From the NCBI RefSeq assembly GCF_006345805.1, contig NW_021831712.1, positions 1-39,796 on the forward strand: a stretch of 39,796 nt of DNA, read 5' to 3'. The translations under genes were made by a program, and so were the position numbers. A model generated the notes under the pieces. It worked only from the letters and a program-made list of their open reading frames with translations, was not told where the DNA came from and did no database searches. The stretch is from Octopus sinensis (lineage: Eukaryota). Below, in pieces: positions 1 to 39,796 of the stretch. Every line of letters starts with the position of its first letter. Within the stretch, counting starts at the first letter, position 1.

Positions 1-620
1 TTCGTTTTATACTTGTGTATACATGTGCATATTCGTGTGTCGATTTCTACATATATACGTATGTGCAATCATACGTACACTTGTGTGTGCGTGCGTGTGT
101 GTTTGTGTACAGATATGTGTGCGCGTATACACGTGGTGTATTTACCTGTATTTGTCAACGTATGTATGTGTATGCCTGTGAGTGCGTATAGGTGTGACAA
201 AAAATCGAGTGTATTCATGTCGCGTGTGTGCGCATGATTGTGTGTGTATGTGTGCGCACATGTGTATGTGCGTATGTGCGTCTGTGTGCATATGTATGTG
301 TATGTATGTGTGTGCGTGTGTGTGCGTATGCATGTGTATATATGTGTGTGCATGTGTTTGTATATGTATGTGTACGTGTGTACGCGTGTGTTGCGTATTA
401 ATGTGTGTGCCTGTGGGTGTGTATGCATATACGTTCATGTGTGTATGTGTGCTTGTATGTGTATGTGTGCATGTGTGCGTATGTAAGTGTGTGTAGGTGT
501 GTGTGCGTATGCGTACGTGTGTATTTGTATACGAATATGTGTCAGTGTCTCTGTATCTGTCTTTGTGTGCAACAAGTATACACGTGTTTACCTAGCACTG
601 CATATGTGCATATGTGTATG
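1..620. repeat. Degenerate (TG)/(TA) dinucleotide microsatellite field
   Basis: Directly visible. Similar fields occur at ~3660-4230, 14400-14560, 17360-17710, 22960-23310, 24160-24820, 36405-36870, 37410-38180 and 38650-39380, and they explain the spurious ORFs. Confidence 0.95.
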
Positions 621-1769
621 TAACTGCACATGAATATGAGTTTGTGTGCTTGTGTATACGCGCACCTGTGTGCCAGGGTGCGTGTCTACCTATATATGTG
701 TGTGTTTGTGCGTTTCAGTTTTTTTGTCTGTTTTTTTTGTTTCTTCTTTTTTTCTTCGAGTCAGTCATCGATTTGATGCGACTGAAATGCCTTTGATCTA
801 TCGAAATTGAACTTTCACTGTGTAAACCGATAATGAATTACGTGGTTTATGATTGTTGTAAAATAAAATGAAAAAAAATAAAAATAAGAGGCAAAAAAAA
901 GCACTTAAAAAATTACAAAAAAATTTTTTAAAAAACATCTGAATATTTGATTTAGTGCAAGTTAATAAAGTGTAACTGGCGGGGACGTTAAAAACAACAA
1001 CAAAAACAGAAAAAACAATCAAACAACATAGACTACAGCAACAACAATAATAACAACAACAACAACAACAACAACATCTAATACTACTACAACTATTACT
1101 AATACTATCGTGAAACATAAATAACATTGAATTTCTCGCATCAAGGCTTGGATTTGTTTAGGTTGTTGAAGGGATGTTTCGATATTCATGCCTTTCCTTG
1201 AATATTATATAATCTGGACGTCGATGGCGTCAAAGCTGTTTCGTTTTCGTCGATGACGTTATTTCGCGGTGGTGCCCCAACATGGCCGTTTTTTAGTGAC
1301 AGAAACCAGTTGCAGATAAGAAATAAAACGTCTCTAGATTCCGTAACACTGGGATTTCATTGGCGAGTGAGTTGAGATTTTTTTTTAATTAATTTATTTA
1401 TTTATATATTTATTAAGTTATTTTTGATTAGTCTGGAGAAAGAGTGGAGAGTTCGATCTCCATCGCTATCACTGGCGCCATTAAGGCTCTAGGTCTTAAA
1501 CATCAAAGCAACGCTGAACAAATGAACTTTGTAAAGCTTATGAAAAAGCCCGTCCGTTTCAGAATTGTGGAGAAATCCAAGGGACGCAATAGATCTATGG
1601 GCCTACATTGAGAGCATTCTGATATTTAGCGATGATATGGCCATGTGCCCTCAGCGGGGTTTGACGTTCTTTAGAGAATTCGAAATGCGAACTCAAAGAG
1701 CCGAAACAAATACTGGAAGACATCCTATCCGACTCTGTACCAGTTCCCACCAATCTCTCATCATGGACT

Positions 1770-1870
1770 CGTAATATCGACCTTATTTATCGACCCCGAA
1801 TGGATAAAAGAAAATAGCGATCCGCACCAAATTTGAACTCAAGCGCCCGGGACAAATACTGAGCCACTGC
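1770..1870 (-). mobile_element. Degenerate SINE family 2-like fragment
   Basis: cttatttatcgaccccgaatggataaaag..aaatttgaactc. Confidence 0.6.
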
Positions 1871-2236
1871 TCTATCAGAGGTTTCTGTCAATTCACCGAT
1901 TTAAGAGAAGAATAAAATGTTTCATGCGTGGGACATTAGGCACTGGTATCCATAACCTTAAGTAGGGGCTATGGGATTCGATTTCTGGGAATATAACAAA
2001 AACCCTTATGAGGTTAGGAATACATGTACACAATAGGAACATCTATCTATTTATCTATCTATCTGTCTGTCTGCCTGTCTGTCTATATATATATAAATAT
2101 TTATATCCATATGTATATAAACATACACACACATATATATATATAAACATATATATATATATATATGTATATATATAGAAACATATATATATATATATAT
2201 ATATACTTATATATATACATATAAACGTATACATGT

Positions 2237-2554
2237 ATTCTTTTGTTCTTTTACTTCTTTCAGACATTTGACTGTGGCCATGCTGGAGCACCACCTTAAG
2301 TCGAACAAACCGGCCCCAGGACTTATTCTTTGTAAGCCTTGTTCTTATTCTGTCAGTCACTTGTGCCGAACTGCTAAGTTATATATATACGACAGGCTTC
2401 TTTCAGTTCCTGTCCACCATATCCACTCACAAGGCTTTGGTCGACCTGTTACTATAGTAGAACACTCTCACACAAAGTGCGACGCAGCGGGACTGAACCT
2501 GGAACCACGGGATTGGGAGGCAAGCTTCTTACCACAGAGCCACTCTTGCGGCCT
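2237..2554 (-). mobile_element. SINE family 1, internally deleted
   Basis: Head and tail match 7224-7646. Confidence 0.85.
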
Positions 2555-2622
2555 CATGTTTAAGACTTTTTCGATTTGTTTGTACACCACCTGTCTTCTC
2601 TTTTGTCTTTTTCGTAAACTCT

Positions 2623-2677
<55 letters not shown>

Positions 2678-3146
2678 CATATATATATATAAGGCAATTA
2701 TATATAATTATAAAATAATAAAAACAAAATATATTGTACAGTACTGTTTCTACTTCGCAGATTTTCACCTATTGCGGTTGTTTTTGGAATGTAGCACCCG
2801 CGATATTCGAGATATTACTGTATATATATATATATGTGTGTGGTGTGTGTGTGTGTGCGTGATGTATACACATATATAGATATACGCACATATATATCAT
2901 ATCTCACTGTATACATATATATATAAATATAGGTAGTAATGTATAAAGATGAATACATATGGTTGTATGTATCTATGCGTATTTGTATGGATGTGTTTGT
3001 GTGCGTGTGTGTGTGTGTAAGTGTGTATGTTTGTATGTATGTCTGTGTGTGTGTGTATATGAATTGAACATTGCTGACGAGAATAATCGAACGAAAAGGT
3101 AAAAAGGTGAAACTATGTTGTTAGTTAATAAAAGGGAAGTTGAATT

Positions 3147-3188
3147 GTGCTAAACGTTTCGTATTTGACCCCTTCATCAGAGAGCCAC
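3147..3188 (-). ncRNA. Minimal type-I hammerhead-like motif with degenerate helices
   Basis: GUGGCUCU-CUGAUGA-AGGGGUCAAAUAC-GAAAC-GUU-UAGCAC; core intact, palindromic ACGU helix III, helices I and II imperfect. Confidence 0.45.
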
Positions 3189-4142
3189 ACGGAAGTATAA
3201 CTATGTGTGCGTATGTTAATCTATATGTGTGTGAGTGCTTGTGAGTGAGCGTATGTGTGTGTAGCATGTATATAAATACTTTGTGTTTATATGTCTGTGT
3301 ATGTATATACATATTGTTATATAACTTCATGCGTGTTCATATGTATGTTCGTTCATATATGTATATTTAAATATATCTAAAGCAAATATAAAACACCAAC
3401 GAATAAAAAAAAAACAAGGAAAACAATAACAAAACAAGCACTTTTAATTTACTATGATTGTGCTCCGAAATATTATATCTATTTTCTACAACGGAGCACT
3501 TAGAAACAATATGATGAATAAATAATGTCAGATAGATTTACGAAATATCGAAATACCTTAATATAAGATGACAAATACAGAGTTTTGATGGCAGCACTGA
3601 GCAGAGAGGAATACTAATATTGCGAAGGATTCTAATGTGAAAAATTTACTTTCGCTATATTCAGACAAGCAGTTTACGTCTTGCCAGCATACATATGCAT
3701 ATATATATATACAAGAAAATATACATATATATATATATAATATATATATATATACATATCTGTATGTATATGTATGTGTGTATATAGATAAATATATATA
3801 TAATGTATATATAACGTACATACACACACACATACACACATACACACACACAGGCACGCATGCATACATGCAAAAGGACACAAACAGAGACAAACATATA
3901 TACGGGAATATATAATGTAAATATCCATTTCGATATATATTACTATGTGTATATATATATATTTACACATACACACAAACAGACGCGCACACACGTACAC
4001 ACACAAACACACATATATAGGTATGTTTGCATATATGCATATAGTTGCGTATATAGATACATATATATATATATATATATACATACATGTATGAGTGTGT
4101 ATATATATATATGTATAAATGTGTATATATACATATACATAC

Positions 4143-4176
<34 letters not shown>

Positions 4177-4819
4177 TATATATATATATATACATATGTA
4201 TATATATATACATATATGTACCCATGATGATATGTATGTACTGGAAGTCCATTTAATTCAAGGAACCAGATTAAACTCTCATCAGCTCTGATTTACGACG
4301 AAACGTTATTTACTGACAGTTCTACACTAAGTTTTATCAATCTCCTGACCACCATGCTGGGTCCGCGACCTCTATACATCCTTATCTTTACATTCTTTTA
4401 CACTTTTATCATGTTTTTATCAGTTCTTTTACTTCTTTACTATTATTTCCATTTCTATTTTTACTTTACAACATTATGCCTTTACATTTATTTATATTTC
4501 TTTATATTTCTTTATACCCCCTTTACATCTCCTTACAACTCTTTATATCTTTATCCTCTACATTTTTATATTATTTTATATTATTTTATATTTTTTATCC
4601 CTCGTCCGAACTCTCGCCCCTCCATCTTCACCTCTATATACGTATTTATTTATTTACATTACCTCAACATCCATGTTTCCTCATTCTACATTGAGAGAAG
4701 AAAGAGATGGACGATTCAATTCGATGCTGCTGCCGCATTATGTCGTACGGGAACGAGAAGATTTGCATCCCCACCAAGAATTTCGGAAGTAACACATGTC
4801 CTTGTGGAAGCTGTTGTGC

Positions 4820-4896
4820 GCGGCTGAAGAAGGCCACAGACATACATTATGATTTGTTATGAATCTGTCTAATAAGGCCCGAAACATATGTACCGC
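4820..4896 (+). ncRNA. Type-I hammerhead ribozyme motif, core intact
   Basis: GCGG-CUGAAGA-A-GGCC[extended hairpin]GGCC-C-GAAAC-AUAU-GUA/CCGC. Helix I is 4 bp, helix III is the palindrome ACAUAUGU, and the predicted cut is after 4892. Confidence 0.65.
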
Positions 4897-4959
4897 TGAA
4901 TCCTTCGCCTCATGTTTTTATTTTTATTTTATTTTGATCAATATATATATATATATATC

Positions 4960-4990
<31 letters not shown>

Positions 4991-5056
4991 TGTATATATA
5001 TACACATACATATATATGTGAACGCGTATCATCGTTTACGCAGCTATATATATATG

Positions 5057-5087
<31 letters not shown>

Positions 5088-5818
5088 AGTGTACTCGTAA
5101 ACAGATAAAATATGTTTATATTTTATCTCTCACATAATAAACAGAGATGAACAGAGTTGTTCGCTTGATATTTCCTAACGAAAGATATATCGTCTAAAAT
5201 ATTTCTTTCTATGCGATAAGAAAAACTAACCACCATTTCCTTCAGCTCTTCCTTTTCTACCGAAAGACACAAGCTCATTTTTATTGATGTATTCTTTTTT
5301 TCTTTTTTTTTTTTTGCCAGCTGCTCTTATTAAATCTCAACCCAGGCCTATTAAGCTCTGTCCCTGCACGTACGTAATTGTCGTTCTTGAGACTTTGCTG
5401 TTGTAATTATTCAGGCTCTCTTCAAGCTTGGGTGAGTGGGTCTGTGATGAAAGCACCTGAACGTCCTTGTTTTTTTATGGATAATGTATGCGACACGGTC
5501 TTATTGTTTTGTGTACTTTGAAGGATATTTCGCAGTTATAGGATATTCATTGAAAAAAACTATAAGCTTGTAACGGATCTTGGGCCTTTTTCAGGATCGG
5601 TAAATTAAGGTATTTGTTAAGCAATGGAGTCGACGGAATGGACTACTACTCCGGCCCTCAAAATTACAGCTTTCTAAGAAAAATGATATTGCTTTGTAAA
5701 GGCTCACGTCAGACAGATGTTTAGATCTGAGACCGAGTGAGGAAACTAAAGTAATTACGGCGGGGAAGCATTTTCATGTCAGCCATTGAAAATCTCTCAA
5801 AAACTGTTAACTTTAAGC

Positions 5819-5956
5819 AAGACTGCGTGGTATAAAGCCTGCTTCCCAGTCACATGGACCCGGGTTCAGTCCGACTGCGTGGATCCTTGGGTAAGTGTCT
5901 GTTACGGACCAAATCTTTGAGAGTGGATTTGGTAGACAGAAACGGAAAGAAATCCG

Positions 5957-5960
<4 letters not shown>
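5819..5960 (+). mobile_element. SINE family 1, 5' half
   Basis: cgggttcagtccgactgcgtgg...gtggatttggtagacagaaac, ending at (TA)n. Confidence 0.8.
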
Positions 5961-5996
<36 letters not shown>

Positions 5997-5997
5997 T

Positions 5998-6109
5998 TAT
6001 GAGAGGGATGACCACTATGCGGACAACCCTTATGCTAGAAGTAGATCCGCTATGGTCTTACCACTAAAAAATGTTCTCAAGAAAAAATTAGCAAACACCA
6101 GAACGTAAG
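5998..6109 (+). repeat. Direct duplicate of 6512-6620 (interior of the TIR element)
   Basis: ~110 bp near-identical match seen by eye. Confidence 0.9.
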
Positions 6110-6406
6110 CGAGCAAGACAAATGAAAAGTAACATATATATTTCGCTATTAAAAGATTACGTAATATTACTTACGCAATTGTCTGTAGATCCTTAGTGTG
6201 ACCGTCCATACAAATATAATTTGCAGAACTATATATTAGGATGTCTGCATAAGGTCAGATCTGTATATAGTTCTACCTATTACACTTGTGGGTATTTTTC
6301 AAAAGTCCTCGTTTTGGCGCGCTAAATTACCGGAAAATGATACTGCAGAAAATAATTTACTGCAGTAGCTTTTGCCGGTTAGAGAACGTATTAATTTAAA
6401 TTTAAA

Positions 6407-6675
6407 TTTAAAATGAGGGGGAGAAATTGGATATTAATTTAATTAACATCAATTTAACACCAGTGGTTTAGCATATAAAATCTGAGAGTTCAGTAAATTG
6501 TATTGTATACATATGAGAGGGATGACCACTATGTGGACAACCCTTATGCTAGAAGTAGATCCGCTATGGTCTTACTAAGAAATGTTCTCAAGAAAAAATT
6601 AGCAAACACCAGAACGTAAGGGTGTTAAATTGATGTTAATTAAATTAATATCCAATTTCTCACCCTCATTTTAAA
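6407..6675. mobile_element. Small element with 55-bp terminal inverted repeats (MITE-like)
   Basis: 6407-6461 and 6621-6675 are reverse complements with 1 mismatch; ends in (TA)n. Confidence 0.8.
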
Positions 6676-6691
6676 TATATATATATATATC

Positions 6692-6903
6692 ATGGCGTTT
6701 GAGAACGCCATGATAGATCGTTAGCTCCTACACGCATTTTTTTCTCTCCTTGTTTTTTTTCTGTGTATCTTTCTGTCGAAGAGCGTAGGTTCGAAACGTA
6801 AAAGACTTGTTCTGTTTCTATTCCTGAGCGCCATACTAATACATCTGTTTGTTTGTACTCTACCTGCCTTCGTCTTTTGTTTATTTTCGTAAACCTTCCC
6901 GTT
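6692..6903 (+). mobile_element. Probable Penelope-like pseudo-LTR/3' end containing a minimal hammerhead-like motif, between (TA)n tracts
   Basis: Hammerhead-like motif at 6768-6805; the 3' end (..gtcttttgtttattttcgtaaaccttcccg-TATATA) matches a shorter remnant at 2575-2627. Confidence 0.5.
6768..6805 (+). ncRNA. Minimal type-I hammerhead-like motif with an A6U core variant
   Basis: UCUUU-CUGUCGA-A-GAGC-GUAG-GUUC-GAAAC-GUA/AAAGA; helices I, II and III all pair. Confidence 0.55.
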
Positions 6904-6910
6904 ATATATA

Positions 6911-6951
<41 letters not shown>

Positions 6952-7041
6952 ATGGACTCTCCCTTTGTTAGATGACGTATGAGGGTTCGACAATTTCTTA
7001 CCGAACAACCACACAGATGATTTGTTTATAGTTATCAAATA

Positions 7042-7223
7042 TTTGTGTTCACATAAGCTCGACTCCTGCCATCAAATCGACATTACCTGCACAGGTGCAA
7101 CTGGGTGCCTCATGTCAGATGTCGAAATGATCGCAGAGCAGCAAGAAATGAAGTGCTTAGCTCAAGAATGCAACACCCAGTCTGGGAATCGAACCTACGA
7201 TCACGCAATCGTGAGTGAAACAC
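7042..7223 (-). mobile_element. Older tRNA-SINE fragment, head truncated
   Basis: Reverse complement has the B-box GGTTCGATTCCC followed by gcattcttgagctaagcacttcatttc. Confidence 0.7.
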
Positions 7224-7646
7224 TCTTTCTCTCTTTTTCTTTTCTCTTTTACTTGTTTCAGTCATTTGACTGCGGCCATGCTGGAGCACCGCCTTTAGTC
7301 GAGCAAATTGACCCCGGAACTTATTCTTTGTAAGCCCAGTACTTATTCTATCGGTCTCTTTTTGCCGAACCGCTAAGTGACGGGGACGTAAACACACCAG
7401 CATCGGTTGTCAAGCAATGCTAGGGGGACAAACACAGACACACAAACACACATACATATATATATATATATATACATATATACGACAGGCTTCTTTCAGT
7501 TTCCGTCTACCAAATCCACTCACAAGGCATTGGTCGGCCCGGGGCTTTAGCAGAAGACACTTGCCCAAGATGCCACGCAGTGGGACTGAACCCGGAACCA
7601 TGAGGTTGGTTAGCAAGCTACTTACCACACAGCCACTCCTGCGCCT
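7224..7646 (-). mobile_element. Full-length, apparently young tRNA-derived SINE (family 1; head AGGCGCAGGAGTGGCTGTGTGG, internal TA/TG spacer)
   Basis: A-box-like TGGCTGTGTGG, B-box-like GGTTCAGTCCC, purine-rich repeated tail; homologous to several other copies in the window. Confidence 0.9.
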
Positions 7647-8068
7647 ATATATATATATACCATGGACTCTCCCTTTGTTAGATGACGTATGAGGGTTCGA
7701 CAATTTCTTACCGAACAACCACACAGATGATTTGTTTATAGTTATCAAATACGCCAATATATGCAGTGAATATGTGAGATCTACAGATGCTCATTATAGA
7801 AAACTCGTTGTAGTGATCAAAGGATTTTTAATTAACCAAAGTCTTTATCGACCACTAAGACTGTGGGTAAAGCGTGGCTACAAGAGGAATCCAGGTGGAG
7901 ATAGCGAAGCATGGGAAAACAGTTAGGCTTGATGTATACATACATATGTGTGTGTATGTGTGTATGTATGTATACTTCTAATATAAGCATAAAATAAAAT
8001 TTTAAGAAGTTTTATCAGTGGCCAGCATACGAAAAATACCTTTGAAGGGGTAAATTGTAAATATAACT

Positions 8069-8262
8069 ATAAATAAGGGCAAAAAGAAAATATTCTTTGC
8101 CAATATGCTGAAAAATAGACACTCGATCGTGTAACCACAAAATATTTTCAACTAAATTTATACACTTTAATATAAGTGAAAATATTTTATGTAGTTACAC
8201 TATTTAGCGTCTATTTTTCAGTACATTGGCAAAGAATGTGTTTTCTTTTTGCTCTTGTTTAT
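8069..8262. repeat. Foldback inverted repeat, ~85-bp arms
   Basis: ataaataagggcaaaaagaaaatattctttgccaat..aatattttca pairs with tgaaaatatt..attggcaaagaatgtgttttctttttgctcttgtttat. Confidence 0.85.
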
Positions 8263-8267
8263 AATTG

Positions 8268-8359
<92 letters not shown>

Positions 8360-8419
8360 GAGTGAGTGGACAAATGAAAAGAGGCCACTCAACCAATATA
8401 TTGGGAGTTACATGTATGA

Positions 8420-8559
8420 ATCAAAACAGTTAGATTCAAATTCATTGGTACTCTTCAGTTTCAAGCGTCCATTTTAAATTTCAAATTTAAAATGACTGAA
8501 GAGTAGCATCGCGCTTGAAACTCAAGAGTACCAACGAATTTGAATCAAACTGTTTTGAT
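8420..8559. repeat. Foldback inverted repeat, 48-bp arms with an inner 25-bp palindrome
   Basis: Arms differ at 3 of 48 positions; inner sequence cattttaaatttcaaatttaaaatg. Confidence 0.88.
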
Positions 8560-8660
8560 CCACACTCACACACGCACACACGCACATATATATATATAGA
8601 TAGATAGATGTATGTAGGGATATATATATATACACATATAGTTTTTGTATCTGTATATAT

Positions 8661-8703
<43 letters not shown>

Positions 8704-8784
8704 GTATTTTATACTTATATATATATGAAACTTAATACTGTTTATCTGCATCATTGTGTGTGTGTGTGTGATTGACAACCCTGC

Positions 8785-8865
8785 CACAGATTGACAACAG
8801 GTGTTGGTGTGTTTAAGTCTCTGTAACTTAGGGTTTCGGTAAAAGAAACCGATGGAAGAGAAAAG
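8785..8865 (+). mobile_element. SINE family 1, 3'-half fragment
   Basis: ttgacaacaggtgttggtgtgttt..gtaacttagggtttcggtaaaagaaaccgat. Confidence 0.7.
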
Positions 8866-9829
8866 AAGGAAACAGAGAAAGAGGTAAATGCTAGAGTAGT
8901 TACGAGAGGCGTTATACAAATGAAAAATAAGAATTTGTTTAATTTTAATTTAAGGCAATAGATATCTCTATACATACATACATACGTATGTGTGTATGTG
9001 TGTATATGTGTGTGAGTGTGTGTTGTCTGTATGTGTAGATACATATACATCGTTTCAGACTAACCTACGGGTCAAGAGTTTCGTGTGTTGGCATTTATCG
9101 ACCTTTGCAAATCAAGAGGACAAACCCTTTGAAACCCTGTATCATAAGACAACGAAGAAATCCCTTTAGTGGGAGATATTAGGAAAGTAAAGGAAGAGCA
9201 TAAAATATTGTTACTGAATAAATTAAGAGGAGTTTAAAATAAACAAGACCCCAAAAAAGGAATAATAAGGAATCTCAAAAAATTGGTTTTTAATGAAAAA
9301 AGGTGGCAGTGTGAAATGTTAATGAATCAAAAAAAATTCTTAAAGAAAAGCATTAAAACGAAAAGCTTTAAAAAACCCACAGCAAATTTCTCTATAACTG
9401 TTCAGAAAACCTCAAAAAACCTAAAAAAAAATCTTTAAAATCTTAAAAAGATTTTAGCATTATCCACGTGACACTGTAATTGCTTTTATAACACAAGAGA
9501 AGAATTCTGAGCATAATTCCTGTTGACACATTGTGTATGAGTGTTCAATTTTGTTTATATACATCGAGCCTGCTTCAAATTTATATTTGAACTCTTTCCT
9601 TTGCATGAAATGTTGAGACATGCCAACAGATGGTTGTTAAGCCATTTAGCATATAGCCATAACCGGTGAGATAGCTTGCAACAAACCTTGATAGGCAAAA
9701 ACAATGACGATGCATCGATGTCTGTCGCCCCGGAAAACGAAGGGATTTAATGTTAGCTATCTCGTCTATGACTAACTTTCAGTGATTTTTACTACAGGGG
9801 CATTGAGAATATATATATTTTTATATATA

Positions 9830-9832
9830 TTA

Positions 9833-9931
<99 letters not shown>

Positions 9932-9941
9932 TATTATTATT
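9830..9941. repeat. Compound (ATT)n(ATC)n(ATT)n microsatellite
   Basis: Directly visible; forms the 3' flank of an R4 fragment. Confidence 0.95.
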
Positions 9942-10434
9942 GCTGTTTTTGTTCTTTCTCGTTGCTGCTGCTGTGGTTGTTGCTGTTAAGCAACAAGACG
10001 GGTAAGGGTGATTAGGTGATGGTCTAGGGCTTAGGGGCGGGAGACCCTAGACCTTGAGAAAAAAACACTTTGGTCGTCTTGTTGTAGACGAGGGTTCTTC
10101 GTTGACGCCCTACACCACTGAGAGGTGGCCCTAGAAGTCGCTAGAAATAGAGATCTCCAGGTCCAAATTCTGGAACAAAGGTAACCCCTTAGGTACACCA
10201 TTCGGAGTATTTGAGCAGTTCCAAGTAGTACTGTTTTCTGCAAGTGCTCCATCCTTATTGCATCCCCTATTTGTTCTATATATTTCTCAAGATTTTCACT
10301 CACTTTTCCCAGGTCTCCAACATTTATTGGTACTGCTACCATCTTTTTCAGCGACCACAACTGCTTAACCTCCCAAGCTAACCTGTCATATCTATTGACT
10401 TTTCTTTCTTCCTATATCTATGATCCAGTATCGC

Positions 10435-10436
<2 letters not shown>
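9942..10436 (-). mobile_element. 3' fragment of an R4/Dong-clade element (endonuclease homology ~10195-10436; the rest is non-homologous 3' sequence)
   Basis: LWSLKKMVAVPINVGDLGKVSENLEKYIEQIG..LQKTVLLGTAQILRMV; lies between (ATT)n 10437-10536 and (ATT)n(ATC)n 9830-9941. Confidence 0.85.
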
Positions 10437-10488
<52 letters not shown>

Positions 10489-10499
10489 TATTATTATTA

Positions 10500-10536
<37 letters not shown>

Positions 10537-11091
10537 GAGTGAGAGAGCAGTTCATGCCATCAAAGTGACACTGGGGTAAAATATACGAAGCCCAATATAC
10601 CCATCATGACTACCCGTCTGATAAGGGTACACCAGGCACATGCATCACAACCATATGTGCGCGACATGGTGATCTCATATCAAGATAAACAACACATGAC
10701 CTTGCAGGTGGGGCCCAGTTAGAATTTTCTTCAGGTTGAGTAGCCCATCCTGCTCAAACGGTCCCTGAATAAGGGTTGCTTTAGGATGTTGAACGAAACA
10801 CCTATGTTTCCAGAGGTGAACCATTCAAACTCCAAAGAATCCCTCTCAACACATGGCCATGATGCTCCCCCACTACTTCTGCTCGTGATCAGAGATGCAC
10901 ATATCGTCAGCCACTAAGGGACATGCTCAACTGGTTAAGGTCAAACAACTGACAAGCAAACCTGTGGTATGAGCAGAATATTTGCTGTAGCCCATCTTTT
11001 ATACCAAGACAAAACAATGTACATGATAACACTTCCAGTCAGTTAAGATCAGAAGCCATGAGAGCCACTGCCTGGTACTGCATCAGGGCAT
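10537..11091 (-). mobile_element. ~555-bp non-coding element flanked by (TAA)n, copy 1 (candidate non-autonomous R4/Dong partner)
   Basis: Precise boundaries against (ATT)n on both sides; a second near-identical copy at 25692-26205; no internal ORF of 60 aa or more in the track; pseudoknot-capable motif near its 3' end. Confidence 0.8.
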
Positions 11092-11118
11092 TTATTATTA
11101 TTATTATTATTATTATTA

Positions 11119-11164
<46 letters not shown>

Positions 11165-12236
11165 GCTGCTGCCGTCTGGTAGCAATAATAATAATAATAT
11201 CGCGCCGGACAAAGCACTTGGTGGCATTTCGTCCGACTTCACGTTCAAAGCTCAGATTGTGCAGAAGTTGCCTTAGTAAAAAAAAGAATTATTATTTTTG
11301 CAAACCTACTTTTTTCTAAACCGTAATAACACATAAAGCGCGACGGGCCACGATCGTGGCCGTCAGGCACAGGTTGACAGGCCACGATTGTAACTCAGGC
11401 ATTTAATTTATGGGCGCTTGTTGGGGTCTAATGTCACTCAAACTCTCCGATACCCCGCAGAATGCAAGAGGACTGATAGTTCAACTAATGACTTTTCAGA
11501 TTATGTAAAACTTGCCACCATTGTATACTAAGAAGATATTTTAACTATTTTTTTGTTTTTTATGTGTGCATGGTAGTCTCATTTGCATAAAATGTGCTCA
11601 GCTATGTAAGTGCAAATTCCAGCGCTTTATGGGTTAACCAACAATATATGCTATTTTCTTTTATAATGCAACAGGAGTTCATACGAGGCAGATAAAGCTA
11701 CTGTTTCTACCTGATCATGCGACGCCGCTTAAAGGCTCCTTCCCCGATTCGGTCCGGTAAATTCCAAAGCAGACAGAATTTCATCGCAAAAGGACAAACA
11801 AATAAAGATAATGTAATGAAGGACTCAAAGGGGTGACTCATCGCGACTCATCGCGTCTCATCGCGTCTCCTCCGTTCACACCATCTCCATCTCCTACCGC
11901 CACTCTTTATAATCTATCTATTCCTCCATCAAGCTATGTATCGCTTTCTCGACCTTTTATAATAGTAGTTTAGTTGTGGTGGAGCTAGTGGAAGTGGTGA
12001 TGGCTGTGGTAGCGATGGTTGTGGCAACGGTAGTTGTGACGCCGGCGTGGTTTTGGCGGCGGCGGCGACGGTAATGTCACTGGCAACAGATGCACTAGTA
12101 ACAATAGTAGTAGTAGCAGTAGTAAACGTAGTAGCATTAGTATTCTCTTTCTCTCTCTCTTCATCTCTCTTTCATCTTTCATACAACCTCCGCCTTCGAC
12201 TCAGTCATCATCCACTTCTTTCTCGCTCACACATCC

Positions 12237-12280
<44 letters not shown>

Positions 12281-13544
12281 TTCTCCGTTTTTTTACTCTC
12301 TTCCCCTCACACTCATCTTCTCTCCATCATCTCTACCTCTCCCCCTCTCTCATTTCTCATTTCTCATCTATCATCTTTTTCTATTGTATCTTTGGTTTGG
12401 CATGACATAACTTGGCTTGCAGTCAGAGAAACGTTTCTGTTAGAATGGCGGCGAATCATGCGGATTTTGCTAATTTCATGCAACAAACTACACCGCATAC
12501 GGCAAGTTTGTTTATTACAGATGCTTCGGAGACAAAACACATCAAAGATATGAAGACATATTTACAATATCTAATCTCATCTCGTTTTGTTTTTTCTCTT
12601 CACTTTCTGCTTTTATTTTTCTTTTGCCTCAACTTTCTTATTTAAACTCTACATCCGTCTTCTAAAACAACAACAACAACAACAATAATAATAATAATGA
12701 TAAAAGAGCAACAACAAAAACAACAACAGCAACTACAAAAACTGCAGCAACAATTACAGCAACACCGATATACGGTTCTCTTTGTAGTTATGTTGTATCT
12801 ACAAGCTGAATAAATATTATCATAAAGAGTGATCGTAGATTTAAACGTTGAAGACATTTAGGCGATTCACTCTGATTGTGTAAAATCTTTTAACCTTCCT
12901 TAGTATTATTTACTAATCGTTTTTATTGTTTTTGTTTTTGTCCTTTCGTTCATCTGCTTGCCAATCTTTCTCACTGTTTCATTGTATTTTGAAATTTATC
13001 AAAACAACCACAAAAAAAAATAATTAAAAAAAAGAGCTATTGTTTCTTTACCTACATGCAAGGAAAGATTTTCTGGTATATTGGCACAGCATACAACAAA
13101 TTTGGATGGCTATCGCTTATTATATATCAACTCACAGTTGTTGTACTTGTTGAAGCATGACTCAGCATTGATCCAGCAAACCTATAAGAAAATGCTTTCA
13201 AGCTCTGTCCAACCCATCTTTCTTAAAAGATATAATACATCCAGACCGACGTTAGACTTTGCCTGTGCTGCATATCATATGTGATAGACACGATGCATTT
13301 CCCTGAAATCCATCTATGATATTCAATACTCATTCCCAGTATTAGTAGTAGTAGTAGTAGTAGTAGAAGTAGTAGTAGTTTTTGTTACTGTTACTTTAGT
13401 GTAGCTCTCTGAATATCCCTGATTGATGGAAATGCCTACACTTGCCTTATCCAGTATAACATATATTATGTTCTCTAAAGGAATGGGTATTAATTCAGAG
13501 AAATTATTTATATTTCTAGTAATTCGCTAGATACCACAAAGATT

Positions 13545-13815
13545 TTAAGTCATGTTGCTGAGACCCCCTTCGGTCATGACTGACCATAGGATTGCACCTA
13601 GAAAGTTACCCTCCCAGGCACAAGTCAGAGCAAGGTTGTTTTATGAAAGGCCAGCAGTTGCCCATGCATACCGGCCTCCCCTCTCCACGCCACCGATGTC
13701 ATCCAAGGGAAAGGCAAAAGGGGCCGATACAACTTGGCACCTGTGACGTCGCAACTCATTTCTACAGCTGAGTGAACTGGAGCAACGTGAAACAAAGTAT
13801 TCTTTTCCATAAGAC
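13545..13815 (-). mobile_element. SINE family 3, head missing
   Basis: Homologous to 20203-20540. Confidence 0.85.
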
Positions 13816-14668
13816 CTAAGTTACTCCAGTGGTCTCAAAGCGATTGCGAATGTGTATAATTTATGGTAAACAACATCCAGGGAAACGTGTCCTCTGTATA
13901 CGAAGGACAAGAGAGCAAGGAAAGTGTTTAAAAGTATTGTCAATATTCAATGACCAGTTATAGTCAACCAGATGAATCTCAAACTAAAAGTAAGTCAATA
14001 ATCTTCTTAACAAAATGTAAATGAGAAGACAGCGATGCTCTGAGTATACACAATGCGAACCAGTAACGAGAGTTTGCAGACATATCTTTACATGGAATCT
14101 GCAAAGAAACTGGAGAAGTCGGCCAAGAATTCACCACTGCCTAGTTCTCTGAGAGCCAAAACATTTCATTCAGTTTCGGGAGAAGCCAAATATACTTTGT
14201 CGGATATACAATTATTAATATACAAGCACACACACAAACACAGTTCTTAGAAACATGTTTATTTGGCATTCGACATCATTGGTTGGTTATCACCACAGAG
14301 TTTCAATATGGCGTGACGTGTTTATTGTATTAAGATCACGAGGACTCTCTAACTAAATAGATTTACGAGAAACCACCTTTGAAGTCTATTTTATATATAG
14401 AATTATGTTGCAGTATGACTGTTTGCGTGTGCGTGTGTGCGCGTGTGCGTGTGTGCGCGTGTGCGTGTGTGCGCGTGTGCGTGTGTGCGCGTGTGCGTGT
14501 GTATGTGCGTGTGCGCGCGTGTGCATGTATGTACGTATGTATGAGTGCGTTTATGCGTGTGTGTGCGCTTGAACCTGTCTGTATATACGTGGTTAAAGAC
14601 GTGTGTGTGTGCATGGATATGTGTGTATTATGTCCAAGTATATAGAGGCATGTATGTTTTTGCATATT

Positions 14669-14829
14669 GGCGCAGGCGTGGCTGTGTGGCACCAAGCTTG
14701 CTTCCCAACCACATGGTTCAGGTTCAGACCCACTGCGAGGCACCTTGGGCAAGTTGCTTCTACTATAGCCTTGGGCCGACCAAAGCCTTTTGAATGGATT
14801 TGGTAGACGGAAACTGAAAGAATACCGTC

Positions 14830-14830
<1 letters not shown>
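14669..14830 (+). mobile_element. SINE family 1, 5' half
   Basis: ggcgcaggcgtggctgtgtgg...ggatttggtagacggaaactgaaag, ending at (TA)n. Confidence 0.88.
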
Positions 14831-14869
<39 letters not shown>

Positions 14870-14880
14870 TTCCCATGGGC

Positions 14881-15289
14881 CTACAAGCTACAGTAACATC
14901 CACCCTTAGTGGTTAGCCATATTTAGATGGCAAATATTCACATTGTCATGCAGTTACTGTCTATATCTCGTTCAGAGATTTATTATTCCTTGTTTACACT
15001 TTTTGAAGATCAGTGACGAAAATTCGCTGGAAAAAGAATATATGTATTTGCACTGGGACCCCTTTCATCGAAGACTGGTGATTGTCGTACGCTGATGACG
15101 TGTCAATACTCAGAAACCCAGGTCCGTGCGTATCACGTAATTTGACGATGGGAAGGATGGCTTCCCTATGCAAATACCGATAGGGCACAGAAAGTGTGTC
15201 AATAGCCAGCTGGAGAAGATGTTCTCCTGGGGCTACAAGCTACAGTAACATCCACCCTTAGTGGTTAGCCATATTTAGATAGCAAATAT
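14881..15289 (+). repeat. 57-bp direct repeats (14881-14937 and 15233-15289)
   Basis: One mismatch, offset 352. Confidence 0.9.
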
Positions 15290-15318
15290 ACTTCACATAT
15301 TTATATATATATATATAT

Positions 15319-15373
<55 letters not shown>

Positions 15374-15506
15374 TTCGCACAATTACCGAACCTGGAACAT
15401 AACTATGGTCATTCCATAGCACTTATTGAGCATTCCCTCACAAGTTTGGGTCTCACTGACACCATTACCTCTCATAACTCTCTCTCTCTCTCTCTCTCTC
15501 TCTATA

Positions 15507-15543
<37 letters not shown>

Positions 15544-15660
15544 ATATACAGATACAAGAGAGAGAGAGAGAGAGGAGAGAGTGAAGATGGACTGAAGCCT
15601 TCACAGGCAGACTGGACTGCACAGGATGAGGGAGTGCTGGAGCTGTGAAATCTTCTACAC

Positions 15661-15867
15661 GTGAGCTGGCAGAAACGTTAGCTCACCGGGAGAAACGCTT
15701 AGCGGTATTTCGTATATCTTTATATTTTGAGTTCAAATTCCGCCGAGATCGACTTTGCCTTTCATCCTTTCGGGGTCGATAAAATAAGTACCAGTTGCTT
15801 ACTGGGGGCGATGTAATCGACTGACCCCTCCCACAAAATTTCGGGCCTTGTGCTTAGAGTAGGAAAG
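15661..15867 (+). mobile_element. SINE family 2 (head GGCGGCGAGCTGGCAGAA..)
   Basis: gagctggcagaaacgttagc..gagttcaaattccgccgag..ttcggggtcgataaa..agtaccagtt. Confidence 0.9.
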
Positions 15868-16907
15868 ATTAACTTCAATTCTTCTCAGTAATGATTCGAA
15901 TGGTTCTTTTCCAGTTAAACTGATATCCGATTGGTCAAGAAAACTTCAAATGAGACTAGTAGCGATTTCTCTTCAAAATCGACAAAATTTGTCATCGTGG
16001 TGTTATCAAGTACCTACAGAGAAACGGTTTCGCCCCTCAGATGATTCACACTGAAACGGCTGCTACATTGGGGGATGGCGCTCCGGCTTTGTTAACAGTG
16101 CAAAAGTGAGCAGTTGAATTTAGGAAGGAAAGGGAGGGTCACGGAGTTGACCTGCGGCCTGGTCATCCTGCAGCAGCTACCACCGAGGAAAACATTGATC
16201 GTGTTACGTCTTCTCACACCTCGTCAAAGCGCACAAATCACGAGGAAATCTTACATTGTTTGAGGCAGATCCATTTGTTTTCCTTCTTGAACATATCAAT
16301 CCAGAATGACTATTGGATTCATCACTTTGACTCACAACCTCAACACCTTCTCCAAAGAAGGCAAGGTCGTTTCACGAGTAGGGAAGATGAAGGCCTCCGT
16401 TTTGGGTGATGCAAAAGGCATTGAATTTGACTCTCTTCAAAAGCGCCACACTATCAAGGGCCTCACTATCAACTTGCTAAGACAGAAACGAAAAGCTATC
16501 AAGAGCAAACGCCTAGGAAAAAAAGGACGGTGTTACCTCAGGATCATGCTCCAGCACACAAGCTCTTGATTTCGATGGCTGCAAGGGAGCACGAGTTTGG
16601 CTTTGAACTTTTGATCGACCCCTCCAATTCTCCTGATTTGCTCACATCTGAATATCATCTCTTCCCCAACATGAAAAACACTTGGCTGCGAACAAGTATC
16701 TCGGTGATGAATACGTCATATCTTCGTTGATGACATTTTTCGAGAAACAGGATAAAAGTCTCTTCACAAATTGGATTGAAATACTACAAAAGCAATGAAG
16801 GGAGTGTGTGGAACATAAGGGGAACTATGCTGAAAAATAAACCTCTTTCGGTCGCATTCCATGCGAGTATCTTCTTCAGCCTATGAACGTTTCAACCGAC
16901 CATCCTG
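15868..16907 (+). mobile_element. Decayed mariner transposon (probably irritans/Himar1-like) with internal deletions
   Basis: (ATC for ATG)-DKICHRGVIKYL..GDGAPALLTVQK*AVEFRK..RPGHPAAATTEENIDRV; QDHAPAHK; PSNSPDLLTSEYHLFPNMK; GNYAEK*; degenerate right TIR near 16877-16905. Confidence 0.8.
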
Positions 16908-16920
16908 CATACATGCATGT

Positions 16921-17353
16921 AAGCATGTCTGTGTGGAAAGAAGTTTGCTTCCAAACCACATGGTTCGGGGTTCAGTCCCACTCCGTAGCCCCTTGTGACA
17001 GTGTCTTCTACTATAGCCTTGGGTCGACCAAGGTCTTGTGAGTGAATTTGGTAGACGGAAACTGAAATAAGCCCGTCGTATATATATATATACGTACAAA
17101 TATACGTACATATATATATATATGTATGTGTGTGTGTATTTGTGTGTCTGTGTTTTGCTCCCACCGTCGCTTGCAACCGATGTTGGTGTGTTTACATCTC
17201 TGTAACATATCCATTCATCAAAAGAGACCGATAGAATAAGAACTAGGCTTACAAAGAATAAGTCCTGGGGGTCAATTTGTTCGGCTAAAACCCTTTAAGG
17301 CAGTGCTCCAGTATGGGCGCAGTGAAATGACTGAAACAAATAACAATAAAAGA
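16921..17353 (+). mobile_element. SINE family 1, near full length
   Basis: Reverse complement of 7224-7646 over most of its length. Confidence 0.88.
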
Positions 17354-18347
17354 ATATGTGGGCGCGCATGTGTGTGTGTATGTAAGTGTGTGTATGTGTG
17401 AGTCTGTGTGTATGTGTGTGTGCGAGTGTTTGTGTATGTGTGTGAGAGAGTGTGTGTTAGTGTGTGTGCATATGTATGTGGTGTGTAGTGTTTCTATGTG
17501 TGTATATATGTGTGTGCAGTGTATGTGTGTGTAGTGTGTGTGTATGTGTGTGTGTGTAGTGTTTGTATATGTGTATTGTGTTTGTAGTATTTGTATGTAT
17601 GTGTATATGTGTATGTTTAGTGTATGTGTGTGTTTAGTGTGTCGTCTTTTATATGTATACATACACGTGTGTTGGTATGTGTGTGCGTGTGTGTATGTGT
17701 GTCGCTGTGTGTATATAGTCGTCATTGTTTATCGATATATATCATATATCTTATCCGACAAACTTATCGTTTCAAGGAGTGGGTTATATATAAATGGTAT
17801 TTGTCAGTCTTGAGAAGAAACTAATAAATTCTGTGAATAAATAGATATTCCAAAACAAAAGTCTATGACCTTTAAAATATCTTCTTTGTTTGTCTAACAC
17901 TCTTTCTCCGTTTCAGAATAGAAGCAGAGACTGATGGAAAATTATTGTTTTAATATTTCAAAATTTAGTGCAGATGTGACTCTCGGTTAAGTAGTTCGCT
18001 CTGCGTGGTGAGTTCGTTCTGAGAGCACGGCAAGCCATTTGCGCATTTATCACTGATAAAGGGAAGGTTCTTATGAACTAACTCTGAAATCGGGTCCGAT
18101 ATGGTAATAACGGGATTTTTTAGAAATTTCTGTCGGCTTTCTTCGAGGCGCGTGCTTGTAGTAATGAATTATAATGGCTATCGACGTTGTGTCTATTTTC
18201 GGCATATTTTGGTATTAGATTCTTTTTTTCTTTTGCCCTTGCTTATAAATTGTTTATAAATTTAACCTTTAAAGGTAATTTTTTTAATATGCTGACCATT
18301 GATAAAATGTTTTCCGAAAATTTTATCCTATATTAGATATATATACA

Positions 18348-18386
<39 letters not shown>

Positions 18387-18454
18387 ATATATATATAATA
18401 TATTATATATATTATATATATATTATAATATAATATTAATATATATATATATAT

Positions 18455-18707
18455 GGTAGCAGGAGCACTCTGTCGGTTACGGCGGCAAGAGTCGAAGCTG
18501 ATCCGATCAACGGAACACCTTGCTCCTGAAGTTAACGTGCAAGTGGTTGAGCACTCCACGGACATGTGTACCCTTTACGCAGTTCTCAGGGAGATTCAAT
18601 GTGACATTGAGTGTGACAAGACTGGCCTCTTGAATTAAGGTACAACATATTTTTGCCAGCTGAGTGAACTGGAGCAACGTGAAATAGTGTCTCGCTCAAG
18701 GACACAA
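18455..18707 (-). mobile_element. SINE family 4, head truncated
   Basis: Reverse complement of the 21400-21586 body. Confidence 0.82.
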
Positions 18708-18846
18708 GTTCAATTTTCGGCGACACGTAGTGTCCTTGAACAAGACTCTTTATTTCACGTTGCTCCAGTCCACTCAGGTATGAAGGCGTGTGACACAGTG
18801 GCCAGAGATATTTGGCTCACGCTCATGTAGTCATTAGTGATATATA

Positions 18847-19766
18847 CAGGCCTACCTCGGCTTAAGTCGTTTCGATTCAGTTGCTCTCGGTTATACGTCG
18901 GTTTTCAAAAATAATAAATGGGAAAATAAAGGCGGTGAGCAGGCAGAAACGTTAACACGCTGCGTGAAATGCTTAGCGGTATTTCGTTTGTCTTTACGTT
19001 CAGAGTTCAAATTCCGCCGAAGTTGTCGATAAATTAACTACCTGTTGCCTACTGGGGTCGATCTAATCAACTGGCCCCTTCCCCAAAAATTTCGGGCCTT
19101 TTGCCTAGAGTAGAAAAGAATGTATGGAAAAATGAAAATCAGGTTAAATCATTTCACTCGACTTTACGTCTCTCTGTCACAAATATTGGAATCGTAAAAT
19201 CAGTAGAAAACCGTTAGAAGTACATAAAATCATGTTACTCTCCAATAAATAGGAATAAAAGCATATAAAATGATATTAAAATACGTACACTAAATGTTAA
19301 GATACACACCATAAAGTAGTGTAGCTTAGTGAACCAAATTATGAAAACAAACGAAATCACCAAATTGTATGTCCATATTGGTAAATTTTAAATTATTTAG
19401 ATCTTTTAATATTGCGAAATAATAATAATTACTAAATTTGTTTTCTAAGCTTAAAAAAGGTTTTAATTTTACTATGTCTTATTGCAAGGTAAACACTGCC
19501 AAATTGTATTCGTAAATTTAGATTACTTTTTTTTACTGTACTGTATTAAAAAAAAAAATTATTTGTTTGCAAGCTTAAAATAGGTCTTTATTAACCATGT
19601 ATTATTGAAAATACATTCATAAATAAAGCACAGAACTGGGAATGGTTATTATCGGTTTAGCCTAGAGACAAGTAAATTCGGCCTAGCCTAGCCTAGAGAC
19701 AAGTTAATTCGACTTAAGTCGTGTCTCCTGTAACCAATTAACAACGTAGAGTGAAGTATGCCAGTG
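18847..19766. mobile_element. Degenerate Tigger/pogo-like non-autonomous DNA element with a nested SINE
   Basis: Left end TA-CAGGCCTACCTCGGCTTAAGTCG; right end reverse complement CACTGGCATACTTC...CGACTTAAGTCGAA; AT-rich interior with a degenerate ~135-bp tandem duplication (19380-19615). Confidence 0.45.
18929..19121 (+). mobile_element. SINE family 2
   Basis: Same head, B-box and body as 15661-15867. Confidence 0.9.
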
Positions 19767-20202
19767 TGTGTATATATATATATATATACATATCTTAGTT
19801 TAGTTAAAATATGTTCGTAACAAATTCTCTCTTATGGCAAAAGGTGTAGAAACACGATATGTACCAAGTGCTTCCCTCTAGGGGATTCTCACGATGCACG
19901 TTTCTGATTCTTCTGCCTCCTCAATGGAAAATACCGAAGACAGATAATCCTGGGTAGATTCTACTCTGTAGTTGTAACTAAACAACAGTCAACATCAGTG
20001 ATACAGTAGCCCCTGTGGAACGCCTGGTCAGAATAAAATAGTAGCATTGTTGATTGATTTTTAGTTAAAGCTACGGCTTTGAACCTGCCCAGGGTTGTCG
20101 CCCTTCGGTATTTCCTTTTGTGGAGGACTAAAAAGCACTGGATAGATATGTTCGTTTTACACCTTTTAACGTAATAAATGTTTTTTACCTGCACAGTAAA
20201 AA

Positions 20203-20540
20203 TTAAAGATGCTCTTCGATCACGAATGACCATGGGATTGCACCTAGAAAGTTCCCCTCCGTGACACAAGTCCCATCAAGGTTGTTTATAGAAGACCAGC
20301 AGTCACCCATGCATACCAGCCTCCCTTTCTCCACGACACTGATGTTATCCAAGGGAAAGGCAAAGGCTAATACAGCTTGGTACCAGTTAGGTCGCAACTC
20401 ATTTCCACAGCTGAGTGAACCGGAGCAACGTCAAATAAATTGTCTTGCTCAAGAGCCCAACACACAGCCCGGACTGGGAATCGAACTTACTACCTCGTGA
20501 TTGTGAGCCCGACGCTCTAACCACTGAGTTCAGAGCCTTC
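20203..20540 (-). mobile_element. SINE family 3, full length
   Basis: Reverse complement starts with a tRNA-like head (ctcagtggttagagcgtcgggctcacaatc..agttcgattccc). Confidence 0.9.
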
Positions 20541-20604
20541 AACTGCAGTGAATTTGTCTTTGCAAGTTAAAACATGTCATGAACATATTTTTAACTAGCT
20601 TAAA

Positions 20605-20649
<45 letters not shown>

Positions 20650-21296
20650 ATATATATGGATCTAATATACGATTATGATATAGTATTCTTTTTAAATTTT
20701 CTTTCCAACTACCAGAATGTTCTGAAATAACCTTCAAAATTATGTTCAAATATTCCATAGACATGCATATTATTACAACACCATTTTTCTTCATGTCAAG
20801 TTGCAAAGCACAGACGGAACATGAAAGGAAGCGGAAATACTCTCTTTCTTTACATGGCTTTTATGTTCGAGTATTTTCAGCACTAATAAACGTCCGATTT
20901 AATTTTACAGTTAGTGTCATCGCTGTTCTCCAAACTGCCACGTATTGGATACTGTCCAAGACACACTGTCACCGTCTCCATATTTTAGCCTCACTTTTGT
21001 GTCCAAGAAAAATTTTCAGACATGTTCTATTATATTTTATGGTGATTTTATCGCGTCATCAATAAAGTCTGGCTAGACATTTTGTTTTCTCCTTTATAAA
21101 ACTGCGATGGCTTCCCTGCCAAACATTTTTATTTAAAGTGTTCATTTATATAGAATGGTTTAAGCGTTTTAAATTGCTCAACGAAATATTGATTTCTCTC
21201 GAGAGTCTGTTACAAAGTAGCAGTTGCTACAGTTGGTTCTTTGCTCTGTTTTTCTTTTTTTTTTTGTTATTCTTTTTTCATCTATTTAGAACCAGT

Positions 21297-21586
21297 AAAG
21301 GCACCTGGCTTAGTGGCTATTGTATTTGGCTCACTATCGTAAGGACGTGAGTTCGATTTCCGGCGGCGTGTTGTATCCATGAGCAGGACAGTTGGCAAAA
21401 ATGAAAATGAGTTGTACCTGTAATTCAACGGGGCCAGCCTTGTCACATTCTGTGAATTTCCCTGAGAACAAACGTTAAGGTTACGCGAGTCCCTGGGATG
21501 CTCAGCCATGTGAACGTTAGTTTCACGTGCAGACTTCCGTTGATTGAATCAGTTGGAACGTTCGTCATCGTAACAGACGGAAACCC
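21297..21586 (+). mobile_element. SINE family 4 (tRNA head plus conserved-looking central domain)
   Basis: TGGCTTAGTGG A-box, GAGTTCGATTTCC B-box; body homologous to 18455-18707 on the minus strand. Confidence 0.82.
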
Positions 21587-21719
21587 TATGCTATTAGGGA
21601 ATCACAACCGTATGTAACATTTACAGTTACTCCACCGAACAGTTCGGTGCTTTGTTATGCTTTAACCCCAGGTCGGTTTTGATGCACACTTAAAGACAAT
21701 TAAAACTATAAGCATTCCC

Positions 21720-22391
21720 TTCTTTTAAGCAACAAAAGCTACCCGTTTCGCGATGAGAAGTGAATTCTTTACGACAACCGGCGACGCTCAGCTCGGTGAT
21801 TGGACGCCGACGAAGCTACATGGCACTTTTCGAAGTAAAGTTGCACCAAAAGAAGGTCATGACGACTTTCTGGTGGTCTGCTGGCGGTCTCATCCATCAC
21901 GGCATTTTGTATCCAGGCGGAACCATTACGGCGGAGAAGTACTGTCAGCAAATGGATAAAATGCATAAGAAACTCCAACAACAACAACCAGCATTGGTCA
22001 ATAGAAAAGACCAATTCTTCTCCACGACAATGCTCGGCTGCACAACTGACCCTGCAGTAGTTGAACGAATTGGGCTACGAAAGTCTTCCTCATCCGCCAT
22101 TCTCACCAGACCTCTCGCATACCGACTACCACATTTTCAGGCATCTCGACAACTTCCTGCGTGAGAAATGCCTCAAAAACCAAGACCATGCCAAACACGC
22201 CTTCAACGACTTTATCGCCATCAGAACTCCGGATTTTTATGCTACTGGCATAAATAAGCTTGTTCCGTATTGGCAAAAGTGTGTTGATTCTGATGATGTT
22301 TATTTCAATTATTCAAGTTTTGTTTGAGCCGAGATATGTGCGTCTGAATTTAAAGGTTAAAAACCGCAAGAACTTTCTTGACAACCTAATA
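21720..22391 (+). mobile_element. Decayed mariner transposon, 3' part with right TIR (Hsmar1/SETMAR-like, cecropia type)
   Basis: DEK-ILYDN, KLHQKKVM..WW..GLIHH, ITAEKYCQQMD, LHDNAR, LPHPPFSPDLSHTDYHIFRHLDNFL, WQKCV. The TIR reverse complement TTAGGTTGTCAAGAAAGTTCTTGCGGTTTTT resembles the Hsmar1 TIR and is followed by TA. Confidence 0.92.
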
Positions 22392-22647
22392 CAACTACAG
22401 CAGCTACACGCTGGATTGTAATCCTGGAATCAGCAGTTTTGCTTCAAAAGGATACAGCTTACATTTCACACTACCGACTTAATAGGCACACACACACAAC
22501 ACACACACACACACACACACATACACACACACACACACACACATGCACACACACACACACATACACACACACACACTCACACACTCAGAAACAGACACAC
22601 AGGCGCGCACGCACGTGCAAGCACATGCGCACACAGACGTATATACA

Positions 22648-22866
22648 TACGAGGGGTGCCGAATGTTTCTGGTTTTGGGTAAAAGAAAATAAAGAAGGAT
22701 CAGTTAGTCTTGATTTCATTCAACATGTATTCCTCTAGCAGATTCAAACACATATCGTAGCGGTCCCTCAGTTTTTTCTAATCCCTCTAAAAGTACTCGG
22801 AAAGTTGGGCATCCAACCAGCATTTTTGCAATACTCTCAAAGACGACCGTTAAGCATCCTCTCTTC
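22648..22866 (-). mobile_element. 3' terminal fragment of a second mariner family with TIR
   Basis: TA-CGAGGGGTGCCGAATGTTTCTGG end; the minus strand encodes a degenerate C-terminus (SEYFLEGLEK..RDRYDMCLNLLEEY). Confidence 0.65.
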
Positions 22867-23468
22867 TATGTGTATGTGTTTGTGTGTGTGCGTGTGATAT
22901 TGATTTGTGTATCTTTGAATAAACTGATATCTTTACAATTTCACCATTTTCTTCTTCTCATCCATATATATGTATTTATACACACATATATATATGTATG
23001 TGTACATATCTATACAAATATGTGTATACATATATATTGATATATATATATATATATATGTATGTATATACATATATATTTATATGTACACGTATATATA
23101 TATGTATCTATAATATATGTATACGTATAAATATTTATATATATGTATATGTATATATATTATATATATATGTATACGCATTTATATAATACATATATAT
23201 ATAAATGTGTGTGCTTATGTATGCATATATACACCAGCACATCCATACATACACACATACATACATGAATACATACATATATAAACACACACATAAATAC
23301 ACATACAAACATACGTAAGTTTCCTGCCGTCACGTGCTTTGTTCAGAGCTCTTACGTATTAATATTTTTCCTTCTATATTTCAACGGGTGATCATAACTT
23401 GAATACCAGTTATATACGGTTATTGACATCAAACTCCAACGCTGTTTGCGTGCATGTGTGTGTGATGG

Positions 23469-23514
<46 letters not shown>

Positions 23515-24227
23515 TGAGAAAGAGAGAGACTGAAAGAATTTGTATATGCATGGCCTTGTGCCTGTGTGAGGAACCGCTGTATATAATTTGTGGTGACGTC
23601 AGAATCCATCCCAGATAAAACGATTAGCAGCCGACTTTTGAACTTCATTGATTGGCCGACAATGAAACATTGTTTCTAACCGTTTAGTCAATGAAATTTC
23701 ATGCTAATTAACGATTTACGATATTGGATTTGCATAGGGAAGATAATGCGATAATCATATGATAGAACATATGTATGCATGGGGCCACACGCACAGACAC
23801 ACACACACACGTACGTATTTACATAAACTCACACACTCATATATGTTATGTATGCACAGATGAATGGATGGATGGATGCATGGATGGGTTTTTGTATGTA
23901 TTACACGGAACTCTGATTACTGAGAGTAACTTCTCATTTCAATAATTATTTATATTCTGGTTTTGTTTATGAGCATACATACGCATATAGAAAAATACAT
24001 AATCCAAACATACACATACACACACACTCACAATTCTAAATGTGGAGAAATATAGATTCCAATATATGAATACGTGTGCGTGAATAGACAGAATGAAAGA
24101 GCGAGCGAGAGAGAGAGAGAGGGGGATGGAGCAAGAGAGATGTAAGTAGGTATGGAGATAGATAGATAGATATACATCTATATTTGTACAAGTATGATAA
24201 TCAGCATACGTTATGTATTAAAAGCAT

Positions 24228-24280
<53 letters not shown>

Positions 24281-24409
24281 CTTTATTTAAAGCAGCAGAA
24301 AATTCAACAAAACCTGCTACTCTGAGTTTCTCGTTGACGTTCATCGGACAGTTTTCGCTATGTGTTTACTCGGTATATATATATATAATATATATATATA
24401 TAATATATA

Positions 24410-24451
<42 letters not shown>

Positions 24452-24603
24452 GCACACACAATATACAAATGTATTTATATGTACATATATGTATATCTAT
24501 CTATCTATATATATATACATACACACACACATATATATATATATATATAAACTCTCGCACAAATATTCAAATATATTTATATGTACATATATGTATATGT
24601 ATA

Positions 24604-24656
<53 letters not shown>

Positions 24657-25445
24657 GTCCATCTTACATTCTGTATATATACATAAATGCATACGTGCGT
24701 GAAAATGTATATATATATATATATATATACAACGGATACGCACACCACAGACATATTCATATGTAATATTTTCATATGTATACATACACACACATACATA
24801 AATACATACATACATATATTGATCTGTTTCCATCTAAAGCCATATCATTTTGTCAATCTCTCTCGGCTTCATCTGAGCTGAAAAGCTGAAAATTAAATCA
24901 AATTACAACCAAATATTTGAATATTTAGTAAACATAAACGCATTTACAAACAGACGTAGAGGCTACGCAACCATCCAGATGAAACTTGCCGATCTACTGA
25001 TACAGTTTGTAATTCTTCCATATATCAAACATCATCAGAACTTCTCTCACTCGCAGTCTCTGTGCGCGTGTACATATATATTATATATACATATATATAT
25101 ATATATTATATATATATTATATATATATATATATATTATATAATGTATGTATGTATGTATGTTGTATGTATGTATGTATGTATGCATGTATGTATATGTA
25201 TATATGTGTGCGTGCGTGTTTGTGTGTGTTGCATTGTCGATAATATCTAATCACGTGACATATTGATTAGGTCTGTTTATAAAGTTTTGCAAATATCAAA
25301 CGTAGATTATTAATAATGACTTTTATTTTTCTATAATTGGCCAGTATCATCATCACCATGCCCCCACAACCAACAACAACCTTCTCGCTCCCCTTCGTCC
25401 GCATCCTCCTTTTCTTCATCATCATCGTTATTAATTATTCTTATT

Positions 25446-25654
25446 AAGGCGGGGGAGCTGGCAGAATCGTTAGCATGCCGGACGAAATGCTTATGGGTAT
25501 GTCGTTCGTCGCTACGTTCTGAGTTGAAATCCCGCCGAGGTGGACTTTTTTCTTTGGGGCCGATAAATTAAGTACCAGTTGAATACTGGGGTCGATGTGA
25601 ACGACTGTCCACCTCCCTAGACAACCCAGGCCTTGCGTCTATAGTAGAAAGAAT
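25446..25654 (+). mobile_element. SINE family 2 with (ATT)n tail
   Basis: Same family; followed directly by (ATT)n. Confidence 0.88.
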
Positions 25655-25691
25655 TGTTATTATTATTTTTATTATTATTATTATTATTATT

Positions 25692-26205
25692 GAGTGAGAG
25701 AGCAGTTCATGCCATCAAAGTGACACTGGGGTAAAATATACGAAGCCCAATATACCCATCATGACTACCCGTCTGATAAAGGTCACCAGGCACATGCATC
25801 ACAACGATATGTGCGCGACATGGTGATCTCATATCAAGATAAACAACACATGACCTTGCAGGTGGGGCCCAGTTAGAATTTTCTTCAGGTTGAGTAGCCC
25901 ATCCTGCTCAAACGGTCCCTGAATAAGGGTTGCTTTAGGATGTTGAACGAACACCTATGTTTCCAGAGGTGAACCATTCAAACTCCAAAGAATCCCTCTC
26001 ACACATGGCCATGGCTCCCCCACTACTTCTGCTCGTGATCAGAGAGATGCAATATCGTCAGCCACTAAGGGACATGCTCAACTGGTTAAGGTCAAACAAC
26101 TGACAAGCAAACCGTGTATTGAGAAGAATATTTGCTGTAGCCCATCTTTTATACCAAGACAAACAATGTACCTGATAACACTTCCAGTCATTAAGATCAG
26201 AAGCG
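25692..26205 (-). mobile_element. Copy 2 of the TAA-flanked non-coding element, 5'-truncated by ~40 bp
   Basis: Same 3' junction (ctctcactc-AATAAT) as copy 1; differences are mostly 1-3 bp indels; (ATT)n on both sides. Confidence 0.8.
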
Positions 26206-26254
26206 ATTATTATATTATTATTATTATTATTATTATATTATTATTGTTGTTGTG

Positions 26255-26450
26255 AAGGCGGCAAGCTGGCAGATTCGTTAGCATGCTGGACGAAATACTT
26301 AGCGATGTTTTGTCTGCCGCGTCGTTCTTAGTTCAAATTCCTCCAAAGTCGACTTTGCCTTTCATCCTTTCGGGTTCGATAAAATAAGTACCAGTACACT
26401 GGGGTCGAACATCTCTCCCAAGCTGCCCTTGTAGCGAAACTTTGAAATAA
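26255..26450 (+). mobile_element. SINE family 2
   Basis: Same family; lies between ATT tracts. Confidence 0.88.
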
Positions 26451-26461
26451 TTATGACTATT

Positions 26462-26661
26462 AAAGGCAGCGAGCTGACAGAATGGTTAGCACGACAGGCA
26501 AAATGCTAACAGGCATTTCGTCCGTCTTTACGTTCTGAATTCATATTTCGCCGTAGTCGACTTTGTCTTTCATCCTTTCGGGGTCGATAAAATAAGTACC
26601 AGTTGAGAACTGGGGTCGATCTAATCGACTTAATCCCTTCCCTCTAATTTCAGTAGAAACG
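26462..26661 (+). mobile_element. SINE family 2 (tandem copy)
   Basis: Same family; followed by a short ATT tract. Confidence 0.88.
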
Positions 26662-26683
26662 ATTGTTATGATTATTATTATTT

Positions 26684-26968
26684 TGGTTTGGCTCAGATTT
26701 CGTCTTATTCCTGGCAGGAATTATGTGGATTACGGGTCACTACCTGTAACCTTAGGTTTCCACAGGTTTTCAGCTGGCTTTTAAGTGCTTAGGACCCTCC
26801 TGATAATCCTTGCTGCCTCTAAGAGACAAACTTTCTTCTGTAGGAGCTCTACCGGGCATTCTATTCTAATCTCCTCAGCCATTTATCTGTATCTTTGCTT
26901 ACAGTTACCAATGCACCCAATATCATAGGCACGATCTTTAACTGCTCGCATGCTCCAAATTCTTTCTA
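26684..26968 (-). mobile_element. 3' fragment of an R4/Dong-clade element
   Basis: With small frameshifts: ERIWSMRAV-KIVPMILGALVTVSKDTDKWL..ELLQK-VCLLEAARIIRRVLST*; 5' end abuts the giant (ATT)n array and 3' end runs into TAA repeats. Confidence 0.85.
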
Positions 26969-29101
<2,133 letters not shown>

Positions 29102-29707
29102 TCTATGTTTGACTTTTGCTTTATATTTGTACAAGTTGGCTCCAAGTCTCACCCAGAGACCTCAAGAGACAACAGGGTTGGAAGTTCATGTTGTTGTTAT
29201 GCCTAGTGTGCCATATATTTGGGGGGTGGGGATGTTGTACTAATGAATGTCTAAAAAAAAAAAAAAAATTTTTTTTTTTTTTTTTTTTTTAAACCGAAAA
29301 TTATGGTTGTTTTAAACCTTGAGGTTACATAGAGGAGTATTTTGCGTAGGATATGAGCAGTTCCCATGAGCACTATCTTTTGAACTTCTGCCATTTTTGG
29401 GTTTCCTGGTATCTGAGTTAGGTAGCTATCAGCCCCTTTTGCTATCATTCCAGGGCACCTATGACAACAGGTATTGTTTTAGTCTTCAGCTTCCACATTT
29501 TGCTGATTTCTATTTCAAGATCTTTATATTTGCTCAGTTTTTGGTAGGTCCTGACAGATACGTTTATATCGATTGGGACAGTCATATCAATGAGGAGGAC
29601 ATGTTCTTTGTTTGAAGTCTTTCAATATGATGTCTGGCCTATTTGCATCTATCTTCCTGTCAGTTGAATGGTGAAGTTCCAGAGGAGTGAGATGTGGTTC
29701 ATTTTCA

Positions 29708-29708
<1 letters not shown>
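29102..29708 (-). mobile_element. 3' fragment of an R4/Dong-clade element (endonuclease C-terminus + 3' UTR)
   Basis: DRKIDANRPDII..LIDMTVP..KLSKYKDLEIEISKMW..VPVVIGALGMI-type text..QKIVLMGTAHILRKIL; (ATT)n on both sides on the plus strand. Confidence 0.92.
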
Positions 29709-29781
<73 letters not shown>

Positions 29782-29828
29782 CATCATTATCATTATCATT
29801 ATCGTTATTATTATTATTATTATTTATT

Positions 29829-30007
29829 GTCTTTGCGTAGCTTCTAATGCTGGAGATGTACTACGGTGCGAGATGTGCACTACCAGTGAACTAAGGCAAC
29901 ACTTCTTATTTTTCGAGCACTATCCAGAGTCTTCGAGCGGTTCCAAGCATTGCTGTTTTCTGAAAGTGCTACACCCTTATTGCAGCCCCTATTTGTTCCA
30001 TATACAT
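29829..30007 (-). mobile_element. Short 3' fragment of an R4/Dong-clade element
   Basis: YMEQIGAAIRV*HFQKTAMLGTARRLWIVLEK*, short 3' UTR, then (TAA)n; same subfamily as the fragment near 10200-10436. Confidence 0.85.
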
Positions 30008-30016
30008 AATGAAGAT

Positions 30017-30051
30017 TTAATAATAAAATAATAATAATAATAATAATAATA

Positions 30052-30098
<47 letters not shown>

Positions 30099-30117
30099 TA
30101 ATAATAATAATAATAAT
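30017..30117. repeat. (AAT)n tract in opposite polarity to the neighbouring (ATT)n tracts
   Basis: Directly visible. Confidence 0.95.
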
Positions 30118-30433
30118 GTTAGGTATTATGACTTCTCTTTTGTATTTGTCAGCTTCCTTAAAGACTGAAAACAATGTTTTGTTTTGTTAGTGTTTTGCGA
30201 CTATTTGTATTAGTTATCCTTGCTTCTGAAGTAGGTATTTTTGTAGTCCGAAGGTGTTTTTATTTTGTAATAGTTTTTCTAGCTGTAAAAGGCCCGTACC
30301 ACCTTCTATATGTTTTATATATAACCTATGTCAGATTTGGGTGGTGCATCCTAAATCTTGTAATTATTTTTCTTGTTTTCCAAGCAGAAAAGGAGTGGAG
30401 AGAGAGTGTCTTCCTGAGATATTCCTCTTCTAA
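30118..30433 (-). mobile_element. Inverted duplicate of 34465-34779 (R4/Dong fragment)
   Basis: Reverse complement matches 34465-34779 with about 5 substitutions and 2 one-base indels counted by eye, and has the same internal deletion junction. Confidence 0.93.
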
Positions 30434-30443
30434 TTATTATTAT

Positions 30444-30476
<33 letters not shown>

Positions 30477-30528
30477 ATTAATTATTATATTATTATTATT
30501 ATATTATTATCATCATTATTATTATTAT

Positions 30529-33500
30529 GTATCATTGTCATTTACTTTTAAACTGCATGTTTGATGCAATCACCTGCCGGGGCACACCCAGCGCCCAAGG
30601 GCAAGTGAAGGTTAAGAGTTGTTGAAATATAGCTGAAAGCTTGGGGAGGGGAAGTAGAGATATATCTCCATGTAATGCAAACACAAACATTTACATTGAT
30701 AGGATTTTTCTAAGGATGTGGGCAGTACTTGTTAGCACAATCTTTTGGATTTCCTTGAGATATGGTTTTCCAGTCTAGGTGTTTCTGACATCCCTTTTTT
30801 ATCATACCTAGGGCACCTACAATAACAGGAACAGTTTTTGTTTTAAGATTCCACATCCTCTGTATTTCGATTTCCAGGTCCTTATATTTACTAAGTTTGT
30901 CAAATTCCTTGACAGATACATTTTTATCAGTGGGGACGCTTACTTCTATTAGTCTGCAGGTATTTTCTTCCCTGTCTTTAACAATTATGCTGGTCGATAG
31001 CCTTGATCGTTCTGTCAGTGTTGACTGGAAAATCCCAGAGGATGGTGACATCTTTACCTTCAACAACTGGCTGAGGATGGTGTTCATACCAGTTAGCAAG
31101 AGTGTCGGATTTGTAGTGTTTACATATCTTCCAATGTATATACTGTCCTACCCTATCGTGGCGATTTTTGTATTCGTTTGGTGTCAGCACAGGACATCCC
31201 GAAACGAGATGGTCTATCGTTTCGTCAAATGTGTCGCAGAATCTGCATTTAGGGTCAGTACCGTTTCGGAGAACGTTAGCCTGGTAATTTCTGGTAAACA
31301 AGCTTTGATCTTGTGCTGCCATTATGAAACCTTCAGTCTCTGCTTTCAATCCAGAGCTCTTCAGCCACTGATGGGTTGTTGCTTGGTCTACATCAGCATT
31401 TTGGCTTCGGAGAATATATTGTCCATACAGGGGCTTCGGCTCCACCGCCTCTCAATTTGATTCTGCCCGTTCTTTTTTGCAGTCTGCTTGATTCGCTTTG
31501 CTTGCTTGGTAGCAGTGGTTTCCGCTCTTCATCTGTTCAAGGTTAATGTCTAGTTCCCTTTCGAACTTATAAGCTTCCTTGACAATAGAATGTAGCTTTT
31601 TGCTGCTTTCGTGTTCGTACACAAGTCGCAGCATCCAGTCCTTTGTACTAGATAGGTACCTGTTCATTCCTACAGTAGAGGTCTTATAGCACAGCTCTAA
31701 TTGCATCATTCCTCTCCCCCCGCTGCTTCTAGGTAGGTACAAGCGGTCTACATCTGCCTTAGGGTGGTGCATGCTCTTGGATGTCAGTAACTTTCTTGTC
31801 TTCCTGTCCAAGCGTTGGAGTTCCGTAAGGTTCCAGTTAATGATGTTAAAACTGTACTGGACTACTGGAAGTGCCAGGGTGTTAATGGCCTCAATGCAAT
31901 TTTTGGAGTTGAGTTCAGTCTTCAGTACAAGCCTTATTCTCCTATAGTATTCCTTTCTTATTTTTTCCTTCATAGTAGCATGATGTATACCATCTCCTTC
32001 GTTGATTCCTAGGTATTTGTAACTTGATGGTAGTGTCAATATCTAATTTAACAGAAGCTGTTTGCCTGAGCTTGCCTCTTACAAAAGTTGCTTTAGCACA
32101 CTTATCAAGGCCAAAATCCATTCCGATATCATTGCTAAACTCTTTAACAGTTGTTAGCAGCCCTTCTAGCTCTTGGTCATTCCTGGCAAACAGCTTTAGG
32201 TCGTCCATATAGAAAAGGTGGTTTATTAACTTACTAAAAACTTTGTACCCATATCTGGTACTATCCATTCGTTTGAGAGTGGGATCAGTGCCATGCAAAA
32301 AAGTAATGGAGAGAGGGAGTCACCTTGAAAGATGCCTCGTTTGATGTTGATGCTGTTGGACTGGCTCATCCCATTACTATGGCTTAGAAAGAGACGTGTG
32401 TTCCACATGGTCATGCTATTCTCTAAGAATTTTGAGACGACAGGAGAGATCTTGTATATCTCAAGGGCCTTGAGTATCCATTTATGTGGGACACTGTCAT
32501 ACGCTTTCCTGTAGTCTATCCATGCCATACTCAGGTTTTTGTTTTTGCTCCGGCAATTCTCTACAATCATTCTGTTTATGAGCAATTGGTCTTTGCACCC
32601 ATAAGAGTTTCTTTTACAACCTTTTTGAGCTTGTGGAAGGATAGAATTTTGTTCAAGGAAAGCGTACATTCTCTCCGTTATTATGGATGTGAGGATTTTG
32701 TAGGTGGTGTTGAGACATGTTATTGGCCGGTAATTCTTTGGGTTTTTGTGTCTTCGGTTTTAGGTAATAGGTAGGTGGTTCCTTCAGTCAGCCAAGCAGG
32801 TATTTGCTCTGGGTTCTGAATGACATCAGACAGAGATGCAGCGAGATGTTCGTGTACTTCTGTCAAACAATTCAGCCAGAAGTTAGGGATCCGATCCAGT
32901 CCTGGGGTTTTCCATTTATGAGCCTTCCTAAGGACACACCTTAGCTCCTCTATTCCTATTGCTTCCCCCATTTCTGTTCTTCAAGTTCATCCAGTCTCTC
33001 TTTCTCACGTTCTATCCAGTCAGCCTCAGCATTAAACTCTTTTTCGTTGCTCCATACCTTCTTCCAGAACTCCTCCACTTCCTCAATCTTAGGTGGATCT
33101 TCTATGTGTATTTTATTTTTGCCAATTTCCCTATAAAATTTCTTTGCATCTGTCTTAAAAAATTTATTTTGTCGATAAAATTTGTTTTCTTTTGTCATAC
33201 CTTCTAAGCCGTTGAGCTTTCAACTGTATCCGTTGTTGCAACAGTTCCTTAGTTACGGGAGGTTTATGAGATCTTTGATTTTTATTTTTTGCTTGATTTT
33301 TCTAGCTTTTCTCGGCTTAATATTCACTCCTCTAGCAAGCTCATCGAGAATTGAAACATCCGCCCGCAGAGATTCAATCTCTTTTTGTATCGCTACTTTC
33401 CACTTAGGAGGTTCATTGACATGCCTGGCCTTTTTCTTTGTCATCTTAATACCTAGTTGGGTAGTTACTACTTTAGCAGTGGAATAAATGAGATTATTTA

Positions 33501-34161
33501 AGGTTGTCAATCATTCCCCTTATTTCTTAAGATCTGTCCTAGGGCAACGTTATATGTCATGATTGTGTTGTTATTTCTTGTGCCATTTGAAAACTTTGGT
33601 AGTGGTTCTCTATTAACCATGTCAGTGAGCTCAATCTTGCCGAGCTCTTCATAATGTCCACTTTTGCTTCCATAATCTTTTCTCTATTATTCCACCAAAT
33701 TCTATGTCATATCTATTTTGGTTTTCTTGAGGAAGGTCTACGTTCTCCTCTTTTTTCAAATCTCTCGTCTTCGCTATTCTTTGTTTAACTTCCCCATTGG
33801 GAAGTTGATTTGCCGCTTGTACACTGGCTTCTGTGCTACTGTTACCTATTTCGTCTACATTGTTGCTGTTTTCTTTTGGTCTACCATGAGCTATTAGTGT
33901 CCTAATTTTGTCAATTTCAGTGTCAGTTAGTCTTTTGTTTTTAATTATATCTCTGCGTATATTACTTAATTTATTTGCGTCTATATATCTACGTACGTCA
34001 TTGCCTACTGAATTTCTCCATGAGATGTATGTTTGTACACTGAGGTTATTGTTTGGGTTTAGTTGGGCTGTATAAAAAGCTTTCAGCACATCTCTATAGT
34101 CCTCTCTGGTCCATTTTATACGTTTTGCTTTAGGTGGTGTTTTTGGTGGTGTCACTACAAG
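30529..34161 (-). mobile_element. Near-full-length R4/Dong-clade non-LTR retrotransposon (RT + CCHC knuckle + restriction-like endonuclease); 5' UTR and start codon missing; ORF broken by about 8-10 small frameshifts
   Basis: Consecutive minus-strand ORF pieces give: N-terminal KWTREDY..W..KLSNIRRDII; RT motifs QKGCKRNSYGCKDQLL, AWIDYRKAYDSVPH, RGIFQGDSLSPLLF, YMDD, GMDFGLDKC, YKYLGI; CRFC..ETIDHLVSGC knuckle; RHD; WDFPVNTDR..IEVSVP..KLSKYKDL endonuclease. Stop at 30691-30693 (HILRKILSM*), ~160-bp 3' UTR, (TAA)n on both sides. Confidence 0.95.
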
Positions 34162-34210
34162 TTATTATTATTATTATTATCATCATTATTATCATTATTA
34201 TTATTATTAT

Positions 34211-34371
34211 TACTATTTTTTTTTCTTTTTCAAATTTGCTTCCATTTCTTGCCGAGTGTCTTCCCGACCCCTAGGACAAAGAACCCAATGTATACTATGA
34301 GTTTCTTTGCCCTAGGGGTCGGGAAGGACACTCGGCAAGAAATGGAAGCAAATTTGAAAGAAGAAAAAAAA

Positions 34372-34377
<6 letters not shown>
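34211..34377. repeat. Near-perfect palindrome (arms ~82-85 bp, centre GTA|TAC at 34292/34293); each arm resembles an R4/Dong 3' end running into (TAA)n
   Basis: caaatttgcttccatttcttgccgagtgtc... versus ...gacactcggcaagaaatggaagcaaatttg; both arms lead outward into TAA repeats. Confidence 0.9.
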
Positions 34378-34408
<31 letters not shown>

Positions 34409-34410
34409 TG

Positions 34411-34464
<54 letters not shown>

Positions 34465-34466
<2 letters not shown>

Positions 34467-35706
34467 TAGAAGAGGAATATCTCAGGAAGACACTCTCTCT
34501 CCACTCCTTTTCTGCTTGGAAAACAAGAAAAATAATTACAAGATTTAGGATGCACCACCCAAATCTGACATAGGTTATATATACAACATATAGAAGGTGG
34601 TACAGGCCTTTTACAGCTAGAAAACTATTACAAAATAAAACACCTTCGGACTACAAAAATACCTACTTCAGAAGCAAGGATAACTAAAACAAATAGTCGC
34701 AAAACACTAACAAAACAAAACATTGTTTTCAGTCTTTAAGGAAGCTGACAAATACAAAAGAGAAGTCATAGTATCTAACAACTATGAAGAAAAAGAAGAA
34801 ACAACAAAAGCTGTAAAACAACTGAAATACAAACTAAAACCGAAAGAGCAACGGATCGTGATAACACTGTGGCAAGCAAAGCCCCTTTATGGCAAATACT
34901 GGGTTAAACTAAACGCAAAAGAAATACACAAAGCAAAATCCCAACAAGGGCCGAGAAGCTCAGGACTCAAAGCAGAGAATAAAGGATTTTTAATTGCAGC
35001 ACAAGACCAAAGCCTCTCTACCAGAAATTACCAAAACCATTTAATGAAAAGAAATACAATATATGGGGTGGGACAAGAAGCAATAAATCATATTGTCTGG
35101 CTGTCTAGTCCTGGCTAAGAAGGAATATATTCACAGATACGACAGAGTTGGGATCTACATACACTGGAATCTATGCCAAGACTATGGAATAACAACAGAA
35201 AACAGATGGTATAGGCACACACCAGAAAAGATCACAAAAAAATGAGAAAGCAACCATACTATGGGATATGCCAATACACACAGATAGAGAAATTAAGGCC
35301 AATAGACCAGATATAGCTGTCCGAGATCATCAAGAAAATTGCTTTCTAATTGATGTATCAATACCAAACGATGACAATGTTTCTCTAAAAGTAATGGAGA
35401 AACTTTCAAAATACAAAGATAACTCGAATGTGGAACCTAAAAGCAGAAACAGTTTCTATTATAATAGGCGCATTACGTATGACAAAAATATATTCAGACA
35501 AATACATAACAGAAACACCAGGACTAACAAAAATATATAATATACAGAAAATAGTATTACTAGGCACCGCACACATACTAAGTAAAACACTTTCAATACA
35601 ATAACAATAAGAGGACCAACAATAAACCACAGCACGTACCCAAGTTACACAGAGCTGCGCTCGGTAATGCAGTGAAAACACGTGATAAAAATAAGACTAC
35701 TGAATG
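34465..35706 (+). mobile_element. 5'-truncated, internally deleted R4/Dong-clade copy of another subfamily
   Basis: Starts RRGISQEDTLSPLLFCL and jumps to the HHPKSD region; then SSGLKAENKGFLIAAQDQSL, DREIKANRPDI..LIDVSIP..KLSKYKD, LLGTAHILSKTLSIQ*; preceded and followed by (AAT)n. Confidence 0.92.
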
Positions 35707-35754
35707 ATAATAATAATAACAATAATGGTTTAAAATTTTGGCACAAAGCTATCA

Positions 35755-35880
35755 ATTCCGAGGAAGGAGTTAAGTTGATCACATGGATACTAGTGTTTAA
35801 CTGGTACTTATTTTATCGACCCCGTAAAGGATGAAAGGCAACGTCGACCACGGTGGTATTTAAACTCAGAATGTAGAAGT
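35755..35880 (-). mobile_element. SINE family 2 fragment
   Basis: actggtacttattttatcgacccc..ggatgaaaggcaacgtcgacc is the reverse complement of the family body. Confidence 0.8.
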
Positions 35881-35982
35881 GAAACTGGATCAGAGTATGT
35901 GATTATTATTGGCATAATGACCCTCCCGTAATTCAACAAAAGGTTTTTCAAACCTTATCCAATAATTAGTATTATACTCCAT

Positions 35983-36135
35983 AGTGACCGGTAATAAAGT
36001 CACAATTTTGGCTAGGAAGAAAATTTACAGGAAAAAAAGTCACAATTAATTTATGGGATCCGGACAAAACCCCCTAGGAGAAACCCCCTGGATAAAACTC
36101 CACCCCAGATAAAACTCCACTCCGAACAAAACCCT
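35983..36135 (+). repeat. Short degenerate tandem motifs (AAAGTCACAA x2; GGA(C/T)AAAAC(C/T)CC x5), possibly DNA-transposon subterminal arrays
   Basis: The repeats are directly visible; the transposon origin is inference. Confidence 0.5.
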
Positions 36136-36605
36136 ACCGTGGCGTTTTTTTCTTGTGACATTTAGTGTACCTGGATTCTAGTCCATGTGCCAGCTGCACT
36201 TCCAAAAGAGGCACAGAATTGGTTCCGATTGGCTTATTCCCCGAAGGAGAACGTAATCCATGACTGATGTCATTTCTAAACTTGGAATTGAGAAAAGGCT
36301 GCACTTAAATACCGAAAGAATTCACGATAAAGCGCGAAGGATATTTGCCATTTCGTCCATTTTCTGTAATGGCAAATTTGAACGCCTCGCTGTAGAAAAT
36401 ATATGTTTGTGTGTGTGTGTGTGTGTGTGTATGTGTGTGCATGTGAGTGTGTGCCTGTGCATGCATGTATCATGTTGTATACCTGTTTGTATGTGTGCAT
36501 ATGCATACTTATATGTTATATGTATTATATTTAAGTTATAACTGTATATGTATATATATATACATTCATGTATGTATATACATATATATGTTATATATAC
36601 ATGCC

Positions 36606-36643
<38 letters not shown>

Positions 36644-39796: not shown

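What the first reader, a model, noticed from the sequence alone, without database searches (positions are those of the whole stretch)
10537..11091. 555-bp non-coding element that behaves like a non-autonomous partner of TAA-targeting R4/Dong retrotransposons
Seen: two near-identical copies (10537-11091 and 25692-26205) sit cleanly inside (ATT)n tracts. They share the same 3' junction and have the same polarity as every R4 copy here (sense strand ends in AATAAT). Copy 2 is 5'-truncated, as expected for target-primed reverse transcription. There is no ORF and no clear tRNA B-box, so it is unlike the other SINEs in the window. About 65 nt from its 3' end it carries UACCC-UU-AUCAGAC-GGGUA-GUCAUGAU, the same pseudoknot architecture as the R4 3' UTRs. 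Known: Dong-type R4 elements target TAA repeats. Inference: this is a sequence-specific, microsatellite-targeted non-autonomous retroelement that borrows the R4 endonuclease/RT by structural mimicry rather than sequence identity. I cannot tell whether it is already catalogued.
Basis: partly seen in the sequence, partly recalled or inferred. Interest (0 to 1): 0.8.

Follow-up and report, generated by a model that had tools for sequence, protein, structure and literature searches.

The report
TAA-repeat-homing non-coding octopus retroelement
This is a real 555-base, protein-less mobile element of octopus genomes that always lands in TAA-type simple repeats in one orientation, as the neighbouring Dong/R4-type jumping genes do, and probably borrows their enzymes, but the proposed "structural mimicry" of their tails is not supported.

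Summary
Copies at 10537-11091 and 25692-26205 are 96-98% identical, lie inside (ATT)n tracts and contain no ORF or tRNA-like head. The minus strand is the sense strand.

I recovered six more copies from three Octopus bimaculoides loci. That gives 7 DNA copies with a 3' end, plus one internal fragment. All 7 end ...CTCTC(A/G)CTC or ...CTCTCTCA and are followed directly by (AAT)n of at least 6 units. Three independent full-length copies start at the same ATGCCCTGATG. Four are 5'-truncated, at about nt 35, 338, 409 and 510. None runs upstream into an ORF. Several sit in the (ATT)n tails of tRNA-like SINEs.

All five R2-superfamily LINE copies in the window (reverse transcriptase, CCHC zinc knuckle, restriction-like endonuclease) lie in TAA arrays with the same polarity. 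So this is a discrete, non-autonomous retroposon aimed at TAA microsatellites, most likely moved by Dong/R4-type LINEs.

Not supported:
- It shares no sequence with the four LINE lineages sampled.
The region folds better as a 48-nt hairpin.
- I found no HDV-like 5' ribozyme.

The partner and the recognition signal remain inferred. Verdict: new variant of a known kind, moderate interest.

The parts
10537..11091 (-). Copy 1, full length (555 nt). Sense strand begins ATGCCCTGATG and ends CTCTCTCACTC. It is 0.9% from the 7-copy consensus.
25692..26205 (-). Copy 2, 5'-truncated by ~35 nt, with the same 3' junction. It is inserted antisense into the (ATT)n tail of the SINE at 25428-25652.
10437..10536 (-). 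(AAT)33 directly 3' of copy 1 on the sense strand. This is the target array and the presumed priming side.
11092..11164 (-). (AAT)24 directly 5' of copy 1 on the sense strand.
25653..25691 (-). (AAT)13 directly 3' of copy 2. It is the proximal part of the SINE's (ATT)n tail.
26206..26245 (-). (AAT)~13 directly 5' of copy 2. It is the distal part of the split SINE tail, followed by the next SINE head.
10590..10637 (-). 48-nt hairpin 45-95 nt from the 3' end. It still forms in the three copies I folded, though less stably in copy 2.
9942..10436 (-). R4_D: 5'-truncated REL-endonuclease LINE (C-terminal ~67 codons plus ~250-nt 3' UTR). It lies next in the same array as copy 1, in the same polarity.
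30529..34161 (-). R4_A: decayed LINE with RT, CCHC knuckle and PD..D..K endonuclease, flanked by TAA arrays. A candidate type of autonomous partner.
29100..29707 (-). R4_B: 5'-truncated copy of another lineage, with (AAT)n downstream.
34467..35705 (+). R4_C: 5'-truncated copy of a third lineage. Its 3' end lies in the (ATT)n tail of an antisense SINE.
29825..30017 (-). R4_D-like 3' fragment, with (AAT)n downstream.

Best explanation
The element is a family of 555-nt, ORF-less non-LTR retroposons of Octopus. It is copied by target-primed reverse transcription into (TAA)n microsatellites, very often the (ATT)n tails of abundant tRNA-like SINEs.

Proposed cycle:
1. A full-length copy is transcribed from its sense strand (minus strand in the window), and the transcript reads through into the downstream (UAA)n.
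2. A Dong/R4-type LINE protein (RT + CCHC + restriction-like endonuclease) nicks the TTA strand of a TAA array.
3. The freed (ATT)n 3'-OH anneals to the (UAA)n end of the RNA and primes cDNA synthesis. This always recreates the junction ...CTCTCTCACTC|(AAT)n.
4. Synthesis either reaches nucleotide 1 (ATGCCC...) or stops early, giving 5'-truncated copies joined by microhomology.

Shown: discrete ends, fixed 3' junction, variable 5' truncation, fixed polarity, target, absence of coding capacity, co-residence with REL-endonuclease LINEs of the same polarity, and a range of copy ages.

Inferred: trans-mobilisation by R4/Dong proteins, the priming geometry and the read-through tail. The recognition signal is unknown. 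It is not a shared 3' tail with any sampled lineage. The best candidates are the (UAA)n tail and the conserved 48-nt hairpin.
For: Same 3' junction in 7 of 7 DNA copies with a 3' end, each followed by at least 6 AAT units: window x2, L001 70546-71101, L004 17341-17896, L004 9748-9966, L004 19360-19411, L005 5016-5163. An eighth junction is visible in peptide P0002, 'LLLLLSERAVHA'.

TAA-type arrays are only 0.3-0.45% of the O. bimaculoides loci sampled.

Three full-length copies at unrelated loci, 9-10% diverged, start at the same nucleotide after (A)ATAATAA(T). Four truncations lie at different points.

There is no ORF. A six-frame search of 5.8 billion proteins returned only three octopus gene models that exonise the element, and no RT.

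Copies w2, L004b and L005a lie between an antisense SINE body plus its tail and the next sequence. The array was therefore a pre-existing SINE tail.

Divergence from consensus ranges 0.9-13%, with a 21% fragment, which points to long-lasting activity.

Sense-strand RNA folds better than shuffles in two copies 11% apart (z = -2.64 and -2.65, 0 of 100 shuffles). The antisense strand does not (-0.46, -1.26).

All five LINE copies in the window are in TAA arrays with the same polarity. Their ORF has RVT_1 and its best solved relatives are R2 proteins.

Bombyx Dong has (TAA)n upstream on its sense strand. Dong-R4 LINEs are reported as numerous and recently active in O. vulgaris.
Against: No sequence similarity to any of the four LINE lineages in the window or to L002, at either end (blastn word 7, nhmmer --max). 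The LINE tails are A-rich (AAAAGTAAATGACA-like) whereas the element's tail is CT-rich.

No HDV-like ribozyme at the 5' end, although Dong, R4 and R2 SIDEs use one (PMC3774820).

No promoter was identified.

Only ~250 kb of octopus DNA could be sampled. Two of the loci were found through the element itself, so copy number and the completeness of the partner search are unknown.

No clean empty site was obtained.
Confidence: 0.7

Rival explanations
1. The copies are 5'-truncated 3' ends (a long 3' UTR) of an autonomous Dong/R4 lineage that was not sampled. There would then be no separate non-autonomous element.
For: 5'-truncated LINE copies are the rule in this window. Only about 250 kb of octopus DNA was searched. 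Four of seven element copies are themselves truncated.
Against: Three copies at unrelated loci begin at exactly the same nucleotide and are preceded directly by TAA units and then unique DNA. No copy extends further 5'. No frame shows any RT or endonuclease remnant in a search of 5.8 billion proteins that holds more than 800 relatives of these LINEs.
Confidence: 0.08
2. It is a family of retro-copies of a structured host non-coding RNA gene, made as a by-product of the TAA-specific LINE machinery. It would not be a self-propagating element, because only the master gene is transcribed.
For: No LINE-derived tail, no recognisable internal promoter and no ribozyme. The sense strand folds significantly better than shuffles. 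G+C is well above background.
Against: No Rfam family matches. Copies range from ~1% to ~13% divergence, and L004b and L005a share a variant (TATAATGGG), which suggests successive source copies. Every copy ends at the same nucleotive next to (AAT)n, so the source RNA itself must carry a TAA tail, i.e. it lies in a TAA array like its progeny. In practice this rival differs from the main reading only in the number of active source loci.
Confidence: 0.12
3. It is mobilised by a different LINE class that carries a (TAA)n-type tail (for example an RTE- or I-like element). TAA targeting would then come from tail-to-target annealing, not from a Dong/R4 endonuclease.
For: Upstream TAA is short or absent in four of seven copies (3, 3, ~0 and 0 units) while downstream (AAT)n is universal. 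That pattern needs only annealing on the priming side. No tail is shared with the R4-like lineages. RTE elements are abundant in octopus.
Against: In all DNA sampled, the only LINEs seen in TAA arrays with this polarity are the REL-endonuclease ones. The abundant SINEs carry the opposite-polarity (ATT)n tail, so their partner would give the wrong orientation.
Confidence: 0.08
4. It is not a retroelement: the copies arose by segmental duplication or as a DNA transposon.
For: The two window copies are only 15 kb apart.
Against: Sequences beyond the arrays are unrelated. Copies occur on two other chromosomes of O. bimaculoides. There are no terminal inverted repeats. Truncation is one-sided with a fixed opposite end.
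Confidence: 0.02

Closest known systems
R2 SIDEs (short internally deleted elements) of Drosophila (Eickbush & Eickbush 2012; summarised in PMC3774820)
   Same: ORF-less, a few hundred nt long. They parasitise a site-specific REL-endonuclease LINE and insert at that LINE's target in the same orientation.
   Different: SIDEs keep the R2 5' HDV-like ribozyme and a 3' UTR identical to R2. Here no ribozyme was detected and no similarity to any sampled LINE at either end. The target is a dispersed microsatellite, not the 28S rRNA gene.
EhSINE1 / EhLINE1 of Entamoeba histolytica (PMC2996970). That EhLINEs belong to the R4 clade is my own recollection, not checked here.
   Same: A non-coding partner of ~550 nt for a LINE with a restriction-enzyme-like endonuclease. 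It lacks a tRNA/7SL-derived head, so it is not a SINE by the strict definition.
   Different: EhSINE1 shares ~70 bp of 3' end with its LINE and is not microsatellite-specific. The octopus element shows no shared tail but has strict (TAA)n polarity.
Dong of Bombyx mori and the R4 clade (Xiong & Eickbush 1993; Burke et al. 1995; cited in PMC3774820)
   Same: (TAA)n target with the TAA strand as the sense strand. Co-resident octopus LINEs have the RT-CCHC-PD..D..K order.
   Different: Dong is autonomous (~5 kb, one ORF) and starts with a self-cleaving HDV-like ribozyme. The element has neither.
SINEU with Tx1-Mar LINEs in crocodilians (Kojima 2015, PMC4494074)
   Same: A short non-autonomous element whose insertion sites follow the target preference of a sequence-specific LINE. 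Transcription may depend on flanking sequence.
   Different: SINEU has an snRNA-derived head, and its partner has an APE-type, not REL-type, endonuclease. Its targets are a DNA transposon, not (TAA)n.
Classical tRNA-derived SINEs with LINE-derived 3' tails (Okada/Ohshima model)
   Same: Moved in trans by TPRT, 5'-truncated copies occur, high copy number is possible.
   Different: No Pol III head and no LINE-derived tail found.

Membership tests
Non-autonomous non-LTR retroposon (TPRT product) | Fixed 3' end with variable 5' truncation | tested here: met
   7 of 7 copies share the 3' junction. Starts are at nt 1 (three copies) and at about 35, 338, 409 and 510.
Non-autonomous non-LTR retroposon (TPRT product) | No coding capacity; a discrete unit not continuous with a LINE ORF | tested here: met
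   The longest stop-free stretch is 60 codons. The protein search returned no RT. Three full-length copies are flanked upstream by TAA units or unique DNA.
Non-autonomous non-LTR retroposon (TPRT product) | Insertion demonstrated by an empty orthologous or allelic site | tested here: inconclusive
   The orthologous intron in another cephalopod (L003) lacks the element but is too diverged to align across the site. O. vulgaris and O. sinensis loci could not be fetched. Indirect evidence: SINE tails are split by the element, while intact SINE tails occur elsewhere.
Partner of Dong/R4-type (TAA)n-specific LINEs | Inserts in (TAA)n with the TAA strand as sense strand | tested here: met
   7 of 7 copies are followed by (AAT)n of at least 6 units. 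This is the same polarity as 5 of 5 LINE copies in the window and as Bombyx Dong.
Partner of Dong/R4-type (TAA)n-specific LINEs | Shares a 3' tail (sequence or structure) with its autonomous partner | tested here: not met
   No similarity to R4_A-D or L002. Tail composition differs, and no shared pseudoknot was found. Only 4-5 lineages were sampled, so a matching lineage elsewhere in the genome is not excluded.
Partner of Dong/R4-type (TAA)n-specific LINEs | Mobilised by the LINE's protein | not testable with these tools
   Needs TPRT or retrotransposition assays.
SIDE-type derivative (internally deleted LINE) | 5' HDV-like self-cleaving ribozyme | tested here: not met
   Rfam at E<=10 gives nothing. 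My structural descriptor finds the CPEB3 control but nothing in copy 1. Relaxed hits are no better than shuffles, 49-86% of which score. A non-canonical ribozyme cannot be excluded.
SIDE-type derivative (internally deleted LINE) | Both ends identical to the parent LINE's UTRs | tested here: inconclusive
   No match to sampled LINE 3' UTRs. No full-length octopus LINE 5' UTR was available.
SINE in the strict sense | Head derived from tRNA, 7SL, 5S or snRNA with a Pol III promoter | tested here: not met
   ARAGORN gives none and Rfam gives none. By eye there are only 5-nt A-box-like and B-box-like matches, about 270 nt apart.
R4/Dong clade (for the co-resident LINEs) | RT followed by a CCHC knuckle and a PD..(D/E)..K endonuclease; phylogenetic placement in R4 | tested here: inconclusive
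   Domain order is seen. RVT_1 scores 1.9e-30. R2 proteins are the best PDB matches. The TAA target matches Dong. No phylogeny with reference R4/Dong/Rex6 sequences was run. The literature labels abundant octopus LINEs 'Dong-R4'.

The most novel reading that the evidence does not exclude
Dong/R4-type reverse transcriptases may choose their template mainly through base-pairing between a (UAA)n RNA end and the nicked (TTA)n primer, not through a lineage-specific 3' UTR fold. The 555-nt element would then be a dedicated parasite of this relaxed mode. It carries no LINE-derived sequence at all, regenerates its own (AAT)n tail at each insertion, and uses the hundreds of thousands of SINE (ATT)n tails in octopus genomes as landing pads. 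That would make it a three-tier system: SINE tail, then LINE target, then hyper-parasite.
Probability: 0.3. Interest if true: 0.6.

Novelty: new variant of a known kind. Interest (0 to 1): 0.45.

Why it matters
Site-specific REL-endonuclease LINEs (R2 and its relatives) are being developed as tools for targeted gene insertion, and what their reverse transcriptases accept as a template is a practical question. A natural, abundant, ORF-less RNA that reaches the same (TAA)n targets, in the same orientation, without any detectable LINE-derived tail or 5' ribozyme would be a ready-made test substrate for minimal template requirements in the Dong/R4 branch.

For octopus genomics it gives a class and a mechanism to a repeat that is probably filed as 'unknown' or 'unclassified SINE'. 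It shows that SINE tails act as landing pads for a second layer of retroelements. It also flags mis-annotated exons in at least three O. bimaculoides gene models.

If the genome-wide census instead finds a matching LINE tail, the element is an ordinary LINE/partner pair.

Tried and rejected
1. Rfam (gathering on the whole window; E<=10 on 10400-11200) and ARAGORN found no family and no tRNA.

2. HDV-like ribozyme at the 5' end. My own nested double-pseudoknot descriptor was validated on the CPEB3 host ribozyme. It gave no hit in copy 1. Relaxed hits were AU/GU-rich, sat at different positions in different copies, and were matched by 49-86% of shuffles.

3. It passes only in copy 1, appears in none of the LINE tails, and 12% of shuffles pass. 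A hairpin explains the region better.

4. Covariation. The 3-sequence consensus fold shows only 2 compensatory pairs and many wobble-compatible transitions, so it is uninformative.

5. A 9-nt resemblance between the element's last bases (GAACTGCTC) and the conserved LINE C-terminal codons (..GTAHIL..). About 20 such 9-mers are expected by chance, so I dropped it.

6. Exact-pattern scans of the metagenome, prokaryotic-genome and viral collections with two conserved 21-22-mers gave 0 hits.

7. Orthologous empty site. The O. vulgaris and O. sinensis gene ranges exceed 100 kb, so no DNA was returned. Shorter isoforms are not on record. The locus from another cephalopod is too diverged.

8. Looking up a window ORF to identify the source assembly: not on record.

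9. L001 35636-36200, a 565-bp stretch between two TAA arrays, turned out to be ordinary sequence between SINE tails.

10. Literature. Five full-text searches gave no description of a Dong/R4 non-autonomous partner. That is not proof of absence, and Repbase and Dfam could not be queried.

Full report
**1. The observation**

The region 10537-11091 and a second copy at 25692-26205/7 are the only matches to each other in the window. They are 96.4% identical with gaps and 97.7% without.

Both are embedded in TAA-type arrays on both sides. On the minus strand both end ...GGCATGAACTGCTCTCTCACTC, followed at once by AATAAT... Copy 1 begins ATGCCCTGATG directly after ...AATAATAA. Copy 2 lacks the first ~35 nt.

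No frame has a stop-free stretch longer than 60 codons. G+C is 45.8% against 34.2% for the window. ARAGORN finds no tRNA-like gene and Rfam finds nothing, even at E<=10.

**2. The organism and more copies**

The collections hold no searchable octopus genome, so I used an indirect route. I translated all stop-free stretches of the element in six frames and searched them as one protein query.

The only hits among 5.8 billion proteins were three Octopus bimaculoides gene models that had taken a piece of the element as an exon (P0001-P0003). No reverse transcriptase was hit, although the database holds more than 800 relatives of the local LINE ORF.

The loci behind these models, and one neighbouring gene, gave about 155 kb of O. 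bimaculoides DNA (L001, L004, L005). They contain:
- L001 70546-71101: full length, 10% from consensus.
- L004 17341-17896: full length, 9%.
- L004 9748-9966: starts at about nt 338.
- L004 19360-19411: starts at about nt 510.
- L005 5016-5163: starts at about nt 409.
- L004 28383-28577: an old internal fragment, 21% diverged, with no TAA flanks.

**3. The pattern across copies**

- All seven DNA copies that keep a 3' end finish ...CTCTC(A/G)CTC (one ends ...CTCTCTCA) and are followed by at least six AAT units. An eighth junction is readable in peptide P0002.
- TAA-type arrays cover only 0.3-0.45% of the O. bimaculoides loci. Seven out of seven in one polarity is far beyond chance.
- Three full-length copies at unrelated loci start at the same nucleotide. 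Each is preceded by two or three TAA units or a long array, and then by unique DNA.
- The four truncations are all at different points.
- No copy continues upstream into coding sequence.
- Divergence from the consensus runs from 0.9% (copy 1) to 13%, so the family has been active for a long time and probably recently.

**4. The target**

The window and the loci carry many tRNA-like SINEs whose own sense strand ends in (ATT)n. Three element copies sit in such tails, antisense to the SINE, with the SINE body directly beyond the (AAT)n: copy 2, the L004 9748-9966 copy and the L005 copy. So does one LINE copy, R4_C. The downstream array is therefore pre-existing target, not only a tail brought in by the element.

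Upstream TAA is variable: 24, 13, 3, 3, ~0 and 0 units, and none at all before the L005 copy. Downstream (AAT)n is universal. That fits a nick on the TTA/ATT strand anywhere in the array, with the array 3'-OH serving as primer.

**5. The neighbours**

- 30529-34161(-) is a decayed LINE. It has RVT_1 (1.9e-30), a CX2CX12HX4C knuckle and an RPD...D...K endonuclease motif after the RT. Its closest solved relatives are R2 proteins.
- Further 5'-truncated copies of three other lineages lie at 29100-29707(-), 34467-35705(+) and 9942-10436(-).
- A fragment lies at 29825-30017(-).

Every one has its sense strand followed by (AAT)n. Bombyx Dong has the same polarity (primer design quoted in PMC3774820). 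'Dong-R4' LINEs are reported as abundant and recently active in octopus, with 5 families and 1129 young insertions in O. vulgaris (PMC13282606).

I did not run a phylogeny. 'R4/Dong-type' therefore rests on domain order, target and the literature label.

**6. What is not supported**

*No shared sequence.* The element shares no detectable sequence with any of these LINE lineages or with the related metagenomic scaffold L002. The LINE tails are A-rich and partly alike (AAAAGTAAATGACA / AAAAGTCAAACA / AAAAGGAATGGACA). The element's tail is CT-rich.

*The pseudoknot.*
- It passes a formal H-type test only in copy 1.
- It fails in copy 2 and in the L001 copy.
- It is absent from all six LINE tails, apart from a trivial A/T run.
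- About 12% of shuffles produce one.
- The supposed stem strand GGGUA is the most variable spot among copies (GGGTA, GAGTA, GGATA, GTGTA).

In the minimum-energy fold GGGUA is the apical loop of a 48-nt hairpin.

*No 5' ribozyme.* Dong, R4 and the R2 SIDEs define their 5' ends with an HDV-like ribozyme (PMC3774820). A structural descriptor that recovers the CPEB3 control finds nothing credible at the element's 5' end. Rfam agrees.

**7. RNA structure**

The sense strand folds better than dinucleotide shuffles in two copies 11% apart (z = -2.64 and -2.65, 0 of 100 shuffles). The antisense strand does not (-0.46 and -1.26). This supports the strand assignment and suggests a structured RNA. With so few sequences, covariation is uninformative: only 2 compensatory pairs.

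**8. Interpretation**

The best reading is a discrete, ORF-less, (TAA)n-homing non-LTR retroposon copied by TPRT. It is most likely moved in trans by the Dong/R4-type LINEs that share its arrays and polarity.

How the protein picks this RNA is open. It is not through a tail shared with any lineage sampled. A read-through (UAA)n end that anneals to the nicked array, perhaps helped by the hairpin, is the simplest proposal.

Rivals, each argued in its own section:
- Truncated 3' UTR of an unsampled LINE (0.08).
- Retro-copies of a host RNA gene (0.12).
- A different LINE class with a TAA tail (0.08).
- Non-retro duplication (0.02).

**9. Comparison with known systems**

It works like R2 SIDEs and like the EhSINE1/EhLINE1 pair (PMC2996970). 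Those are short non-coding riders on REL-endonuclease LINEs. It fails the defining features of both (ribozyme plus LINE UTRs; shared 70-bp tail), and it fails the strict SINE definition because it has no Pol III head.

Five full-text searches found no description of a non-autonomous partner of Dong/R4. Repbase and Dfam could not be queried, and the family may already sit in octopus repeat libraries as unclassified.

I rate it a new variant of a known kind, with moderate interest.

**10. Limits**

- Only about 250 kb of cephalopod DNA was sampled.
- Two loci were ascertained through the element itself.
- I obtained no clean empty site, no expression data and no full-length octopus LINE 5' end.
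- The density seen (4-5 non-ascertained copies in ~155 kb) hints at a high copy number, but it is not a valid estimate.

Noticed in passing
window 26967-29099: A 2.1-kb (TAT)n array (725 units, 88% matches) with ATC/GTT variants. It directly adjoins the 3' end of R4_B and is unusually long for a trinucleotide repeat.
   Followed up: no
window 30117-30526 vs 34371-34780; 34162-34426: A 96% inverted duplication made of the 5' part of R4_C plus its TAA array. It brackets R4_A, and next to it is a perfect ~265-bp fold-back centred near 34294. It could be a 5' inversion or hairpin made during LINE integration, or an assembly artefact.
   Followed up: partly
window 9942-10436, 29100-29707, 29825-30017, 30529-34161, 34467-35705: At least four distinct lineages of REL-endonuclease LINEs are nested in TAA arrays within 40 kb. 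The TAA arrays act as a shared graveyard and landing zone.
   Followed up: partly
R4_A C-terminal domain (window 30713-31451): Its closest database relatives are 65-83% identical and come from shrimp, hydrozoan, coral and starfish genomes and from metagenomes. That is very high conservation across phyla for a LINE domain, which raises the question of horizontal transfer.
   Followed up: no
window 15661-15868, 18926-19121, 25428-25652, 26250-26408, 26448-26690, 35687-35876; also L001, L004, L005: tRNA-like SINEs end in (ATT)n on their own sense strand. That is the opposite polarity to the LINEs and to the element, which insert antisense into these tails. The SINEs must depend on a different LINE.
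   Followed up: partly
window 29255-29292: An A22T16 run sits inside the 3' UTR of R4_B. It is self-complementary and of unknown origin.
   Followed up: no
P0001, P0002, P0003 (O. bimaculoides gene models); L001 70546-71147: Pieces of the element, and even the (AAT)n array read as poly-Asn, are annotated as coding exons of a PP2A B55 subunit, a cGMP-dependent kinase and a sushi-domain protein. These are likely annotation artefacts or exonisation events.
   Followed up: partly
window 25692-26205: Copy 2 differs from copy 1 mainly by single-base deletions (about 12 gap columns beyond the 5' truncation, against 12-19 substitutions). This looks more like long-read assembly indel error than evolution.
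   Followed up: no
L004 28383-28577: An internal fragment of the element (nt ~100-270, 21% diverged) without TAA flanks. It is the oldest trace of the family seen.
   Followed up: no
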